DNA of 64,000 nucleotides from the NCBI GenBank assembly GCA_045541115.1, contig JAZQIM010000014.1, positions 65,832-129,831 on the forward strand, in the 5' to 3' direction. How positions within the stretch are numbered: the stretch's first letter is position 1; every line of letters starts with the position of its first letter. The notes under the pieces are model-generated. The model worked only from the letters and a program-made list of their open reading frames with translations. It made no database searches and was not told the DNA's origin. Shown here piece after piece: positions 1-64,000 of this stretch. The stretch comes from Candidatus Aphodoplasma sp. (lineage in GTDB: Bacteria; Bacillota; Clostridia; UBA1381; UMGS1253). Both the position numbers and the translations under genes were made by a program.

Positions 1-279
1 ATCTTTTTCAAAGTCAATGTCAGAGCCGTCTGCCTTTTGACATACCATATCGATATGGCCCTGCAGAATAACAGGTTTAGCATTTTTTAGCTCGCCTGTT
101 CCATCTTTATATATAATAACATTTAAAGCTTCATCTTTGATATATCTTAAGTCGTTTGCTTTTGCAAACTCTACACAAAATCCGCTTATTTCTTTCATGT
201 TTCTCGATCCATGCGGGATTTTGCATATTTCTTCAAAAATTTCAAAAACCCTTGAAGTTTTAATGTCTGAATTTTTCAT
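1..279 (-). CDS. pepD: Aminoacyl-histidine dipeptidase (PepD, M20 family). Only the N-terminal 93 codons are present; the gene runs off the left edge.
   Basis: Own minus-strand translation from ATG 279 (GGTGGA upstream) gives MKNSDIKTSRVFEIFEEICKIPHGS...PVILQGHIDMVCQKADGSDIDFEKD. This resembles the PepD N-terminus (IPHxS, QxHxDMV). Confidence 0.7.
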   Translation of the reverse strand, partial: MKNSDIKTSRVFEIFEEICKIPHGSRNMKEISGFCVEFAKANDLRYIKDEALNVIIYKDGTGELKNAKPVILQGHIDMVCQKADGSDIDFEKD

Positions 280-316
280 TTTATCCACCAGCTTTTAGTT
301 TAATTGAATTCTTTTT

Positions 317-1168
317 CTACATAACCGACAAAACAATACCGACAATAATTATAAATGCGCAGGCAAGCTTCCTTATTATGTTCCTTTCCTTATAAATCAG
401 CTTTCCTAATAGTATTGTAACTACAACATCAACCTGTTTTATAATAGTCATCGTTACAACCTGGCTTGATGGATCAGAATTTGCTATAAAAAGCAATCTG
501 TCTCCTATTACAAGAAGAAGGCTAAGCACATATAGCCACGGATTTGTAAATGTCTTTTTTACTTCAAATTTTTCTCTTTTAATAAGCATATACAAAAGAT
601 AAAACACCGATAAAAGAAGCATAAACCAAAATTGCAATGCCGATGATGTAATTTCTCCTGTCGACATTATGTATTTATCAAGAGTACCTGAAACGGAGTT
701 GAAAAAACAACTGAGCAAAATATAAACTATATATTTATAGTTATACTCCTCTTTATTTTCAACCTTATTTTGATTTACAAAATATAAGCCGAGTATAATA
801 AGAAACAAACTCGCAACTGTTTTAACTGTAAGACTTTCATGCAAAAACAATATGCCAAACAAAATCGAGAAAACAACTCTTGACATATCGAACACACCGT
901 AAATGCTTACAGGAACTTTCTTTAGACTTTTAAAGCTTAATATCCATGCAAAAAATACGGCAAGCGATTTTACAATCATCCACACAAAAATTGAGGGCGT
1001 AAAATTAAACGCCCCTTCTGCTGTTAATGCCGATGCTAAAAATCCGATAAATGTATATCCAAATAATGCCGATAAAACGTTTACATCTGCTAGTATAGCC
1101 TTTTTTATAGGCGCTCTTGTACCCTTTATGATACCATATAATAAAACAAATATTACCCAAAGCTCCAT
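317..1168 (-). CDS. EamA/DMT-superfamily membrane transporter
   Basis: 283 aa and about 10 hydrophobic segments arranged as two EamA-like halves. Substrate unknown. Confidence 0.65.
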   Translation of the reverse strand: MELWVIFVLLYGIIKGTRAPIKKAILADVNVLSALFGYTFIGFLASALTAEGAFNFTPSIFVWMIVKSLAVFFAWILSFKSLKKVPVSIYGVFDMSRVVFSILFGILFLHESLTVKTVASLFLIILGLYFVNQNKVENKEEYNYKYIVYILLSCFFNSVSGTLDKYIMSTGEITSSALQFWFMLLLSVFYLLYMLIKREKFEVKKTFTNPWLYVLSLLLVIGDRLLFIANSDPSSQVVTMTIIKQVDVVVTILLGKLIYKERNIIRKLACAFIIIVGIVLSVM

Positions 1169-1204
1169 AAATTTTTCCTCTTTTTGTATGTTATGTCAGG
1201 TGTT

Positions 1205-1473
1205 TTATTTATCTTCTGCCCATTTAGCACTACCCGACATAAGCGTGACATCCTCTGATGTTACGCTTAATAATCCCCTCTCTATATCAAGCACTTTCAT
1301 ATTGCCATCTTCAAATTCTATACGGCATTTGCATGGCTTTACAGAAGTAACAAAGGGTGTATGATTCGCCATAACTGCAAGCTCACCTTCGACACCTCTT
1401 AATGATACACATACAATTTTTTCATCAAACAAATTACCGTCAGGTGTTGTGACAACAAATTTAAAACTTTTCA

Positions 1474-1474
<1 letters not shown>
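1205..1474 (-). CDS. atpC: F1 ATP synthase epsilon subunit, short form (89 aa, N-terminal beta-sandwich only)
   Basis: Last gene of the atp operon, with its start overlapping the atpD stop at 1474. Sequence VVTPDG...VSLRGVEGELAVMANHTPFVT is typical of the epsilon N-domain. Confidence 0.85.
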
Positions 1475-2883
<1,409 letters not shown>

Positions 2884-3687
2884 TTACATACCACTTCCGG
2901 CAACTATTTCTGTGATTTCCTGTGTGATGCTACCTTGTCTTGCGCGATTATATTCAAGTGTAAGATTTTCAATCATCTCCGACGCATTCTTTCCTGCAGA
3001 ATCCATCGCAAATCTTCTTGCCACAACTTCACAAGTAAAGCTCTCTCTTACTGCCTCAAGTATCTTTGAAGCAACATATTCTTCGATAAGCGCCTCAAGT
3101 ATCGTCTTTTCATCAGGTTCAAAAATGATATCCGCCTTAGAGTTAATATCCTTTTTCTCCAAAGGCATTATCCATGTTATCTGAGGCTCCTGAACCATCA
3201 TCGAAGTATATTTCGTTGATACAATTCCAACCTTTTCGTAATTGCCTTCTTTAAAGTCATTGCATAATTTTTTTGCAAGTTCAATCGCCTGTGAATACGA
3301 ATATCCTTCAGCCTTTGTAATCTCCTTTTTATATCGTTCGGATGCTCTCTTGCCGATAGGATAAATATCGTTAAAATCAATTTTTTCAGTCACTTTAAAT
3401 ATGTTTGAGTTATATCCACCCGCAAGTCCGCGGTCACCTGCAATTACGATGAGGCAAATCTTTTTTTCCTCGCCACTTTTCATATATTCGCTTTTCTCGC
3501 ACACTCTCGACGATGAAAGCATATCAATCGTTGTTTGCATAGCGCTCGCGTACTGACGGCTCTTTGTCATCGCATTCGTGGCACCTCTGATTTTTGCAGA
3601 TGCAACAAGCCCCATCGCCTTTGTCAAGTGCAAGGTTGAGTCGACACTTTTTATTCGGTTTTTCAAGCTTTTTGTATCTATACCCAT
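2884..3687 (-). CDS. atpG: F1 ATP synthase gamma subunit
   Basis: 267 aa, located between atpA and atpD. Gamma-type terminal helices (IKSVDST...TKAM at the N-terminus, ARQGSITQEITEIVAG at the C-terminus). Confidence 0.9.
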   Translation of the reverse strand: MGIDTKSLKNRIKSVDSTLHLTKAMGLVASAKIRGATNAMTKSRQYASAMQTTIDMLSSSRVCEKSEYMKSGEEKKICLIVIAGDRGLAGGYNSNIFKVTEKIDFNDIYPIGKRASERYKKEITKAEGYSYSQAIELAKKLCNDFKEGNYEKVGIVSTKYTSMMVQEPQITWIMPLEKKDINSKADIIFEPDEKTILEALIEEYVASKILEAVRESFTCEVVARRFAMDSAGKNASEMIENLTLEYNRARQGSITQEITEIVAGSGM

Positions 3688-3697
3688 AGTATCACTC

Positions 3698-5185
3698 CTA
3701 CATCTCGCAAAGAGCTTGTTTTAGTGTTTTGACATCTTCATCATCAAAGAAATTATCTTCAATTCTCTTTAGCCATGCTTCATACTTTCTCTCAAGTAAA
3801 TCGTATAATTTCTGCTCATAATCCGAAACCTTGTCTACTGCTATATCATTAAGGTATCCGTTAACAACAGCATAAACGATTGCCACCTGACATCCAACTC
3901 GAACAGGCGCATTTTTCTTTTGCTTTAACACTTCAACGATTCTTTCGCCAAGTGCAAGACGCTTTTTCGTATCTTCATCAAGGTCACTTCCAAACTGTGC
4001 AAACGACTGTAGCTCACGGTATTGTGCATACAAGAGCTTAAGTTCGCCCGATACTTTCTTCATCGCCTTAAGCTGCGCAGAACCACCAACACGACTTACA
4101 GATATACCGGGGTTTATTGCCGGCATAATACCTGCGTGGAAAAGCTCTGTTTCAAGGAAAATTTGTCCGTCAGTTATCGATATAACATTAGTCGGAATAT
4201 ACGCCGACACATCGCCCGCCTGTGTTTCGATTACAGGAAGTGCAGTTATCGAGCCGCCACCATATTCCGGTGCAACACACGCCGCTCTTTCAAGCAATCT
4301 TGAGTGAAGGTAAAATACATCGCCGGGATATGCTTCCCTTCCGGGCGGACGACGAATAAGTAGTGAAAGCGCACGATATGCAATCGCATGCTTTGACAAA
4401 TCGTCATAAATTATAAGAACGTCTTTGCCTTGTTCTCTGAAATACTCTGCCATAGCACATCCTGAATATGGCGCAATATACTGTATTGGCGCAGTTTCAG
4501 AGGCCGATGCAGATACTATGATTGTATACTCCATTGCTCCGGCTTTTTCAAGGTCATTTGCAAGCTGTGCAACCGCCGTATTCTTCTGTCCGATTGCAAC
4601 ATATATGCATATAACATCTGTATTTTTCTGATTTATAATTGTATCTATTACTATCTCTGTTTTACCTGTCTGTCTATCACCTATAATAAGCTCTCTTTGT
4701 CCTCTGCCAATCGGAATCATACTGTCAATAGCTTTGATTCCTGTTTGCAGCGGAACAGATACGCTCTTTCTTTCGATTATTCCGGGGGCTTCCGATTCAA
4801 TAGGTCTTGTCTGTGTTGTTTCAACAGGTCCTTTTCCATCTATAGGATTTCCAAGCGCACCTACAACTCTGCCTATTAACTGCTCACCAACCGGCACAGA
4901 AACAACCTTTCCTGTGCGATAAACTTTTGAACCTTCGTGTATATCGTCTGAATCAGACAAAAGTGCAACGGAAACTGTTTCATCTTCAAGATTTTGCGCC
5001 ATACCGATACTGCCGTTTTCAAACTCCAAAAGCTCGCTTGCCATACATGAACGAAGTCCATATACCTTTGCAATACCGTCGCCAACTAAAATGACACTGC
5101 CTGTTTCCTGCATCTCCATTTTCGACTCATAATTTTTAATTTGTTCTTTTATAATCTGGCTGATTTCATCAGGTCTTATATTCAT
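3698..5185 (-). CDS. atpA: F1 ATP synthase alpha subunit
   Basis: 495 aa. Walker A GDRQTGKT; alpha-type sequence throughout. Confidence 0.97.
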
Positions 5186-5721
5186 TTTCGTATCACATCC
5201 TTTACATTCTTAAGATGCTCTTTTATGCTTGCGTTAACTGTTTTGCCATCAATTTCGATAATAAGACCGCCAAGTATTGTCTCATCTACTTCGCATTTTA
5301 GCATAACAGTTCGTCCGCTCATTTTTTCTAACTTATCTTTTAAAGCTGTTTTTTCTTCTTCTCTTAATTCTACAGCGCTTATTACCTTTGCACATGACAT
5401 CTTCTTTATTTCATTTAGAAGTTTTTTATATTCCTCCACACATAAATCAAATTCCTTGATATATCTTCTTTCACATAAAAGCTTAACAAAAGACAAAACA
5501 TGTGTGGGCACATTATCCGAAAAGGCATTGTCGAGCACATGGCATCTTTCACTTAAAGGTATTCCGGGCGATGACAGAAGCTGCAGATACTGCGGATTTT
5601 CGCTAAAAATATCATTTAACAAGTCAAGCGATTTTGCATACTCCTGCTCTTTGTCATTTTCCATCGCCAATGCAAACAAGGCCTTCGCATATTCTTTAAC
5701 TACATCACTCATTTTCATCAC
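5182..5721 (-). CDS. atpH: F1 ATP synthase delta (OSCP) subunit
   Basis: 179 aa helical protein in the expected operon position between atpF and atpA; start and stop overlap the neighbouring genes. Confidence 0.85.
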
Positions 5722-6220
5722 CTATCTTCTGAATAACTGAATCAATAAGTTCACGATGGTCATCAGCATTTATTTCTCTTTCCAAAATTTTATTTGCAAG
5801 TGCCGTAGAAACCTCAACAATTTCATTCTTGATTTCTTCTTTTGCCTTTTTCTTTTCATAGACAATCTGATTTTCAGCCTGACGCATAATAACATCGGCT
5901 TGCTCTTTTGCCTTTGAAACGATTAGCTCGCCTTGTCTTTTCGCGCTTTCCTGGGCATCTTTAATCATTTCATCAGTTTCGCTTTTAACTGTGCTGATTT
6001 TTTCGTCCCACAAGACTCTATTTTCCTGTGCAATACGCTTCGCTTCGTCTGCATCGGCATATTTTGCATCAAGCTCTTTTTGTCTGTTTGAAAGCATTTT
6101 GTTGACAGGCTTAAAAAGAAATTTCTTTACGAGAAGAAATAATATCAATAAATTTAATAACGAAATCACTATCTGCCATATGTTGACAGAAATAACTTCT
6201 AACGATTGCATAGTCTTCAC
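5705..6220 (-). CDS. atpF: Fo ATP synthase b subunit
   Basis: 171 aa with a single N-terminal TM helix followed by a long charged coiled helix; expected operon position. Confidence 0.85.
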   Translation of the reverse strand: MKTMQSLEVISVNIWQIVISLLNLLILFLLVKKFLFKPVNKMLSNRQKELDAKYADADEAKRIAQENRVLWDEKISTVKSETDEMIKDAQESAKRQGELIVSKAKEQADVIMRQAENQIVYEKKKAKEEIKNEIVEVSTALANKILEREINADDHRELIDSVIQKIGDENE

Positions 6221-6302
6221 TCTCCGGGATGACAGATACGTTAATAATCATAAATTACACTACGTTCTGTTTATTTAAAATTCTACTGTGAAAATAGTTA
6301 TC

Positions 6303-6599
<297 letters not shown>

Positions 6600-6607
6600 C
6601 TAAAATA

Positions 6608-7486
6608 TTACGCCTTTGCGCGTTTTTTTCTTTTCATATACAATTCGTAAGGAAATCCCCCCGAAATATACATCATTGTAAGCATTGCAAAAATGTATGC
6701 CTGTAAGCATCCGCTGAATATATCAAAATATATTGATAAAATCGCAGGAAGTCCAATTTGCAAAAACGGTATATCGCCCAAAAATCCAGGCAGTACAGAG
6801 AAAATCATATTTGACAATCCGCCAAGCCCCGCCGCAACAAGCACCGATATAACAGAGCCCGAAAGCACGTTTCCGTAATGACGAAATGCCATTGAAATAG
6901 GCGTCGCTATTTCGCTTATTACGTTAAGCGGTGCCATCAAAACAGGATTCGCAAAGCTTTTCACATACTCTATCGGACCGCACTTCATTTTATAATATGT
7001 TATTAAAATAAACACAAGTATTGCCCACCCTGCGACGATGTTTAGGTCAGATGTCGGCGGATATAAGCCGAACAGAGTTACAAGACTTGAAAATGCAGAA
7101 AGAGCAATAATTGAAGCAATAAACGGCGAGAAAAACGAAAAATATTCTCCCATATTTCCTATAACCATTTTATTACACATTTCAACTATCATCTCTGCAA
7201 AATGATGTCTTTTAAGCCAAACACCCGATTTTATTCCGTGCACAAGGTATAAACATAAAAATGTAACCGAGATTATTACCATAAGTGAGTTTACCTGCGA
7301 TTCTGTAATCGGCAAATCCTGTATCGGCAATTTAATCGTGAAAAATATAAGTGCCCCCGAAATACTTATTCCTTCCTTTGCAGGCGTTGTCAACACCTTA
7401 AGCAATATGCTAAAACAAATCGGGACAAACATCATCACAATATAAATAATATCTATTATTTTAAATTTTATATTTAATTGTTTCAC
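6608..7486 (-). CDS. atpB: Fo ATP synthase a subunit
   Basis: 292 aa polytopic protein. The conserved stator Arg lies in the context SMAFRHYGNVLSG. Expected operon position. Confidence 0.9.
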   Translation of the reverse strand: MKQLNIKFKIIDIIYIVMMFVPICFSILLKVLTTPAKEGISISGALIFFTIKLPIQDLPITESQVNSLMVIISVTFLCLYLVHGIKSGVWLKRHHFAEMIVEMCNKMVIGNMGEYFSFFSPFIASIIALSAFSSLVTLFGLYPPTSDLNIVAGWAILVFILITYYKMKCGPIEYVKSFANPVLMAPLNVISEIATPISMAFRHYGNVLSGSVISVLVAAGLGGLSNMIFSVLPGFLGDIPFLQIGLPAILSIYFDIFSGCLQAYIFAMLTMMYISGGFPYELYMKRKKRAKA

Positions 7487-7905
7487 TCTTTCATCCCCTC
7501 CTGCTCATTCTCCTTATCTTTCCATAGTGGGCGAATCATAATTGCAAGTCTCGGGAAAAACATAGGTACTAAAAGCGATATTGTATTAAACCATGACAAA
7601 AGTACACAAGCACCTATGATTATAAACATCGCAAAATTTCTTGCGCTCTGAGACAGCTTTATTATCTTTTTTGCATCTGATTCATCTTTTGTTAATGCTT
7701 TTTGTATTGTTATGCCCATAAATAAAAAGTTTAAGACACCAACGATTGCAGAAACAATATTTCCAAGCAAAACAGTGTAATTCCACTTATTATATACAAC
7801 AAAAACTATATTCATCAAGATGCTTAAAACGATAACAACGTATGATATATATTTTGTTTCCTTTAATACAGTTTTATCAATACTATTCATAAAACTTTCT
7901 CCCAA
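7483..7905 (-). CDS. atpI: AtpI/AtpZ-like small membrane protein (ATP synthase protein I)
   Basis: 140 aa, four hydrophobic segments, first gene of the operon, overlapping the atpB start. Confidence 0.55.
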   Translation of the reverse strand: MGESFMNSIDKTVLKETKYISYVVIVLSILMNIVFVVYNKWNYTVLLGNIVSAIVGVLNFLFMGITIQKALTKDESDAKKIIKLSQSARNFAMFIIIGACVLLSWFNTISLLVPMFFPRLAIMIRPLWKDKENEQEGMKE

Positions 7906-8058
7906 AAATCAACATTAGAATTATTCTACCATAAATACTACTTTTTAGCAATACCTAAACAGCCATTATTTGTTATAAATTTAAAAAATTTTTATTTAAA
8001 TAACATAAATATAAATGACGAACACACCATTTAAGTATGTTCGTCAATAAAAATATTA

Positions 8059-9420
8059 TTATCTCTCGTCAAGCGATATATAATCACTGTGCTTCATAAC
8101 ATTTTTGTATGCCGGGCGAATAATTTTCCCCGCATTAACAAGCTCTTCTAGGCGGTGTGCACTCCATCCTACAATTCTTGCTATTGCAAAAATAGGTGTG
8201 TATAATTCAAGCGGTAAATTAAGCATGCTGTACACAAAACCGCTGTAAAAATCGACATTTGCACTCACACCCTTGTATATCTTACGTTTTTTTGCAATAA
8301 CGTCGACTGCAACTTTTTCAATATTTGCATAGAGTCGATACTCTTTTTCGCGGCCTTTTTCCTTTGCAAGACTTTCCACAAAACCTTTAAATACATTTGC
8401 ACGCGGATCTGAAATCGAATAAACCGCATGTCCCATACCGTAAATCAATCCTGCACCATCAAAAGCTTTTTTGTCAAGTATATCGCCCAAATATTTTCCA
8501 AGCTCTTCTTCATCATCCCAATCGGACACATTTTTCATTATATCCTCTACCATTTTTACGACCTTGATGTTTGCCCCGCCATGTTTTGGTCCTTTTAATG
8601 AACCTAGCGCAGCTGCAATTGCCGAATAAGTATCTGTGCCGGAAGATGATACAACACGTGTTGTAAATGTAGAGTTATTTCCGCCACCATGTTCTGCATG
8701 AAGCACAAGCGCAATGTCGAGTATTTTCGCCTCAAGCTCTGTATAATTGCAGTCCGGTCGAAGTATGCGAAGTATGTTTTCCGCCGTGGAAAGCTCCGGG
8801 CTCGGAGAATGAATAAACAAGCTCTGTCCATCATGATAATGAACGTACGCCTGATAACCATACACCGCCAAAAGCGGAAATAGTGCAATAAGCTGCAGTG
8901 ACTGCCTAAGCACATTCGGCAGCGATATGTCGTTTGCATTTTCATCATACGAATAAAGCGTAAGCACACTTCTTGCAAGTGTGTTCATCATGTCCGAGCT
9001 CGGCGCTTTCATTATTATGTCACGCACAAAGCTCGTAGGAAGCGTCCTGTAATCATTTAGCAAAACACAAAAATCATTGAGCTCTTTTTTACTCGGAAGC
9101 TCTCCAAACAATAAAAGGTATGCCGTTTCTTCAAATCCAAATCGTTCTTCCTTTATAAAGCCCGAAACAATTTGCTCTATATCGATTCCTCTGTAAAAAA
9201 GCTTTCCTTCGCATGGTATCATATCATTGTCAACGACAGTATATGAACGCACCTCGGATATGTCTGTAAGACCTGTCAAAACGCCTTTTCCGTTTATATC
9301 TCTAAGGCCTCTTTTTACCTCGTACTTACTATATAATTCAGTATCTATTGTGCTGTTTTGTATGCATTTGTCCATCAAACTGACAATTTGCGGTGTTATT
9401 TCACTAAATTTTTTTGCCAT
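8059..9420 (-). CDS. Citrate synthase
   Basis: 453 aa. Citrate synthase family blocks GPKHGGAN, GMGHAVYSISDPR and NVDFYSG. Confidence 0.88.
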   Translation of the reverse strand: MAKKFSEITPQIVSLMDKCIQNSTIDTELYSKYEVKRGLRDINGKGVLTGLTDISEVRSYTVVDNDMIPCEGKLFYRGIDIEQIVSGFIKEERFGFEETAYLLLFGELPSKKELNDFCVLLNDYRTLPTSFVRDIIMKAPSSDMMNTLARSVLTLYSYDENANDISLPNVLRQSLQLIALFPLLAVYGYQAYVHYHDGQSLFIHSPSPELSTAENILRILRPDCNYTELEAKILDIALVLHAEHGGGNNSTFTTRVVSSSGTDTYSAIAAALGSLKGPKHGGANIKVVKMVEDIMKNVSDWDDEEELGKYLGDILDKKAFDGAGLIYGMGHAVYSISDPRANVFKGFVESLAKEKGREKEYRLYANIEKVAVDVIAKKRKIYKGVSANVDFYSGFVYSMLNLPLELYTPIFAIARIVGWSAHRLEELVNAGKIIRPAYKNVMKHSDYISLDER

Positions 9421-9491
9421 CTGCCATACCTCCTAATACTTTGTATCAACTTCAATAAGTTATGTATGCCCAAACAAATCCATTTTTAAAC

Positions 9492-10310
9492 TCATAAAAA
9501 TCTGACGCTTATTTCTCCGCTGCTTATTTTTTCACATTGTCCTTCTTCGTTTTTTATTACGAGTGCACCAAAATCATCTATATCGCAAACAAAGACTTCG
9601 CGCTCTTTGCCGGCACAAATAGCCTTAACCTTTTTGCCAATAACACACGAACGCTTCTTGTACTCATCCATTATACCTTTTATATTGTCTGCGCATATAT
9701 CGGCATATACCTTTTCAAATTCATTTAAAACCTGCGCTATAAGAAAGGCTCTGTCAATTTGTATGTCAGTATTCATCAAAAGCGATGTCGCAATGTCTTT
9801 TATGTCAGGCGGAAACGCATCGTTTGTAACATTTATGCCGACACCTAAAATAATATAATCAACGCTGCCCACATTATTGCTGATTGTTTCTGCAAGTATA
9901 CCACATAGCTTTCTTTTGTTTAAATATATATCGTTTACCCATTTGATCTCAGTCTTCGTATGCGCCACAGAATCTATCGCACGGCAAAGTGCAACCGATG
10001 TAGCGGCAGTTATCAACAATATACGCTCAATATCAAATTCAGGTCGCAAAATGATACTTAAATACACCCCGGCATCTGATGGAGAATAAAAACTTCTTCC
10101 AAGCCTTCCACGTCCGAATGTTTGCTTTTTTGCAATCACAACACTTCCGTGTGGCGCATCATTTTTTGCGAGCATTTTTGCGTAGTTATTCGTCGAGTCA
10201 ACACTGTCAAGAATATGAATATCACAAGAAAAAATTTTTCCGGACAAATACTTAATTATATTCTCTTTTGAAATATTATTGCTTGCTTTCATAAATGACA
10301 TAGCCCCCAA
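9492..10310 (-). CDS. birA: Biotin--[acetyl-CoA-carboxylase] ligase, group I (no N-terminal HTH)
   Basis: BPL signature GRGRLGRSFYSP and KWVNDIY. At about 260-272 aa it is too short for a repressor domain. Confidence 0.8.
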   Translation of the reverse strand: MGAMSFMKASNNISKENIIKYLSGKIFSCDIHILDSVDSTNNYAKMLAKNDAPHGSVVIAKKQTFGRGRLGRSFYSPSDAGVYLSIILRPEFDIERILLITAATSVALCRAIDSVAHTKTEIKWVNDIYLNKRKLCGILAETISNNVGSVDYIILGVGINVTNDAFPPDIKDIATSLLMNTDIQIDRAFLIAQVLNEFEKVYADICADNIKGIMDEYKKRSCVIGKKVKAICAGKEREVFVCDIDDFGALVIKNEEGQCEKISSGEISVRFL

Positions 10311-10313
10311 ATT

Positions 10314-11408
10314 TTATACATTAAATCTAAACAGCACTATGTCGCCGTCCTTCATCACGTATTCCTTGCCTTCCGAGCGCACAAGACCTTTTTCTTTTGC
10401 CGCAGTCATTGTGCCGCAATCTATTAAGTCATTATACGCAACAACCTCTGCGCGGATAAACCCTTTTTCAAAATCAGTATGAATCTTTCCGGCAGCCTGC
10501 GGTGCTTTTGTTCCGTTAACAATTGTCCATGCTCTTACTTCAGGTTCGCCTGCTGTAAGATAGCTTATAAGGCCCAAAAGTTTATAACTCGCCTTTACTA
10601 TCTTATCGAGTCCCGATTCATCCATGCCCATTTCGCTTAGGAATTCTCTTTTTTCTTCTGCGTCAAGTTCAGATATCTCTTCTTCAATTCGTGCAGAAAT
10701 CGCGATAACTTCTGATTTTTCTGTGGCGGCAAATTTCTCCACTTCATTTACGAGTGCATTTTTATCAATTCCTGACGCAAAATCATCTTCAGATACGTTT
10801 GCAACATATAAAACAGGCTTCATCGTAAGAAGTGCAACTTCCTTCATCATTTCTGCTTGCTCATCGCTAAAATTATACGCACGGGCAGGTTTTCCGTCTT
10901 CAAGCACCTTCTTTACTTCCTCAAGTAAATCAAGCTCTACCTGAAACTTTTTATCTCCCTTAAGCGCTTTTTTAACTCTGTCAATACGGCGTTCAAGCAT
11001 TTCTATATCGGCAAATATAAGCTCAAGATTTATCGTTTCAATATCACGAAGCGGTCCTATGCTTCCATCGACATGCACAATGTTTGAATCCTCAAAGCAG
11101 CGCACAACATGCACGATAGCATCAACCTCACGGATATGTGACAAAAACTTATTGCCAAGTCCTTCACCACGACTTGCTCCTTTAACAAGTCCAGCTATAT
11201 CAACAAATTCAATAATTGCCGGTGTAACCTTCTTCGGATTATACATCTGTGCCAATTTGTCAAGGCGTTCATCGGGCACGCTTACTATTCCTACATTAGG
11301 CTCAATCGTACAAAACGGATAGTTCGCCGACTCTGCACCCGCCTGTGTTATCGCATTAAATAATGTTGATTTACCTACGTTTGGTAATCCCACTATACCA
11401 AGTTTCAT
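10314..11408 (-). CDS. ychF: Redox-regulated ATPase YchF
   Basis: 364 aa. G1 motif GLPNVGKST and the YchF-specific C-terminal TGS-like region (GKEYVMKDGDIVLFRFNV). Confidence 0.95.
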   Translation of the reverse strand: MKLGIVGLPNVGKSTLFNAITQAGAESANYPFCTIEPNVGIVSVPDERLDKLAQMYNPKKVTPAIIEFVDIAGLVKGASRGEGLGNKFLSHIREVDAIVHVVRCFEDSNIVHVDGSIGPLRDIETINLELIFADIEMLERRIDRVKKALKGDKKFQVELDLLEEVKKVLEDGKPARAYNFSDEQAEMMKEVALLTMKPVLYVANVSEDDFASGIDKNALVNEVEKFAATEKSEVIAISARIEEEISELDAEEKREFLSEMGMDESGLDKIVKASYKLLGLISYLTAGEPEVRAWTIVNGTKAPQAAGKIHTDFEKGFIRAEVVAYNDLIDCGTMTAAKEKGLVRSEGKEYVMKDGDIVLFRFNV

Positions 11409-11702
11409 AATATTTTTTCTCCTTTTTATCCATCTGTTTCAAATGCATTTTCATACGTGTCAATTATAGCACATCAAATTTGACTTATCAATAGAAAACT
11501 GCCAATTTTTGTTTTTCAAACCCAAAACAAAAAAAGCTCGACAAAATTTAATTAAACCAAGCTTTTTAATTTGATTATTTAAAGAATTTTTGTTAGAATA
11601 TAGTAGAATAATATTTTTATAAAATGTATTACTTTTAAAGAGCGTTTTAAAAATATATTTTTGTATATTTTACTTCTTCGTTTAGGCTTTAAGGAGGCAA
11701 CA

Positions 11703-13070
11703 ATGACTTTTTCAGAATCAATTAAAGATAAAAAATTTTTAAAATGGATGTTTACTTTGTCACTGCCGATAGCAGGACAAAACCTTATAAATGCATCGAT
11801 TAACACAGCTGACACAATAATGGTCGGTCAGCTCGGCGAAGTATCTATTGCCGCAGTCGGCCTTGCAAATCAAATTTTTTTCATGCTGTCACTTATACTC
11901 TTTGGCGTATGCAGCGGATGTAATGTGTTCGTTGCACAGTTCTGGGGAAAAAAAGATACCACAAACATTCGAAAAACAATAGCACTGTCTACATGGTTAT
12001 CTATTATTCCCTGTGTAATATTCACATGCCTTGCGATATTTGCGCCGGAATTTCTGATGCGCATTTTTTCCAGCGATACAAAGGTAATAGCCGACGGATG
12101 TGACTACCTTCGCATTATCGCCCTAAGCTATATCCCCTACGGAATTTCACTTACAATAAGCGGCTCCGTACGCACAATTGAGCGCCCGACGCTGCCACTT
12201 GTAGTTTCTATTATTTCACTTTTTACAAACACATTTTTAAATTATGTGCTTATTTTCGGAAAATTCGGTGTGAGCGCACTTGGAATCAAAGGTGCGGCTC
12301 TTGCCACAACAATTACACGTATATTAGAGCTTATCATCGTTGTCAGTGCGCTATATATACGTTTTAAAAACATTTCGCTTCGCCCAAAGGATTTTATACG
12401 TTGCCTGTCACCACAGTTTATAAAGCCGTTTATGCGTTCTGTAACGCCCGTAATTATAAACGAATCCACATGGGGCATAGGTGTTGCGCTTTATTCTGTC
12501 GTTTACTCTAAAATGGGAACAGGCGTTGTAGCAGCGATGAATATCAACAACGTCTTTGACAACCTTTTCCGCGCTTTGTTCTTCGGCATGGGTTATGCCG
12601 CAGGCGCAATCGTCGGCAAAACTATTGGCGAAGGAAAAGATGAGCTTGCGCTTGATTATGGAAAACGATTTAATATTATTACACCAATTTTTAGCATCGT
12701 CTTCACTGTAATCATTATCTGCTTTGCTCCGGCTATAAAATATATTTACAACGTATCTGATGATGTAATGTACAGCGCGATGATGCTTATTGTCGTATCA
12801 GGCTTATATGCACCACTTCGGAACGGAACTCTCGTACAAATGGTCGGCGTACTGCGAAGTGGCGGCGATACAAAATTCACACTTTTTTTAGACCTTGCGG
12901 GCGTGTGGGCAATCGCTCTGCCGTTCGGCGCATTATTTGGCCTTGTTTTTAAATTTAATATAATAGTCGTTCACGCCATAATGCTATCTGAAGAGTTGTT
13001 CAAATATATTCTCATCACAAAACGCGTATTTAGCGGCAAATGGGTAAGCAATCTTGTGCGAAACATGTAA
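11703..13070 (+). CDS. MATE family efflux transporter
   Basis: Twelve hydrophobic segments, MatE-like N-terminus (LPIAGQNLINASINTADTIMVGQLG). I moved the start to ATG 11703, which sits behind AAGGAGG; the ORF track begins at 11661. Confidence 0.85.
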   Translation: MTFSESIKDKKFLKWMFTLSLPIAGQNLINASINTADTIMVGQLGEVSIAAVGLANQIFFMLSLILFGVCSGCNVFVAQFWGKKDTTNIRKTIALSTWLSIIPCVIFTCLAIFAPEFLMRIFSSDTKVIADGCDYLRIIALSYIPYGISLTISGSVRTIERPTLPLVVSIISLFTNTFLNYVLIFGKFGVSALGIKGAALATTITRILELIIVVSALYIRFKNISLRPKDFIRCLSPQFIKPFMRSVTPVIINESTWGIGVALYSVVYSKMGTGVVAAMNINNVFDNLFRALFFGMGYAAGAIVGKTIGEGKDELALDYGKRFNIITPIFSIVFTVIIICFAPAIKYIYNVSDDVMYSAMMLIVVSGLYAPLRNGTLVQMVGVLRSGGDTKFTLFLDLAGVWAIALPFGALFGLVFKFNIIVVHAIMLSEELFKYILITKRVFSGKWVSNLVRNM

Positions 13071-13072
13071 TA

Positions 13073-13861
13073 TTATCCAAGCGCAACGTCGAGTATCATC
13101 ATTAGTACAAAACCGAGCGAGAACATTATCGTGCCGATATTTGAATGGCTGCCTTCAGACATTTCAGGTATAAGCTCTTCAACAACGACATACATCATTG
13201 CGCCGGCAGCAAAACTTAAAAGATATGGTAGCACAGGCACAAAAAAGCTTGCAAATAGTATTGTCAGGATTGATCCAAGCGGCTCGACAACTCCCGATAT
13301 AAGTCCGTACATGAATGCTTTTGACTTTTTCTCTCCGTTTGCAACGAGTGGCATCGAAACGATTGCTCCTTCAGGGAAATTCTGAATCGCAATACCGATT
13401 GCAAGCACGAGCGCTGCACCGGCAGATATTGCTGCATTTCCGCTAATCCATCCCGCAACTACAACTCCGACTGCCATTCCTTCAGGAATGTTATGAAGCA
13501 CTACCGCAAAAACCATTAGAGATGTCTTTTTCAAGCTACACTTTACTCCCTCGCTCTCACCTGCAGAAGCGTGAAAATGCGGTACTATTTTATCGAGTAA
13601 CAGCAAAAACATTATACCAAACAAAAAGCCTACCGCTGCAGGAATCAAAGCAAGTTTTTCCATATGCTCCGACTGCTCCATTGCAGGAATTAAAAGGCTC
13701 CATACAGATGCTGCGCTCATTACACCAGCAGCAAATCCTGAAAGCGAGCGATGCAATGTCTTATTCATTTCTTTTTTTACAAAAAATACACATGCGCTAC
13801 CGAGCGTTGTGCCAAGCAGCGGAAGAAAAATGCTGTATAACACCTGACTTAAATTTTCCAT
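13073..13861 (-). CDS. ZIP family metal (zinc) transporter, ZupT-like
   Basis: HNIPEGMAVG and IQNFPEGAIV motifs. The likely start is ATG 13861, behind a G-rich RBS; the ORF track begins at 13894. Confidence 0.82.
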   Translation of the reverse strand: MENLSQVLYSIFLPLLGTTLGSACVFFVKKEMNKTLHRSLSGFAAGVMSAASVWSLLIPAMEQSEHMEKLALIPAAVGFLFGIMFLLLLDKIVPHFHASAGESEGVKCSLKKTSLMVFAVVLHNIPEGMAVGVVVAGWISGNAAISAGAALVLAIGIAIQNFPEGAIVSMPLVANGEKKSKAFMYGLISGVVEPLGSILTILFASFFVPVLPYLLSFAAGAMMYVVVEELIPEMSEGSHSNIGTIMFSLGFVLMMILDVALG

Positions 13862-13996
13862 AAATATCCCCCCACATTTATTTTGATTACACATAGGCTA
13901 TCACATTACTCGTCTAAAGTCAATATTTTAGACAATCACTTTTTTTGTATATAAAAACGTAAAATGTATATGCTATATTCAAAGGAGTGATTACAA

Positions 13997-14440
13997 ATGT
14001 TAAATACACACAATACCGACACAGCAGAGCTTTTAAAAGAGTGTAACGCGGGCATTAAAATGGGCGTAACATCTATTGATGAGGTGCTTGATAATGTCAA
14101 AGACGAAAAATTCAAAAGCATTTTGTCTAAAAACAAAGAAGAACACCAACGCCTCGGAAGCGAAACACATGAGCTTTTAAATGAGTATAATGAAGCAGGT
14201 AAAGAACCAAACCCAATGGCAAAAGGAATGTCGTGGATGAAAACAAATATAATGCTATCTGTAAATGAAAGCGACAACACCGTTGCAGATTTAATAACCG
14301 ATGGCTGCAATATGGGTGTTAAATCGCTAAACCGCTACCTTAACAAATATAAGGCAGCAGACGAAAAATCAAAGGATATTGCTAAAAAACTCATAAACTT
14401 AGAACATCAGCTTTCAATTGACGTTCGTCCTTATCTCTAA
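13997..14440 (+). CDS. Hypothetical all-helical protein (possibly four-helix-bundle or ferritin-like)
   Basis: 147 aa, charged, with heptad-like helices. AAGGAG RBS at about 13982. No family confidently recognised. Confidence 0.45.
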   Translation: MLNTHNTDTAELLKECNAGIKMGVTSIDEVLDNVKDEKFKSILSKNKEEHQRLGSETHELLNEYNEAGKEPNPMAKGMSWMKTNIMLSVNESDNTVADLITDGCNMGVKSLNRYLNKYKAADEKSKDIAKKLINLEHQLSIDVRPYL

Positions 14441-14442
14441 AC

Positions 14443-14491
14443 AAAAAGCTCTTGGTTTTTAGATTGTATCTAAATTCCAAGAGCTATTTTT
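14443..14491. terminator. Bidirectional intrinsic terminator between two convergent genes
   Basis: Long hairpin agctcttgg-tt-tttagat-tgt-atctaaa-tt-ccaagagct, flanked by an A-run and a T-run. Confidence 0.75.
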
Positions 14492-14496
14492 ACAAA

Positions 14497-15945
14497 TTAT
14501 TGATCAGAACCAAATTCTTTTATGTATGCATCCAAGAGTTTGCGCGGCCAGTCTGATACAGGCTCAAGTCTACCTGTAAAGAAACGAAGTGTCTTCGGCT
14601 CATGCACAAATCTTAAGCCGCCAATTAAATCTCTGTGATCATATAACCATTTTACTCTATCAATTACATACTCTGTTTGCGAAAGTGTAAACACACGACG
14701 AGGAAATGCAAGACGTACCATCTCAACAGATGCAATATGTTCGCTACCATCTGGATTTCTTTCTTCCGACAATGTACCTCTTTCCATACCACGTATTCCG
14801 CCACAAAGATAGAGTGCTGCTACTAATGCGCCTGCAGGATACTGCTCTGACGGAATATGACTTACAACGCTTCTCGCATCAATATGTGCGCCAAGTCCGC
14901 CTCCCGGTGTAATCATCGGCACACCGTATTTGTCAAGCTCATCTACACAATGTTTTATAAACTGCGGCCCCTGAGAAATAACGTCTATATCCATCGTCTC
15001 ATCAAAGCCGATGATGAGCGCTTCCATTTCTTTAACCGACATACCACCATATGTCAAAAAGCCTTCAAACATTGTAATATAGTCTTCCATCTCGTGGAAA
15101 AGCTTTTCATCACGAATCAAAATTCCGCCGCCACGACCAAAACCGAATTTTCTTGCAGAGAAGTATATAACGTCAAATAAATCAGCAATCATTTTTGTGA
15201 TTTCACGCACAGACTTGTCCTTCATTGACTCCTCGCGTGTCTTTATAAAATACAGGTTATCCTGCAATAACGATGCGTCTAAAACGGTTAAGATGCCATT
15301 TTCTTTTGCTATATCAGTTGCCTGCTTCATATTTTCATATGAAATCGGCTGACCGCCAATAAGGTTTGTTCCGGCTTCAAGACGCATATAAGCTATATTT
15401 TGTGCACCTTCTTTTTTGATGCACTCTCTTACTTTATCAAGGTCGATATTTCCCTTAAACGGCAAATTACTTTTTGCAACGAGTCCTTCGTCCTTAACAA
15501 GCTCTTCTACACGGCCACCAAGTCGTGTAACGTGTGCTTTTGATGTCGTAAAGTGATAATTCATTATTACAACATTTCCCGGCTTTACAAAATGCTGCGC
15601 AATGATATGCTCGCACGCACGGCCTTGATGTGTAGGAAGTAGATATTTTATGTCAAAAATTTCTTCAAGCTTGTCTCTCATGCGATAAAATGTTTCGCTA
15701 CCTGCATATGCATCGTCTGCACGAAGCATTGCCGACTGCATGTTATCGCTCATGGCATTTACGCCCGAATCTGTAAGCATATCCATAAAGATGTCGCCGT
15801 TGTGAAGCATAAATGTATTATATCCCGCTTCCTGCATCTTCTGAAGTCTTTCTTCCGCACCAAGAAGATTAAGCTTTTGCACAACTTTTACTTTGTGCAT
15901 CTCCATCGGTATTGGTTCTCTATTATAAAATTTTATTTCCGGCAT
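14497..15945 (-). CDS. Beta-eliminating lyase (tryptophanase / tyrosine phenol-lyase family)
   Basis: Collinear with TnaA/TPL as I recall them (DLLTDSG, PTHQGR, the PLP-lysine context SARKF, and the C-terminal EPKxLRFFT). Start set at ATG 15945, behind AGGAGG; the ORF track begins at 16008. Confidence 0.8.
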   Translation of the reverse strand: MPEIKFYNREPIPMEMHKVKVVQKLNLLGAEERLQKMQEAGYNTFMLHNGDIFMDMLTDSGVNAMSDNMQSAMLRADDAYAGSETFYRMRDKLEEIFDIKYLLPTHQGRACEHIIAQHFVKPGNVVIMNYHFTTSKAHVTRLGGRVEELVKDEGLVAKSNLPFKGNIDLDKVRECIKKEGAQNIAYMRLEAGTNLIGGQPISYENMKQATDIAKENGILTVLDASLLQDNLYFIKTREESMKDKSVREITKMIADLFDVIYFSARKFGFGRGGGILIRDEKLFHEMEDYITMFEGFLTYGGMSVKEMEALIIGFDETMDIDVISQGPQFIKHCVDELDKYGVPMITPGGGLGAHIDARSVVSHIPSEQYPAGALVAALYLCGGIRGMERGTLSEERNPDGSEHIASVEMVRLAFPRRVFTLSQTEYVIDRVKWLYDHRDLIGGLRFVHEPKTLRFFTGRLEPVSDWPRKLLDAYIKEFGSDQ

Positions 15946-16106
15946 TTTTTGTCCTCCTAAAAAATCGTTTGACTTTTGACTTTTTTTATTATACAATAAA
16001 ACTCGCAATTAGTAAAATTGATAGTTTCGATATATTCTATCGATTTTATTGATGGGTTTATTCTTGTATAAAGGAGGTATGGCATTAACCCTGCCATAAA
16101 TAAATT

Positions 16107-16997
16107 ATGGAAATAAGAAATCTTACAACATTTATACACGTTGCTCAATTACGCAGCTTTACAAAGGCAGCGCAGCTTCTCGGCTATACACAATCGACAA
16201 TATCTTTTCAGATAAAGCAGCTTGAAACAGAGCTTGACTGTCTATTGTTTGAAAGAATAAACAACACCATATCCCTCACAAAAAAAGGCGATGAGCTTCT
16301 TTTGTATGCGCAAAAAATTGTACAAATGAACGAAGAACTTAAGAAGGATATGATGGGCGATGATGCTTTGTCCGGAACAATTCACGTCGTTGCACCTGAC
16401 TCTGTGTGCGAAGATATGATTCTAGCTAATTTTGCGGACTTTCACAAAGCATATCCGGATATATCTTTAAAATTTTCAACTGCTGATACAGATGATATGT
16501 TTCGTATTTTAGACCATAACGAAGCAGATGTTATTTTTACCTTAGACACACATATATATCAGCAGGATTACATAATCGCAAAGGAAGAAAAAATAACATC
16601 GCATTTTGTGACAGGCGCAAACTCTCCTCTTGCAAAAAAGAAAAATTTGTCTGTTACACAAATTATTGATATGCCCTTTATTTTGACAGAAAAAAATATC
16701 GGATACCGCAGAGGTTTCGACGCAGAGATGGCAAAGCGTTCCCTTGAGATTCTCCCAATTATGGAAATCGGCAGAACAGATATTATTACAAACGTTTTGG
16801 AAAAAGGCATCGGTATATCATTTCTTCCCGATTTTGTTACACAAAAAAAAGTAGACGAAGGCTCTCTTGTATATCTTGATATTGTCGATTTTGAAGTAGA
16901 TATATGGAAGCAGCTTATATATCACAAGAAAAAATGGATTAGCGCTCATCTCGATGCATTCTTAAATTTTGTAATGCAAAACGAATTCAGCGTATAA
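16107..16997 (+). CDS. LysR family transcriptional regulator
   Basis: N-terminal HTH (FTKAAQLLGYTQSTISFQIKQLE) plus a LysR substrate-binding domain. Divergent from the lyase gene. Confidence 0.9.
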   Translation: MEIRNLTTFIHVAQLRSFTKAAQLLGYTQSTISFQIKQLETELDCLLFERINNTISLTKKGDELLLYAQKIVQMNEELKKDMMGDDALSGTIHVVAPDSVCEDMILANFADFHKAYPDISLKFSTADTDDMFRILDHNEADVIFTLDTHIYQQDYIIAKEEKITSHFVTGANSPLAKKKNLSVTQIIDMPFILTEKNIGYRRGFDAEMAKRSLEILPIMEIGRTDIITNVLEKGIGISFLPDFVTQKKVDEGSLVYLDIVDFEVDIWKQLIYHKKKWISAHLDAFLNFVMQNEFSV

Positions 16998-17009
16998 AAA
17001 CATGCAACA

Positions 17010-17048
17010 AAAAGAGTGCAAAGCATAACCGCTTTGCACTCTTCTTTA
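17010..17048. terminator. Intrinsic terminator shared by the LysR gene and the S41 peptidase gene
   Basis: 13-bp stem aagagtgcaaagc/gctttgcactctt. The minus-strand reading has a U-run. Confidence 0.75.
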
Positions 17049-18500
17049 TTTATTTGCAGCCAGATATCCTGTATACTCAATTCCCATAAGCTCAAATGCT
17101 TTTGAAAGTTGCATATCAATTAACATTTCTACCTTATCCGCCTTATCAGACAGGCGCATCTGTGTATATATATCCATTATGCCCGTAGCTTCAAGTCCGT
17201 TATCTGACTGAAACGCCATAACTGCATTTGCCATCGTTTCATCATACGAAGTGTCTGTGGCACCGGCATTGTAACCAAGCACCGTCAGCCTTTGTTTTAT
17301 CGCAGATAATCCTTCTCCCTCATACCCCAAAGCATATTCGGGCAAAAACTTCATCTTGTCAGCATCTGTATATTCAAACAACAGCGTCTTATTTGAGATA
17401 GTATAATCAGGTTTGATCCCTACTTTGTTTATACTTTTTCCTTTTCTCGTAAGGTACTCACCCGTTGTAACCTTACACATTCTTCCCCCATATACGCCAA
17501 GTATATTTTGTGTAACAGCTTTTCCGTATGTCTGTTTTCCAATAAGTTTCGATGCTCCGGATTCCTGTAGTGCGCTTGCTAAAAGTTCTGCCGCACTCGC
17601 AGTATATTCATTTACTAATGTAACAAGCTGATATGGCTTATTTTTTAATGTGGAGCGATATTGTGTCGACTGGCCTGTTGCTTTCACTTTATGTGTAGCG
17701 ATAATGCCCGCTGGAACAAAACGCTTCGCAACATCAACTGCAACTTCTACATATCCACCTGTATTATATCGCAAATCGAGTATGATTTTCTTTATTCCAT
17801 ACTTATTAAATTCCGCAAGCGCCGATGCAACCTCTTTATCGGTCTCACTTGAAAATGATATTATTTGAAGATAACCTACATTTTCACCAACAATCGCATA
17901 GCTTACAGTGCTTTGTTTTAATTCAGCGCGAACTAATACAAAATCAATTTCATTTCCGTCACGAAGAACTTTTAGCGAAACCTCGCTACCGATTTCACCG
18001 CGCATCTTTGCACTTACATAATCGTAATTTTTTGCAAGCATATTTTCTCCGTCTACGGCAACAATCAAATCACCAGCGCAAAGTCCTGCTTTTTGTGCCG
18101 GCGAGCCATCTATAACAGATACAATCTCTGCATATCGCGAGCCTTTTGTAATATAAACACCAACACCGCCACCAACATTTTCTAACTGACGTGTGAGCTG
18201 CGCATACTCTTCTGCACTGTAAAATTCGCTGTACTCATCAAGACTTGAGAAAAGTGCGCGCAAAAATGTATCAAGTGCCTGCGGATCTTCGTTTAATAGA
18301 TTTGTAAACGTTCTCTCAAGCAGTTCTTGTTTCGTTATATCAAACTGATATATTTCAACTAAATCAGAGGCGACTTGAGAAAAAAACTTCGACTCATTTT
18401 TCTGCTCTATATATTTAAGATTTTCGCCGGCAAAAACCTGTGTTGAAAGCAATAACAAAAGCACTAATACCGTTGCTGTTACCTTTCTTAAATTTCTCAT
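17046..18500 (-). CDS. S41 family C-terminal processing peptidase with PDZ domain and a C-terminal peptidoglycan-binding-like domain
   Basis: Signal/anchor segment (VTATVLVLLLLLSTQVFA), a PDZ segment, and catalytic blocks TASAAE and GKQTYGKA. The C-terminal LGYNAG...AVMAFQSDNGLEATG resembles PG_binding_1. Start set at ATG 18500, behind GGAGG. Confidence 0.85.
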   Translation of the reverse strand: MRNLRKVTATVLVLLLLLSTQVFAGENLKYIEQKNESKFFSQVASDLVEIYQFDITKQELLERTFTNLLNEDPQALDTFLRALFSSLDEYSEFYSAEEYAQLTRQLENVGGGVGVYITKGSRYAEIVSVIDGSPAQKAGLCAGDLIVAVDGENMLAKNYDYVSAKMRGEIGSEVSLKVLRDGNEIDFVLVRAELKQSTVSYAIVGENVGYLQIISFSSETDKEVASALAEFNKYGIKKIILDLRYNTGGYVEVAVDVAKRFVPAGIIATHKVKATGQSTQYRSTLKNKPYQLVTLVNEYTASAAELLASALQESGASKLIGKQTYGKAVTQNILGVYGGRMCKVTTGEYLTRKGKSINKVGIKPDYTISNKTLLFEYTDADKMKFLPEYALGYEGEGLSAIKQRLTVLGYNAGATDTSYDETMANAVMAFQSDNGLEATGIMDIYTQMRLSDKADKVEMLIDMQLSKAFELMGIEYTGYLAANK

Positions 18501-18525
18501 GTTTATAACCTCCGTTATATATTTA

Positions 18526-20220
18526 CTACATTCTTTCAGGCGCATCTATCGAAAGCATCGAAAGAACATTCTTTAAAACTATTCTTACTGTATCAACAAG
18601 CTTCAATCTCGTCTCCATTAGCGCCCTGTCTTCCTGACGTACATGGCAGCTGTTATAAAATGCATGAAACAGTGATGCGAGGTCAATACAATAGCGTGTA
18701 AGTCTGCTCGGCTCATATGCAAGTGCTGCAGATTTTATTTCTTCCGGAAGGTCGCAAAGTTTCTTTAAAAGTTCCTTTTCCTGCGGCTCTTTCAAAAGCG
18801 ATAAATCAAGCTCATCTGCATTTTTAACATATACACCCTCTTCACTTAATACAGAAATGATACTGCACATTCTTGCATGGGCATACTGAACATAATATAC
18901 CGGGTTTTCACTCGTCTGCGCAACAGCTAAATCGAGGTCAAATACCATATGGCTGTCAGCCTGGCGCATATTAAAGAAAAATCTCGCCGCATCAACGCTC
19001 GTGTCTTCGAGTAAATCCGAAAGTGTAACAGCTTTTCCCGTACGCTTTGACATTCTTACGATTTCGCCGTCTTGCGTAAGACGTACAAGCTGCATTATTA
19101 TAACATCGAGTTTGTTTGAATCGATACCAATTGCATCAAGCGCTTTTTTCATGCGCGCAACGTGGCCATAGTGATCTGCGCCCCATATATCAATCGCCTT
19201 GTCAAAGCCGCGTGCTTCAATTTTATTTCTGTGATACGCAACGTCAGCGGCAAAATATGTCGGGATACCGTTTGCGCGCACAAGCACATCGTCTTTTTCT
19301 TCTCCAAAGTCTGTCGCTTTAAACCAAAGCGCCCCATCGGCTTCGTATGTATGTCCGCTCTTTTTAAACATCTCAACAACTTCAGCTACGGCATTGGAAT
19401 TGTGAAGCTCGCTTTCTCTGAACCATACATCGTAATTAATTCTGTATTTTTCAAGGTCGCTCTTTAGCGCTACAATATTTTTTTCAAGCGCATAAGCTAC
19501 AAGAGCATCTTTTCTTTCCTGCTCATCTGCATTAACATATTTATCGCCGTTAATTTCTGAAAATGCCTTTGCATGCTCAACAATATCAATTCCCTGATAT
19601 CCGTCTTCGGGAAACTCTACCTTATCTTCTCCAAGATAAAGCTGAAGATAGCGTGCATTAAGCGATTTTGCAAACTTTTCAATCTGATTTCCTGCGTCAT
19701 TTATATAAAATTCGCGCGTAACATCATAACCTGCCCATGACAAAAGCTCTGCAAGACAGTCTCCAAGCGCACCACCGCGGGCATTTCCCATATGCATAGG
19801 ACCTGTCGGGTTTGCCGAAACAAACTCAACCATATACTTTTGTCCCTTACCCATATCTGATTTACCATAGTCGCCTTGCTGCGTTTCTACGGCGTTTATA
19901 ACAGGATATAGCCACGAGTCATCAAGATAGAAATTTATAAATCCTGCTCCTGCAACTTCACATTTCGATATTTTACCGCTTACTTCTATCTTTTTAACAA
20001 TAGCATCGGCGATAACTCTTGGCGGCTTGCGAAGCTGTCTTGTAAGCATCATTGCGATATTTGTAGAATAGTCGCCGTTATTTTTGTCGCGCGGCTCTTC
20101 AAGATTTATTTCATATTCGCCTGCATCTTCAAGCTCACCATCTTTTACTGCGGCTTTAATTGCAGCGTCTATTATACCTTTAAGCTCTTCTCTTAAGCTT
20201 TCAATTATCGTCTTTTTCAT
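18526..20220 (-). CDS. argS: Arginine--tRNA ligase
   Basis: 564 aa. Class I motifs ANPTGPMHMGN and MSKRTG. Confidence 0.96.
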   Translation of the reverse strand: MKKTIIESLREELKGIIDAAIKAAVKDGELEDAGEYEINLEEPRDKNNGDYSTNIAMMLTRQLRKPPRVIADAIVKKIEVSGKISKCEVAGAGFINFYLDDSWLYPVINAVETQQGDYGKSDMGKGQKYMVEFVSANPTGPMHMGNARGGALGDCLAELLSWAGYDVTREFYINDAGNQIEKFAKSLNARYLQLYLGEDKVEFPEDGYQGIDIVEHAKAFSEINGDKYVNADEQERKDALVAYALEKNIVALKSDLEKYRINYDVWFRESELHNSNAVAEVVEMFKKSGHTYEADGALWFKATDFGEEKDDVLVRANGIPTYFAADVAYHRNKIEARGFDKAIDIWGADHYGHVARMKKALDAIGIDSNKLDVIIMQLVRLTQDGEIVRMSKRTGKAVTLSDLLEDTSVDAARFFFNMRQADSHMVFDLDLAVAQTSENPVYYVQYAHARMCSIISVLSEEGVYVKNADELDLSLLKEPQEKELLKKLCDLPEEIKSAALAYEPSRLTRYCIDLASLFHAFYNSCHVRQEDRALMETRLKLVDTVRIVLKNVLSMLSIDAPERM

Positions 20221-20650
20221 TGGTTTTCTCCTTTATCGTTATGTTTAAGTGATTTTCAGATTTTGCCGCGCCCATGTCAAGCTTGTACACCATGTCAAGC
20301 TCGCCTCCTTGTGGCGTAAGTGATGCATCAATCTTGCTCGCAAGCGTTTCCATTGTAATGCTTCCAAACGGTAAATCATATACGCACGAGTGTCTTTTTC
20401 CCACCTCATAGCACATCTTCGAGTTTATTTCTCCGCTTCGCTTTACCCACACTTTCCCGTCCGGCTCAACCTTAAGCGTAGTAGTCGCTCCGCTCATCTC
20501 GCTAAAGCCGGATTCTTCATAAATTATATAATATTTGCCATTTTTATACTCATAACGCGCATCTTCAATTACATCCATCTGTGTGACTTCGCCTTCATTA
20601 TCAACAGTAGAGCGAATTCTGATGCTTGCATTAGTATTTTTCAATGTCAA
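20201..20650 (-). CDS. DUF1934 (YwiB-like) beta-barrel protein
   Basis: 149 aa. Recognised by size and by its conserved position directly upstream of argS in Bacillota. Confidence 0.5.
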   Translation of the reverse strand: MTLKNTNASIRIRSTVDNEGEVTQMDVIEDARYEYKNGKYYIIYEESGFSEMSGATTTLKVEPDGKVWVKRSGEINSKMCYEVGKRHSCVYDLPFGSITMETLASKIDASLTPQGGELDMVYKLDMGAAKSENHLNITIKEKTNEKDDN

Positions 20651-21452
20651 TCTTATTCACCATCTCTCCTATTTCACGCTCCAGAAACATACTTCCCAGA
20701 TTCGCAAAATTATCAACGCTATCACTTACAAAGTAGCTATAGTTGCCAATTTCTTTTTTTGATGAACACATATCATTTTCTTCAAGATGCCTTTTTACGT
20801 GTTTTGCCACCGCCTCGCCAACATCTATAAGCGTTACGCTTTCTCCCATTATATCCTTTATTACACCGAGCAAAAGAGGATAATGTGTACAACCAAGTAT
20901 TAACGTATCAATTCCACTCTCTTTTAGCGGCTCAAGGTATTCTTTTCCAATAAGACGAGCAACATCTGTGTCGAAATGTCCATTTTCTACAAGCGGAACA
21001 AATAGCGGGCACGGCCTTGAATACACGTTTGCACCAGGCAATACCATTTTGATTTTGCTCTCAAATGCGCCGCTTTTTACCGTAGCAGGAGTTGCTATTA
21101 CGCCAATTTTATTATTCCTTGTAGCATTTGCAGCACATACCGATGCTTCATCTACGACTCCAGTCATATATATATCCGATTTGTCGCGAAGTAGCGGAAG
21201 CGCAACTGTGCTTGCCGTACCGCACGCTACAACAATCATTTTAATATTAAACGTCTTTAAAAAGTTAATATCCTGCATGACGTATTTTGTAATTGTCTGA
21301 GGAGAACGAGTGCCGTATGGCACACGTCCCGTATCTCCAAAATACACGATATCTTCATTTGGCAGCATTTTCATAAGCTGCTTTACTGCAGTAAGTCCGC
21401 CGAGACCTGAGTCAAAAACACCTATCGCTCTATCGTCCATACTTTCCTCCAA
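20631..21452 (-). CDS. murI: Glutamate racemase
   Basis: Both catalytic Cys blocks are present: VVACGTAS and LGCTHYPLL. Confidence 0.93.
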   Translation of the reverse strand: MEESMDDRAIGVFDSGLGGLTAVKQLMKMLPNEDIVYFGDTGRVPYGTRSPQTITKYVMQDINFLKTFNIKMIVVACGTASTVALPLLRDKSDIYMTGVVDEASVCAANATRNNKIGVIATPATVKSGAFESKIKMVLPGANVYSRPCPLFVPLVENGHFDTDVARLIGKEYLEPLKESGIDTLILGCTHYPLLLGVIKDIMGESVTLIDVGEAVAKHVKRHLEENDMCSSKKEIGNYSYFVSDSVDNFANLGSMFLEREIGEMVNKIDIEKY

Positions 21453-21455
21453 AAG

Positions 21456-22538
21456 TTATTTTTCTCTAACCTTGCCAAGCTCTATCAATTCATCAAGAAG
21501 TTCACTGTACGAAAGTCCTGCCTTTTCCCAAAGCTTTGGATACATACTAATTGATGTAAAGCCCGGAAGTGTGTTAATCTCATTTATAATCACTTCTTTA
21601 TTCTCTGTCACAAAGAAATCAACTCTTGATAATCCTGCGCCGTCGAGCGCCGAAAATGCCTTTATAGCACTTTCTCTTACTTTTTGTGTGGTTTCTTCAT
21701 CTATATTTGCAGGAATAAGTAATTTTGCTGTATCTGTTTTATATTTTTCATCGTAGTCGTAAAACCCTATGCCTGAAACAACTTCTCCGACACCTGAAGC
21801 ACGAACCAAAGAAAAACTGTTGCCGAGAACAGCGCATTCTACTTCATGACCTACAATCGCTTCTTCTACGACAATTTGTCTGTCATGCTTTGCTGCCAAG
21901 CAAAGTGCATCTTCAAGCTCTGATTTATCGTTTACCTTTGAAATTCCTACAGAACTTCCTGCATTTGCAGGCTTTACAAAGCACGGATATCCAAGCTCTT
22001 TCGATACCTTATCGACAATCTTATTCATATCGGCAAAATCCTTTGTGTAAACCGCAAGCCATTTTGCCTGTTTTAATCCGGCTTTTTCAAACACATGCTT
22101 TGAATATATTTTATTCATACCAACGCTCGATGCGAGAACGCCGCATCCAACATATGGTATCGAACTTAATTCCAAAAGTCCCTGAAGTGTACCGTCTTCG
22201 CCATACACACCATGAAGCACAGGAAAAATCACATCAAGCTTAATCTTTTTTGTCTTTCCGTCATCTTGCATCACTAAAATACCTTTGTCGCTTACACAAG
22301 GTGATATTATAGCACTTGCAAGGTGCTTTTTGTCCTTTTCCCAGCTTCCATCAGCGAGATTTTCAACCTTGCCGCTATAAAGGTACCATTTCCCCTTTTT
22401 TGTGATGCCGAGCATTATTATTTTGTACTTATCTTTATCGAGATTATTTATTACGTATGATGCAGACACTCTCGATACTTCGTGTTCCGATGAGCGTCCA
22501 CCGAAAATAACACATACCTTTTGCTTTTTTACAGCCAT
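21456..22538 (-). CDS. ddl: D-alanine--D-alanine ligase
   Basis: ATP-grasp Ddl sequence (VIFGGRSSEHEVS ... NEINTLPGFTSISMYPKLW). Start set at ATG 22538, behind GGGAGG; the ORF track begins at a TTG at 22556. Confidence 0.93.
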   Translation of the reverse strand: MAVKKQKVCVIFGGRSSEHEVSRVSASYVINNLDKDKYKIIMLGITKKGKWYLYSGKVENLADGSWEKDKKHLASAIISPCVSDKGILVMQDDGKTKKIKLDVIFPVLHGVYGEDGTLQGLLELSSIPYVGCGVLASSVGMNKIYSKHVFEKAGLKQAKWLAVYTKDFADMNKIVDKVSKELGYPCFVKPANAGSSVGISKVNDKSELEDALCLAAKHDRQIVVEEAIVGHEVECAVLGNSFSLVRASGVGEVVSGIGFYDYDEKYKTDTAKLLIPANIDEETTQKVRESAIKAFSALDGAGLSRVDFFVTENKEVIINEINTLPGFTSISMYPKLWEKAGLSYSELLDELIELGKVREK

Positions 22539-22760
22539 TATGTATTTTCCTCCCAAAAAAGCGTCTCTGCTTTAATCTTTACATATAGTTATACTCTTAT
22601 ATTGTACTCCTTATGACACAATTTTGCAAGTCAAATAAACATTTTTTATAAATTAGTAATAATTAAATTTATATTCCTGCCGTTTTTAAATAAAATAAGA
22701 AGCTCACGAAATTCTAAAAGTCAGAAGCTTAAGAATTTCAGAGAACCTTGTTGTGTTCAA

Positions 22761-22801
22761 AATAAAAAAGACGCCTCTTATCTCGTAAGCAGACGTCTTT
22801 T
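22761..22801 (-). terminator. Intrinsic terminator after ackA
   Basis: aaaagacg ... cgtctttt outer stem with an inner ctta/taag pair. There is a T-run on the minus strand. Confidence 0.6.
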
Positions 22802-22811
22802 ATAAATAATC

Positions 22812-24011
22812 TTATTTGCCTTCAACAAGCGCCTTTGTATCAAGTGCTATCATAAGCTCTTCGTTTGTTGGAATAACAAGTGTTTTTACAGTTGCGTCGG
22901 GTGCTGAAATATCCATTTCCTCGCCGCGAAGCTTATTTTTCTCACTATCAATCTTTATTCCCATAAACTCTGCGCCTTCAAGCATTGCTTCACGCATAAC
23001 GCCGTTATTCTCGCCTATGCCGGCTGTAAATACAACTGCATCTACACCACCCATAGCGCTTGCATAATATCCGATATATCTCTTAACTGAATATATAAAC
23101 ATATCAAGTGCAAGTTTTGCACGCTCGTTGCCTTCTTTTGCCGCATTTTCAAGGTCTCTAAAATCACTGCTCAAACCGGAAACACCAAGCACACCTGACT
23201 TTTTGTTTAACATATTATCAATGTCTTTAATGCTCATGTTTTCTTTTTCCATAATAAACGCGATTATCGCCGGGTCAATATCACCCGAACGTGTTCCCAT
23301 CAATACGCCTGCAAGAGGTGTAAAGCCCATTGATGTATCAACAGATTTTCCTCCATCAATAGCTGTGATTGATGAACCGTTTCCAAGGTGGCATGTAATG
23401 ATTTTAAGCTCCTCGATCGGTTTATTAAGCATCTTTGCAGCACGTTGTGAAACGTATTTATGGCTTGTACCGTGGAAGCCGTATCTTCTGATTTTGTAAT
23501 TTTCATACATTTCATACGGAATCGCATAAAGATATGACTGCGGCTTCATCGTCTGATGAAACGCTGTATCAAACACTGCTACCTGTTTAACACCTGGCAT
23601 AACTTCTTCACAAGCATTGATACCCGTGAGGTTTGCCGGATTATGAAGTGGTGCAAGATCGCTGCACTTTTCGATTGCAGCCTTAACTTCATCGTCAATG
23701 ATTACTGAACCGCTGAAATACTCGCCGCCGTGCACAACTCTGTGACCTACAGCTCCGATTTCATCCATGCTCTTTATTACACCGTGCTTTTCATCTATAA
23801 GAGCCGCAATAACAAGCTTTATCGCATCAGCATGGTTTGCCATTGGCTCTATAATTTCTGCACTTTCCTTACCTGCCGGTTTATGTGTAAGCTTAGAACC
23901 ATCGATACCAATTCTTTCGCAAAGACCTTTTGCGATTACATCATTATTATCAGTGTTAATAAGCTGATATTTAAGTGATGAACTTCCGGCGTTTATTACT
24001 AATACCTTCAT
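22812..24011 (-). CDS. ackA: Acetate kinase
   Basis: 399 aa. N-terminus [17 protein letters not shown] and HRVVHGG. Confidence 0.96.
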
Positions 24012-24046
24012 TAAATCTACACTTCCTTAATATATTTTTTGTAATT

Positions 24047-25045
24047 TTATTTTGCTTGTGCCTGTACGCATGTAATTGCACATACGCCTACGATATCGTC
24101 TGCGCTGCAACCACGTGACAAATCATTTACCGGCATTGCGATACCCTGTGTAACCGGTCCGTATGCCTCTGCTTTTGCAAGTCTTTGTACGAGCTTGTAA
24201 CCGATGTTACCTGCATCAAGGTCAGGGAATACCAATACGTTAGCCTTACCTGCAACAGGGCTGCCAGGAGCTTTCGATTCGCCTACAGAAGGAACTATCG
24301 CAGCATCTAATTGTAGTTCGCCATCAACTGCCAAGTCAGGATTTTGCTCCTTACAAATTCTTGTTGCTTCAACAACCTTATCTACATCAGCGTGTTTTGC
24401 GCTGCCTTTTGTTGAGTGTGAAAGCATAGCTACCATTGCCTTGCGCTCTGCCAAAAGCTCAAATGATTCAGCAGAACATGAAGCTATAGCAGCAAGCTTT
24501 TCCGGATCAGGATTTTGCTCAAGACCGCTGTCTGCAAAAACGAATGTGCCGTCTGCGCCATATTCACAATCCGGTACTACCATCAAGAAAAATGCCGATA
24601 CAAGCTTTACTCCTGGCTTTGTCTTTATAATCTGAAGACTCGGACGAAGTGTGTTTGCAGTAGAGTGGCATGCACCCGAAACAACGCCGTCAGCGTCGCC
24701 TGCTTTAACCATTAAGCATGCATAATACATGTAATCACCAAGAGCAGTCTTCTTTGCTTCTTCATATGTGAGTCCCTTTGACTTTCTAAGCTCTACAAAG
24801 AGATTAAGATATTGCTCTGTCTTCTCATATGTATAAGGATTTATTATTGTAGCACCTGATATGTCAAGACCTTTGCCGTTTTCTTCAATCTCTTCAGGTG
24901 TACCGATAATTATAAGGTTTGCAATATCTTCTTTTAGGATTTTTTCAGCTGCTTCAAGTGTTCTTCTGTCCATTGACTCCGGAAGAACGATTGTCTTTTT
25001 GTCAGCTCTTGCGCGTTCTTTAATTCTTTCAATAAAATTACCCAT
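24047..25045 (-). CDS. pta: Phosphate acetyltransferase
   Basis: 332-aa PTA_PTB domain, directly upstream of ackA. Confidence 0.93.
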   Translation of the reverse strand: MGNFIERIKERARADKKTIVLPESMDRRTLEAAEKILKEDIANLIIIGTPEEIEENGKGLDISGATIINPYTYEKTEQYLNLFVELRKSKGLTYEEAKKTALGDYMYYACLMVKAGDADGVVSGACHSTANTLRPSLQIIKTKPGVKLVSAFFLMVVPDCEYGADGTFVFADSGLEQNPDPEKLAAIASCSAESFELLAERKAMVAMLSHSTKGSAKHADVDKVVEATRICKEQNPDLAVDGELQLDAAIVPSVGESKAPGSPVAGKANVLVFPDLDAGNIGYKLVQRLAKAEAYGPVTQGIAMPVNDLSRGCSADDIVGVCAITCVQAQAK

Positions 25046-25285
25046 TATTCTTGCCTCCGTACAATATATATTTTATAAATTTATTATTACACCACACATT
25101 ATTATATAATAAAGAAATATTTTTTACAATAGTATTTTTGTAAAAATTATGATATGATTGCATCAAAAAACCATATAAATTCAATAAAACATTACTTTTT
25201 GTGAAAATATCGAAAAAATAAATAGCTTTTTTTGTATTTTTTTGATATACTTTTTTATAATAATAAAATTGAAAGGTAGTTTTAG

Positions 25286-26482
25286 ATGAAAATTGCGGGC
25301 ATTGTCGCCGAATATAACCCGTTTCATAACGGACATAAATATCATATAGATAAAACGCGCCTTGAGTCAGGAGCAGATGCCGTCGTTGCTATAATGAGCG
25401 GCAATTTTGTGCAGCGCGGCGATTGTGCCGTAGCAGACAAGTGGACACGTGCAAAAAGTGCTATTCTTGGCGGTGCAGACCTTGTCATTGAGCTCCCTGT
25501 TTATTACAGTTTATCTTCCGCACCCTTGTTTGCATTTGGAGCAGTTTCGATTTTAGATGCGCTCGGATGTGTCGATTATATAAGTTTTGGCATGGAAACA
25601 GATAATATAAATAAGCTCTCTTCTATCGCAGAGAGTATTTCCAAAAACCCTGATGCGCTTGAGCAACAGACACAAAAGCATCTCGATAATTATACAGGTT
25701 ATTCCGCTGCTCGCAGATATGCAATCTCCGCTTTATATGGCGCGGACGAAAGCTTTTTAGATGGTCCGAACAACATGCTTGCGCTTGAATATATGTGCGC
25801 ATTAAGCAGGCTCTCGAGCACGATTACGCCTATAGGAATAACACGCTTAGGGGCAGACCATCACGATACAAAAGCATTTAGTAAATACAGCTCAGCATCT
25901 GCATTAAGAGAAAGACTTTATGCAGGCAAGAGCATATCCAAAGCCGTTCCAAAAGATGTGTCGGCTTTATATAAAAAAGCTTCAAAAAGCGCGCTCTTCC
26001 CTGTGCTTACACAGCATTTTGACAAGATGCTTATTTCTCACTTAAGACGTATAAACCCAAGCGAGCTTCAAAACATTATCGATATGCCCTGTGGCTTTGA
26101 AAACAGAATTATTTCTATGGCTAATAAAGCCGGCAGCATAGATGAACTTACAAAGCTTTGCTGCGCACGTCAGTACACATATTCACGCATTCGCAGGTTG
26201 CTCTTCGCTTCGTTTATCGGCATACAATTTATGGGTTACGATAAAAAACCAACATATGTGAGAGTTCTCGCTTTTAATGATACCGGAAAAAAAGCACTTG
26301 CAAAGATGAACGAAAATTGCATCTTGCCAATAATAACAAAAGCTGCAAGCTATGAGAAAAAAGATAGCGACGATCTATTTATCCTCGACACATTAGCTAC
26401 GGATTTATATAGCGCTGCATATGAAAGCGAAAATTGCCGCGCAGGTGGCAAGGATTTCACAACATCGCCTATAATTTTATAA
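25286..26482 (+). CDS. tmcAL: Nucleotidyltransferase family protein, TmcAL/YlbM-like (tRNA(Met) cytidine acetate ligase)
   Basis: N-terminus AEYNPFHNGHKYHI (HxGH) and a length of about 400 aa. Confidence 0.7.
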   Translation: MKIAGIVAEYNPFHNGHKYHIDKTRLESGADAVVAIMSGNFVQRGDCAVADKWTRAKSAILGGADLVIELPVYYSLSSAPLFAFGAVSILDALGCVDYISFGMETDNINKLSSIAESISKNPDALEQQTQKHLDNYTGYSAARRYAISALYGADESFLDGPNNMLALEYMCALSRLSSTITPIGITRLGADHHDTKAFSKYSSASALRERLYAGKSISKAVPKDVSALYKKASKSALFPVLTQHFDKMLISHLRRINPSELQNIIDMPCGFENRIISMANKAGSIDELTKLCCARQYTYSRIRRLLFASFIGIQFMGYDKKPTYVRVLAFNDTGKKALAKMNENCILPIITKAASYEKKDSDDLFILDTLATDLYSAAYESENCRAGGKDFTTSPIIL

Positions 26483-26494
26483 TTTAGTGCAAAA

Positions 26495-26529
26495 TAAAAA
26501 GTACGGATTTTACAATCCGTACTTTTTTA
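26495..26529. terminator. Bidirectional terminator between tmcAL and ispH/S1
   Basis: agtacggatt/aatccgtact stem flanked by A5 and T6. Confidence 0.8.
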
Positions 26530-26541
26530 TTGTTATTTAGA

Positions 26542-28560
26542 TTATTTTTCGTCAGACTTTTCTGCTTCCTGCTCATTTTCGCTTACAAAAGCTTCAACAT
26601 CTACAGGAACAAATTCTTCAGCAGGCGCACTTTCTTCTGCAGCTTCTTCAACTACAGGTGCAGGCGGTGCCAAAAGTTCTTTAATGCTTAGGCTGATTCT
26701 CTTTGTTTCCCAGTTAATTTCTGTAATCTTAGCTTCAACCTTCTGACCGATTTTAAGCTCGTCCTCAACTTTTTCAACTCTCTTTAGAGCAATCTGTGAA
26801 ATGTGGATAAGACCATCTACACCGGGGATAAGCTCAACGAATGCACCGAACGGCATAAAGCGTACAACCTTACACTCAACAACATCGCCGAGATTGAACT
26901 TGCTTTGTGCAATTGCCCACGGATTGTCCTCTGCCTTTTTAAAGCCGAGAGAAATCTTCTTTGTTGCTTCGTTTATGTCCTTAATATAAACTTCAATTGA
27001 ATCGCCAACAGAAACTACTTCTGAAGGATTCTTAATTCTGTTCCAGCTAAGCTCGCTGATATGAACAAGACCGTCTACGCCGCCGATATCAACGAATACA
27101 CCAAACGGCATTATTGATTTTACAACACCTGTGTACTTTTTGCCAACTTCTGCATCTTCCCAGAACTTTGCTGACAATGCCTGCTTTTGTTCTACAAGCA
27201 CTGAACGGATTGAACCTGTTATTCTCTTACGTCTTGAGTTGATTTCTGTAATTCTTAAATCAACAGTCTGATTCATAAATATTGATAAATCTTCTGTATA
27301 TCTGTCAGATGTCTGTCTTGCAGGTACGAATACGCGGCTTCCTTCTACTGAAACAATTATTCCACCGTTTAAAACAGAAATAACTTTACCACTCATAACT
27401 GTATTGTTTTCAAGCGCCTCTTCAAGCTTTTTGAATCCGGCAATTGCATCAAGCTTTTTCTTTGAAAGAAGTGTCTTACCTTCGCCGTCGTTTACACCAA
27501 CAACGAACACTTCAATAACGTCGTTAACTTTTACAACGTCACTCGGCTTTACATCCGGGTCGTCTGTAAGTTCAGAAGCCGGTATAATACCGTCAGACTT
27601 AAAGCCAAGGTCAACGATGACTTCTGTAGGTCTAACTTCTACAACTGTGCCTTCAACAACATCTCCTGTATTTAAAGTTTTAAGTGTTTGCTCCATAGCC
27701 TCCTCGAAGCTTACTTCAACATTTTTGTTCTCTTCCATTGTCTTTGCTACCTCCCCGATAATACCATTCGGAGTCGACGCTCCGGCGGTAATACCTATTT
27801 TTTTATTTTTGTAATTTATATTCTGAGGAATTTCCTCAAAACTTTCTATAAAGTATGTCTTTTCGCAGTTCTTTTTGCAGATTTCATATAGCTTTTTCGT
27901 GTTAGAACTGCTCCTGCCGCCTACAACAAACATTATGTCACATTGTTTGGATAGTTCATCGGCTTCTATCTGGCGTTTTCTCGTTGATGCACAAATAGTA
28001 TCGTTAATCTCTACATTTGTACAACTCTTTTTTATTTGCTCACAAATATCTTCAAAAACATTTCTGTTTATAGTCGTCTGTGCTACGAGGCACACATTAT
28101 CTATCTTAAGCTCTTTTGCCTCATCTGGCGTATTTACAACGAAACAATCGCTCTGCGACCACCCCATTATTCCTAATACTTCGGGATGATTTTTATCGCC
28201 CGCAATTACAATTGTTTTGCCTTCGCCACTCTTTTCATATACAATATTATGAATCGCTTTCACATACGGACACGTAAGGTCAACGACATTGTATGCTTTT
28301 TCTTTTGCCGAGTCAGTAACACTTCTTCCGACGCCGTGCGTTCTTATTACGAGCGTTTTATCCGCATCACAAAGTGATAAATCGTCTATCGTGCAAGCAC
28401 CTTTTTTCTCAATATCATCTATTACAGATTTATTATGTATAAGCTCGCCAAGCACGGCAATTTTTTCGCCGCTGTCAAGAAGTTCATACACGCGCTCTAC
28501 TGCTTTTTTTACCCCAAAGCAAAAGCCCGCGCTTTTTGCAATAATAATATCACTACTCAC
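26542..28560 (-). CDS. ispH: Bifunctional IspH (4-hydroxy-3-methylbut-2-enyl diphosphate reductase) / ribosomal protein S1-like fusion
   Basis: The N-terminal ~280 aa is LytB/IspH-like (AKSAGFCFGVKKAV, HNPEV-like NHPEV). It is followed by four S1 OB-fold repeats (GxVxxVxxFGxFVDIGG..GLxHISE). Confidence 0.9.
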   Translation of the reverse strand: MSSDIIIAKSAGFCFGVKKAVERVYELLDSGEKIAVLGELIHNKSVIDDIEKKGACTIDDLSLCDADKTLVIRTHGVGRSVTDSAKEKAYNVVDLTCPYVKAIHNIVYEKSGEGKTIVIAGDKNHPEVLGIMGWSQSDCFVVNTPDEAKELKIDNVCLVAQTTINRNVFEDICEQIKKSCTNVEINDTICASTRKRQIEADELSKQCDIMFVVGGRSSSNTKKLYEICKKNCEKTYFIESFEEIPQNINYKNKKIGITAGASTPNGIIGEVAKTMEENKNVEVSFEEAMEQTLKTLNTGDVVEGTVVEVRPTEVIVDLGFKSDGIIPASELTDDPDVKPSDVVKVNDVIEVFVVGVNDGEGKTLLSKKKLDAIAGFKKLEEALENNTVMSGKVISVLNGGIIVSVEGSRVFVPARQTSDRYTEDLSIFMNQTVDLRITEINSRRKRITGSIRSVLVEQKQALSAKFWEDAEVGKKYTGVVKSIMPFGVFVDIGGVDGLVHISELSWNRIKNPSEVVSVGDSIEVYIKDINEATKKISLGFKKAEDNPWAIAQSKFNLGDVVECKVVRFMPFGAFVELIPGVDGLIHISQIALKRVEKVEDELKIGQKVEAKITEINWETKRISLSIKELLAPPAPVVEEAAEESAPAEEFVPVDVEAFVSENEQEAEKSDEK

Positions 28561-28608
28561 ACAAACTGTCCTTTCGGCATAATCATAGTATATATTCTAC
28601 CGCAGTTT

Positions 28609-29214
28609 CTATTTTTTTGCAAGAGTTTTTTTTGTATCTTCATCCATTTTTTTGATTTTATCTAAAATTCCTGCGCTTATCTGTAAAAGCTGCTCGCCAT
28701 TTGGCTTTGCATCATAGTATTCATCAAGATAAATCGGCTCTCCAAAAATCATATGTAATTTTGAAAAAAGCTTGTACTCTCCCACTATCGCAGCCGGTAC
28801 AACAGGCACCTTCGCGCGTATTGCAAACATGCTTACGCCGGCTTTTGCATCGACGCTTTCACCTTCTTTAACACGAGTGCCTTCCGGAAATATTCCTAAA
28901 ACATTTCCATCTTTTAATATCGATAACGCCGTCTTCACAGCCTTTAAATCATTTCCGGCTCTGTCAACAGGAAAAGCATTTACCTTACTAAAAAACCAAG
29001 CCGTAAACTTATTATTAAAAAGTTCTTTTTTTGCCATATAATGCAGTGGCCTTGGACAAGAAACAGCCGCCAAAATAACATCGAAATTACTCTTATGGTT
29101 AATCGCAAGAACAAAGCCGCCCTCTTTGGGAATGTTTTCTTTTCCAATCACCTTGCAAATCATAAATGGAGCGAATATAATTCTTGCAATAAATTTAACA
29201 ACAGTATAAAACAT
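28609..29214 (-). CDS. plsC: 1-acyl-sn-glycerol-3-phosphate acyltransferase
   Basis: HX4D motif NHKSNFD and FPEGTR. Confidence 0.85.
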   Translation of the reverse strand: MFYTVVKFIARIIFAPFMICKVIGKENIPKEGGFVLAINHKSNFDVILAAVSCPRPLHYMAKKELFNNKFTAWFFSKVNAFPVDRAGNDLKAVKTALSILKDGNVLGIFPEGTRVKEGESVDAKAGVSMFAIRAKVPVVPAAIVGEYKLFSKLHMIFGEPIYLDEYYDAKPNGEQLLQISAGILDKIKKMDEDTKKTLAKK

Positions 29215-29228
29215 CTTCTACCTCCGTG

Positions 29229-29906
29229 CTATGCATTAAGATGTGCGTTTATGTGTGAAAGTATCATCTTAACCGATTCATCAAAATTATATTTTGTCGT
29301 ATCAATCAAAGCCGCATCGTCAGCTTGCCTTAGCGGTGCAAAATCTCTTGTAGAATCGTTTAAATCACGTTTTTTCATATCGCAAAGCACCTCATCATAC
29401 GACGACTCAATTCCTTTTGCCTGCAGCTCATCAAAACGTCTTTTTGCTCTTTCTTCAGCCGTTGCCGTAAGAAAGATTTTTACGTCTGCATCAGGCAATA
29501 CATATGTGCCTATGTCGCGGCCATCCATAATTACGCTTTGTTTTTTTGCAAGTTCTCTTTGAAGCTCGACAAGCTTTAATCTAACCGACGGCACCACTGC
29601 AACATTTGACGCTCCCATGCTTACTTCAGGCTCACGAATTGCATCTGATACGTCTTCGCCGTTTAGATATATATGCTGCACGCCATCTTCGTAGGCTATG
29701 TCTACATTGATTTCGCCAAGAATACTTTCAAGGCGTCCGTCTTCATTTCTTGTATTTACGCCGTTTCTTATCGCATAAAGCGCAACAGCGCGATACATCG
29801 CACCTGTATCGACGTATATAATGCCGAGTTTTTTTGCTATAACCTTTGAAATTGTACTTTTGCCCGCGCCTGCAGGACCGTCAATTGCAATGCTTATCTT
29901 TTTCAT
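29229..29906 (-). CDS. cmk: Cytidylate kinase
   Basis: P-loop IDGPAGAGKST; 225 aa; conserved cmk-plsC-S1 neighbourhood. Confidence 0.95.
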   Translation of the reverse strand: MKKISIAIDGPAGAGKSTISKVIAKKLGIIYVDTGAMYRAVALYAIRNGVNTRNEDGRLESILGEINVDIAYEDGVQHIYLNGEDVSDAIREPEVSMGASNVAVVPSVRLKLVELQRELAKKQSVIMDGRDIGTYVLPDADVKIFLTATAEERAKRRFDELQAKGIESSYDEVLCDMKKRDLNDSTRDFAPLRQADDAALIDTTKYNFDESVKMILSHINAHLNA

Positions 29907-29950
29907 AAATTTATATCCTCGCTTTCATTCGTTAATCAAAATTATATCTA

Positions 29951-30364
29951 TCAAATCGCTCTGTGTCCCATACCAAGAGCAACGTCATCAAGATTTAAAA
30001 GACCTACCGCAAAAAACACCGTTACGCTTATATGTCCTTCATGGCGGGCAATTCCTATTTTTCCGCCTACGCCAAGTCCCATCGCCTTATTTGCAATCTG
30101 CGAAAGCGCTTCATGTGCCGCACCTGCGACCGCTCCTTGTTCAAGATGCGACTCGCCAATTACTCCTTCTCGCTTTGCCGATACTACTGCGCGCTCTACA
30201 ATTTTGGCAACAGAATTTAAAAAATCTCCGCCGTAATCAGCCGCACATGCTAATATACCTTCCGCCTTGAACTGCTCCTGCAATTTTTTCTCTTCATCTC
30301 TGCCATTTGATATTGCCATTTTTATCGCCGCTCTTGAAATGTCTTTACTTCCGTAATCATTCAT
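29951..30364 (-). CDS. HutP family protein
   Basis: 137 aa. Resembles HutP along its length (AAIKMA..., GAVAGAAHEAL, GIARHEGHISV). Confidence 0.6.
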   Translation of the reverse strand: MNDYGSKDISRAAIKMAISNGRDEEKKLQEQFKAEGILACAADYGGDFLNSVAKIVERAVVSAKREGVIGESHLEQGAVAGAAHEALSQIANKAMGLGVGGKIGIARHEGHISVTVFFAVGLLNLDDVALGMGHRAI

Positions 30365-30383
30365 TATTTATACCGTTGCCTTT

Positions 30384-30806
30384 CTATCTTTTTTCTAGTT
30401 CAAATGTGCCAACCTTTTCGATGTTGCCGTTTCCTATTATAACGCGGTCAACACACTTCGTTATAACATTTCCACTTTTACCTTCTATATAAAGTGCGAC
30501 AACATCGTCAAGATTTCTCGTATCAAGCTCCACAACACACATATCGAATACATCAAGTGTTTTTTTGCTTTCCGTAATTTCACACACACTTTTACCATTT
30601 ATAAGAATTTTCGGTGCATTTTTCTTGCTCACACCATCAAACCTTAAATATATCTGACCATAATTATTTGTGTTTTCTATTTCGCTTTCAATAACCGACG
30701 AAACATCTTGTATGGCAGTCTTATTAACATGTACAAACATATACGGAACGCTTGCAAATATAATCATAAGTACAATAACCGTATAAAACCTGTTTTTCGA
30801 TTTCAC
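30384..30806 (-). CDS. Hypothetical membrane-anchored protein
   Basis: 140 aa with one N-terminal TM helix (FYTVIVLMIIFASVPYMFV) and a beta-rich remainder. No family recognised. Confidence 0.4.
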   Translation of the reverse strand: MKSKNRFYTVIVLMIIFASVPYMFVHVNKTAIQDVSSVIESEIENTNNYGQIYLRFDGVSKKNAPKILINGKSVCEITESKKTLDVFDMCVVELDTRNLDDVVALYIEGKSGNVITKCVDRVIIGNGNIEKVGTFELEKR

Positions 30807-30852
30807 ACTACCGCCTCCTTCACATAATTATATGAAGGAAAACTCTTTATAA

Positions 30853-32094
30853 TTACGCGTTATCTGCTGCAAGATAGCCCGTTGAAAACGCTATCTGAAG
30901 ATTAAAACCGCCCGTGTATGCATCAACGTCTATAACTTCTCCTGCAAAATAAAGTCCTTTTACAAGCTTTGACTCCATTGTTGACGGATTTATCTCTTTA
31001 ACATCTACACCGCCCGATGTGATTATCGCTTCATCTATAGGTCGAAATCCCGTAGCATGAAGTTTAAAATCCTTGAGCACTCTTACAAAAGAGATTCTCT
31101 CTTCCTTTGAGAGCTGATTTACAGTTTTATGCTCATCGATGCCTGACATCTTTATCGCTATCGGAATAAGTGCTTTTGGCAAAAGCGCATCAAGCGCATT
31201 TATAAAATGCTTGTTTGCATTTTGCGACAAATCCCTTCGCACTCTTTCATCGAGCTGTTTTTCATCGAGTGCGGGCTTTAAATCTATATGGAAAACATAG
31301 TTTTGTGTACCGATATCACGCATATGTGCACTTGCCGATAATATCATCGGTCCGCTTACGCCAAAATGTGTAAAAAGCATCTCGCCGAAATCTTCATATA
31401 CCTTTTTGTTATCAGAATTTGTAACAGTAAGCCTAACATTTTTTAGCGAAAGTCCCATAAACTGAGATGTCCATCTTTCGCGTGTAATTATCGGCACAAG
31501 TGACGGCTTGGGCTTAATTATCGTATGGCCCGCCTGTCGTGCAAACTTGTACCCATCGCCCGTTGAGCCTGTAAGTGGATACGAAAGTCCGCCCGTCGCG
31601 ACGATTACCGAATCACAATATAATTTTTCCCCGCTTTTATATTCTAATCCGCATACAGCATTATCCTTTATTATAAGTCTGCCAACTTCCTTTTTCAATA
31701 ATCTTACATTTTTCCCAAGTGCATAACGCTTAAGTGTTTCGACAACATCGCGTGCACTATCAGATACGGGAAAAACTCTTCCTCCTCGCTCTGTTTTTGT
31801 TTCAAGCCCATGCTCATTTAAAAGAGAAATCAGATTCTCATTTGTAAACGTATAAAAAGCGCTGTACAAAAAACTGGCATTTACCGTAACATTTTTAAGC
31901 ATATCTTCAACGTCACATATATTTGTTATATTGCATCGTCCTTTGCCGGTAATCCTCAATTTCTTCCCAAGCATCGGATTTTTTTCAATAAGTATTACGC
32001 TCTTTCCTCTTTCATTAAGTCGCCCCGTCGCAATAAGTCCTGCTGCTCCGCCACCAATAACTGCAACACGCGATTTTTGTTTGTTATCATTCAT
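30853..32094 (-). CDS. NAD(P)/FAD-dependent oxidoreductase, HI0933/BaiN-like flavoprotein
   Basis: 413 aa. Dinucleotide fold VAVIGGGAAGL and the family-typical C-terminus FAGEVIDVDAYTGGFNLQ. Confidence 0.8.
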   Translation of the reverse strand: MNDNKQKSRVAVIGGGAAGLIATGRLNERGKSVILIEKNPMLGKKLRITGKGRCNITNICDVEDMLKNVTVNASFLYSAFYTFTNENLISLLNEHGLETKTERGGRVFPVSDSARDVVETLKRYALGKNVRLLKKEVGRLIIKDNAVCGLEYKSGEKLYCDSVIVATGGLSYPLTGSTGDGYKFARQAGHTIIKPKPSLVPIITRERWTSQFMGLSLKNVRLTVTNSDNKKVYEDFGEMLFTHFGVSGPMILSASAHMRDIGTQNYVFHIDLKPALDEKQLDERVRRDLSQNANKHFINALDALLPKALIPIAIKMSGIDEHKTVNQLSKEERISFVRVLKDFKLHATGFRPIDEAIITSGGVDVKEINPSTMESKLVKGLYFAGEVIDVDAYTGGFNLQIAFSTGYLAADNA

Positions 32095-32127
32095 ATTATC
32101 ACATTAAACGCAAAATATGTAAAGCGT

Positions 32128-33003
32128 CTATTTCTCCGTGTCAAATTTTTCGTATACCTTATATTCGTCCCATATTTTTTCAAGCTTTTCAAAACTGTCA
32201 ACAACTTCGCTCTTCTTTTTCATGCTTATTGCTACCATAAGTGCATTTATAACGCTCAATGGCGCTACAAGTGAGTCAACAAACGATACCATATCGCTCT
32301 TTGCTACAAGTGACATATCTGCTGCTTCCGCTATGGGCGAAGATGAGCTGTCTGTTATTCCGATAACTGTCGCGCCCTGATTCTTGGCATAATCAATCGC
32401 CTTCAGTGTTCTCGTTGAATAACGCGGAAAGCTTATAGCAATTAAAACGTCGTCTTTTTCAATTCTGAAAATCTGCTCAAAAAGCTCACTTGCCGTACTT
32501 GTCTGCACGTGGCGTACATTCGGCGATATAAGGTTTAAATAAAAGCTTAAAAAAGATGCAAGCGCCGCAGAGCTGCGCACACCTAAAATATACACTCTTT
32601 TTGCATCTACTATAGCATCTGCAATCTTTGCAAACTCTACTCTGTCAATTTCATTTAGCGACAGGCGTATGTTTTCCATGTCGGCATCAAGCACGCTTTT
32701 CAATATGTCATTTTCCCCTATTCTGTCTGTCGCAACACCGACTCTTTGCGCCGCCGTAAGCTGTGTGCATATGATTGCACGAAGCGCTTTTTGCATGTCG
32801 GGATATCCGTCATAACCAAGCTCACGCGCAAAACGTACAACTGTCGATTCACTCACGCCTACTGATTTTCCAAGCTTTAGTGCCGTAATATATGCAGCTT
32901 TATCATATTGCTCGGCTATAAACTCTGCAATACGCTTCTGTCCTTTGCTGAAATTTTTCATATTGTCATTTATTCTCGAAAGAATATTATCTGACTTATC
33001 CAT
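32128..33003 (-). CDS. MurR/RpiR family transcriptional regulator
   Basis: N-terminal HTH_6 (GKSVGVSESTVVRFARELGY) plus a SIS domain. Confidence 0.85.
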   Translation of the reverse strand: MDKSDNILSRINDNMKNFSKGQKRIAEFIAEQYDKAAYITALKLGKSVGVSESTVVRFARELGYDGYPDMQKALRAIICTQLTAAQRVGVATDRIGENDILKSVLDADMENIRLSLNEIDRVEFAKIADAIVDAKRVYILGVRSSAALASFLSFYLNLISPNVRHVQTSTASELFEQIFRIEKDDVLIAISFPRYSTRTLKAIDYAKNQGATVIGITDSSSSPIAEAADMSLVAKSDMVSFVDSLVAPLSVINALMVAISMKKKSEVVDSFEKLEKIWDEYKVYEKFDTEK

Positions 33004-33043
33004 TTTTTACTCCTTACTGCTACTTTTTCATATAACATATATT

Positions 33044-33715
33044 TTACCAAACAAATGGTATTAAACGATACTTTATTTTTTTCTTGTATTCACAATATCC
33101 ATCCAGATTCTTCTCAAGAAATTCTTCTTCGCTTTTTAGTCTTTTAATAATTATATATGGATATGCAAGAAAAATTATAAATGAATATATCGAGCCCAGG
33201 ACAAGTGGCATCGACAAAAACATAAGCAGTGTCGCACTATACATCGGGTGTCTTACAACACTATATAGTCCCGTTTCAATAACCCTCTGATTCTCACAAA
33301 CTTCAATAACGCGGCTAAGATATTCGTTTTCCCTAATCACTTGTGCATAAAGAATATATCCGCAAAGAAAAATTATTACAGCAATAATAACCGCCTCTTT
33401 GGGCAAGGTGTACCATCGAAAACGAAATGTCAATCCCGCAACGATAAGCCCTGTTAAAAACATAATTGCGCTTAATATAACAAGCACCTTTTGTTCTCGA
33501 TGTTTTTCCGTTGCTTTCAATCTCTTTTTCAATAATTCAGGCTTTTTTAACATCATCACAATTCCTGTCAAAAGCATTGGCACAAACAAAATTCCCATAA
33601 ATAGCCATGCATTTTTGAAGAAAATGTCTCCGGCAGATAAAAAAAGCGACAAGCCAACTAAAATTATACCTGACAGCAGCTTTGTTATCGCCTGAACAAA
33701 TAATTTCATACTCAT
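33044..33715 (-). CDS. Isoprenylcysteine carboxyl methyltransferase (ICMT/PEMT)-family membrane protein
   Basis: 223 aa, 5-6 TM segments, C-terminal block ETGLYSVVRHPMYSATLL ... EEEFLEK. Appears to have its own -10 TATAAT about 50 nt upstream. Confidence 0.65.
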   Translation of the reverse strand: MSMKLFVQAITKLLSGIILVGLSLFLSAGDIFFKNAWLFMGILFVPMLLTGIVMMLKKPELLKKRLKATEKHREQKVLVILSAIMFLTGLIVAGLTFRFRWYTLPKEAVIIAVIIFLCGYILYAQVIRENEYLSRVIEVCENQRVIETGLYSVVRHPMYSATLLMFLSMPLVLGSIYSFIIFLAYPYIIIKRLKSEEEFLEKNLDGYCEYKKKIKYRLIPFVW

Positions 33716-33770
33716 ATGTTTTCTCCATAAATTTTATTTACCTTTTGGAAGCATTAACGCCTTGATTATA

Positions 33771-33803
33771 AAGACTGTGTAAACTGGATGACAGTCTTTT
33801 TTT
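33771..33803. repeat. Junction module H, copy 1 (hairpin aagactgt/acagtctt plus T7 on the plus strand), upstream of the ICMT-like gene
   Basis: 8-bp perfect stem, 12-nt loop, T-run on the plus strand. About 80% identical to 36431-36462. Confidence 0.7.
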
Positions 33804-33805
33804 AA

Positions 33806-33843
33806 ATTGCGAGGCATAAGGTTTAGATGCAGATCTTTTTTAA
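33806..33843. repeat. Junction module D, copy 1 (3' side of the RT gene)
   Basis: attgcgaGGcataaggtttagatgcaGATCttttttaa. It shares attgcga and a 17-nt identical core (33815-33831) with copy 2. Confidence 0.8.
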
Positions 33844-33866
33844 CTCCATATCACATAAAGTTAAAG

Positions 33867-34805
33867 TTAAAAAATATTTTGCTTTTCGGTAAATTTGATT
33901 TTATCTATCAACCATTTTTTATAACCCATCATTTCGACATTTGCCGCATCTACTGATAAAACATAATTAACCTTTCCAAGCAATTTTTTCAAATAATCTT
34001 GTTCACTTATATCGAGCTGTTTTTTCTGTAAATGAGATGCTACACCAAATTTTTTACAGTAATACAATTCCTGTCTGATTTTCTTTCTGTATGACAACGA
34101 TGTATTTATTTTTTCATTTACTATAATACCTGTAACAATCTGTTTTTGTCCTTTGCGAGCAACAGTCGTTTTTGCATCATTAAGATAAAAACCCATTTTT
34201 TTAAGCTCTTCTTTTACAAACTCAATCACTTCTCTGTGGTTAAAAGCACCTGAAAAAGTCATATCATCGCAATATCTGCTATATCTTATTTTTCTTTCTT
34301 TACACCATGCACCAACTGCATTATCAAAGTCTTTCATAATAATATTTGAAATAATCGGTGATGTTGGTGCACCCTGAGGCAAAGCATCTTTATATAAGCA
34401 AAGTATTGATAACAAAATACGATTCTTTTCTGAGTATTTTTCTTTAACAAAAACCTTTTCTTTAACCATAGGATAAATTATGTGGTCAAAGAAATGTCTG
34501 ATATCCAATTTAAGTATAGTATTTTGCTTAAGGTGTGGATAAGCATTCTTAACGGTTGAAGCACCATATTTATATGCTGTTGCATATGGTGAAACCTCTT
34601 CATATACAAGAAGTTTTTCAGCTATTCTTTTTTGCACTGCCTTCAAAAATTCATTTGGAACAGAAAGTTCTCTATATTCTCCGTTCTTTTTCAAAATTTT
34701 TGTTTGATAATAGTGTGAATGAATATGGTTGCTAAGCGAGTATAATGCTTTTGCTGAAACACCAAGGTCATTCGTCAAAGAGGAAAGCTCCTTATATACA
34801 ATCAT
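33867..34805 (-). CDS. Retron-type reverse transcriptase
   Basis: 312 aa from ATG 34805 (AGGAGG 8-13 nt upstream). RT blocks LDIRHFF and LPQGAPTSPIISN, and catalytic YCDD (nt 34263-34274). Retron signatures NAYPH (NAxxH, nt 34533-34547) and VTG (nt 34128-34136). No maturase or endonuclease domains. Confidence 0.88.
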   Translation of the reverse strand: MIVYKELSSLTNDLGVSAKALYSLSNHIHSHYYQTKILKKNGEYRELSVPNEFLKAVQKRIAEKLLVYEEVSPYATAYKYGASTVKNAYPHLKQNTILKLDIRHFFDHIIYPMVKEKVFVKEKYSEKNRILLSILCLYKDALPQGAPTSPIISNIIMKDFDNAVGAWCKERKIRYSRYCDDMTFSGAFNHREVIEFVKEELKKMGFYLNDAKTTVARKGQKQIVTGIIVNEKINTSLSYRKKIRQELYYCKKFGVASHLQKKQLDISEQDYLKKLLGKVNYVLSVDAANVEMMGYKKWLIDKIKFTEKQNIF

Positions 34806-34830
34806 TATTAAACTTTCCTCCTTTCTGAAT

Positions 34831-35009
34831 GTTGTGGAACAAAACAATGTGAATTACGATGTTGTGTAGCTGTATTTTAGCCCATGAAGTGGGCATTTAT
34901 ATACAGCGAAATCAACTTCGTATGAACGAAGTGAATACTTATAAATGTTACTTCCCAACAACGACTCGTTGTCGGTGTCAAAGTTTATTGACTTGCTCTT
35001 ATGTTCCAC
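34831..35009 (-). ncRNA. Predicted retron msr-msd non-coding RNA
   Basis: Read on the minus strand. a1 is GTGGAACAtAA (35009-34999) and pairs with a2 TTtTGTTCCAC (34844-34834). Candidate branching G at 34998 (or 34996, in an AGC). Hairpins at 34977-34992, 34955-34975, 34915-34932 and 34869-34907. a2 ends 29 nt before the RT ATG. A TATAAT box lies 7 nt upstream of a1. Confidence 0.55.
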
Positions 35010-35015
35010 TTTTTT

Positions 35016-35021
35016 ATTATA
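35016..35021 (-). promoter_or_regulatory. -10 box (TATAAT) positioned to start transcription at the a1 arm of the predicted retron RNA
   Basis: The minus strand reads tttcagTATAATaaaaaaGTGGAACA. The upstream region is AT-rich and has no good -35 hexamer. Confidence 0.35.
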
Positions 35022-35086
35022 CTGAAATCACTATCCTATAAAAAGGACAATGAAACAATAAACCAATTTGAGAACTACATATTACT

Positions 35087-35108
35087 TTTCGACATTATTC
35101 GACATTCT
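35087..35108. repeat. Junction module U, orphan copy upstream of the retron promoter (no ORF, RBS lost)
   Basis: Minus strand: gaaTGTCGAAtaaTGTCGAAAag, a tandem TGTCGAA at a 10-nt period. Confidence 0.7.
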
Positions 35109-35112
35109 TTAT

Positions 35113-35149
35113 ATTGCGACACATAAGGTTTAGATGCAAGTGTTTTTAA
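35113..35149. repeat. Junction module D, copy 2 (3' side of the 136-aa ORF, upstream of the retron RNA)
   Basis: attgcgaCAcataaggtttagatgcaAGTGtttttaa, with core at 35122-35138. Direct orientation, 1307 bp from copy 1. Confidence 0.8.
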
Positions 35150-35187
35150 GATCAAGTTCGTGGTCAGTAAGGAGTAAAAACATCTTT

Positions 35188-35598
35188 TCATTGGAACCTA
35201 TTCGTCGGAATACTTCCCCACCTTAATCCGCTATACAATAATGCATCAATGTGCGAAATCAAATTTAACAACACCATTTCTCTATTTATATCGAACTTAT
35301 GCTCATCGTCACCTTTAAATTCGTGAGATTTTTCATCTAAGTTTACAAATGTCTCCAAGGTTATATATTCTAACAGATTTGCTTCTGGTCCCACAATAAT
35401 ATCACCTTTTTCAAATGAGTAATATGGATTTGCAAACCCCACTTTTTCGGTTCCGTCGAGCAATGTGCATTTTATTTTCATACCATGACAATGCTTGATG
35501 GTAATTCTATTAATACTTTCTGTTTTTTCAATTTTACCATTTTTATAGTAAGTAATTATATTCATGTTGGTATATAACCTTTCTACAATATTTGACAC
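35188..35598 (-). CDS. Hypothetical protein (125-136 aa), directly upstream of the retron RNA
   Basis: The ORF track start at 35598 is a GTG; ATG 35565 (MNIITYYKNGK...) is an alternative start. Beta-rich N-terminal half and helical C-terminal half. No family recognised. Confidence 0.45.
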   Translation of the reverse strand: MSNIVERLYTNMNIITYYKNGKIEKTESINRITIKHCHGMKIKCTLLDGTEKVGFANPYYSFEKGDIIVGPEANLLEYITLETFVNLDEKSHEFKGDDEHKFDINREMVLLNLISHIDALLYSGLRWGSIPTNRFQ

Positions 35599-35600
35599 AC
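35578..35600. repeat. Junction module U, diverged copy at the 5' end of the 136-aa ORF
   Basis: Minus strand gtgtgtcaaatattgtagaaagg matches the 35904-35924 copy at 16 of 22 positions by my alignment. Confidence 0.45.
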
Positions 35601-35614
35601 TTTGCTATGCTTTA

Positions 35615-35642
35615 TGTTAAGTTAGGACAAAAGATTATTCTG
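35615..35642. repeat. Junction module G at the 3' end of the 85-aa ORF (covers the last codon, the stop and ~20 nt)
   Basis: Minus strand: cagaataatcttttgtcctaacttaacat. Confidence 0.7.
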
Positions 35643-35892
35643 TAACCTCTACAATTCCTTTTGACTCTAAAAATCCAATTAGCTTTTCAAGATATGCTAA
35701 TCGTTCGTGGTTTATCGGCGGATTTTCCATATATCCTAAATCACCACCAACACTTTCATAACTTTCTTCGCAATAACACATATGCAAAAGATATCCCCAT
35801 TCCAATTCAGCGCTACCTTCATTCAATAGCTTTTCAAATGTTTCAATCGGCTCATTTTCAAACATCATCATTATTAAATCATGTTCTTTCAT
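35635..35892 (-). CDS. Hypothetical small acidic protein (85 aa), immunity-protein-like in size and composition
   Basis: Good RBS (AAAGGAGA 9 nt before the ATG). No motif recognised. Confidence 0.45.
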   Translation of the reverse strand: MKEHDLIMMMFENEPIETFEKLLNEGSAELEWGYLLHMCYCEESYESVGGDLGYMENPPINHERLAYLEKLIGFLESKGIVEVTE

Positions 35893-35903
35893 TTTAAAGT
35901 TCT

Positions 35904-35924
35904 CCTTTCGACATCTTTCGACAC
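35904..35924. repeat. Junction module U at the 5' end of the 85-aa ORF (includes its RBS)
   Basis: Minus strand: gTGTCGAAAgaTGTCGAAAGGAGa, followed by the ATG. Confidence 0.75.
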
Positions 35925-35937
35925 ATCCATATGGTTC

Positions 35938-35965
35938 ATGTCGGATTAGGACAAAAATTATTCTG
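35938..35965. repeat. Junction module G at the 3' end of the PsiE-like ORF
   Basis: Minus strand cagaataatttttgtcctaatccgacat matches about 22 of 26 positions of the 35615-35642 copy. Confidence 0.7.
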
Positions 35966-36386
35966 CCTTCTCATTATCAGCAATCTCTACAAAACCGTCG
36001 GGGGTTTCTACCATATCATGACGATTGAACAAAAATCTTCTGACAACAAAAAGTATCGCAATAGCTGCAACTGTAATCAAATTTTCCCAAGGGGCAGCAT
36101 GTCCTACTATCAACTGTCGGGCAAGGGCAAACGCTAAAACCTCAATAATGGTTTCAGGGGTGTGCTTGCAAAGCATTTTTATAAGCTCAGCACCAATAGC
36201 AAGTGTAATTGCCCTATCCAAAATCACGACAAGCGAATCTATACCGTGTTCAATAAACGAAATATTAAACATATCTATCACTATCCACACAGCCAGAATG
36301 ACTACTGCAAGGCTCACAATAAGTGATATAAAAAGCTCTATAAGATAGCTTATCTCAAACATTTTGTCTTGAAGTTTTTTTCTCAT
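35958..36386 (-). CDS. PsiE-like (phosphate-starvation-inducible E family) small membrane protein
   Basis: 142 aa, four TM segments. The pattern AIGAELIKML ... LAFALARQLIV.H..PWE.L...AIAILFVVRRF parallels E. coli PsiE as I recall it. Confidence 0.5.
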   Translation of the reverse strand: MRKKLQDKMFEISYLIELFISLIVSLAVVILAVWIVIDMFNISFIEHGIDSLVVILDRAITLAIGAELIKMLCKHTPETIIEVLAFALARQLIVGHAAPWENLITVAAIAILFVVRRFLFNRHDMVETPDGFVEIADNEKAE

Positions 36387-36430
36387 AATATTTTCTCCTT
36401 TGTATTTGATTTTGCATTTATCCGTTTATG

Positions 36431-36462
36431 AAGACTGTATAATCCGGATGCCAATCTTTTTT
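36431..36462. repeat. Junction module H, copy 2 (degenerate), upstream of the PsiE-like gene
   Basis: aagactgtataatccggatgccaatctttttt compared with aagactgtgtaaactggatgacagtcttttttt. Confidence 0.65.
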
Positions 36463-37006
36463 AACAATAATTAGTGTAGAAATATCCCTTATTTACATAT
36501 TCACTAACCAAATCTGATTTTTTATCTATTTCACCTGTAACCAACTTTAAATATGTATAAAATATACGTATTTCTTCTCTATCCAAAGTCATAGTAAAAA
36601 CATTTGAACCCATAGCACCATCGTCGCACCAAAAATGAATATTAAAATCAACAGATATATCCAATGTTACAGAGCCATCCTTATACCAAACTTTACCCGG
36701 CTCACTGTATAATGTTGTTATTGGACTCATATCAAATTCAAAATCGGGTTCTGCAAATCTAACAGTGCATCTTTCTTTCATATTTCCTTCTAGCAAATCT
36801 TTAAATACACTTTTCAAATAGTCTATTTCATCGTTTAGAAAAGCCTCCCAACCTTCAATATTATAATTAATGTACTTACTTTTTAAGGAAAAGTTTGTGT
36901 TGCACCAATCATAATCTACAGTCTCTTCAGTCGGTTTTTTATAATTATATATTTCAAACCATAAGTCCACATCACATATATTCATATGCAATTTCAACTT
37001 TTCCAC
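36461..37006 (-). CDS. Hypothetical protein, tentatively WapI-like immunity protein
   Basis: 181 aa. The segment DYDWCNTNFSLKS...FLNDEIDYLKSVFKDLLEG recalls the WapI pattern DYWDANWLK...L..DLKRFYESLQKL. The true start may be an internal TTG or ATG (about 36994 or 36985). Confidence 0.35.
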   Translation of the reverse strand: MEKLKLHMNICDVDLWFEIYNYKKPTEETVDYDWCNTNFSLKSKYINYNIEGWEAFLNDEIDYLKSVFKDLLEGNMKERCTVRFAEPDFEFDMSPITTLYSEPGKVWYKDGSVTLDISVDFNIHFWCDDGAMGSNVFTMTLDREEIRIFYTYLKLVTGEIDKKSDLVSEYVNKGYFYTNYC

Positions 37007-37008
37007 CT

Positions 37009-37031
37009 CCTTTCAACAAATTTCGACATTC
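37009..37031. repeat. Junction module U at the 5' end of the 181-aa ORF (includes its RBS)
   Basis: Minus strand: gaaTGTCGAAAtttgTTGAAAGGAGG. Confidence 0.7.
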
Positions 37032-37067
37032 TTACTATCATCACCTTATCTTAAGCCAAAAACTCTA

Positions 37068-37385
37068 TTAGTCGTCTGCATCTTCATCAAACGCTTCAAT
37101 ATAAAAGCTTACAGGTCTAAAGCCGTCATTACATGAAATCATTGCCGACCTTTTATTTTTCATCCATCCATTATATAAATTTTCGCCGCCATGTGACAGG
37201 GCCATTACAAAAGAGGACATACTTTCCCAGGCACTATCACATAAACCATCGGGCTTTTTCCATCCGTTTGCGATAAAAGTTTGCCCTTCCTTCAAATCGC
37301 AGGCATGCTCTATCGGATTTTCATATTTTTCTATTAAATCATCATAACGGGCCATTCTCATAACTGTTATTCTGCATTTTTTCAT
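37068..37385 (-). CDS. TIGR04076-family small protein
   Basis: 105 aa. MKKCRITV...C.L.EGQTF...P.G.C..AW......CNDGFRPV.F.IE matches my recollection of the TIGR04076 consensus. Confidence 0.55.
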   Translation of the reverse strand: MKKCRITVMRMARYDDLIEKYENPIEHACDLKEGQTFIANGWKKPDGLCDSAWESMSSFVMALSHGGENLYNGWMKNKRSAMISCNDGFRPVSFYIEAFDEDADD

Positions 37386-37441
37386 AGTAATTCTCCTTTT
37401 ATAGTGCTACACTATTGACAAAATCAAAAATCTATCAATTC

Positions 37442-37470
37442 ATTTTATCATTAAATCTACGGATAGTCAA
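37442..37470 (-). promoter_or_regulatory. Sigma-A-type promoter for the small-ORF array (TTGACT-17-TAAAAT)
   Basis: Minus strand: -35 at 37470-37465 and -10 at 37447-37442. It lies downstream of the GGDEF gene terminator and about 55 nt upstream of the TIGR04076 ATG. Confidence 0.5.
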
Positions 37471-37488
37471 TTTCATCCACAAAACTTT

Positions 37489-37525
37489 ATAAAAAAAGCT
37501 TTAAAACAATACGTTTTAAAGCTTT
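37489..37525 (-). terminator. Intrinsic terminator after the GGDEF gene, separating it from the small-ORF array
   Basis: 13-bp stem aaagctttaaaac/gttttaaagcttt with T7 on the minus strand. Confidence 0.8.
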
Positions 37526-37598
37526 TCGTTAAAGCACATTATTTCTTTCCGCAAACAAGTTCTATGATTAAAGCACCCATATCAATCATTAGAACAAA

Positions 37599-39920
37599 TT
37601 AGTCTTTGGCAAAAATCCAAAGGGTTTCATCGGCATCCTCACTGTTTTCATTTAGACTGTATATACTCAAAATTACCGTTTCTCCGTTCATTTTCTTATA
37701 CGTTATCTTTGGCGTTAACCCTTCTGCTATTTCTCTCTTTATTGCATCATAATTCAAAAAACTTATGACAGCCCTATGGAAATCAGGGTGCACATGCTCA
37801 TCTATGTATTCTTTCAAAAGATGAGAAAAATTATTTTCGTCCTCATTATATCCGAGATAAGACGGCATAAGAATGCGATGTGCATTGTCACTTACTAAAG
37901 AAACTCTGTAAATTCCATTATAATGTTCTTTTAAAACAGAAAGCATTGCATCAATTTCTCTAATTCCCGTTTTCGTCTGAACATATTTTTTATCAACATC
38001 TTTAGCTATGGTGCTCTGTTCCTTGTTCTGATAATACTGCGCTTTCGCCTCATACATTCTTATTTCCGCTTCGCGCACCATTTCTTCACAATTTGTATTC
38101 TGCTTTCTATATGACATACCGATAGCAACCTTGTAGTCCGTAGATTCTAATTGTTTAATAAATATTTGAACTTTTCTCTTTGCCCGCTCCTGTGTAACAT
38201 TTTTTGCAAAAACCAAGAACTCATCGCCACCCATACGGTAAACTCTATGCCCAAAAAATACTTCCTTTAGCGTATTTGCAATATAAATAAGCATTTCATC
38301 GCCTGCAGCATGGCCGTATTTGTTATTTCTTAAATGAAGTTCGTTAACATCAATATAAACACATGCAAAATCTTCCGGTTTTTCTTCATCGAGCAACAGA
38401 ATATCCTTTTTGTATGATACACGATTAAGTGCTCCGGTAAGTGAATCGGTCACAGCTGCCGTTTCCGTCCTATTTAAATGATTTTTATTATATATCGCTA
38501 TAGAAAAACATACTGCTACATCTTCTAACAGGTCTCTTGCTGTGCGTTTTTTCTTTGTGTTTATAACACCAAGAACACTTGCATGATTGTTTTTATCTGT
38601 AATAGTTGCAAACGAAACATGATCTATTTTGTGTTCTTTCAACAATTCATAAAATTTTATGTTTGTTTTCATAAGGTGCTTATCAGGTTTAATATGCATA
38701 AATCCTACAGTTAGGTGGCTGGCACTGTACAGGTTTGCAGCATAGCGGAAAAGCTCACCAAGAAAGTACTTCTTTTCTTCACCTGCAAGAAGGTGAACTT
38801 TGAACGAAGGCATAACATAGCTATAATCTTCTCCGTCGGTATCAACAAAAAACGCAGATCTTGATGATGATAAACCTTGTACACTTTTTAATGCCTCAAA
38901 CACATTCCCATGTTGCTGATTGATTTCCAAAAGAAGTTTTCTAATCCGCGACGCATATGATATTACCTTTGCACGACGTTTTTCTACACTTAAAACAAAA
39001 AGCAAATACACTACGATAATCAATATCATTAATGCAAAAGTTACAAGCAGTATTCTTGAAATCTCGTGTGTTCTTGCAAAAACCTGAGACTCATACCTGG
39101 CAAGCAAAATGCCCCAGTCAAAATCTTCGATTGTAGAATAGTGAACATATAAATCTTCACCTGTAAATATTGATTTAAACGAAGAATATCCTTTATCTGT
39201 TGTAACAAGTTGCTCATATGAATAATCATCATTATATTTACGGTTTTTTAACTCTGATATCTCACCGGGATATCTGTTTATAGTATCAATAAGATATTTT
39301 CCGTCTTCTTTATCATAAACAAAAAGCTGTGCATCAAACTCTTTGGCCATATCATTATACTTTTTATTGATTGTTTCAATCTTAATAATGCCATACATCA
39401 TACCAACCGTTTTCCCATTCACCCTAATGGGAACTGCACTTCTGATAACCTCTTCGCCGGGAATAGAATAGCTTTGTGTTCTGCCGGTAATATGTTCGCC
39501 AATAAGCGCTTCATCTGCAAAGGAAATTTTGCCATCTAAATCATATGTTCCATCTTTTGTAATAAAGGTGTTATCCGGATTTAAAATTCCAATTCTTGAA
39601 AACAGACCAATGGGTTTAAACGAATCAAACATAAGACTATAACTTTCTCCGCCGGCATATAGTTTTGCCGCAAAGTTTGCCATCGTAATAAGATTTTCAC
39701 GATCAGACTTCATCTGGAGTGTCAAGTCGTCTTTAATCTGTTTCGTCTGTATATGAAGCATCTCATACGCCTCATTTTCTGCCTCATAGTAAAAAGAAGC
39801 AACCAACGATAAAAACACCACACATATTAGAAACGCAGCGACGATCGTGTAAAAATTATTATTTTGTCTATGCTTTTTTCCCCCATATTTTGTAGCCATT
39901 CTGTCAACATCTTCTTTCAT
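37599..39920 (-). CDS. Membrane sensor diguanylate cyclase (extracytoplasmic Cache-like domain, cytoplasmic linker domain, GGDEF domain, extra C-terminal domain)
   Basis: Two TM helices flank a ~250-aa extracytoplasmic region. The GGDEF domain has an intact YRMGGDEF. About 120 aa follow the GGDEF domain. Confidence 0.8.
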   Translation of the reverse strand: MKEDVDRMATKYGGKKHRQNNNFYTIVAAFLICVVFLSLVASFYYEAENEAYEMLHIQTKQIKDDLTLQMKSDRENLITMANFAAKLYAGGESYSLMFDSFKPIGLFSRIGILNPDNTFITKDGTYDLDGKISFADEALIGEHITGRTQSYSIPGEEVIRSAVPIRVNGKTVGMMYGIIKIETINKKYNDMAKEFDAQLFVYDKEDGKYLIDTINRYPGEISELKNRKYNDDYSYEQLVTTDKGYSSFKSIFTGEDLYVHYSTIEDFDWGILLARYESQVFARTHEISRILLVTFALMILIIVVYLLFVLSVEKRRAKVISYASRIRKLLLEINQQHGNVFEALKSVQGLSSSRSAFFVDTDGEDYSYVMPSFKVHLLAGEEKKYFLGELFRYAANLYSASHLTVGFMHIKPDKHLMKTNIKFYELLKEHKIDHVSFATITDKNNHASVLGVINTKKKRTARDLLEDVAVCFSIAIYNKNHLNRTETAAVTDSLTGALNRVSYKKDILLLDEEKPEDFACVYIDVNELHLRNNKYGHAAGDEMLIYIANTLKEVFFGHRVYRMGGDEFLVFAKNVTQERAKRKVQIFIKQLESTDYKVAIGMSYRKQNTNCEEMVREAEIRMYEAKAQYYQNKEQSTIAKDVDKKYVQTKTGIREIDAMLSVLKEHYNGIYRVSLVSDNAHRILMPSYLGYNEDENNFSHLLKEYIDEHVHPDFHRAVISFLNYDAIKREIAEGLTPKITYKKMNGETVILSIYSLNENSEDADETLWIFAKD

Positions 39921-40050
39921 ATGTATGATTATGTATTGATATTGTACTATAAATCCCTAATTTTTTCAAGTATATATTTTTAAATATTATCATCTCATCG
40001 AACTTATTTATGAAATAAAATTAAACAAACAAAAAAAGTAACAAAAAAAC

Positions 40051-40079
40051 TAGACATTTTATGGTAAGAGTGCTATAAT
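40051..40079 (+). promoter_or_regulatory. Promoter for nagB (TAGACA-17-TGcTATAAT, extended -10)
   Basis: -35 at 40051-40056, TGn at 40071-40073, -10 at 40074-40079. Confidence 0.5.
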
Positions 40080-40140
40080 AAATGCGTTAGATTATTTTTA
40101 TAATTTGCTATTTACAAACAAATAAGGAGAGTGCTTTAAA

Positions 40141-40926
40141 ATGAAACTTGTCATTAAGAAAAATTATGATGAAATGAGCGCATGGGCAGCACAGCACATT
40201 GCTGATGCAATTAATAACCACAAAGAAGCTCGCCCATTTATACTTGGTCTTCCAACCGGTTCATCGCCTCTTGGTGTGTATAAAAAGCTCATCGAAATGA
40301 ATAAGGCAGGCGCCATAAGTTTTAAAAACGTCGTAACTTTCAACATGGATGAATATGTAGGTCTTCCAAAAGAACATGACCAGAGTTATTGGTATTTTAT
40401 GCACGATAACTTCTTCAATCACATTGACATCCCAAGCGAAAACATCAATATTTTAAACGGTATGGCTGATGACCTCGAAGCTGAGTGTCAGCGTTATGAA
40501 GACAAAATCACTTCATATGGAGGCATAGACCTTTTCCTGGGTGGCAGCGGTGTAGATGGTCACATTGCTTTCAACGAGCCATTCACTTCTCTTACATCCC
40601 GCACAGGTATACGCGCACTTACTCAGGATACACTAATCGCAAATTCACGTTTCTTTGATAATGATCCGAACAAAGTACCAAAGACTGCTCTTTCTGTTGG
40701 TGTTGGTACAGTATGTGACTCTAAAGAGGTTCTCCTCGTTATAAACGGACATAACAAAGCACGCGCACTTCGTCACTGTGTTGAAGGCGGCGTTGACCAT
40801 GCTTGGACAATAAGCGCACTTCAGCTTCACAAATGTGGCGTTATCGCTTGTGATGAAGCTGCATGCGGCGAATTAAAAGTTGACACATACAAGTATTTTA
40901 AAGAAATTTACAAAGACGAGAAATAA
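40141..40926 (+). CDS. nagB: Glucosamine-6-phosphate deaminase
   Basis: 261 aa. [18 protein letters not shown] and [14 protein letters not shown]-type blocks. Confidence 0.94.
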
Positions 40927-40945
40927 TTATTTAAACTATAACGCT

Positions 40946-40981
40946 AAAACCTCCCATGATTTATTTCATGGGAGGTTTTTT
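40946..40981. terminator. Terminator after nagB (also serves the convergent flavodoxin gene)
   Basis: 12-bp stem aacctcccatga/tcatgggaggtt followed by T6. Confidence 0.85.
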
Positions 40982-40988
40982 GCAAGGA

Positions 40989-41522
40989 CTATTCATCACA
41001 TTTTATATAATTTACCAACTCGGCAATCTGTGTGCGGTCAGAAAAATCACCATCTGCATCACACAACTCTATCAGTAGTTTTTCCATTTCCGTAGGCTCT
41101 TTTTTCGAGCCCATTATCTTCTTTAAAGTTTTCAAAGCCGCTCTATGTACTGCACTAAGCTCATTTATAATCATTTTGCCTGTAAAATTAAAAATCTTTA
41201 CACCTTCGGGCAATCCGTTTTTGAAATTCTTTTCAATAACAAGTTTATCATAATACTCACGGCAATCAAGCGGCGTTATGCCCGTAGTGTATATTGCTAT
41301 TTTTTTATTTTTAAACCTGTCAATATTCTTCATGATAAGGCTTACACCATTTATGATTTCTGCATACAGCCCTCCTCCGTATATTATTGCATCATATTTT
41401 TCAAGTTCATCTATCGTAATCTCTTTTGCATCTGCTGTTTTACAATTAAGTTCTTCCCCTATCCATTCGGCATATGTTTTCGTTGAACCGTATTTCGTTT
41501 TGTAAACTACAATTGTATTCAT
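40989..41522 (-). CDS. Flavodoxin-domain protein
   Basis: 177 aa. N-terminus VVYKTKYGSTKTYAEWI is typical of flavodoxin-like (HemG/flavodoxin_5-type) proteins. Confidence 0.55.
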   Translation of the reverse strand: MNTIVVYKTKYGSTKTYAEWIGEELNCKTADAKEITIDELEKYDAIIYGGGLYAEIINGVSLIMKNIDRFKNKKIAIYTTGITPLDCREYYDKLVIEKNFKNGLPEGVKIFNFTGKMIINELSAVHRAALKTLKKIMGSKKEPTEMEKLLIELCDADGDFSDRTQIAELVNYIKCDE

Positions 41523-41696
41523 AAAAACAACCTCCCTTATGCTAGTATATTCAGTATATATGATTGTTAAGTATATTTAACCTATCATAAAGTCACAAAT
41601 AAAAATCATTTTACTTACCTTATCACAAAAATCAGCGACAGTCAATTCCAAAGCAAAAACCCTCTTCGTAAGTCCTTTTAAAATCACTGTTTATTC

Positions 41697-41725
41697 TTGA
41701 CACTGTACCTTGTTTATGATAATAT
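41697..41725 (+). promoter_or_regulatory. Promoter for the SDR-PHP-dehydrogenase operon (TTGACA-17-TAATAT)
   Basis: -35 at 41697-41702 and -10 at 41720-41725. Confidence 0.5.
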
Positions 41726-41780
41726 TAAAATGTATATTTATAGTAAAAAATCATTTACATATTACAAGGAGAGTATAGTC

Positions 41781-42653
41781 ATGAATTTAGCAGAAGCAAA
41801 GGAACATGCCAAAAAAAACATTGATAACAGACAAGAAGTCGGAGGCCGTTTAAACGGCAAAATTGCCATCGTAACAGGCGGCGCTCAGGGTTTCGGTTTT
41901 GGTATCGCACAAGATATGTATCGCGAAGGAGCATGCGTTGTTCTTGCCGACATTAACGAAGAGCTTGCAAAAGAAGCGGCAAGCAGCCTCGGCTTACGAG
42001 CAGCAGGCATCAAAGTTGATGTAGGAAACGCTGAATCCGTAGAAAATCTTATGATTAAAACAGTCGAGCAGTTTGGCGGAATCGATATTTTTGTTGCAAA
42101 CGCAGGCGTTTTAAAAGCAGGAAGCCTCGAAGACCTTACACCTGAACAGTTTGAGTTTGTTACAAAGGTTAACTATACAGGATTTTTCTACTGTGCAAAA
42201 TATGCATCAGAAATTATGAAGGCACAGCATGAGGCTGCTCCTGACAGATGGTTCGATATTATACAGATCAACTCAAAATCAGGTCTTGTAGGTTCTAAAA
42301 ATAACTTTGCTTATGCCGGCGGAAAATTTGGCGGCATAGGTCTTACACAGAGCTTTGCTCTTGAACTGGTAGATTATCAAATTAAAGTTAACGCTATTTG
42401 CCCCGGTAATTTCTATGACGGCCCGCTATGGTCTGACCCGGAAAAGGGATTGTTTGTACAATACCTTAATGCAGGCAAAGTTCCGGGCGCAAAGACTATT
42501 GAAGATGTTAAAAATTTCTATTTATCAAAATCACCTATTCGCCGAGGCTGCACACCATCCGATGTTGCCAAGGCACTATTCTACTGTGTAGAGCAATGCT
42601 ACGAAACCGGGCAGGCACTTCCTGTTACCGGCGGACAAACTATGTTAAAATAG
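41781..42653 (+). CDS. SDR family oxidoreductase (sorbitol-6-phosphate-dehydrogenase-like)
   Basis: TGGAQGFG cofactor motif and YxxxK (YAGGKFG). Start set at ATG 41781, behind GGAGAG; the ORF track begins at 41697. Confidence 0.8.
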   Translation: MNLAEAKEHAKKNIDNRQEVGGRLNGKIAIVTGGAQGFGFGIAQDMYREGACVVLADINEELAKEAASSLGLRAAGIKVDVGNAESVENLMIKTVEQFGGIDIFVANAGVLKAGSLEDLTPEQFEFVTKVNYTGFFYCAKYASEIMKAQHEAAPDRWFDIIQINSKSGLVGSKNNFAYAGGKFGGIGLTQSFALELVDYQIKVNAICPGNFYDGPLWSDPEKGLFVQYLNAGKVPGAKTIEDVKNFYLSKSPIRRGCTPSDVAKALFYCVEQCYETGQALPVTGGQTMLK

Positions 42654-42669
42654 GAGATCAAGAAATTAT

Positions 42670-43848
42670 ATGAGCATGTATGTAGAATTACAAGAAACAA
42701 TTAAACTTTTAAATGTCCCGGATAAAGCTAAAAGACTTGAAAATCTCGAGAAAATTTTAAAAGATGAAAAAACAAAACCTGAAGTAAAACCACAGTATGC
42801 CAATAACCATATTCACACCTGCTATTCTTTCTCCCCATACTCACCTACTGCCGCAATCTATATGGCACGGGCAGAGGGACTGCAGACAGCAGGCATTATG
42901 GATCATGACAGCATTAGCGGCGCAGAGGAATTCAGAGCTGCCGGTAAAATTGCCGGTATCGGAACAACTTGCGGAATGGAGTGTCGCGTTGATTATTCCG
43001 AAACAAGACTTGCAGGAAAAAAGCTTAATAATCCTGACCAGTCAGGCGTTGCTTACATGGCAATACACAGCGTTCCAAAAACGGGTTTTGAGCATCTTCA
43101 AAAGGCATTTAAGCCTCTTGTTGAAAAAAGAAATATTCGCAATAGAATGATGGTTGAAAACATCAACGCTCTGATGGCTGTGCATGGAATCGAGCTTGAT
43201 TTCGATAATGATGTTGTTCCGATTTCGTGTTATGAATCTGGCGGTTCAATTACAGAAAGACATCTGCTTTATGCACTCAGTCTTAAAATTTTAGATATTT
43301 TCGGCATTGATGGTTGTGTTGACTTTTTGAAAAACAAGCTTGCAATTCCGCTAAGCGAAAAGCAAACTAATATGCTTAAAGACCCCAGCAATCCGCACCT
43401 TACATACGATCTTTTGGGCGTTTTAAAAGCTCAGCTTGTTGAAAAAATATATATTCCTGCAACAGATGAATGTATGACTCTTCGCGAGGTAGTCAAACTT
43501 GCCAAAGACGTTGGTGCAATTTTGTGCTATCCATACCTTGGAGATGTCACAGATTCTGTAACAGGAGATAAAAAAGCTGCAAAGTTTGAAGATGACTATC
43601 TCGACGAGCTTTTTGAGGTACTTTGCGATGAAGGTGTAAAAGGCATAACGTATATGCCCGCACGCAATACTGACGCACAGATAGAGCGTTTGCAAAAACT
43701 TTGCAGAAAATATGGTATGACAGAAATTTCCGGTGAAGACGTTAATTCTTCGCGCCAAAGTATGATTTGTAAACAACTCGAACTTCCCCAATTCTCGCAT
43801 CTTGTTGATATGGCATGGAAGCTCGTTGAAAGAGAAAATAAATTTTAA
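42670..43848 (+). CDS. PHP (polymerase/histidinol-phosphatase) domain protein
   Basis: N-terminal metal-binding NNHIHTCYSFSP and GIMDHDSISG. Confidence 0.6.
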   Translation: MSMYVELQETIKLLNVPDKAKRLENLEKILKDEKTKPEVKPQYANNHIHTCYSFSPYSPTAAIYMARAEGLQTAGIMDHDSISGAEEFRAAGKIAGIGTTCGMECRVDYSETRLAGKKLNNPDQSGVAYMAIHSVPKTGFEHLQKAFKPLVEKRNIRNRMMVENINALMAVHGIELDFDNDVVPISCYESGGSITERHLLYALSLKILDIFGIDGCVDFLKNKLAIPLSEKQTNMLKDPSNPHLTYDLLGVLKAQLVEKIYIPATDECMTLREVVKLAKDVGAILCYPYLGDVTDSVTGDKKAAKFEDDYLDELFEVLCDEGVKGITYMPARNTDAQIERLQKLCRKYGMTEISGEDVNSSRQSMICKQLELPQFSHLVDMAWKLVERENKF

Positions 43849-43875
43849 AAATACAAACAGAAAGGAAAATTTATA

Positions 43876-45138
43876 ATGAATACAAAAGCAGTTCGCATTC
43901 ACGGTAAAATGGACTTAAGACTTGATGATATTACACTTTCTGACGTCGGTCCTGATGATGTGCGTGTCAAAATAATTTCTGACTCATTATGTATGAGTAC
44001 ATATAAGGCGGCAGTCGAGGGCGAAGACCATAAAAGAGTTCCAGACAATGTTTCCGAAAACCCTGTAATCGTTGGTCATGAATTTTGTGGTGAAATCGTT
44101 GAAGTTGGAGAAAACTGGAAGCACAAATATAGTGTGGGCGACAAGTTTTCTATTCAGCCAGCACATTTTTACAAAGGCTCATTGCTCGCACCGGGATATT
44201 CCTATCCCGAATGTGGCGGTAACGCTCAATATGCCAATGTACCAATCGAAACGCTCTTGTGCGATTGTCTTTTAAAATATGATTCCGACACATACTTCTA
44301 CGGCTCACTTGCAGAGCCTATGAGCTGCATTATCGGAACATTTAAAGCAATGTATCATACAAAAGCCGGCAGCTATGTTCATGAGATGGGTATTGTTGAT
44401 GGCGGTAAGATGGCTCTTCTAGCATCTGTTGGTCCTATGGGATTAGGCGCAATTGACATTGCACTTCACGGAGAAAGAAAACCGTCTTTGCTTGTTGTTA
44501 CTGATATTGACCAGGCTCGTCTTGACCGCGCTGCAAGCATATTCACTGTCGAACACGCAAAAGAGCTTGGTATCGAGCTTCACTATGTAAACACAGGCAA
44601 GCTCGAAAACCCGGTTGCAGCTCTTCGTGAGCTTACAGGCGGAGATGGCTTTAACGATGTTATATGTTTTGCTCCGGTAAGACCTGTTGTTGAACAGGCA
44701 GATGCAATTTTGGCATACGACGGCTGTCTTAACTTCTTTGCCGGTCCTACTGACAGTAACTTTAAAGCAGAATTCAATTTCTTTAACGTTCATTATAATG
44801 CAACACACGTTGTCGGCACATGTGCAGGCAATACAGACGATATGCGTGAAGCACTTAAATTAGCTAACGAAGGCGTTATCAATCCTTCAGCTATGGTTAC
44901 ACATATCGGCGGATTAAATGCAGTTGTTGATACTACACTAAATCTTCCAAAAATCCCCGGTGGCAAAAAGCTCATTTACAACCATATAGACCTTCCCCTC
45001 ACAGCTCTTGATGAACTCGAAGAAAAAGGTAAGGACGATCCGTTATTTAAAGAGCTTGCAAGACTTGTCAAGGCTAACAATGGACTTTGGAATCCCGAAG
45101 CAGAAAAATATTTGCTTACAAATGCAAAAAAATTATAA
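43876..45138 (+). CDS. Zinc-type medium-chain dehydrogenase/reductase (L-sorbose-1-phosphate-reductase-like, ~420 aa)
   Basis: GHEFCGEIVEVG zinc motif and a Rossmann GPMGLG. The length is typical of SorE-like enzymes. Confidence 0.65.
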   Translation: MNTKAVRIHGKMDLRLDDITLSDVGPDDVRVKIISDSLCMSTYKAAVEGEDHKRVPDNVSENPVIVGHEFCGEIVEVGENWKHKYSVGDKFSIQPAHFYKGSLLAPGYSYPECGGNAQYANVPIETLLCDCLLKYDSDTYFYGSLAEPMSCIIGTFKAMYHTKAGSYVHEMGIVDGGKMALLASVGPMGLGAIDIALHGERKPSLLVVTDIDQARLDRAASIFTVEHAKELGIELHYVNTGKLENPVAALRELTGGDGFNDVICFAPVRPVVEQADAILAYDGCLNFFAGPTDSNFKAEFNFFNVHYNATHVVGTCAGNTDDMREALKLANEGVINPSAMVTHIGGLNAVVDTTLNLPKIPGGKKLIYNHIDLPLTALDELEEKGKDDPLFKELARLVKANNGLWNPEAEKYLLTNAKKL

Positions 45139-45141
45139 TTC

Positions 45142-45175
45142 AAAAAAAGGATGTTAAAAAGAACATCCTTTTTTA
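45142..45175. terminator. Bidirectional terminator after the dehydrogenase operon
   Basis: aaggatgtt/aacatcctt stem flanked by A7 and T6. Confidence 0.8.
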
Positions 45176-45192
45176 TTTAATATCGCATGTTT

Positions 45193-45573
45193 CTATAATA
45201 TATTATTCAGGTGGAAATGTTCGTTTTGAGATACTGCTTTAATCGTTGTTTTAATGCGCGCACACGCAAGAAGTGCTTCCATGCTGTCGTTTGACATAAT
45301 GCTTACTTCAAGCTCTTTTAAACTCTTATCAATTTCGTCGCTGTATGCATGGTCTATAATTGCAGTTATAGCATTTTTCTTTTTCATCCAGTAATTTTTA
45401 AGATTCATATACTCATCATACGCCACATTAAATTCTTCATTAAATGCGACATCGCAAATTCTATCGCAAGAATCATCAATACCATTAGCAACACCTTCTA
45501 AAAACGTTTCTCCTATTATTAAACCGGTAATCATCACTACAAGAATCACAACTGAAACTATAACTGCTCTCAT
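45193..45573 (-). CDS. DUF4363-like small membrane-anchored protein
   Basis: 126 aa with one N-terminal TM helix. Translationally coupled to the upstream DUF421 gene, a pairing common in spore formers. Confidence 0.45.
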   Translation of the reverse strand: MRAVIVSVVILVVMITGLIIGETFLEGVANGIDDSCDRICDVAFNEEFNVAYDEYMNLKNYWMKKKNAITAIIDHAYSDEIDKSLKELEVSIMSNDSMEALLACARIKTTIKAVSQNEHFHLNNIL

Positions 45574-46283
45574 CTTTTTTTCTCCTTAATCTGCACAAAC
45601 AAATTACCGCTCGTATCCGTCGTTGCGATAAATACATCGCTTGCATTTTTTATGCCGTTTTTTTGAAGCTGCTTATTAAGCCAATCTATGTTTTTTCCGC
45701 TTTTTTGTAGCTCATCGCTATCAACTTGTCCATCTAAAATAATTGTTCGTGGTATTAGTTCATCTTGCACTTCAATTTTTAAATCACTGACTGTTATCGG
45801 CCTTGCTGATGTCTTCGGTATAACGCTTATTTGGCCATTTGTTTCGAGCACGGCATATTCGAGCTGCGAAATGTCTGCATATCCGCTTATGCGCAGCTCC
45901 TCCATCAAATCCTCTATCGTAAACCTTTGTTTTCGCATTTCATCTTCGTCTATTTTCCCGTGACAAATAATCACGCTCGGCTTGCCCGATAACATTCGCC
46001 TGACTCTTCTGCTTTTAAGGCTCACAAACGATACGATAAGTTCTCCCACTAAAAGCGTAAGTATTGGCACAATGCCGCTGATTATCGGTACGCCCGTATT
46101 TTGCATCGGTATTGATGCGACATCAGAAATCATTATTGCAATTACAAATTCCGATGGCTGAAGCTCGCCGATCTGCCTTTTTCCCATAAGCCGTGTTGCT
46201 AAAATAACGACAAAATAAAGTATAATCGTCCTTACAAGAATTATAAGCATAATACACCGTCCTGAAATAAAAAAATGATACAT
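45570..46283 (-). CDS. DUF421 (YetF/YdfS-like) membrane protein
   Basis: LMGKRQIGELQPSEFVIAIMISDVAS block plus a C-terminal soluble domain. The start may be the internal ATG at about 46250. Confidence 0.7.
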   Translation of the reverse strand: MYHFFISGRCIMLIILVRTIILYFVVILATRLMGKRQIGELQPSEFVIAIMISDVASIPMQNTGVPIISGIVPILTLLVGELIVSFVSLKSRRVRRMLSGKPSVIICHGKIDEDEMRKQRFTIEDLMEELRISGYADISQLEYAVLETNGQISVIPKTSARPITVSDLKIEVQDELIPRTIILDGQVDSDELQKSGKNIDWLNKQLQKNGIKNASDVFIATTDTSGNLFVQIKEKKR

Positions 46284-46336
46284 ATATTGTTAGCTGTAAC
46301 GCCAAAATATATGTATCATTTTCCTTTCAATACATT

Positions 46337-48892
46337 TTATCTTTCGAATAGAAATCTTTTTTTCATGCTTCGTTTTTTTGCACTGCGATATGAAAGATAC
46401 TTCTCAGTTTCAACTATGACTAATGGCAAAAGTGCTAACACCATGACGACAAACCATTGATTATAGCTTAGCGGCGTCACCTTAAAGAGTTTTGAAATCG
46501 GTGCGATACATACGACGCCCATTTGAAGAGCGCAACATATTATAAATGCAACATTCATGACCTTGTTTGAAAAAGCACCCACTTTAAACAGCGAGCCTTC
46601 AGAGCGCGTATTAAATGCGTGAACAAGCTGTGATAAGCACAGCACGCAAAATGCCATTGTCTGCGCCACAATCATATCATTCCATATATACCTTCCAAAG
46701 CTAAATCCTATAAGTGCAAGCACGCCAATCATTATTCCTTCAAGCACAATCGAAGTGCCTAACCCGTCAGCAAAAATGCTTTTTCTTCTGCTTATCGGCT
46801 TTTTATCCATAATGTCTTCATCAGCCTTTTCAAAACCAAGCGCAATTGCAGGAAGAGAATCCGTCACAAGATTTACCCATAACAGATGAATTGGTGCAAG
46901 CGGTGCATTCCAGCCGATGAGTATTGCAAAAAATATTGTTACAATTTCTCCTATATTACTCGACAAAAGAAAATGCAGTGCTTTTTTTATGTTCGAAAAA
47001 ATTACTCTTCCTTCTTTGACTGACGATACAATTGTAGAAAAATTATCATCACACAAAACCATGTCAGCCGCTTCTGTACAAACTTGCGTTCCGCTTTGTC
47101 CCATCGCACAACCTATATCGGCAATTTTTAATGCAGGCGCATCATTTACGCCGTCACCTGTCATAGCGACAACCTCGCCACGTCTTTCAAATGCATTTAC
47201 AATACGAACCTTATGTTCCGGTGTCACACGTGCAAATACGCTGTACTCATTTATAATCATCGTAAGTTCATCGTCGCTTATCTCATTAAGCTGAGCACCT
47301 GTCATAGCTTTATCATTATTTCTATATATTCCTATCTGCGATGCTATTGCCTTAGCTGTTTCAATATGGTCACCCGTTATCATTACAGGTTTTATACCCG
47401 CCCTTATGCAGCTTGCGACAGCCGTCGCTGCTTCAGGGCGCGGAGGGTCAATCATCGAGATAAGCCCTACAAAATTCAGTTTACCTTTTGTATTTTCGCT
47501 TATATCTTTAATATCCTTATATGCAACAGCTATAACTCTTAATGCCTTATGTGCCATTTTCAAATTTTCTTTTTCAATATTTTCTCTCTGAGAATATGAT
47601 AAATCACACATATCAAGCAAAACATCCGGCGCACCCTTTACTATGACTCTGTAACCTGTATCTGTTTTATGTGTCGTGCTCATATATTTATTTTTTGAAT
47701 CAAACGGTATTTCACGCACACGAAGATACTTCTTTTTTAACAAATCAATGTCGCATCCATCAAGTCTTGCAGCTTGGATTATTGCTTTTTCTGTCGCATC
47801 TGAATCATTGTTACACAAAGAGCCCAAATCAAGCGCAAGACTTCTTGTGCCATATACATTTACAACACTCATTTTGTTTTGTGTAAGCGTGCCCGTTTTA
47901 TCAGAACAAATCACGCTTGCGCTTCCAAGCGTCTCAACTGCACTCATTCGTCGTATGATTGCATTTTGACGGGCCATCCGTCCTACACCAAGAGAAAGTA
48001 TTATCGTCACAATTGCGGGCAGACCTTCAGGTATCGCTGCAACTGCAAGGCTTATTGATGTCATCAGCATTTCAAATATGTTTATGCGCCGTATTATTCC
48101 CATTATAAATATAACAAAACATATTATAAGCGCAACTGTGCCAAGCGTTTTGCCTGTTCGTGCAAGCTTTTCCTGAAGAGGCGTTGGTGGCGGTGCTGTG
48201 TCGATTATCATTTTCGCAATCTTACCGACCTGCGTATTCATGCCCGTTTCTACAACGACTGCCAGGGCGTTTCCACTCGTTACGATACACGATGAAAAAA
48301 CCATATTTTTTGCATCAGCAATATTTATTTCACCGCTACATGTATATAGCGCATCTTTTTCAACGGGTATCGATTCGCCCGTAAGCGATGCTTCGTCACA
48401 GTGTAAATCGTTTGACTCAATCAGGCGCGCATCAGCCGGCACTAAATCACCCGATTTTAAAAATATAACATCGCCAACTACAAGCTCTGATGCATTGATT
48501 TTTTTCTTTTCACCATCGCGCAACACATAAACAGATGGCGCACCAAGTCTCTTCAGAGCTTCGAGCGCTTTTTGTGCACGGCTCTCCTGAAATACACCAA
48601 TCGATGCATTTATAATTACGATCGCAAGTATTATTATCGGATCGAAATAATCTGCATCGCCATTTATAATTGACATAAAAAACGATACTGCTGCACAGAT
48701 AAGCAGGATAATTACCATATAGTCTTTAAACTGTAGCAAAAACCTTTTTAAAAGACTCTCGCTCTTTTTTTGTTCAAGCTCATTTGACCCATGTACTTCC
48801 AATCTTTTTGTCGCTTCCGTCTGTGTAAGTCCATGTTCTTTATCGCTGTTAAGTCGACTGACTATCTGCTGAGCACTTCCGTTATACCACAC
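46337..48892 (-). CDS. Calcium-type cation-transporting P-type ATPase (P2A/P2B-like)
   Basis: 851 aa. CSDKTGTLTQN, TGDHIETA and MTGDGVNDAPAL, with 10 TM segments. GTG start. Confidence 0.9.
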   Translation of the reverse strand: MWYNGSAQQIVSRLNSDKEHGLTQTEATKRLEVHGSNELEQKKSESLLKRFLLQFKDYMVIILLICAAVSFFMSIINGDADYFDPIIILAIVIINASIGVFQESRAQKALEALKRLGAPSVYVLRDGEKKKINASELVVGDVIFLKSGDLVPADARLIESNDLHCDEASLTGESIPVEKDALYTCSGEINIADAKNMVFSSCIVTSGNALAVVVETGMNTQVGKIAKMIIDTAPPPTPLQEKLARTGKTLGTVALIICFVIFIMGIIRRINIFEMLMTSISLAVAAIPEGLPAIVTIILSLGVGRMARQNAIIRRMSAVETLGSASVICSDKTGTLTQNKMSVVNVYGTRSLALDLGSLCNNDSDATEKAIIQAARLDGCDIDLLKKKYLRVREIPFDSKNKYMSTTHKTDTGYRVIVKGAPDVLLDMCDLSYSQRENIEKENLKMAHKALRVIAVAYKDIKDISENTKGKLNFVGLISMIDPPRPEAATAVASCIRAGIKPVMITGDHIETAKAIASQIGIYRNNDKAMTGAQLNEISDDELTMIINEYSVFARVTPEHKVRIVNAFERRGEVVAMTGDGVNDAPALKIADIGCAMGQSGTQVCTEAADMVLCDDNFSTIVSSVKEGRVIFSNIKKALHFLLSSNIGEIVTIFFAILIGWNAPLAPIHLLWVNLVTDSLPAIALGFEKADEDIMDKKPISRRKSIFADGLGTSIVLEGIMIGVLALIGFSFGRYIWNDMIVAQTMAFCVLCLSQLVHAFNTRSEGSLFKVGAFSNKVMNVAFIICCALQMGVVCIAPISKLFKVTPLSYNQWFVVMVLALLPLVIVETEKYLSYRSAKKRSMKKRFLFER

Positions 48893-49126
48893 CTATGCCA
48901 CTCCCCTTTGCTTTTGTTTTTTATACTTGTCCCTATATTTTATGTATATTCTGATATTTTTTTAATATGACAGTTTAATATTCTTTATAATATTTTTCGT
49001 ATGACATTTTTCTTTATAAAACAACATGGCGCTTTCTAAAATTTTTGCATAATTAAATAGCTTTTTATTGCATTGTTTACCACTTTTTGCTACAATATTT
49101 GTATAAATAAACTTTTGGAGGAACAT

Positions 49127-50497
49127 ATGGATAGCCCGACAATTAAGAAAAATGAAATATATAACATCGAAATTACCGCCCAGGGCTCTGAAGGCGAAGG
49201 TATAGGTAAAATTGACGGGTTTACCATATTCGTAAAGGATGCTGTTTTAGGCGATGTTATAGATGCAAAAATATTAAAAGTAAACAAATCCTTTGCATAC
49301 GCTAAAATTGAGCGCATTATAACAGAATCTATGCATCGCACGAAGCCTCTTTGCTCTGTATACAGCCGTTGCGGCGGATGTAATTTTATGCATATAAAAT
49401 ATGAGCAGCAATTAAAGCTAAAAAGCAAACGAATATATGATGCTCTTACACGTATCGGTGGTTTTACGCTAGATAAATCCCCCGATATTTCTGGAGCTGA
49501 CAATCCGTTTTATTACAGAAACAAAACGCAGCTTCCAATCGGCATAGACAAAGACGCAAATATAATAAGCGGTTTTTTTGCGCCGCGTACTCATACAATC
49601 TGCCCTGTCGATACATGTGTATGTGCTCCGCACATCCAAAAGGCCGTTACAGATACGCTAAAAGATTTTATGAGAAAAAATGGCATCGCACCATATGATG
49701 AGAAAAATCACAGTGGCATTATACGTCACGTTTTTATTCGCACAACAAAAAAATCTGATGTTATGGTCGTAATTGTTGCTAATGCGCATAAATGTAAAAA
49801 CGCAGATGCACTCGTTACTATGCTTAAAGAAAATGTAGATGGGCTTGTGAGCGTTATATGGAATGTAAATACTGAAAAAACAAACCTTATTTTAGGAAAT
49901 AAAAACATCACTCTATATGGCGATGATACACTAGTTGATACTATTGGCAACCTGTCTTTTAAAATCTCGCCGAATAGTTTTTACCAGATAAATCCAGAAC
50001 AGACAGAAAAACTTTATAATACGGCGCTTCAATTCGCCGAACTTGATAAAACACAAACGGTTTTTGACTTGTACTGCGGTATTGGCACAATATCCTTGTT
50101 TATGGCATCACGTGCTAAAAAGGTAATCGGACTCGAAATCGTTTCAGATGCCGTTAAAAATGCAAATGAAAACGCAAATCTCAATAATATTACAAATGCA
50201 CAATTTTATTGCGGACCTGTCGAAAAAACTATTGTCGAGCTATGTAATTCCGGGGAGCGAGCCGATGTCGTTGTGCTTGACCCGCCACGCAAAGGCAGTG
50301 ATGAGCTTACGCTTTCAACAATTATAAAAACCACCCCGAAACGCATTGTTTATGTTTCGTGCAACCCCGAAACTCTTGCACGCGATGCAAAATTTTTGCG
50401 TGAAAACGGCGGATACGAAATAAAGAAGATTCACGGCGTCGATATGTTCGCCCACACAAGCCATGTCGAAACTGTTGTCATGATGAGTCGAGAATGA
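49127..50497 (+). CDS. rlmD: 23S rRNA (uracil-5-)-methyltransferase RlmD/RumA family
   Basis: N-terminal TRAM domain, an Fe-S Cys cluster (C..C..C, CSVYSRCGGCNF), and a SAM methyltransferase domain with DPPRKG. Start set at ATG 49127, behind GGAGGA. Confidence 0.88.
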   Translation: MDSPTIKKNEIYNIEITAQGSEGEGIGKIDGFTIFVKDAVLGDVIDAKILKVNKSFAYAKIERIITESMHRTKPLCSVYSRCGGCNFMHIKYEQQLKLKSKRIYDALTRIGGFTLDKSPDISGADNPFYYRNKTQLPIGIDKDANIISGFFAPRTHTICPVDTCVCAPHIQKAVTDTLKDFMRKNGIAPYDEKNHSGIIRHVFIRTTKKSDVMVVIVANAHKCKNADALVTMLKENVDGLVSVIWNVNTEKTNLILGNKNITLYGDDTLVDTIGNLSFKISPNSFYQINPEQTEKLYNTALQFAELDKTQTVFDLYCGIGTISLFMASRAKKVIGLEIVSDAVKNANENANLNNITNAQFYCGPVEKTIVELCNSGERADVVVLDPPRKGSDELTLSTIIKTTPKRIVYVSCNPETLARDAKFLRENGGYEIKKIHGVDMFAHTSHVETVVMMSRE

Positions 50498-50525
50498 TAG
50501 ATACAATAAATAAGGAGGAAAAAAT

Positions 50526-51407
50526 ATGACAAAAGAAATATCAAAGAAAGCATTTGACATTATTAAAAAAATGCAGCAAAGCGAGCTAAACGAAAGTATT
50601 ATTTACGAGAAAATCGCAAAATCTGCAAAGGGCGATGAAAACAAGGAGGTTTTAAAACGCCTTGCCAGAGAAGAAAAAGCTCATTATGAAATCTGGCAAA
50701 AATATACCGGCATCGAGATGAAGCCGAACAAACTTAAAGTATTTAAGTATTCTTTAATAGCCAAAATATTAGGTTTTACCTTCGCTGTAAAACTAATGGA
50801 AAACGGCGAACAAAACGCTCAAGATGAATACGAACTTCTCGCGGATGAAATCGAGGAAAGCACATCAATAAGAGCACAGGAAGAAGAGCATGAAAAGGCA
50901 CTTCTTGATATATTAGACGAAGAAAGCCTTCAATATGTGGGCAGCATGGTTCTTGGCATGAACGATGCGCTAGTTGAGCTTACCGGCTCACTAGCAGGCT
51001 TTACTTTCGCTATGAAAAACACAGGGCTTATCGCTCTGTCCGGCCTTATCATAGGCGTTTCAGCAACATTCTCAATGGCATCGAGCGAATTTCTGGCAGC
51101 AAGAAGTGAAGGACGAAATGATGCATTAAAATCATGCACATACACAGGCATTGCATATTTAATTACGGTTGTACTTCTCATACTTCCCTACTTGATACTA
51201 AACACATCGCAATATATGCTCGCTTTAGCGATTATGCTCTCAATAGTAATACTGATAATTGCCGCCTTTACATATTATATATCGGTGGCGCAAAGTCAAA
51301 AATTCCGCCCGAGATTTTTAGAGATGAGTGCAATCAGCGTTTCAGTCGCAGTTCTCTCATTCTTCGTTGGCATTGCGGCAAAACACTTTCTTGGTGTAGA
51401 AATTTAA
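50526..51407 (+). CDS. VIT1/CCC1 family iron/manganese transporter with N-terminal ferritin-like domain
   Basis: The ferritin-like N-terminal half (E..H pairs: EEKAHYEIW, EEEHEKAL) is followed by a VIT1 membrane domain (GMNDALVELTG...). Confidence 0.7.
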   Translation: MTKEISKKAFDIIKKMQQSELNESIIYEKIAKSAKGDENKEVLKRLAREEKAHYEIWQKYTGIEMKPNKLKVFKYSLIAKILGFTFAVKLMENGEQNAQDEYELLADEIEESTSIRAQEEEHEKALLDILDEESLQYVGSMVLGMNDALVELTGSLAGFTFAMKNTGLIALSGLIIGVSATFSMASSEFLAARSEGRNDALKSCTYTGIAYLITVVLLILPYLILNTSQYMLALAIMLSIVILIIAAFTYYISVAQSQKFRPRFLEMSAISVSVAVLSFFVGIAAKHFLGVEI

Positions 51408-51413
51408 TACATT

Positions 51414-51452
51414 AAAAAAAAAGCCGATAATTATTATCGGCTTCTTTTTTTT
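51414..51452. terminator. Bidirectional terminator between the VIT1 gene and ilvN
   Basis: aagccgataat/attatcggctt stem flanked by A9 and T9. Confidence 0.85.
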
Positions 51453-51975
51453 ATAGATTTGTTATTTTACGAATTGTTGAGCTGCCTTTTGCAAGCGATA
51501 CACATCCCGTTCTGCATATCTCAAGGATGTTAAAATCACGCATAAGGTTTATGAAATCATCAATCGTTCTGCTCTCACCCGTAAGCTGTAAAATCATTGA
51601 ATCCTTTGAATAATCAAGTGTCTTTGCTTCAAATGCTGTCGCTGCTGCACGTATTTCCTCGCGCGTTTTTGCATTATTTTCAAGCTTTATGAGAAGAAGC
51701 TCACAGTTTACTGAATCTTCGCTTTTCATCTCTGTTACAGAGCACACGTCAGGAAGCTTATATAGCTGATTTATAAGTTGCTGCTTATTTGCCTCGTCGC
51801 CATCGAAAACAACCGTGATTCGTGAATATTCGTTTGATTCCGTCTCACTTACTGTCAGCGCACTTATATTAAAGCGTCTGCGTCTAAACATGCTTGTTAC
51901 TCGGTTTAGCACACCGAACTGGTTATTCACAAGCACCGCTGCTGTATATCTGTTCATTTTATTTTCCCCTTCCAA
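51451..51975 (-). CDS. ilvN: Acetolactate synthase small (regulatory) subunit
   Basis: ACT domain VLVNNQFGVLNRVTSMFRRRRFNI. The likely true start is ATG 51957. Confidence 0.9.
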   Translation of the reverse strand: MEGENKMNRYTAAVLVNNQFGVLNRVTSMFRRRRFNISALTVSETESNEYSRITVVFDGDEANKQQLINQLYKLPDVCSVTEMKSEDSVNCELLLIKLENNAKTREEIRAAATAFEAKTLDYSKDSMILQLTGESRTIDDFINLMRDFNILEICRTGCVSLAKGSSTIRKITNL

Positions 51976-53626
51976 CTATCATTTCGTCTGTGCTGCTTCC
52001 CGGTGGAAGCATTGGAAAAACTAATTCATCTTTATCGATTGCACAGTCAATTATATATACGCCACTTATTTCAAACGCTTTTTTAAAAGCAGCATCCAGC
52101 GCATCGAGAGTATCTACTCTCTCTCCATCGCCGCCAAATGCTTTTGCAAGCGATATAAAATCTGTCTTTCTGTTAAGAACCGTGTTTGAATAATGTTTAT
52201 CAAAAAACAGTGTTTGCCACTGACGTACCATTCCCAAAACGCCGTTATTCATAATCAGAATCACTAACGGTACATCGTAGCTGACAGCCGTTGCAAGCTC
52301 ATTTAAGCTCATGCCGAATCCACCGTCACCTGTAACGAGAACGCTTTTTTCTTTTGTGCCAAATGCAGCACCTATTGCAGCGCCCACGCCAAAGCCCATC
52401 GTACCAAGTCCACCGCTCGTCACAAATCTCTTTTCCTTTTTAAAAGAAAGATTTTGTGCCGCCCACATCTGATGTTGTCCTACGTCCGTAACGACAGCAG
52501 TATTCGATTTCAAATACTTATTAAGCGTTAATATGGCATTTCGTGGTGTAAGTCCTTCCCTGTTGTCAAGAAGTTTTTTCTCTTCTTCTTTTAGTTTTTC
52601 AATCGTTTTAATCCATTCGTCTTTCTTGTTGTCTTCTATATATGTTAGTAGCTTTTCAAGCGTTAGCTTTACATCTCCGCAAAGCGCATGACTTGCTCCT
52701 ACAATTTTTGATAGCTCTGAAGCATCTACATCTATATGAATAATTTTTGCATCTTTAATAAATTTTTTCTTGTCGCCTGTAACTCTGTCGTTAAAGCGAA
52801 CACCAAGCGCAATTATACAGTCAGCACTATTCATCGCCATAGATGAGGCGTACTGTCCATGCATACCCTGCATACCTAAAAAAAGCGGATAATCGCTCGG
52901 TATCGCAGAAAGTCCCATAAGCGAACACCCCATAGGTGCATCAATCTTTTTTGAAAGCTCTGTCATCTGCTCTTGTGCACCCGAAATTGCAAGTCCGCCA
53001 CCAAAATATATGTACGGTCTTTTAGCTTCATTTATGCACTTTGCCGCTTCCTTTATTCTACTTTCCTTTGCACAAAACTTTTCTTGCATTTCTGCCGATG
53101 GCTGCGCTGTATACTCACACATTGACGCCTGGACATCCTTTGGTACATCAATAAGCACCGGTCCGGGTCTTCCCGACACAGCGAGGCAAAATGCCTCTCT
53201 AATCGTATCCTGCAAGTCCTCAACATTTTCAACAAAGTAATTGTGCTTTGTGATTGGAAGCGTAATACCTGTTATATCAATCTCCTGGAAGCTATCTGTT
53301 CCGATTTGTGTCGTCGCAACGTTTCCGCAAATTGCAACCATCGGCACAGAATCAAGATGCGCCGTCGCTATTCCCGTAACAAGATTCGTCGCTCCCGGTC
53401 CCGATGTTGAAATCACGACACCAACCTTCCCTGTTGTACGCGCATATCCGTCAGCCGCATGGGCAGCACCTTGCTCGTGAGCCGTTAATATATGTGCTAT
53501 CTCATCTTGATATTTATATAATGAATCATATACATCGAGTATTTGACCACCGGGATATCCGAAAACTACGTCACAGCCCTGGTCAATCAACGTTTTTACT
53601 ATTATATCTGCTCCCGATAATTTCAC
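51959..53626 (-). CDS. ilvB: Acetolactate synthase large subunit (biosynthetic type)
   Basis: 555-aa ThDP enzyme. GYPGG at the N-terminus and the ThDP motif GDGGFGMSLNELATA...NNG. Confidence 0.93.
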   Translation of the reverse strand: MKLSGADIIVKTLIDQGCDVVFGYPGGQILDVYDSLYKYQDEIAHILTAHEQGAAHAADGYARTTGKVGVVISTSGPGATNLVTGIATAHLDSVPMVAICGNVATTQIGTDSFQEIDITGITLPITKHNYFVENVEDLQDTIREAFCLAVSGRPGPVLIDVPKDVQASMCEYTAQPSAEMQEKFCAKESRIKEAAKCINEAKRPYIYFGGGLAISGAQEQMTELSKKIDAPMGCSLMGLSAIPSDYPLFLGMQGMHGQYASSMAMNSADCIIALGVRFNDRVTGDKKKFIKDAKIIHIDVDASELSKIVGASHALCGDVKLTLEKLLTYIEDNKKDEWIKTIEKLKEEEKKLLDNREGLTPRNAILTLNKYLKSNTAVVTDVGQHQMWAAQNLSFKKEKRFVTSGGLGTMGFGVGAAIGAAFGTKEKSVLVTGDGGFGMSLNELATAVSYDVPLVILIMNNGVLGMVRQWQTLFFDKHYSNTVLNRKTDFISLAKAFGGDGERVDTLDALDAAFKKAFEISGVYIIDCAIDKDELVFPMLPPGSSTDEMIVGRGK

Positions 53627-53656
53627 GTTGCCACCCTCCTTTTTAATGCATTTTAC

Positions 53657-54034
53657 TTAGTCAATCCTTGCAACCACTTCTATTTCAACTAATGCATTTT
53701 TTGGCAATGCCTTGACAGCTACGCATGAGCGGGCAGGTTTGCTCGTAAAGTATGTAGCATATATCTCATTGAATTTTGCAAAATCATTCATGTCGCTTAG
53801 ATAACATACAGTCTTTATTACATTGTCAAACGATGAATTTGCAGCCGATAAAAGCGCTTCTATATTCTTACACACTCTGTGCGTCTGAGCCTCAATTGTA
53901 TCGCCTTCCATTTCACCCGTTTTCGGATTTAGCGGAATCTGACCCGATGTAAAAAGCAATTTGTCTACAATTACTGCCTGTGAATACGGACCTATTGCCG
54001 CAGGCGCATTATTTGTGCTTACTTTATCAGTCAT
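53657..54034 (-). CDS. ridA: RidA family reactive-intermediate deaminase
   Basis: 125 aa. IGPYSQA...GQIP...VK..VYL family blocks. Confidence 0.9.
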   Translation of the reverse strand: MTDKVSTNNAPAAIGPYSQAVIVDKLLFTSGQIPLNPKTGEMEGDTIEAQTHRVCKNIEALLSAANSSFDNVIKTVCYLSDMNDFAKFNEIYATYFTSKPARSCVAVKALPKNALVEIEVVARID

Positions 54035-54126
54035 TTTATTTTACCCTCCGTATTTTTATATAACCATATGAAAAGCACCCGGCTCAAAGCCCGGAAAACT
54101 TTGAAACGGGTGTAACCTATGTTTTG

Positions 54127-54155
54127 ATTATAACAATATGAGCTATAAATGTCAA
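54127..54155 (-). promoter_or_regulatory. Consensus sigma-A promoter for ridA-ilvBN (TTGACA-17-TATAAT)
   Basis: Minus strand: -35 at 54155-54150 and -10 at 54132-54127. Confidence 0.6.
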
Positions 54156-54199
54156 TAGATTTTATAACATTTACACCATATGCCCTACATTGCGTCAGA

Positions 54200-54236
54200 C
54201 AAAAAACGGTGGACTTAAATCTATAAGTCCACCGCC
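54200..54236 (-). terminator. Intrinsic terminator after fba
   Basis: cggtggactta/taagtccaccg stem with T6 on the minus strand. Confidence 0.85.
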
Positions 54237-54273
54237 CAATTATTTTTTTATTATTCAGCCATTAAAGCAAAAC

Positions 54274-55209
54274 TTACGCTTTGTTGTCGCAACCTAAAAC
54301 GTTAACGATCTTCTTCTTAACGAGATCCTTGATTGCAGCTCTTGCAGGCTTTAAGTACTGTCTTGGGTCAAAGTGTGAAGGATTTTCGTTGAAGTACTTT
54401 CTGATTGAACCTGTCATTGCAAGACGTAAGTCTGAGTCAATGTTAATCTTACATACAGCTGATTTTGCAGCCTGACGGAGCATATCCTCAGGAATACCGA
54501 TTGCATCGGGCATATCGCCGCCATTTTCGTTAATCATCTGAACATACTCTTGAATAACTGATGATGCACCGTGAAGTACGATCGGGAATCCCGGAAGCTT
54601 CTTTGATACTTCATCTAAAATGTCGAATCTAAGCTGCGGCTTCTGACCTGGCTTAAACTTGTATGCGCCATGGCTTGTACCGATAGCAATAGCAAGTGAG
54701 TCAACGCCTGTGCGTGTAACGAAGTCAATAACTTCTTCAGGTCTTGTGTATGATGCATCTTCAGCAGATACGTTAACAGCGTCTTCTACGCCTGCAAGTC
54801 TGCCAAGCTCACCTTCTACAACAACGCCTCTTTCATGTGCATACTCAACAACCTTCTTTGTGAGAGCAACGTTCTCTTCATAAGGAAGATGTGAACCGTC
54901 AATCATAACTGATGTAAATCCACCATCGATACACGATTTGCAAAGCTCAAATGAATCACCATGGTCAAGGTGAAGAGCAATCGGAAGGTCTGTTTCGATA
55001 ATTGCAGCTTCAACAAGCTTTACAAGGTATGTGTGATTTGCATACTTTCTTGCGCCTGCAGATACCTGCAAAATCAAAGGTGCATTAACTTCTTTTGCAG
55101 CCTCTGTAATACCCTGGATAATCTCCATGTTGTTTACGTTGAAAGCACCGATAGCGTAGCCACCCTCATATGCCTTCTTAAACATTTCTTTTGTTGTTAC
55201 TAATGGCAT
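54274..55209 (-). CDS. fba: Class II fructose-1,6-bisphosphate aldolase
   Basis: 311 aa. LHLDHG, EGELG and GTSHGAYK blocks. Confidence 0.95.
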   Translation of the reverse strand: MPLVTTKEMFKKAYEGGYAIGAFNVNNMEIIQGITEAAKEVNAPLILQVSAGARKYANHTYLVKLVEAAIIETDLPIALHLDHGDSFELCKSCIDGGFTSVMIDGSHLPYEENVALTKKVVEYAHERGVVVEGELGRLAGVEDAVNVSAEDASYTRPEEVIDFVTRTGVDSLAIAIGTSHGAYKFKPGQKPQLRFDILDEVSKKLPGFPIVLHGASSVIQEYVQMINENGGDMPDAIGIPEDMLRQAAKSAVCKINIDSDLRLAMTGSIRKYFNENPSHFDPRQYLKPARAAIKDLVKKKIVNVLGCDNKA

Positions 55210-55362
55210 TTATATCACTCCTAAAAATTATTATTACTATAAAATTATACCACTAAACGAGAAAAATACAAGACTTTTGTTAAAATTTTTTCAAACTTAT
55301 GCATTTTTTCATATTTTTTACAATATTTTTTTGCTTTTTTGCATTGTTTATGTATTTTTTGT

Positions 55363-55392
55363 TTGACATATACTGTAAATGGAGAGTATAAT
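55363..55392 (+). promoter_or_regulatory. Consensus sigma-A promoter for the corA leader (TTGACA-18-TATAAT)
   Basis: -35 at 55363-55368 and -10 at 55387-55392. Confidence 0.6.
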
Positions 55393-55398
55393 AAAAAG

Positions 55399-55605
55399 AG
55401 TGGCAAATAATAATTTTACGATTAAAGGAGGTTGTCTTTTTATGGGTAGCGACCCTTACGTCAGTAGAAAACTTTTAAAACAAAATAATAATTCCATGAC
55501 AGCCTTTTTATATCGTTATGTGACTAGATAGCCATACACATTTCGTCTGTATATAAGGTTTCTTTGAGCATGGAATTATAAAACTTAAAGAAAGCAGGTG
55601 TTGGT
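55399..55605 (+). promoter_or_regulatory. Roughly 205-nt 5' leader of corA containing a short ORF and an 11-bp long-range helix
   Basis: The helix arms ATAATTCCATG (55488-55498) and CATGGAATTAT (55569-55579) are perfect complements. See findings. Confidence 0.4.
55442..55531 (+). CDS. Candidate 29-codon leader ORF (MGSDPYVSRKLLKQNNNSMTAFLYRYVTR)
   Basis: The ATG is preceded by AAGGAGG with a 10-nt spacer. The ORF lies wholly inside the corA leader. Confidence 0.25.
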   Translation: MGSDPYVSRKLLKQNNNSMTAFLYRYVTR

Positions 55606-56538
55606 ATGCTAAACATTTACCGTACAGACGATGAAAAAATCAACATTTTAGACAGCTTTGATACTGACTGCTGGATTCAGCTTGTTTCCCCTACCAGTCA
55701 GGAATTAACCACTGTTGCAGAGCTAACCGGCGTTGACGAAGACTTTTTGCGTGCACCGCTCGACGAAGAAGAGCGCTCACGTATTGAAACCGAAAATGAA
55801 CACACGCTTATTCTTGTTGACACACCGTTTGTTGAAACTGATAACGACGGAGAAGAATATGTAACTATACCTATGGGTATTATTGTTACACAAAACTGCA
55901 TAATTACTGTTTGCTTAAAAGACGCTCCAATTTTAAAAGACTTCATAAAGGGACGTGTGAGAAGTTTCTCTACAAAAAAGCGTAACAGATTTATTTTGCA
56001 AATTCTTTACAGAAACGCTGTCCGTTTTCTGTACTATCTTCGTAAAATCGACAGAAAAAGCACATACGTTGAAGATGAGCTTCATAAATCAATGAAAAAC
56101 AAAGAGCTTATTGCTATGTTAAAGCTAGAAAAGAGCCTTGTGTACTTTTCAACATCATTAAAAGGTAACGAAGCCGTACTTGAGCGCCTTTTGCGCATGA
56201 GCTTTATACGTCAATATCCTGATGACACAGACCTTCTCGAAGATGTTATTATAGAAAACAAACAGGCTATTGAAATGTGTACGATTTATCGTGACATTTT
56301 ATCGGGCACAATGGATGCTTTTGCATCTGTAATTTCAAACAACCTTAATATAGTTATGAAAATTCTTACACTTATTACTATTATCATGACTATACCTACA
56401 ATAATAGCAAGCCTCTGGGGAATGAACGTCGCTGTGCCTTTTGGAAGCAGTCCATTTGGCTTTTGGATTGTCCTTGGCATTTGTGTTACATTCTCATGCG
56501 TTGCCGCGCTTATCATGAAGCGCAAAAAGATGTTCTAA
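55606..56538 (+). CDS. corA: Magnesium/cobalt transporter CorA
   Basis: 310 aa with two C-terminal TM helices and the GMN motif (LWGMNVAVPF). Confidence 0.93.
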   Translation: MLNIYRTDDEKINILDSFDTDCWIQLVSPTSQELTTVAELTGVDEDFLRAPLDEEERSRIETENEHTLILVDTPFVETDNDGEEYVTIPMGIIVTQNCIITVCLKDAPILKDFIKGRVRSFSTKKRNRFILQILYRNAVRFLYYLRKIDRKSTYVEDELHKSMKNKELIAMLKLEKSLVYFSTSLKGNEAVLERLLRMSFIRQYPDDTDLLEDVIIENKQAIEMCTIYRDILSGTMDAFASVISNNLNIVMKILTLITIIMTIPTIIASLWGMNVAVPFGSSPFGFWIVLGICVTFSCVAALIMKRKKMF

Positions 56539-56557
56539 AATTTAATGTTTTTTTGAT

Positions 56558-56590
56558 AAGAGATGGGATTTTCATTCCGTCTCTTTTTTG
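56558..56590 (+). terminator. Intrinsic terminator after corA
   Basis: agagatgg/ccgtctct stem (one G-U pair) followed by T6. Confidence 0.7.
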
Positions 56591-56684
56591 TTTTTCGTTA
56601 CACACTTAAAATACATGTAATATTTTTTTATTTTCTGCAAATAATACTAACGCAAAAATTTTATTTAAGAATGGAGATTAAATT

Positions 56685-57281
56685 ATGGCTGTTGATTTTA
56701 AAACAAGTGAAACTGCAAAAAACCTTATGCGAGCATTTGCCGGTGAAAGCCAGGCAAGAAACCGCTACACATTTGCTGCGCAGACTGCAAAAAAACAAAA
56801 TCTTCATGTAATTGAAGCTATTTTTACATTCACTGCGGACCAGGAAAAAGAGCATGCAGAAATTTATTATAATCATCTAAAAGACCTCCTCGGAGAAACA
56901 ATAGAAATTGATGGTGGATATCCTGTAGATACGCATGACGACGTATTAAAGCTGTTACGCTGCGCACAACACAATGAATATGAAGAATATGACCCGGTAT
57001 ATAAAACATTTGCAAATATTGCTTCCGAGGAAGGATTTAGCAAGGTTGCATCATCTTTTAATATGATTGCTGAAATTGAGAAAACGCATGGCGAGCGTTT
57101 TAAAAACTTTGCCGATATGCTTGAGAATAACCAGCTCTTTATATCAGATGTTGAAACAGGGTGGATGTGCTTAAATTGCGGTCATGTTCATACAGGCACT
57201 CATGCACCGTCTATATGCCCTGTATGTAACCATAACCAAGGCTATTTTATAAAGCTCTCACTCTCCCCCTTTCAAGCATAG
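56685..57281 (+). CDS. rbr: Rubrerythrin
   Basis: Di-iron four-helix domain (E..E..H pairs) plus a C-terminal rubredoxin-like CLNCG...CPVC. Confidence 0.92.
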   Translation: MAVDFKTSETAKNLMRAFAGESQARNRYTFAAQTAKKQNLHVIEAIFTFTADQEKEHAEIYYNHLKDLLGETIEIDGGYPVDTHDDVLKLLRCAQHNEYEEYDPVYKTFANIASEEGFSKVASSFNMIAEIEKTHGERFKNFADMLENNQLFISDVETGWMCLNCGHVHTGTHAPSICPVCNHNQGYFIKLSLSPFQA

Positions 57282-57312
57282 CCTTTAATTATATAACGAA
57301 AGGAAAATAATA

Positions 57313-57711
57313 ATGTTAAAAAAAAATGAACCCACTTTTTTTGTATCAAATCACTGCGACAACATCGTAGAGCTTATCCGAGGCAAAAAGGATTCTGCCA
57401 TTTCATGCTGCGATAAACCAATGTCAAAGCTTTGTGTAAAAGACACTGACGAGCTTAAAGAGAAACATCTGCCTGTAATTAAAAAGGACAAAAACAAGAT
57501 TATTGTCGCAGTAGGAAGCATATACCATCCCATGGAAGAAAAGCATTCAATTGGCTTCGTTTATCTAAAGACAAAACGTGGCGCACAAAGAGTTGACCTT
57601 TCGCATACAGATGAGCCTGTTGTGGAATTCATGCTCGCAGATGGCGACGAGGCAATCTGTGCATATGCATTTTGCAATTTGCATGGTTTCTGGAAAACAG
57701 ACATTAAATAA
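57313..57711 (+). CDS. dfx: Desulfoferrodoxin-family superoxide reductase
   Basis: Centre II ligands are present (KHLPV, HPMEEKH, CNLHG). The N-terminal domain is retained but carries only 3 of the 4 centre I cysteines. Confidence 0.82.
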   Translation: MLKKNEPTFFVSNHCDNIVELIRGKKDSAISCCDKPMSKLCVKDTDELKEKHLPVIKKDKNKIIVAVGSIYHPMEEKHSIGFVYLKTKRGAQRVDLSHTDEPVVEFMLADGDEAICAYAFCNLHGFWKTDIK

Positions 57712-57752
57712 GCTCTTCGTTTCTCATTTAGCTATACGAAAGGACAATTACT

Positions 57753-58772
57753 ATGGCACAAAAGCATCTCGGCAAAGCAAGCATAGCATTTTCTAATCCG
57801 CCATCTATTATACAAAGTGCCTCGATAGCAGGTGTAAAGGAAGGCGAAGGCCCACTAGCAAAATATTATGATGAAATACTAACCGATGACTTATATGACG
57901 AAAAAACGTGGGAAAAAGCAGAAAGCAAACTTCTCAAATCTACTCTTGAAAAACTCATTGCAAAATCAGGTGTCGCGACAAAGGATATTAACTATGTGTT
58001 TGCCGGCGATTTATTAAATCAGTGCACCGGCTCACACTATGCGCTAAAAGATTCTAACCTGCCGTTTTTTGGACTTTATGGTGCTTGCTCTACTATGGCC
58101 GAGAGCAGCGCCCTTGCATCAATAATGATTGACGGTGGGTACGCGGATTACTGCGCAGCTATCACATCGAGCCATTTTTGCTCATCAGAAAAACAATACC
58201 GTTTTCCGTTAGAATATGGTGGTCAGCGTCCTCCAACAGCACAGTGGACCGTTACAGGTTCCGGTGCAATTTTGCTTTCATCTAAAGGAAACGGTCCATA
58301 TATTACTCATATCACAACAGGAAAAATTATTGATATGGGAATAAATGACGCAAACAATATGGGCGCAGCCATGGCGCCTGCAGCAGTAGATACAATTGTT
58401 ACACATTTTCAAGATACAAAATTTAGCCCTGATGACTACGATTTGATTGTGACTGGAGATTTGGCATCGGTTGGCTCGGATATTGCATGCGAGCTTATAT
58501 GCGCATCAGGTTATGACATTTCGAAAATCTACAAAGACTGCGGCAATATGGTATTCGATACAAATACACAGGACGTGCATGCAGGTGGCAGCGGATGTGG
58601 CTGCAGCGCAATCGTATTTTGCGGCTATATACTTGACATGATAAGGCAAGGTAAATTTAACAGAGTTTTATTTATTGGAACAGGCGCGCTTATGAGTCCG
58701 CTTAATCTTTTGCAAGGAGAAAACATCCCCGGCATCGCCCACGCAATTACTGTACAAAGGAGTCTTACATGA
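57753..58772 (+). CDS. spoVAD: Stage V sporulation protein AD
   Basis: 339 aa, collinear with B. subtilis SpoVAD as I recall it (FAGDLLNQ, GACST, YGGQ.P.TA, GGSGCGCSA). Confidence 0.88.
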   Translation: MAQKHLGKASIAFSNPPSIIQSASIAGVKEGEGPLAKYYDEILTDDLYDEKTWEKAESKLLKSTLEKLIAKSGVATKDINYVFAGDLLNQCTGSHYALKDSNLPFFGLYGACSTMAESSALASIMIDGGYADYCAAITSSHFCSSEKQYRFPLEYGGQRPPTAQWTVTGSGAILLSSKGNGPYITHITTGKIIDMGINDANNMGAAMAPAAVDTIVTHFQDTKFSPDDYDLIVTGDLASVGSDIACELICASGYDISKIYKDCGNMVFDTNTQDVHAGGSGCGCSAIVFCGYILDMIRQGKFNRVLFIGTGALMSPLNLLQGENIPGIAHAITVQRSLT

Positions 58773-59131
58773 TGATTGGTATGTATATAAAAGCGTTTAT
58801 CATTGGTGGCTTATTTTGTGCTATAGCCCAGATTTTTATAGATAAAACAAAGCTTACACCTGCAAGAATTCTCGTTTCATATGTATGCATCGGTGTAGTC
58901 CTTACAGTAATCGGCGTATATGAGCCATTAGTAAACTTTGCCGGCGCAGGTGCCACAGTCCCTATTATAGGCTTTGGATATACGCTTGGAAAAGGCGTGC
59001 TTAAAGGCATTGCGGAAAATGGTCTTTTAGGCGCTATAACAGGTGGTGTAACGGCTTCGGCAGGCGGTATAGCCGCATCAATATTTTTTGGATATTTAAT
59101 TGCTCTTATATGTAAACCAAAAGCTAAATAA
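58769..59131 (+). CDS. spoVAE: Stage V sporulation protein AE (SpoVAEb-type)
   Basis: 120-aa membrane protein. FAGAGATVPI block; overlaps the spoVAD stop. Confidence 0.85.
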   Translation: MMIGMYIKAFIIGGLFCAIAQIFIDKTKLTPARILVSYVCIGVVLTVIGVYEPLVNFAGAGATVPIIGFGYTLGKGVLKGIAENGLLGAITGGVTASAGGIAASIFFGYLIALICKPKAK

Positions 59132-59143
59132 AATAAACTTACT

Positions 59144-59189
59144 GTATAGAAAAAGGTTATGAAAATCACGCCTTTTTCTATACTTTTTT
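59144..59189 (+). terminator. Intrinsic terminator after spoVAE
   Basis: 13-bp stem gtatagaaaaagg/cctttttctatac followed by T6. Confidence 0.8.
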
Positions 59190-59212
59190 ATTTGCAAATA
59201 CCTTGACTTGTA

Positions 59213-59241
59213 GATGTATATATTATATAATCTAACGTGAT
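59213..59241 (+). promoter_or_regulatory. Sigma-A-type promoter (TTGACT-17-TATAAT) for the DUF5107/TPR gene
   Basis: -35 at 59213-59218 and -10 at 59236-59241. Confidence 0.55.
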
Positions 59242-59277
59242 TAAAAATATTTTTTACAAAAAAACAGGAGGCTTATC

Positions 59278-61239
59278 ATGAGCACAATATCTTTTGAGAA
59301 ATTTAAAATCAAAGGTTCAAATCTCGGCGACTTCAACTGTTTGCCGGACATCAAAAACGATGAATACATACGAGCTCCATACACCGTTCTCCCGAGCGTT
59401 TCGGAAGAAGACGGCAAAAACATCGGTAAAGGTATGATTCCTACACTACTGCCGTACCAAATTCAAAGCAGCTACGACAGAGCAAGAGATGAACTCGAAT
59501 TTGATAGCGTTGTATTGGAAAACGACTATCTTAAGGCTGTGTTTGTAACAAGCCTCGGTGGCAGACTTTGGTCGCTTTACGACAAAAAAGCCGGCAGAGA
59601 TTTGCTTTATGCAAACAATGTATTTCAACCCGGCAACCTTGCACTGAGAAATGCGTGGTTTAGCGGCGGTGTTGAATGGAATTTGGGTATAAAGGGACAT
59701 AACCCTCTCACATGCTCGCCTCTTTTTGCACAAAAGCTCGTCGACAAAGACGGCGAACCGATTCTAAAGATGTATGAGTACGAGAGAATCAGAGGCGTTG
59801 CATATTCTATTATGGTGAAGCTCGTAGATGATGTTTTGCTCGTTCATCCATGCATCGAAAACACAGCAGATGAAGATAAATATATGTATTGGTGGTCAAA
59901 TATCGCAGTTGATGAAACACCGCATACAAGAGTTATCTCACCTACCGAGCTATGCTTTTCTTGTACTTATGAAGAAGGCGGTTATAAGGTTGGAAGCGCT
60001 CCTATTCCTATGCAGGATGGAATCGATGTTACATACGCTACAAATCTTCCGCGCAGTAAAGACTTCTTCTACAACATACCAAAAGAAGAGAAAAAATGGG
60101 TAACGGCTCTTGGCAGTGATGGTTATGGTCTTATTCACCTTTCGACACCCGAGTTAATCGGAAGAAAGCTTTTCGCATGGGGCGAAGGCGTTGGTGGTAA
60201 GCACTGGAACAACTGGCTCACTGACCTTGACAAAAAATACATCGAAATTCAGGCCGGTCTTCTTAAGACACAGCTCGAACATTTTATCATGGCTAAGAAG
60301 TCAAAAATTGAATGGACAGAAGGCTACGGCGCACTATCTGCCGATCCAAACATTATTCATTCAGATAATTTCAGGGCAGCTATTGACGAGGTAAAATCTC
60401 ATATTAGCGATAAACAAAAAATTGTTGAAAATGCTGTTTTCGATACTACTGTAAATGGCGAGATTAAATATTACGGTAGCGGCTGGGGCGCAATCGAAAA
60501 TATGGTACGCCCTGTTGCTATAAGCGAAAATCTTATATTCCCTTCTGACAGTATTGACGAAGAATGCAAAGAGTGGAAAAATTTATATGAGACGGGTTCT
60601 TTGAGCGCTCCGGATAAAAGTGCTCCAATCAAAAGTTATGTCAAGGGCGATTTCTGGATAGACAAGCTTGAAAATGCCGAAGACAGCTGGTATAAATACA
60701 ACCATCTCGGTGTTGCGCTTTATACAAAAGGTGATGTTGATGCATCATATAAAGCATTTGAAAAATCGATTGAGCTATCGCCTAACGCATGGGCATACAG
60801 AAACCTTGCACAAATTGATAAAAATGAGTATGGCAATATCGATAAAGCAGCTGAATATATGCGCCTTGCCATCAAGGAAAAGAACGACTATCAGCCACTG
60901 TGGGCAAACTACGCAGAAGCTTTGATTGCAGCAAATAAGCATGCAGAATTTGTAGATGCCTTTGAAAACGATATGCCGCAGGATTTAAGAAACAACGGTC
61001 GTCTCAAAATGTTTTATGCGCTATGTCTTGTTAAGTCGGACAGACATGAAGATGCGCTCGCTGTCTTAAATGATAATTTCATTATGGCAGATATTAAAGA
61101 AGGCGAGTTTTCAATCTCACATATCTGGCTTGATATCCACAAAAAATTCATATTTGACGAAACGGGAAAAATGCCATCCGACGCTGAAACGTACGACAAA
61201 TACCCGCTTCCGTATGAATTGGATTTCAGAATGCACTAA
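59278..61239 (+). CDS. DUF5107-like domain protein with C-terminal TPR repeats
   Basis: 653 aa. The N-terminal block LENDYLKAVFVTSLGGRLWSLYDK...LRNAWFSGGVEWN resembles DUF5107. The C-terminal third has TPR-like helices. Confidence 0.45.
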   Translation: MSTISFEKFKIKGSNLGDFNCLPDIKNDEYIRAPYTVLPSVSEEDGKNIGKGMIPTLLPYQIQSSYDRARDELEFDSVVLENDYLKAVFVTSLGGRLWSLYDKKAGRDLLYANNVFQPGNLALRNAWFSGGVEWNLGIKGHNPLTCSPLFAQKLVDKDGEPILKMYEYERIRGVAYSIMVKLVDDVLLVHPCIENTADEDKYMYWWSNIAVDETPHTRVISPTELCFSCTYEEGGYKVGSAPIPMQDGIDVTYATNLPRSKDFFYNIPKEEKKWVTALGSDGYGLIHLSTPELIGRKLFAWGEGVGGKHWNNWLTDLDKKYIEIQAGLLKTQLEHFIMAKKSKIEWTEGYGALSADPNIIHSDNFRAAIDEVKSHISDKQKIVENAVFDTTVNGEIKYYGSGWGAIENMVRPVAISENLIFPSDSIDEECKEWKNLYETGSLSAPDKSAPIKSYVKGDFWIDKLENAEDSWYKYNHLGVALYTKGDVDASYKAFEKSIELSPNAWAYRNLAQIDKNEYGNIDKAAEYMRLAIKEKNDYQPLWANYAEALIAANKHAEFVDAFENDMPQDLRNNGRLKMFYALCLVKSDRHEDALAVLNDNFIMADIKEGEFSISHIWLDIHKKFIFDETGKMPSDAETYDKYPLPYELDFRMH

Positions 61240-61255
61240 TTTATCAGTATAATAT

Positions 61256-61288
61256 AAAAAAGACTATTCGAATGAATAGTCTTTTTTT
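61256..61288 (+). terminator. Intrinsic terminator after the DUF5107/TPR gene
   Basis: aagactattc/gaatagtctt stem followed by T7. Confidence 0.85.
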
Positions 61289-61414
61289 ATTGGTGTTTGC
61301 TCGCAAAACGAATTTAATATATCTAAATATTTTTAGCCAATGGGCAACAAAATAATATTTAACTAAATAATTAAATCATTACGTAACATACTAACCATAG
61401 AAGGAGGAGTTTTC

Positions 61415-62713
61415 ATGCAAAAATCAATATGGAGTGACAGCGTAAAGCTACCTGCCTATGACAAGCTCAATGAGGACATCACAACTGACGTTCTCATCAT
61501 AGGCGGTGGAATTTGCGGTATACTCTGCGCGTATTTTCTAAAAAAAGCCGGCGTAGACTGCGTTGTCGTTGAGGGTAACACGATTGCTTCCGGAATAACA
61601 AAAAACACAACAGCAAAGATAACTTTCGGGCATGGTTTAATATATTCCGATTTGATAAAAAAGAGCGGCATACATGATGCTCAGCTTTATTTAGCTGCAC
61701 ATCAATTTGCATTAAACAAATATGAGAAACTATGTAAAAATATAGACTGTGATTTTACAAAACAAAGCTCATACATTTATTCCGTCGATAACAGAAGAAA
61801 GATAGAAAATGAGATTGATGCTCTTCACAAAATTGGCTTTAACGCATCTTTTGTAGATAATATTGAACTTCCCCTTAAAATTGATGGTGCTGTGTGTTTT
61901 GAAAATCAAGCGCAATTTAATCCACTAAAGTTTATAGCCGAAATATCAAAAAATTTAAATATATATGAAAACACCTTTGTTAAAGATATAACCCATGGAA
62001 AAGCTATAACAAATGATGCAACAATAAAAGCAAATGCCATAATCGTTGCGACGCATTTTCCTTTTATAAATAAGCATGGAGCATATTTTATGAAGCTTTA
62101 TCAGGAACGCTCCTATGTATCAGCATTTAAAAATGCACAAAGCTTAAAGTCAATGTATTTAGATGAATCAAAAAGCGGTTTCTCCTTCAGAAGTTATAAG
62201 GACTTTTTATTGATAGGAGCTGGCAACCATAGGACAGCAAAAGACAGTCTTGCCTGGAGACCTACCCACGAATTTGCCAAATTACATTATCCTAAAGCCA
62301 CACTTGAGTATAGGTGGGCTACACAAGATTGCATGAGTCTTGATAATATTGAGTACATCGGTCAATACTCAATGAATACGCCAAATTTATATGTAGCAAC
62401 CGGTTTTAATAAATGGGGCATGACATCATCTATGCTTTCTGCAATAATACTTAAAGATATGATTGTCGGAGCAGAAAATGAATTCAAAAATATTTTTTCT
62501 CCTAGTCGAAGTATGCTAAAACCGCAGCTTTTAATAAATACCTTTGAATCTGCTCGCAATCTTTTAATACCAAGTGAAAAGCGATGCCCACATCTCGGTT
62601 GTTCTCTCAAATGGAATAAAAACGAACACACATGGGACTGCCCCTGTCACGGTTCTCGCTTTGAAAAAAATGGAAAGCTTATTGATAATCCTTCAACTAG
62701 GGATTTGGAATAG
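61415..62713 (+). CDS. FAD-dependent oxidoreductase fused to a C-terminal Rieske [2Fe-2S] domain (YhfW-like)
   Basis: DVLIIGGGICG dinucleotide fold and the Rieske motif CPHLGC...CPCHGSRF. Confidence 0.8.
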   Translation: MQKSIWSDSVKLPAYDKLNEDITTDVLIIGGGICGILCAYFLKKAGVDCVVVEGNTIASGITKNTTAKITFGHGLIYSDLIKKSGIHDAQLYLAAHQFALNKYEKLCKNIDCDFTKQSSYIYSVDNRRKIENEIDALHKIGFNASFVDNIELPLKIDGAVCFENQAQFNPLKFIAEISKNLNIYENTFVKDITHGKAITNDATIKANAIIVATHFPFINKHGAYFMKLYQERSYVSAFKNAQSLKSMYLDESKSGFSFRSYKDFLLIGAGNHRTAKDSLAWRPTHEFAKLHYPKATLEYRWATQDCMSLDNIEYIGQYSMNTPNLYVATGFNKWGMTSSMLSAIILKDMIVGAENEFKNIFSPSRSMLKPQLLINTFESARNLLIPSEKRCPHLGCSLKWNKNEHTWDCPCHGSRFEKNGKLIDNPSTRDLE

Positions 62714-62734
62714 ATAAAACATGCGGACAAAAAT

Positions 62735-62765
62735 AAAAAAGCAAGTCTTTCGACTTGCTTTTTTC
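62735..62765 (+). terminator. Intrinsic terminator after the FAD/Rieske gene
   Basis: aagcaagtc/gacttgctt stem followed by T6. Confidence 0.85.
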
Positions 62766-62779
62766 TGGAAGAGCCGAAT

Positions 62780-62802
62780 GATTTAGATGCCACCTGTTTT
62801 TA
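62780..62802. repeat. Possible third, diverged D-like copy (3' side of the protease gene)
   Basis: gatttagatgccacctgttttta shares tttagatgc and the trailing T-run, and like the other copies sits just after the stop of a minus-strand gene. Weak evidence. Confidence 0.3.
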
Positions 62803-62803
62803 T

Positions 62804-64000
62804 TTAATAACTTCCAAAATATACAAATCCCAAGTCAGTCATGTCTAACGATATACCATACATAGCAAGAACTTGATTTGACTCACGAAGGCCTATTTTT
62901 GTAAATGCTGTGCTTAATTCTTGGTCCTCTTTTTTTACAGTATTTCCTGTAGGTGAGTCATAATAATGGAAAACAATATTAGAGCTTTCTCTAAATGTTG
63001 TAGGGTCAATATCTGCAGTTCCTACAGTATTTTTGGGACTAGCTACAGGATCTACTAAATATAAATACATTACACGCTTTAGCTTGTTTGTTCGTTCAGG
63101 TGCACCATCCAAGTAAATTAAGTTGGCAACCGAATCTCCAGTATCAAAATCACAAACAGTTTCTATATATATTTCATCGTTTTTTTCATCATATACTAGA
63201 GCTGTATAATGATACATGCTACCTTCACGAACTCTATCCGTTGATAATTTATATAAGTAACCATTTATCGGGGTGGTGTTGTTCTTTATAGCATTACGGA
63301 GAATATCCATATTGCTCCCTGCAATAAATTCAAATGAAAAAACGTCACTATCTTGTGATTCAACACCATTTTTAACAGAGGTAACTATAATATTGTACTT
63401 CTTTCCATTTTCTAAGCCGTAGAATGTAGCAGAATATTCGCTATCGTGTGTCATCCTTATTTGTTCACCAGTGTTCTCATCGTCGTCATACCAAAAACTT
63501 TCTTCCCCAGCTTCTTGGTAATAAAAATAATAATAATCTGCGCTCTCTACCGCATCCCACTGAATATATACGGCATTACTATCTTGTTTAACAATTCTAA
63601 TATTTGTAGGTGGAAGAATAAAGTTATTTTCATCCATTACAGCACTAAGTGTTTTGCAAACGGAATGATCAAAGTCAAGCGGAATATATCGCATAGGAAT
63701 TGCCAAATTCAAGTTCTGTCCCTCTACAAACGAAGCCGAAGTTATACCTATAACTTGTGCTTTCTCATTCAGCAAAGCTCCGCCACTACTTCCGTGTGAA
63801 ATCGGTGCACTTATTTGATAGTATTCTACATTTCCTAACGCAACCTTTTTATTAGAAAGCAAGCCCTCGGAAATTGTATTTTGCAAACCTAACGGACTTC
63901 CGATAGCATATACTTTTTGTCCCGTATGCACACTTTCATCACTAGCTATATCAAGTGTTAAGAAGCCATCGCCTTTAACTTGTATAATTGCCCAATCTTG
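62804..64000 (-). CDS. Trypsin-like (S1 family) serine protease with an FN3-like domain and a C-terminal domain of unknown function. Partial; the N-terminus lies beyond the right edge.
   Basis: Active-site serine context ISHGSSGGALLN. The reading frame stays open upstream of the ORF-track Met to position 64000 (…QDWAIIQVKGDGFLTLDIASDESVHTGQ…). Confidence 0.7.
   Translation of the reverse strand, partial: QDWAIIQVKGDGFLTLDIASDESVHTGQKVYAIGSPLGLQNTISEGLLSNKKVALGNVEYYQISAPISHGSSGGALLNEKAQVIGITSASFVEGQNLNLAIPMRYIPLDFDHSVCKTLSAVMDENNFILPPTNIRIVKQDSNAVYIQWDAVESADYYYFYYQEAGEESFWYDDDENTGEQIRMTHDSEYSATFYGLENGKKYNIIVTSVKNGVESQDSDVFSFEFIAGSNMDILRNAIKNNTTPINGYLYKLSTDRVREGSMYHYTALVYDEKNDEIYIETVCDFDTGDSVANLIYLDGAPERTNKLKRVMYLYLVDPVASPKNTVGTADIDPTTFRESSNIVFHYYDSPTGNTVKKEDQELSTAFTKIGLRESNQVLAMYGISLDMTDLGFVYFGSY

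Follow-up and report, generated by a model that had tools for sequence, protein, structure and literature searches.

An Ec107-like retron with no effector gene in cis, carried as cassette cargo in a gut Clostridial genome

Introduction

Among the retrons described so far, the branch of Ec107 (Retron-Eco5) has been classified as an orphan, as no specific protein is associated with it, and the loss of such a protein has been deemed plausible for this branch (Mestre et al., 2020, PMC7736814). Its reverse transcriptase (RT) carries the catalytic motif YCDD, and the retron has been described as a 1.3-kb insertion without a mobile element (Simon, 2019, PMC6868368). The group listed as clade2_Ec107like belongs to 93% to the Bacillota and shows no recurrent accessory modules (SPIRE preprint, 10.64898/2026.05.14.725207). 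The other described system of relevance here is the type III-A retron, which combines an RT with a PRTase-like and a winged-helix protein.

Here we describe a retron in a 64-kb stretch of DNA (the window, meaning the whole stretch that was analysed), whose host is a gut Clostridial bacterium (Oscillospiraceae/Ruminococcaceae-like) and not, as for Ec107, an enterobacterium. RT and non-coding RNA (ncRNA) constitute a genuine retron of a lineage already described from gut Firmicutes, the Ec107-like one, which is among the most abundant retron groups there. We consider the locus to be a self-contained two-component retron of this Ec107 (Retron-Eco5, "clade 2") lineage, a reading to which we assign a probability of about 0.8.

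The Reverse Transcriptase and Its Family

33867..34805, minus strand: retron RT gene, 312 aa, ATG at 34805, stop at 33867-33869 (ORF list, sequence)
34817..34822, minus strand: ribosome binding site (RBS) AGGAGG, 11 nt 5' of the RT ATG (sequence)
34547-34533, minus strand: NAYPH, residues 87-91 of the RT
34274-34263, minus strand: YCDD, residues 178-181
34136-34128, minus strand: VTG, residues 224-226

An earlier note, made from the sequence alone, had placed an ORF of 312 aa at 33867-34805, counted from an ATG with AGGAGG, and our analysis has confirmed these boundaries, adding the minus strand, which had been left unstated. Likewise, the NAYPH, YCDD, VTG, LDIRHFF and LPQGAPTSPIISN motifs reported there have all been found in the 312-aa protein at the positions given. 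The ORF list extends the frame mechanically to a TTG at 34847 (326 aa); the ATG at 34805 is preferred as start because AGGAGG stands at 34822-34817 and homologues begin with MIVYKEL (303-312 aa), and the GGAGG block of the RBS is kept in an alignment of relatives. N87, A88, H91, T225 and G226 are invariant across 20 aligned homologues. The Pfam scan of the RT has returned RVT_1 (E 4e-22) and no further domain, and hence none is fused, in line with the earlier description.

The PADLOC search with retron-RT profiles that the earlier note had proposed has yielded RT_Ec107-like as top profile (E 9.6e-128, 424 bits, profile positions 7-304 of 307), followed by RT_III-A with 336 bits, and the best 25 profiles are retron RTs without exception. 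Together with an msr-msd-type ncRNA, this match substantiates the retron identity that the note had claimed. One may object that Pfam gives a generic RVT_1 domain only, and thus consider an Abi, UG/DRT or group II intron RT from another defence or mobile system. The note had named a position outside the retrons as what would refute it; we find the RT inside them, with retron profiles at 1e-50 to 1e-128 against 2e-18 for Drt2 and 3e-18 for group II. Among the NCBIfam profiles, retron St85 (2.7e-64) and Ec67 (2.7e-54) are far ahead of these two and of Drt3a (2e-12). Moreover, NAxxH and VTG are present, an msr-msd-type ncRNA with a1/a2 lies directly 5' of the RT, and neither a maturase or endonuclease domain nor an intron RNA is found. 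A non-retron RT is effectively refuted by profile scores and ncRNA.

Within the retrons, the window RT shares 44% identity (E 5e-81) with its counterpart from the classical Ec107 locus of E. coli (pyrE-slmA; L083), a protein distance that sets the two apart. In a simple neighbour-joining tree that has no support values and no Abi, DRT and group II outgroups, which have been excluded by profile scores only, the smallest clade holding both comprises 44 RTs. The catalytic box of these is YCDD in 40, YSDD in three, YGDD in one and YADD in none, the catalytic and retron-specific motifs are intact throughout, and no member has a PRTase neighbour. The sister group in the same tree is PRTase-linked and carries YADD, which has been found in 12/12 PRTase-linked RTs, in contrast to the YCDD of the window RT and of E. 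coli Ec107. Profile scores follow the same division, as the enterobacterial RTs of L029 and L036 likewise score highest with RT_Ec107-like and the PRTase-linked RTs with RT_III-A. The retron resembles type III-A as a sister RT lineage with the RT_III-A profiles second-best, and differs from it in its YCDD and in having no PRTase/wHTH gene in the window.

Accordingly, the YCDD box, taken as an oddity in the earlier note, turns out to be a signature of RT-Ec107 (PMC6868368) and of its clade (40/44). The window retron adds another member to a known lineage, and since the missing effector and YCDD are published hallmarks of that lineage, they give no pointer to a new partner. For the retron itself, the result is thus mainly one of correct filing, with missing effector and YCDD as the features that define the Ec107-like lineage.

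The Non-coding RNA and Its Promoter

34829..35010 (35010→34829), minus strand: retron ncRNA (msr-msd), 182 nt (fold, consensus structure, covariance model)
35009-35002, minus strand: a1, GTGGAACA
34992-34977, minus strand: msr hairpin 1
34975-34955, minus strand: msr hairpin 2, GAG loop
about 34925-34853, minus strand: long msd hairpin
34842-34835, minus strand: a2, TGTTCCAC
35016..35021, minus strand: -10 box TATAAT, the retron's own promoter, with a weak -35 element (sequence)

A structured upstream stretch with a -10 box had been noticed before and is borne out by folding. The 235 nt 5' of the RT reach -61.6 kcal/mol compared to -39.3±3.9 for shuffled sequences (z -5.7; 0/200 shuffles as good), and TATAAT at 35021-35016 stands 6 nt ahead of the first paired base; a TATAAT-like box is aligned at equal distance from a1 in four relatives (L081, L001, L007 and L015). 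The consensus structure contains 27 pairs, of which 11 show compensatory changes, and the a1/a2 pairing GTGGAACA/TGTTCCAC becomes GTTAAACA/TGTTTAAC in L004.

A covariance model built from Clostridial ncRNAs only places the window ncRNA at 34829-35010. The same model finds the E. coli Ec107 msr-msd at full length (L083, 3003-3190) directly 5' of its RT with 35 bits and E about 1e-5, where E-values are rough due to a shortened calibration; it also matches L029 and L036, and misses the PRTase-linked (III-A) loci altogether. An Rfam scan of 32-38 kb has produced no match at E≤1, as retron ncRNAs of this type are absent from Rfam. The layout corresponds to that of Ec107, i.e., a1, the (U)AGC region, hairpin 1, hairpin 2 with a CGAGUCG apex, the msd hairpin and a2, and the likeness is agreed upon by RT profile, tree and reciprocal covariance-model search. 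At the branching-G region, relatives show (U/C)AGC(G) at the aligned position. As the canonical AGC reads AAGAGC in the window copy, there are two candidate branch points, G34998 or G34996.

Formation of multicopy single-stranded DNA (msDNA) is documented for Ec107, and for the window copy it may be pictured as follows. The weak sigma-70-type promoter (TATAAT 35021-35016) would give one RNA holding both msr-msd and the RT gene, whose 5' part would fold into a structure closed by the a1/a2 duplex. The RT would recognise the two msr hairpins, take the long msd hairpin as template, and prime from the 2'-OH of the guanosine just 3' of a1 (G34998 or G34996). Copying of the msd would then presumably result in msDNA that is still branched to the msr.

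The Retron Cassette

33806..35112, minus strand: whole retron cassette, 1307 bp (identity to L142, junction alignments, empty site in L146)
35081..35189, minus strand: upstream copy of a ~110-nt junction element (EL), core TGCATCTAAACCTTATGTGTCGCAAT at 35138-35113, direct repeat D2 (nhmmer E 6.6e-23)
33798..33885, minus strand: downstream EL copy, core TGCATCTAAACCTTATGCCTCGCAAT at 33831-33806 (nhmmer E 6.8e-17)
35113..35930, minus strand: cassette A, starting with EL tail ATGGATGTGTCGAAAGATGTCGAAAGGAG, absent from L146 (strain comparison, junction alignment)
35892-35635 and 35598-35188, minus strand: the two genes of cassette A, encoding 85 aa and 136 aa
36430..37035, minus strand: cassette C, a WapI-like immunity-protein gene, 181 aa (Pfam WapI 1.2e-9)
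33044..33715, minus strand: gene of a PEMT/ICMT-like membrane methyltransferase, 223 aa, downstream of the retron (Pfam PEMT 3e-11, ICMT 3e-8)

The retron forms the cargo of a gene cassette of 1307 bp, which is part of a short cassette array that varies between strains. A second copy in L142 is 98.4% identical at the nucleotide level, and this identity is confined to 35105→33806, with different genes on both sides and a DUF4288 gene downstream. The right end of the cassette is the homology break at 33806/33805 towards L146, a 97%-related strain without the retron that presents a precise empty site, and comparison to this strain has given exact junctions for three cassettes. Cassette C has precise junctions as well and is absent from L146; it has an EL-type tail and a variant core, TTGGCATCCGGATTATACAGTCTTCATA. 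Read along the minus strand, the retron cassette consists of the EL "tail" ATAAAGAATGTCGAATAATGTCGAAAAG, a vestigial ATGTAG, the promoter, the ncRNA, the RT gene, the 5' part of EL and the EL core. In the upstream EL, the preceding cassette ends and the retron cassette begins, and the downstream EL overlaps the last RT codons and the stop.

Exact copies of the EL core have been found 73 times in 57 metagenome contigs and the window, all multi-core contigs are co-oriented (11/11), and identical cassettes recur in different contexts and arrays. In an nhmmer profile search, EL is absent from the E. coli Ec107 locus and from the other 83 retron loci examined, which sets the window copy with its conserved junction element apart from Ec107. 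The loci L081 and L082, with an RT identity of 86% and homology to the RT gene that ends at 33894, contain the retron and no junction element, so that the cassette context belongs to a single sub-lineage rather than to the whole family. At first, we took a 43-nt direct repeat on the flanks for a possible target-site duplication due to the retron; this reading has been dropped, because the repeat is the core of the dispersed element in 57 metagenome contigs without any RT. The repeat is likewise missing around other Ec107-like retrons. An origin of EL from phages or plasmids has been rejected too, since plasmids gave no match and viruses only a single contig end.

Search for a Partner Gene

The earlier note had seen no described effector class next to the RT, and this agrees with our PADLOC search, in which none of the seven adjacent proteins nor of ten more spanning 26.5-42.6 kb matches a retron effector (0/17). 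The only PADLOC match among the ten further proteins, VakA, is a cytidylate kinase. Elsewhere in the window, a mad2 match lies >7 kb off and is not a retron effector class adjoining the RT, and PD-T4-2_B and RT-Protease_XI matches lie >13 kb off, outside 20.2-51.4 kb, and are not adjacent retron effectors either. Across about 50 related loci with an RT identity of at least about 40%, no neighbour is conserved, and clustering of the neighbourhoods of 80 loci and six further contexts has revealed no recurrent accessory gene; the clusters that do recur (c2, c3, c6, c30 and c7) are generic and consist of paralogues of ABC transporter, MATE, Lon, SLH and SDR proteins, whose distance and orientation vary. 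The closest relatives of the retron stand in unrelated contexts, and one retron has been found between unrelated genes in five contexts. Like Ec107, the locus is a roughly 1.3-kb intergenic unit with no accessory gene, prophage or transposase nearby. No cognate effector is encoded in cis, as is usual in the Ec107 lineage.

The note had gone on to suggest an undescribed partner or a module that works with a distant effector. As to the former, the 85-aa, the 136-aa or the PEMT/ICMT-like membrane protein could represent a new effector of a tripartite retron, given that the first two have no detectable family (no match in Pfam, PADLOC or NCBIfam) and are missing from L146 together with the retron, and that the membrane protein gene lies directly 3' of the RT on the same strand. 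However, no homologue of any of the three occurs near the RT in the 80 genome loci, in L081 and L082 or in L142-L145, and the nearly identical retron of L142 has other flanking genes. The 85-aa and 136-aa genes belong to a cassette of their own (A), which has its own junction element and is no partner of the retron. A separate promoter (CTGTCA-18-TATAAT at 33794-33765) serves the PEMT-like gene and is the same in the retron-less L146 and L147, where the gene is present; this gene is resident DNA outside the retron. A dedicated effector next door is thus very unlikely, and with a published branch that is already partnerless (Mestre et al., 2020), no conserved neighbour and five unrelated contexts, the suggestion of a partner finds no support. 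Exact-sequence look-ups for the RT, the PEMT-like protein, the 136-aa protein and P0121 have returned no record.

An unlinked effector acting in trans, e.g., a PRTase/wHTH pair of the kind known from the sister type III-A, deserves somewhat more credit, as PRTase-linked RTs form the sister group of the clade, purifying selection on the RT indicates that it does something, and the view is limited to 64 kb of the genome. A local HMM search of the whole window, based on 12 PRTase and five WH sequences, has found no ORF resembling a PRTase or WH protein (E 0.23 and 0.11 at best), and homologues of proteins known to accompany retrons are reported to be missing from most genomes with orphan retrons (Mestre et al., 2020, PMC7736814). 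Furthermore, a 1.3-kb cassette that moves between contexts and strains is hard to square with dependence on a specific unlinked gene. Altogether, we regard such an effector as unlikely.

Conservation and Possible Function

Loss of the associated protein, as deemed plausible for the Ec107 branch (Mestre et al., 2020), could also have left a decaying, non-functional remnant of a type III-A retron after loss of the PRTase. The RT is under purifying selection, with dN/dS of 0.11-0.14 (about 0.12) between copies at dS 0.5-0.9, all catalytic and retron-specific motifs are intact in the 44 clade members, and compensatory changes maintain the ncRNA. The lineage is also abundant, with 192 representatives in SPIRE and presence in 382/5426 complete E. 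coli genomes. These observations make decay highly improbable.

In the two-component reading, since no effector is encoded in cis, the RT-msDNA particle would be the whole genetic unit, and since this unit is kept by selection, it is functional. Indeed, a 1.3-kb RT-ncRNA unit that is under strong purifying selection and yet has moved between unrelated contexts argues that effector-less retrons function alone and are not decaying. Our search for literature on the function of effector-less retrons has returned nothing relevant. As a best guess, the RT-msDNA complex may work through a factor supplied in trans by the host or a phage, and not through a dedicated toxin.

Relation to Known Cassette Systems

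Regarding its context only, the array resembles integron cassettes and CALIN: the arrays are co-oriented, mostly consist of single-gene cassettes and hold unrelated cargo, the 3' end of one cassette and the 5' end of the next make up each junction, presence/absence polymorphism is precise and without target duplication, and one cassette occurs in different arrays. Unlike integrons, EL is conserved in sequence and provides the next gene with RBS and start context. A crude motif screen, covering the window together with the EL contigs, has shown no integrase nearby. A classical integron (attC) has been rejected because EL forms no attC-type single-strand hairpin (eight EL strands folded as DNA, z -2.1 to +1.0). 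Integrons are also almost absent from the Firmicutes, the phylum of the window host (PMC9024848), and our literature search for a Firmicute cassette system of the EL type has found nothing relevant.

While cassette boundaries and empty site are directly visible in the strain comparison, the mode of recombination can only be deduced, and the data suggest a possibly undescribed, hairpin-less cassette-insertion system. In such a system, cassettes would start with ATGGATATGTCGAA-N4-TGTCGAAAGGAG and end with TGCATCTAAACCTTATGnnTCGCAAT (or its variant TTGGCATCTAGATTATACAGTCTTTATA), insert without target duplication, assemble into co-oriented arrays and be exchanged between strains. That a so far undescribed, site-specific and integron-like gene-cassette system of gut Clostridia without attC hairpins carries the retron as its cargo is a tentative proposal, to which we give slightly less than even odds. 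If confirmed, the cassette context would outweigh the retron itself, as it would mean integron-like gene capture in a phylum thought to be without integrons. It would also be the first concrete route between genomes for effector-less Ec107-type retrons, long noted to be without a mobility function. The context further delimits a compact, naturally portable unit, 33806-35112, for experimental use.

Insertion without target duplication beside a short sequence similar to the end of the element itself is further known from Xer-dependent dif modules (pdif modules of Acinetobacter, IMEX) and from IS200/IS605. The motif screen mentioned above, a crude regular-expression search for Tyr- and Ser-recombinases in the window and the EL contigs, has identified no recombinase, and no transposase has been identified either. 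The EL sites are all in direct orientation, unlike those of pdif modules, and EL is without the strong subterminal hairpins of IS200/IS605. By eye, the junction TCGCAAT-ATGGAT-ATGTCGA appears to consist of two inverted, imperfect arms separated by a 6-bp spacer, an arrangement which we take to be comparable to dif-type sites.

Reverse transcriptase and ncRNA of the retron

The retron has been located on the minus strand, where the following elements have been annotated:

35021-35016, minus: TATAAT (-10 box), directly before the first paired base
35009-35002, minus: a1, GTGGAACA, pairing with a2 (alignment)
34992-34977 and 34975-34955, minus: two msr hairpins after a1 (alignment)
34842-34835, minus: a2, TGTTCCAC, pairing with a1 (alignment)
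34822-34817, minus: AGGAGG ribosome-binding site upstream of the RT ATG
34805→33867, minus: RT gene, 312 aa counted from the ATG
34547-34533, minus: RT motif NAYPH
34274-34263, minus: RT motif YCDD
34136-34128, minus: RT motif VTG

The ORF and RT motifs described in the earlier note (LDIRHFF, LPQGAPTSPIISN, NAYPH, YCDD and VTG) have all been found at the nucleotides where it had placed them, the gene running on the minus strand. A mechanical ORF call begins earlier, with a TTG at 34847; the ATG start is supported by homologues of 303-312 aa, which open with the same MIVYKEL. Since Pfam finds RVT_1 alone (E 4e-22), no further domain is fused to the RT, in agreement with the earlier note. With a GC content of 30.5% the gene is AT-richer than the window (38%), which is consistent with horizontal acquisition. 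Between copies with a dS of 0.5-0.9, the dN/dS of the RT amounts to 0.11-0.14, and its catalytic and retron motifs are invariant in homologues.

The structured upstream stretch with a -10 box, likewise noticed before, is borne out by folding, as the 235 nt upstream of the RT reach -61.6 kcal/mol versus -39.3 ± 3.9 kcal/mol for shuffles (z -5.7). Alignment of the upstream regions of 20 related RTs has yielded a common architecture that consists of the a1/a2 pairing, the two msr hairpins, the second with an apex CGAGUCG kept in relatives, and a long msd hairpin. RNAalifold on 11 sequences has returned 27 pairs, with compensatory double changes in 11 of them. A covariance model trained solely on Clostridial ncRNA sequences, whose E-values are rough, matches one site in the window (34829-35010). 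Immediately 5' of the RT it also recovers, at full length, the msr-msd that was defined experimentally for E. coli Ec107 (Retron-Eco5; locus L083, 3003-3190, 35 bits, E about 1e-5), as well as those of Pseudocitrobacter and Yokenella; it has detected none at the PRTase-linked loci. No Rfam family matches the window ncRNA, which we identify, on these sequence grounds, as a bona fide Ec107-type msr-msd. The dN/dS values, the invariant motifs and the compensatory RNA substitutions together argue that the retron is functional and not a relic.

Around the branching G, the window copy reads AAGAGC versus AGC at the aligned position in relatives, so that G34998 and G34996 are both candidates. Three Ec107-like loci of Oscillospiraceae (L006, L008 and L003) carry an msd insertion of ~28 nt (CCACCGCGGCACATTTCATGTGCCCGCA, alignment columns ~200-230) upstream of the RT, which adds a hairpin and thereby lengthens the predicted msDNA.

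Placement in the Ec107-like lineage

The PADLOC profile RT_Ec107-like aligns with the RT over the full length (E 9.6e-128, 424 bits), the next profile, RT_III-A, scores ~90 bits lower, and all of the best 25 profiles are retron RTs. NCBIfam retron models reach 1e-52 to 1e-64, those of Drt2, group II and Drt3a 1e-12 to 1e-18. The RT encoded between pyrE and slmA at the classical Ec107 locus of E. coli carries NAQPH, YCDD and VTG and is 44% identical to the window RT; of 5426 complete E. coli genomes, 382 have the locus, each in one copy on the chromosome. In L083 (NZ_CM128605.1, 121759-128778), the PGAP label for Retron-Ec107 is just "reverse transcriptase family protein".

A survey of 84 related RTs is split into two groups by the YxDD residue: RTs at least 43% identical to the window RT, Ec107 included, all carry YCDD (few YSDD), and the 12 RTs with an upstream PRTase all carry YADD. 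In a neighbour-joining distance tree without support values, the smallest clade with the window RT and Ec107 holds 44 RTs (40 YCDD, 3 YSDD, 1 YGDD), none with YADD or a PRTase neighbour, and the sister group consists of PRTase-linked RTs with YADD. Split and tree agree with the literature, in which RT-Eco5 (Ec107) is the published YCDD example (PMC6868368) and the Ec107 branch has a common node with PRTase-linked RTs (PMC7736814). YCDD, regarded as a minor oddity in the earlier note, is instead a hallmark of the effector-less Ec107-like lineage. The assignment as a retron stands, as RT profiles, the clade with Ec107 and the msr-msd-type ncRNA all agree, and the window retron is identified by these comparisons as a new member of that known lineage.

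Four loci of Flavobacterium and other Bacteroidota (L040, L041, L044, L047) have YADD RTs whose best PADLOC profile is RT_III-A, the type with PRTase and winged-helix (WH) genes. A home-built PRTase HMM has found no PRTase near these RTs; common to them, upstream of the RT, are two genes, one for ~365 aa (cluster c13) and one for ~385 aa (cluster c5), perhaps a diverged accessory pair of the PRTase type.

Absence of a partner gene

The earlier note had seen no known effector class next to the RT, which holds in PADLOC, where none of 17 neighbouring proteins (26.5-42.6 kb) matches a retron effector. Its suggestion of an undescribed partner has not been sustained. When all ORFs around 80 genome loci were clustered, the sole recurrent neighbour was the upstream gene of distant RTs (31-40% identity), PRTase_III-A by PADLOC and often followed by WH_III-A; among loci closer to the window RT, no neighbour is conserved. 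Clusters repeated in a few close loci (ABC transporters, MATE pumps, Lon, an SLH surface protein, SDR) vary in distance and strand, and two 86%-identical RTs on long contigs have sporulation and housekeeping neighbours of wholly different kinds. PRTase and WH HMMs built from survey proteins detect nothing in any frame of the 64-kb window, the rest of which is housekeeping (ATP synthase, ackA-pta, ispH-S1, cmk, others). Mestre 2020 has listed 59 RTs without a specific associated protein on the Ec107 branch (PMC7736814), and the SPIRE survey 2026 (10.64898/2026.05.14.725207) has described clade2_Ec107like as the second most abundant retron group (93% Bacillota, 91% host-associated), without recurrent accessory modules and of low novelty priority. 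Within the 64 kb of host genome covered, the window retron has no partner gene, and this absence is the rule in the lineage. Ec107 expression is starvation-induced (PMC6868368); beyond this, we have found no newer functional literature on effector-less msDNA.

Further PADLOC matches are PD-T4-2_B (E 8e-35) and, in a non-RT protein, the protease part of RT-Protease_XI (E 2e-9), both outside 20.2-51.4 kb, and mad2 (E 1.7e-20), within 20.2-26.5 or 42.6-51.4 kb. None adjoins the retron, and no complete system has been seen in the window.

The retron as a gene cassette

A 43-nt direct repeat (84% identical, spacing 1307 nt) brackets the retron unit. It belongs to a junction element (EL), a profile of which has just two matches in the window and none at 83 other retron loci:

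35189-35081, minus: upstream EL copy (EL profile search)
33885-33798, minus: downstream EL copy (EL profile search)

EL is intergenic and ~110 nt long; read along the gene strand, it runs from the upstream gene's stop through an AT-rich 5' stretch and the core TGCATCTAAACCTTATGnnTCGCAAT to the tail ATGGATATGTCGAA-N4-TGTCGAAAGGAG, the next start codon following ~37 nt past the core. An origin of the repeat as a retron product has been rejected, as 57 metagenome contigs without an RT contain the 26-nt core, frequently in 2-5 copies each and invariably in one orientation (five exact cores within 3.9 kb in contig L127). Genes between EL copies are unrelated (109 Pfam families among 121 proteins), including R-M enzymes, DUF559, DUF4288 and β-lactamases.

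The RT of contig L142 shares 99% identity with the window RT, and the match between contig and window, at 98.4% identity, extends over 35105 to 33806 only. The two sequences agree through ...GCCTCGCAAT and split at the next base, where L142 continues into a DUF4288 gene and then another EL; the upstream neighbours also differ. Loci with 86-89% identical RTs (L143, L144, L145) hold the same retron and EL parts in further contexts, and cassettes with DUF4288 and a 133-aa gene repeat across different contigs, homology stopping inside EL. In the retron-less related strain L146, flanking housekeeping DNA is 96-99% identical, and EL and the block 35930-33806 are missing with exact junctions, from which the inserted block resolves into two cassettes, both with the tail at the start and the core at the end. 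The WapI-like cassette is also precisely missing from L146.

L146, empty site: ...GAACCAT / CTTTAAAAAAGACTG
Window, occupied, left junction: ...GAACCAT / ATGGATGTGTCGAAAGATGTCGAAAGGAG
Window, occupied, right junction: ...CCTCGCAAT / TTAAAAAAAGACTG
37035-36430, minus: WapI-like immunity gene cassette, same tail, variant core
35930-35113, minus: cassette with 85-aa and 136-aa genes (junctions versus L146)
35112-33806, minus: retron cassette (junctions versus L146)

From the contexts in L142-L145, the recurring cassettes and the empty site, we conclude that the retron is a gene cassette. With the low dN/dS of the RT, this is evidence that an effector-less retron unit is selected and portable by itself. 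Two 86% relatives (L081, L082) have the retron without EL, so that the association is specific to one sub-lineage; in the window, the last ~8 RT codons lie within the overlap with the 5' part of EL and are different from their counterparts in L081 and L082.

A classical integron has been rejected because folding finds no attC-like hairpin in EL, a crude motif screen of the window and EL contigs finds no recombinase motif nearby, and Firmicutes are nearly without integrons (PMC9024848). On visual inspection, TCGCAAT-ATGGAT-ATGTCGA at the junction has the look of a core site for a tyrosine recombinase. EL arrays may represent an undescribed cassette-insertion or gene-capture system, which gives the cassette context its interest; literature searches, which cannot prove absence, have found no published description of such a system.

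The DUF4363-rpiR interval is a strain-variable hotspot (window 33.8-41.6 kb versus L146 8126-9290, the retron-less L147, and L148 9880-10001). Nothing occupies it in L148, and in L146 it contains six genes (ADH, PHP, SDR, small 121-aa and 152-aa genes, PEMT-like); the window interval is ~6.8 kb longer than that of L146 owing to the blocks 41585-37474, 37035-36430 and 35930-33806. The window-specific block 41585-37474 (flavodoxin-like, NagB, a 773-aa GGDEF protein) is flanked by a non-EL, promoter-like direct repeat of ~70 nt (AAATTGACTAT...TTTAATGATAAAATGA), which points to recombination across duplicated promoters, and not to EL, as the route of gain or loss. The WapI-like immunity protein (Pfam PF24716, E 1.2e-9; gene 36461-37006, minus strand) occupies a cassette by itself; no toxin gene lies close to it, and it thus qualifies as an orphan immunity gene; the small genes beside it encode 85, 136 and 105 aa, the last being TIGR04076.

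What the first reader, a model, noticed from the sequence alone, without database searches (positions are those of the whole stretch)
34831..35021. Hand-folded msr-msd RNA: a1/a2 inverted repeat, candidate branching G and four hairpins, starting right after a TATAAT box
All coordinates below are read on the minus strand.
- a1, GTGGAACAtAA (35009-34999), pairs with a2, TTtTGTTCCAC (34844-34834). Eight base pairs are perfect and two more follow a single mismatch.
- a1 is followed directly by G-AGC (34998-34995). In Ec86 the branching G sits directly 3' of a1.
- Four hairpins follow:
  - GTCAA/TTGAC (34992-34977)
  - a strong CCGACAACG/CGTTGTTGG (34975-34955)
  - ACTTCG/CGAAGT (34932-34915)
  - a composite hairpin GCTGTAT..GCCCA-cttca-TGGGC..ATACAGC (34907-34869), which I take to be the msd stem
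- a2 ends 29 nt before the RT start codon.
- TATAAT (35021-35016) sits 7 nt upstream of a1, so transcription would begin at the first base of a1.
- The overall length of about 176 nt and the layout (promoter, a1, G, msr loops, msd hairpin, a2, RT) match the canonical retron architecture.
- The msd hairpin is short (39 nt), so the predicted msDNA would be small.
Basis: seen in the sequence. Interest (0 to 1): 0.7.

Follow-up and report, generated by a model that had tools for sequence, protein, structure and literature searches.

The report
Ec107-like stand-alone retron ncRNA
The folded RNA upstream of the reverse transcriptase gene is a genuine retron template RNA (msr-msd) of the already described Ec107-like, effector-less retron lineage common in gut Firmicutes, so the hand fold is largely right but the element is an ordinary member of a known family.

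Summary
The 182-nt region folds far better than shuffles (-59.2 kcal/mol, z = -7.3).

**What it is.** The downstream 312-aa ORF is a retron reverse transcriptase (RT). Its best PADLOC model is RT_Ec107-like (9.6e-128). It has the YCDD box and is 44% identical to E. coli retron-Ec107 RT.

**Comparative support.** A covariance model built from 18 homologous upstream regions finds the same RNA directly upstream of the RT in 42 loci. One further hit is the experimentally known Ec107 locus (pyrE-RT-slmA).
- Covariation supports a1/a2, hairpins 1 and 2, and the msd stem.
- G34998 (branching G) is invariant in 42/42 loci.
- The opposing G34845 is conserved in 41/42.
- A -10 box sits 2-17 nt (mostly 3-11) before a1 in 30/42.

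- Hairpin 3 has no support beyond controls and competes with an outer tier of the msd stem.
- The msd stem-loop is 68 nt (34922-34855), not 39.
- By analogy with Ec107 the msDNA should be about 100 nt, not small.

**Context and verdict.** No neighbouring gene is conserved, so this is a stand-alone cassette of about 1.3 kb. That matches what has been published for the Ec107 branch of clade 2. It is a new member of a known kind, of low to moderate interest.

The parts
35016..35021 (-). -10 promoter box TATAAT, 6 nt upstream of a1
   Evidence: Read from the sequence. A -10-like hexamer matching at least 5 of 6 bases lies 2-17 nt (mostly 3-11) upstream of a1 in 30 of 42 homologous loci, and 14 of these are perfect TATAAT. 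No consensus -35 is found. The transcription start is inferred, not shown.
34999..35009 (-). a1, the 5' arm of the closing inverted repeat (GUGGAACAUAA)
   Evidence: In helix 1 of A4, 9 of 11 pairs show changes on both sides and 90.7% of cells are paired. Examples of covariation are L004 CCAGUUAAACA/UGUUUAACUGG and L012 ACGGAACA/UGUUCCGU.
34998..34998 (-). Predicted branching (priming) guanosine, directly 3' of a1
   Evidence: G in 42 of 42 aligned loci, preceded by A in 40 of 42. It aligns with the G of AAUAGC in the E. coli Ec107 locus. The priming G lies in a conserved AGC in retrons generally (PMC6868368). Here the next base is A. The 2'-5' branch itself is not shown.
34977..34992 (-). msr hairpin 1 (GUCAA-UAAACU-UUGAC)
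   Evidence: All 5 pairs show changes on both sides and 92.2% of cells are paired in A4. 93.3% are paired in the structure-blind alignment A2.
34955..34975 (-). msr hairpin 2 (CCGACAACG-AGU-CGUUGUUGG) with a near-invariant core CGAGUCG (34968-34962)
   Evidence: Seven of 9 pairs show double changes and 96.3% of cells are paired. The two C-G pairs of the core are 42/42 and loop AGU is 40-41/42. I infer that it is the likely RT recognition element.
34930..34938 (-). Conserved single-stranded linker motif GUAUUCACU (GUAUUCRCU in relatives)
   Evidence: Nearly invariant A-U-U-C columns in A2. Its function is unknown. It lies inside the predicted msd template.
34915..34932 (-).
   Evidence: 76.7% of cells are paired against 73.5% when shuffled (30 of 500 shuffles reach it). 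The covariation score is 0.130 against 0.100 (49 of 500). Its 3' arm overlaps the outer msd helix.
34855..34922 (-). msd stem-loop in three tiers. Outer tier: 34922-34913 with 34864-34855, including an A34917.A34860 mismatch. Middle tier: 34907-34901 with 34875-34869. Distal tier: 34894-34890 with 34884-34880, loop CUUCA.
   Evidence: MFE folds of the window and of 41 homologues. Middle tier: 6 of 7 pairs show double changes and 94.8% of cells are paired. Outer tier: duplex energy of a locus's own flanks averages -9.1 kcal/mol against -4.6 for flanks paired across loci, Mann-Whitney p = 4e-15.
34846..34948 (-). Predicted reverse-transcribed template (msd), about 103 nt; the 3' limit is approximate
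   Evidence: This is an inference. In Ec86 the template starts one base 5' of the opposing G (my knowledge of the Ec86 sequence). In Ec107, 107 nt counted from that point ends 7 nt after hairpin 2 (L085 coordinates). Transferred to the window, this gives 34948. The DNA complement folds at -16.1 kcal/mol, z = -4.8.
34845..34845 (-). Opposing G, immediately 5' of a2
   Evidence: G in 41 of 42 loci. Mestre et al. highlight the 'two opposing G residues' of retron ncRNAs (PMC7736814).
34834..34844 (-). a2, the 3' arm of the closing inverted repeat (UUUUGUUCCAC)
33867..34805 (-). Retron reverse transcriptase gene, 312 aa. ATG at 34805, RBS GGAGG at 34821-34817, stop at 33869-33867.
   Evidence: PADLOC RT_Ec107-like 9.6e-128 (424 bits), next best RT_III-A at 335 bits. 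Pfam RVT_1. Motifs NAYPH, YCDD and VTG are present. 44% identical to Ec107 RT.
35108..35138 (-). Upstream copy of a 31-nt direct repeat that flanks the cassette
   Evidence: 28 of 31 bases identical to 33831-33801. It lies at the edge of the 98.4%-identical cassette shared with L086.
33801..33831 (-). Downstream copy of the 31-nt direct repeat

Best explanation
Window 35021-33867 (minus strand) is a compact, stand-alone retron of the Ec107-like branch (RT clade 2 of Mestre et al.). It consists of a promoter, a 176-nt msr-msd non-coding RNA (35009-34834) and a 312-aa RT.

**Proposed mechanism**
1. Transcription starts at or next to a1.
2. The RNA folds so that a1 and a2 pair. This places G34998 opposite G34845 at the inner end of the stem.
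3. The RT binds the msr part, probably through the almost invariant hairpin 2.
4. The RT uses the 2'-OH of G34998 as primer and copies the RNA from U34846 towards the 5' end, through the three-tier msd stem.
5. Synthesis stops a few bases 3' of hairpin 2, near 34948. The product is a branched RNA-DNA molecule with about 100 nt of DNA.

**Shown here:** RT family membership, the RNA fold, its covariation, the invariant Gs, the conserved -10 box, homology of the RNA with that of retron-Ec107, and the absence of a conserved neighbouring gene.

**Inferred:** the transcription start, the branch point, the msDNA ends and its production.

**Function:** by analogy with other retrons, phage defence is the most likely role. 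The partner (effector) is not encoded next to the cassette and is unknown, as for the whole Ec107-like branch.
For: **Fold.** z = -7.34, closed by a1/a2.

**RT.**
- RT_Ec107-like 9.6e-128. The genuine Ec107 RT scores 441 bits on the same model, against 424 here.
- 44% identity to Ec107 RT.
- The YCDD box is a noted peculiarity of Ec107 (PMC6868368) and is invariant in the family.

**RNA.**
- Model R1 hits 42 loci at E < 1e-3. All hits are directly upstream of the RT and on its strand, and 24 of them were not used to build the model.
- R1 also hits the Ec107 locus between pyrE and slmA at 37 bits, E = 6e-9.

**Covariation.**
- Structure-blind MAFFT alignment A2: 86.1% of cells paired, 23 pairs with double changes against 10.9 when shuffled, 0 of 500 shuffles reach it, and slid controls give 36-48% paired.
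- Model-fitted alignment A4: 87.5% paired and 38 of 43 pairs with double changes.

**Conserved bases and promoter.** Invariant G34998 and G34845. Conserved -10 box.

**Stand-alone status.**
- Neighbours differ in every locus.
- A 98.4%-identical cassette sits in another context.
- The same clustering does detect PRTase_III-A next to 12 more distant RTs, which serves as a positive control.

**Literature.**
- In a 2026 survey, clade2_Ec107like is 93% Bacillota, 91% host-associated and has no recurrent accessory modules. That survey also lists an existing Ec107_like covariance model among the most frequently detected models (10.64898/2026.05.14.725207).
Against: - There is no experimental evidence for msDNA from this locus or from any Clostridia member that I could find.
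- No Rfam family matched.
- The base after the branching G is A here, not the C of the usual AGC. A second G (34996) does sit in an AGC context.
- No consensus -35 is present.
- Alignment A4 was fitted to the structure and so leans towards it. The structure-blind alignment A2 gives the same answer.
- The msDNA 3' end is transferred from Ec107 by position only.
- With no effector identified, the biological role remains an inference.
Confidence: 0.93

Rival explanations
1. It is the same retron RNA, but the branch point is G34996, which sits in the canonical A-G-C triplet (34997-34995), rather than G34998.
For: Retron priming Gs are described as lying in a conserved AGC (PMC6868368). In the window G34998 is followed by A, whereas G34996 is followed by C.
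Against: The column of 34998 is G in 42 of 42 loci and aligns with the G of AGC in most relatives and in Ec107. The column of 34996 is G in only 25 of 42. G34998 abuts the a1/a2 stem opposite the conserved G34845, as in Ec86.
Confidence: 0.08
2. One of the adjacent genes is the cis-encoded effector, making this a normal tripartite retron. The candidates are the PEMT/ICMT-like membrane methyltransferase (33044-33715) and the 136-aa ORF (35188-35598).
For: Both lie on the same strand within 400 bp of the cassette. Membrane proteins are known retron effectors, for example in type IV (PMC7736814).
Against: Neither has a homologue next to any of the other 85 RT loci. Neither has a PADLOC hit. The 98.4%-identical cassette in L086 is followed by a DUF4288 gene instead. 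Homology with close relatives ends at the RT stop.
Confidence: 0.04
3. It is a decayed or silent retron relic. The RNA fold is retained by descent but no msDNA is made.
For: There is no effector, no -35 box and no experimental data.
Against: The RT ORF is intact with all catalytic and retron-specific motifs. Compensatory changes in four helices indicate selection on the structure. The family is large, with 2858 proteins at E < 1e-20. The -10 box is conserved.
Confidence: 0.04
4. It is not a reverse-transcription template but a structured 5' leader of the RT mRNA, or the ncRNA of a different RT-based system (DRT/UG type or a group II intron fragment).
For: The RNA lies in the 5' UTR position. 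Several defence RTs have unrelated upstream ncRNAs.
Against: The best protein models are all retron RTs. There is no group II intron or other Rfam match. The RT has only RVT_1 and no maturase domain. The RNA has the retron hallmarks (terminal inverted repeat and two opposing conserved Gs) and is homologous to the msr-msd of Ec107, whose msDNA is experimentally known.
Confidence: 0.02

Closest known systems
Retron-Eco5 (Ec107) of Escherichia coli, located between pyrE and slmA/ttk
   Same: - The RT is 44% identical, has the YCDD box and has the same best PADLOC model.
- The same ncRNA plan is recovered by model R1 at E = 6e-9: a1, A-G, hairpin 1, the GCGAGUCGC hairpin, a linker, a tiered msd stem, G and a2.
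- It is a stand-alone cassette of about 1.3 kb without an effector or mobile-element features (PMC6868368 and PMC7736814).
   Different: - The host is a low-GC gut Firmicute rather than E. coli.
- a1/a2 is 11 rather than 14 pairs.
- The base after the branching G is A, not C.
- There is a single distal msd hairpin where Ec107 has two.
- The predicted msDNA is about 103 nt against 107 nt.
- msDNA is not demonstrated here.
clade2_Ec107like retrons of Bacillota (SPIRE survey, bioRxiv 10.64898/2026.05.14.725207) and the Ec107_like covariance model of Mestre et al. 2020
   Same: The window matches the group as described: Ec107-like RT, gut or host-associated Firmicutes relatives, an msr-msd detectable by covariance model, and no recurrent accessory gene. 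My own 85-locus comparison reaches the same conclusions.
   Different: I could not run the published Ec107_like model itself, so assignment to that exact model is by proxy through my own model R1 and its hit on Ec107. This particular sequence is not on record in the protein collection. The nearest protein is 99% identical (P0001).
Type III-A retrons (PRTase-like effector with or without a winged-helix protein)
   Same: These are the second-best RT models (RT_III-A, 335 bits). Mestre et al. place the Ec107 branch as sister to a PRTase-linked cluster.
   Different: No PRTase-like gene lies next to this RT or next to any of the Ec107-like loci. The 12 distant loci that do carry one (PRTase_III-A, 4.5e-63) are not hit by the RNA model.
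Retron-Eco1 (Ec86), the canonical reference
   Same: The general mechanism and layout are shared: an a1/a2 stem, a branching G at the 3' end of a1 opposite a second G, msr hairpins, one long msd hairpin, and the RT gene downstream.
   Different: It belongs to a different RT clade (type II-A3), has a YADD box, has an NDT-like effector, and its ncRNA has no detectable sequence similarity to this one.

Membership tests
Retron (general) | RT with retron-specific region X (NAxxH), region Y (VTG) and a YxDD catalytic box | tested here: met
   NAYPH, YCDD and VTG are present in the ORF. N87, A88, H91, Y178, C179, D180, D181, T225 and G226 are invariant in alignment A1. The top 25 PADLOC hits listed are all retron RT models.
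Retron (general) | Adjacent ncRNA on the RT strand, closed by terminal inverted repeats a1/a2 | tested here: met
   Nine of 11 a1/a2 pairs show compensatory changes.
Retron (general) | Conserved priming G at the 3' end of a1, opposite a second G 5' of a2 | tested here: met
   G34998 is G in 42 of 42 loci and G34845 in 41 of 42. The usual AGC context is only AGA in this window.
Retron (general) | One to three msr hairpins followed by one long, stable msd stem-loop | tested here: met
   Two covarying msr hairpins and a 68-nt three-tier msd stem.
Retron (general) | Production of branched msDNA with a 2'-5' RNA-DNA link | not testable with these tools
   This needs expression followed by PAGE, debranching or RT-DNA sequencing.
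Retron (general, tripartite definition) | Associated effector gene or effector domain fused to the RT | tested here: not met
   No gene cluster other than the RT is shared by the Ec107-like loci. The RT is 312 aa with RVT_1 only. This absence is itself the published trait of the Ec107 branch.
Ec107-like branch (RT clade 2, stand-alone) | RT best matched by the Ec107-like profile, with the YCDD box | tested here: met
   424 bits against 335 for the next model. Ec107 itself scores 441 bits. YCDD is noted for Ec107 in PMC6868368.
Ec107-like branch (RT clade 2, stand-alone) | ncRNA of the Ec107 structural family | tested here: met
   Model R1, built without any enterobacterial sequence, hits Ec107 (E = 6e-9) and the loci L028, L029 and L036. 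The published Ec107_like model itself was not available.
Ec107-like branch (RT clade 2, stand-alone) | [quoted passage not shown] | tested here: met
Type III-A retron | Adjacent PRTase-like protein | tested here: not met
   No PADLOC hit for the seven flanking ORFs tested. A PRTase_III-A gene is found only beside distant RTs.

The most novel reading that the evidence does not exclude
The cassette may belong to a retron lineage that truly works without a cis-encoded effector. The RT-msDNA complex would either act with a partner encoded elsewhere or have a non-defence role.

The cassette may also move as a unit between slots of an array of small immunity-like genes, by recombination at a repeated 31-65-nt promoter-like element. 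Two observations point this way:
- 28/31 direct repeats lie at both ends of the cassette.
- A 98.4%-identical cassette sits in another context that carries the same repeat.
Probability: 0.3. Interest if true: 0.55.

Novelty: new member of a known kind. Interest (0 to 1): 0.25.

Why it matters
- **Annotation.** The result annotates an unannotated 1.3-kb element with base-level predictions: branch G34998, template 34846 to about 34948, and the RT-binding hairpin 34975-34955. These predictions can be tested directly.
- **Engineering.** Compact stand-alone retrons are candidate DNA-writing tools. The msd middle and distal stem (34907-34869) is the natural place to insert a donor.
- **Biology.** The locus adds one more instance to the unresolved question of how effector-less Ec107-like retrons function. 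These are abundant in gut Firmicutes. The finding does not change what is known about the family.

Tried and rejected
- **Rfam** scan of 33500-36500 at E <= 10 gave only two chance-level hits, a snoRNA and a miRNA.
- **Promoter scan** did not return the TATAAT because no -35 hexamer reaches 4 of 6. I relied instead on positional conservation of the -10 box.
- **Outer msd helix** scored poorly in column-based counts (61-67% paired) because of alignment slippage. An alignment-free test comparing own flanks with flanks paired across loci resolved it.
- **Effector search:**
  - PADLOC and Pfam on the flanking ORFs found nothing relevant.
  - All-against-all clustering of 1663 ORFs from 85 loci gave the RT as the only shared cluster. 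There was also an antisense-ORF artefact inside the RT gene.
- **Exact look-up** of the window RT found it is not on record.
- **Phage and plasmid collections** hold nothing above 41% identity.
- **Literature:**
  - Shimamoto et al. 1995 (PMC176584), which I consulted to get the experimentally mapped ends of Ec107 msr/msd, is not held, and I did not try the original Herzer et al. 1992 report. I therefore used only the 107-nt length implied by the name.
  - My recollection that the Ec107 RNA is 75 nt with the branch at G18 is consistent with L085 but unverified.
  - Searches for functional work on Eco5 or Ec107-like effectors returned nothing.
- **Group II intron or DRT-type interpretations** were rejected on protein and RNA evidence.

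Full report
**1. Observation**

- TATAAT 35021-35016
- a1 GTGGAACATAA 35009-34999
- GAGC 34998-34995
- GTCAA/TTGAC 34992-34977
- CCGACAACG/CGTTGTTGG 34975-34955
- ACTTCG/CGAAGT 34932-34915
- GCTGTAT..GCCCA-cttca-TGGGC..ATACAGC 34907-34869
- a2 TTTTGTTCCAC 34844-34834

An independent repeat search returns the same arm pairs (I1, I3, I8, I9).

Two distances are off by one. Six bases separate the -10 box from a1. Twenty-eight bases separate a2 from the ATG at 34805, which is preceded by GGAGG at 34821-34817.

The region 34831-35012(-) folds at -59.2 kcal/mol, against -31.6 +/- 3.8 for dinucleotide shuffles (z = -7.34, 0 of 200 as good). The minimum-energy structure is closed by a1/a2.

**2. The gene downstream**

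ORF 34805-33867(-) encodes 312 aa.
- Its only Pfam domain is RVT_1.
- Against PADLOC its best model is RT_Ec107-like (9.6e-128, 424 bits), followed by RT_III-A (335 bits) and other retron RT models.
- It carries the retron-specific motifs NAxxH (NAYPH) and VTG, and a YCDD catalytic box.
- YCDD instead of YADD is a noted peculiarity of the Ec107 RT (PMC6868368).

I retrieved the real retron-Ec107 from an E. coli chromosome. It lies between pyrE and slmA, as published. Its 319-aa RT is 44% identical to the window protein and scores 441 bits on the same PADLOC model.

**3. Related loci and the RNA**

The protein has 2858 relatives at E < 1e-20. Eighty genome loci and six further loci were fetched. 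The relatives are mostly uncultured Oscillospiraceae, Eubacteriales and other gut Firmicutes.

Reading the 260 nt upstream of the RT in these loci shows the same layout, with different a1/a2 sequences that remain complementary. Examples are CCAGUUAAACA/UGUUUAACUGG in L004, ACGGAACA/UGUUCCGU in L012 and GGACGGCA/UGCCGUCC in L009.

*Structure-blind alignment.* A MAFFT alignment of 18 of these regions (A2) was scored against the structure derived from the window.
- 86.1% of cells are paired, against 78.1% when shuffled.
- 23 pairs show changes on both sides, against 10.9 when shuffled.
- 0 of 500 shuffles reach any of the five measures.
- Slid controls give 36-48% paired.
- RNAalifold independently predicts a1/a2, hairpin 1, hairpin 2 and the GCUGUAU/AUACAGC stem.

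*Covariance model.* Model R1 was built from A2 and run over 703 kb of loci.
- It found 42 matches at E < 1e-3. Every one lies on the RT strand directly upstream of the RT.
- 24 of these matches were not used to build the model, including three enterobacterial loci.
- It hits the genuine Ec107 locus at 37 bits, E = 6e-9.

On the 42-sequence alignment A4 the helices score as follows. A4 is fitted to the model and therefore leans towards the structure.

| Helix | Pairs with double changes | Cells paired |
|---|---|---|
| a1/a2 | 9 of 11 | 90.7% |
| Hairpin 1 | 5 of 5 | 92.2% |
| Hairpin 2 | 7 of 9 | 96.3% |
| Middle msd stem | 6 of 7 | 94.8% |

**4. Key bases**

- The base after a1 is G in 42 of 42 loci and is preceded by A in 40 of 42. 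This is window G34998.
- The base immediately 5' of a2, G34845, is G in 41 of 42 loci.
- These are the 'two opposing G residues' of retron ncRNAs (PMC7736814).
- The priming G is normally in an AGC triplet (PMC6868368). In this window and its closest relatives the triplet is AGA, and in most relatives and in Ec107 it is AGC.
- Hairpin 2 has a nearly invariant core, C-G-A-G-U-C-G (34968-34962). I take it to be the RT recognition element, which is an inference.

**5. Corrections to the fold**

- 76.7% of cells are paired, against 73.5% when shuffled.
- 30 of 500 shuffles reach that value.
- The covariation score is within the range of the slid controls.

*Outer msd tier.* The 3' arm of hairpin 3 is also the 5' arm of an outer tier of the msd stem (34922-34913 with 34864-34855, with one A.A mismatch).
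- This tier appears in the MFE of the window.
- With different sequences, it appears in the separate folds of nearly all homologues.
- Column-based counts were blurred by alignment slippage there, so I tested it without an alignment. The 17 nt on either side of the middle stem pair with a mean of -9.1 kcal/mol within a locus and -4.6 between loci (Mann-Whitney p = 4e-15).
- The msd stem-loop is therefore 68 nt (34922-34855), not 39.

*msDNA length.* In Ec86 the template begins one base 5' of the opposing G (my knowledge of that sequence). Counting 107 nt from the corresponding base in Ec107 ends 7 nt after hairpin 2 (L085 2682 to 2576). The same rule in the window gives a template from 34846 to about 34948, which is roughly 103 nt. 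The DNA complement folds into the same three-tier hairpin (-16.1 kcal/mol, z = -4.8). The msDNA is thus predicted to be of ordinary length, not small. The 3' end is an inference.

**6. Promoter**

The scan finds no -35 match. However, a -10-like hexamer matching at least 5 of 6 bases lies 2-17 nt (mostly 3-11) upstream of a1 in 30 of 42 loci. Fourteen are perfect TATAAT and several have TTGCAA- or TTGACA-like -35 boxes or a TGn extension. A transcription start at about 35009 is well supported by comparison but is not shown.

**7. Context**

- Homology with the closest relatives runs only from about 35063-35105 to 33894-33806. This is about 1.2-1.3 kb, the size reported for retron-Ec107.
- The flanking genes differ in every locus (SpoVA and amylase; the peptidase U4 gene and an acetyltransferase; others).
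- Clustering 1663 ORFs from 85 loci gives no shared cluster other than the RT and an antisense artefact within it.
- The same procedure does recover a PRTase_III-A gene beside 12 more distant RTs, so the negative result is meaningful.
- The window's own neighbours are a PEMT/ICMT-like membrane methyltransferase (33044-33715) and a 136-aa ORF (35188-35598). Neither has a defence-family hit or a counterpart elsewhere.

**8. What is known**

- Mestre et al. [quoted passage not shown] Its members may have lost a PRTase partner or may use unknown effectors in trans (PMC7736814).
- A 2026 survey of SPIRE genomes reports 192 'clade2_Ec107like' retrons. They are 93% Bacillota, 91% host-associated and have no recurrent accessory module. 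An existing Ec107_like covariance model is listed among the most frequently detected ncRNA models. The survey ranks the group as a minimally divergent expansion of a known lineage (10.64898/2026.05.14.725207).
- The window element fits that description in every tested respect.

**9. Verdict**

The hand fold is essentially right and the element is a real retron msr-msd RNA. The branch point is resolved to G34998, the msd stem is enlarged and the msDNA is predicted at about 100 nt. It is a new member of a known and already surveyed kind. The only open biology is the general question of how effector-less Ec107-like retrons work.

- Confidence in the identification: 0.93.
- Interest: 0.25.

Noticed in passing
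window 35138-35108 (-) and 33831-33801 (-); L086 1508-1569 and 1941-2005: A 31-nt direct repeat (28 of 31 identical; TTGCATCTAAACCTTATGTGTCGCAATATAA) brackets the retron cassette. The same element of about 65 nt occurs twice in L086, each time just before a small gene. There a 98.4%-identical cassette sits in a different context. It looks like a repeated promoter or leader of a gene array and a possible recombination site for cassette exchange.
   Followed up: partly
window 35099-35085 (-) and 35932-35903 (-): A tandem (A)TGTCGAA(A) motif occurs in two places. At 35932-35903 it sits immediately before the RBS of the 85-aa ORF 35635-35892. At 35099-35085 no ORF follows it, only the retron promoter, as if the retron had replaced a gene behind this leader.
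   Followed up: no
window 35049-35032 (-): The palindrome TGTCCTTTTTATAGGATA lies over the expected -35 position of the retron promoter. It is kept in L082, L083 and L002, which have different flanking genes. It may be an operator or part of the cassette end.
   Followed up: no
window 35188-37385 (-): There is a run of small same-strand ORFs upstream of the retron. One is a WapI-like immunity protein (36461-37006; PF24716, 1.2e-9) and one is a weak PsiE-like membrane protein (35958-36386). Three have no family (35188-35598, 35635-35892, 37068-37385). This may be an island of orphan immunity genes.
   Followed up: no
window 34917 and 34860 (-): The outer msd helix carries a single mismatch (A.A here). 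By eye, many homologues have a mismatch or one-base bulge at the corresponding place despite different helix sequences. This was not quantified.
   Followed up: no
window 34894-34880 (-); alignment A4: The distal msd hairpin has a similar sequence, GC(A/C)CAC..GUG(U/G)GC, in many Clostridia loci and in some enterobacterial loci (L029, L036). E. coli Ec107 itself has two different distal hairpins.
   Followed up: no
window 34880-34894 (+): The only terminator-like site in 33700-35300 is on the plus strand. It is simply the complement of the distal msd hairpin followed by a T-rich stretch and is probably incidental.
   Followed up: no
L051, L056, L058, L060, L062-L064, L067, L068, L074, L075, L080: Twelve distant RT loci (31-39% identity) carry a conserved upstream gene of about 328 aa. 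The one representative scanned (L051) matches PRTase_III-A (4.5e-63), so the cluster is presumably type III-A retrons. The Ec107-like RNA model does not hit them.
   Followed up: partly
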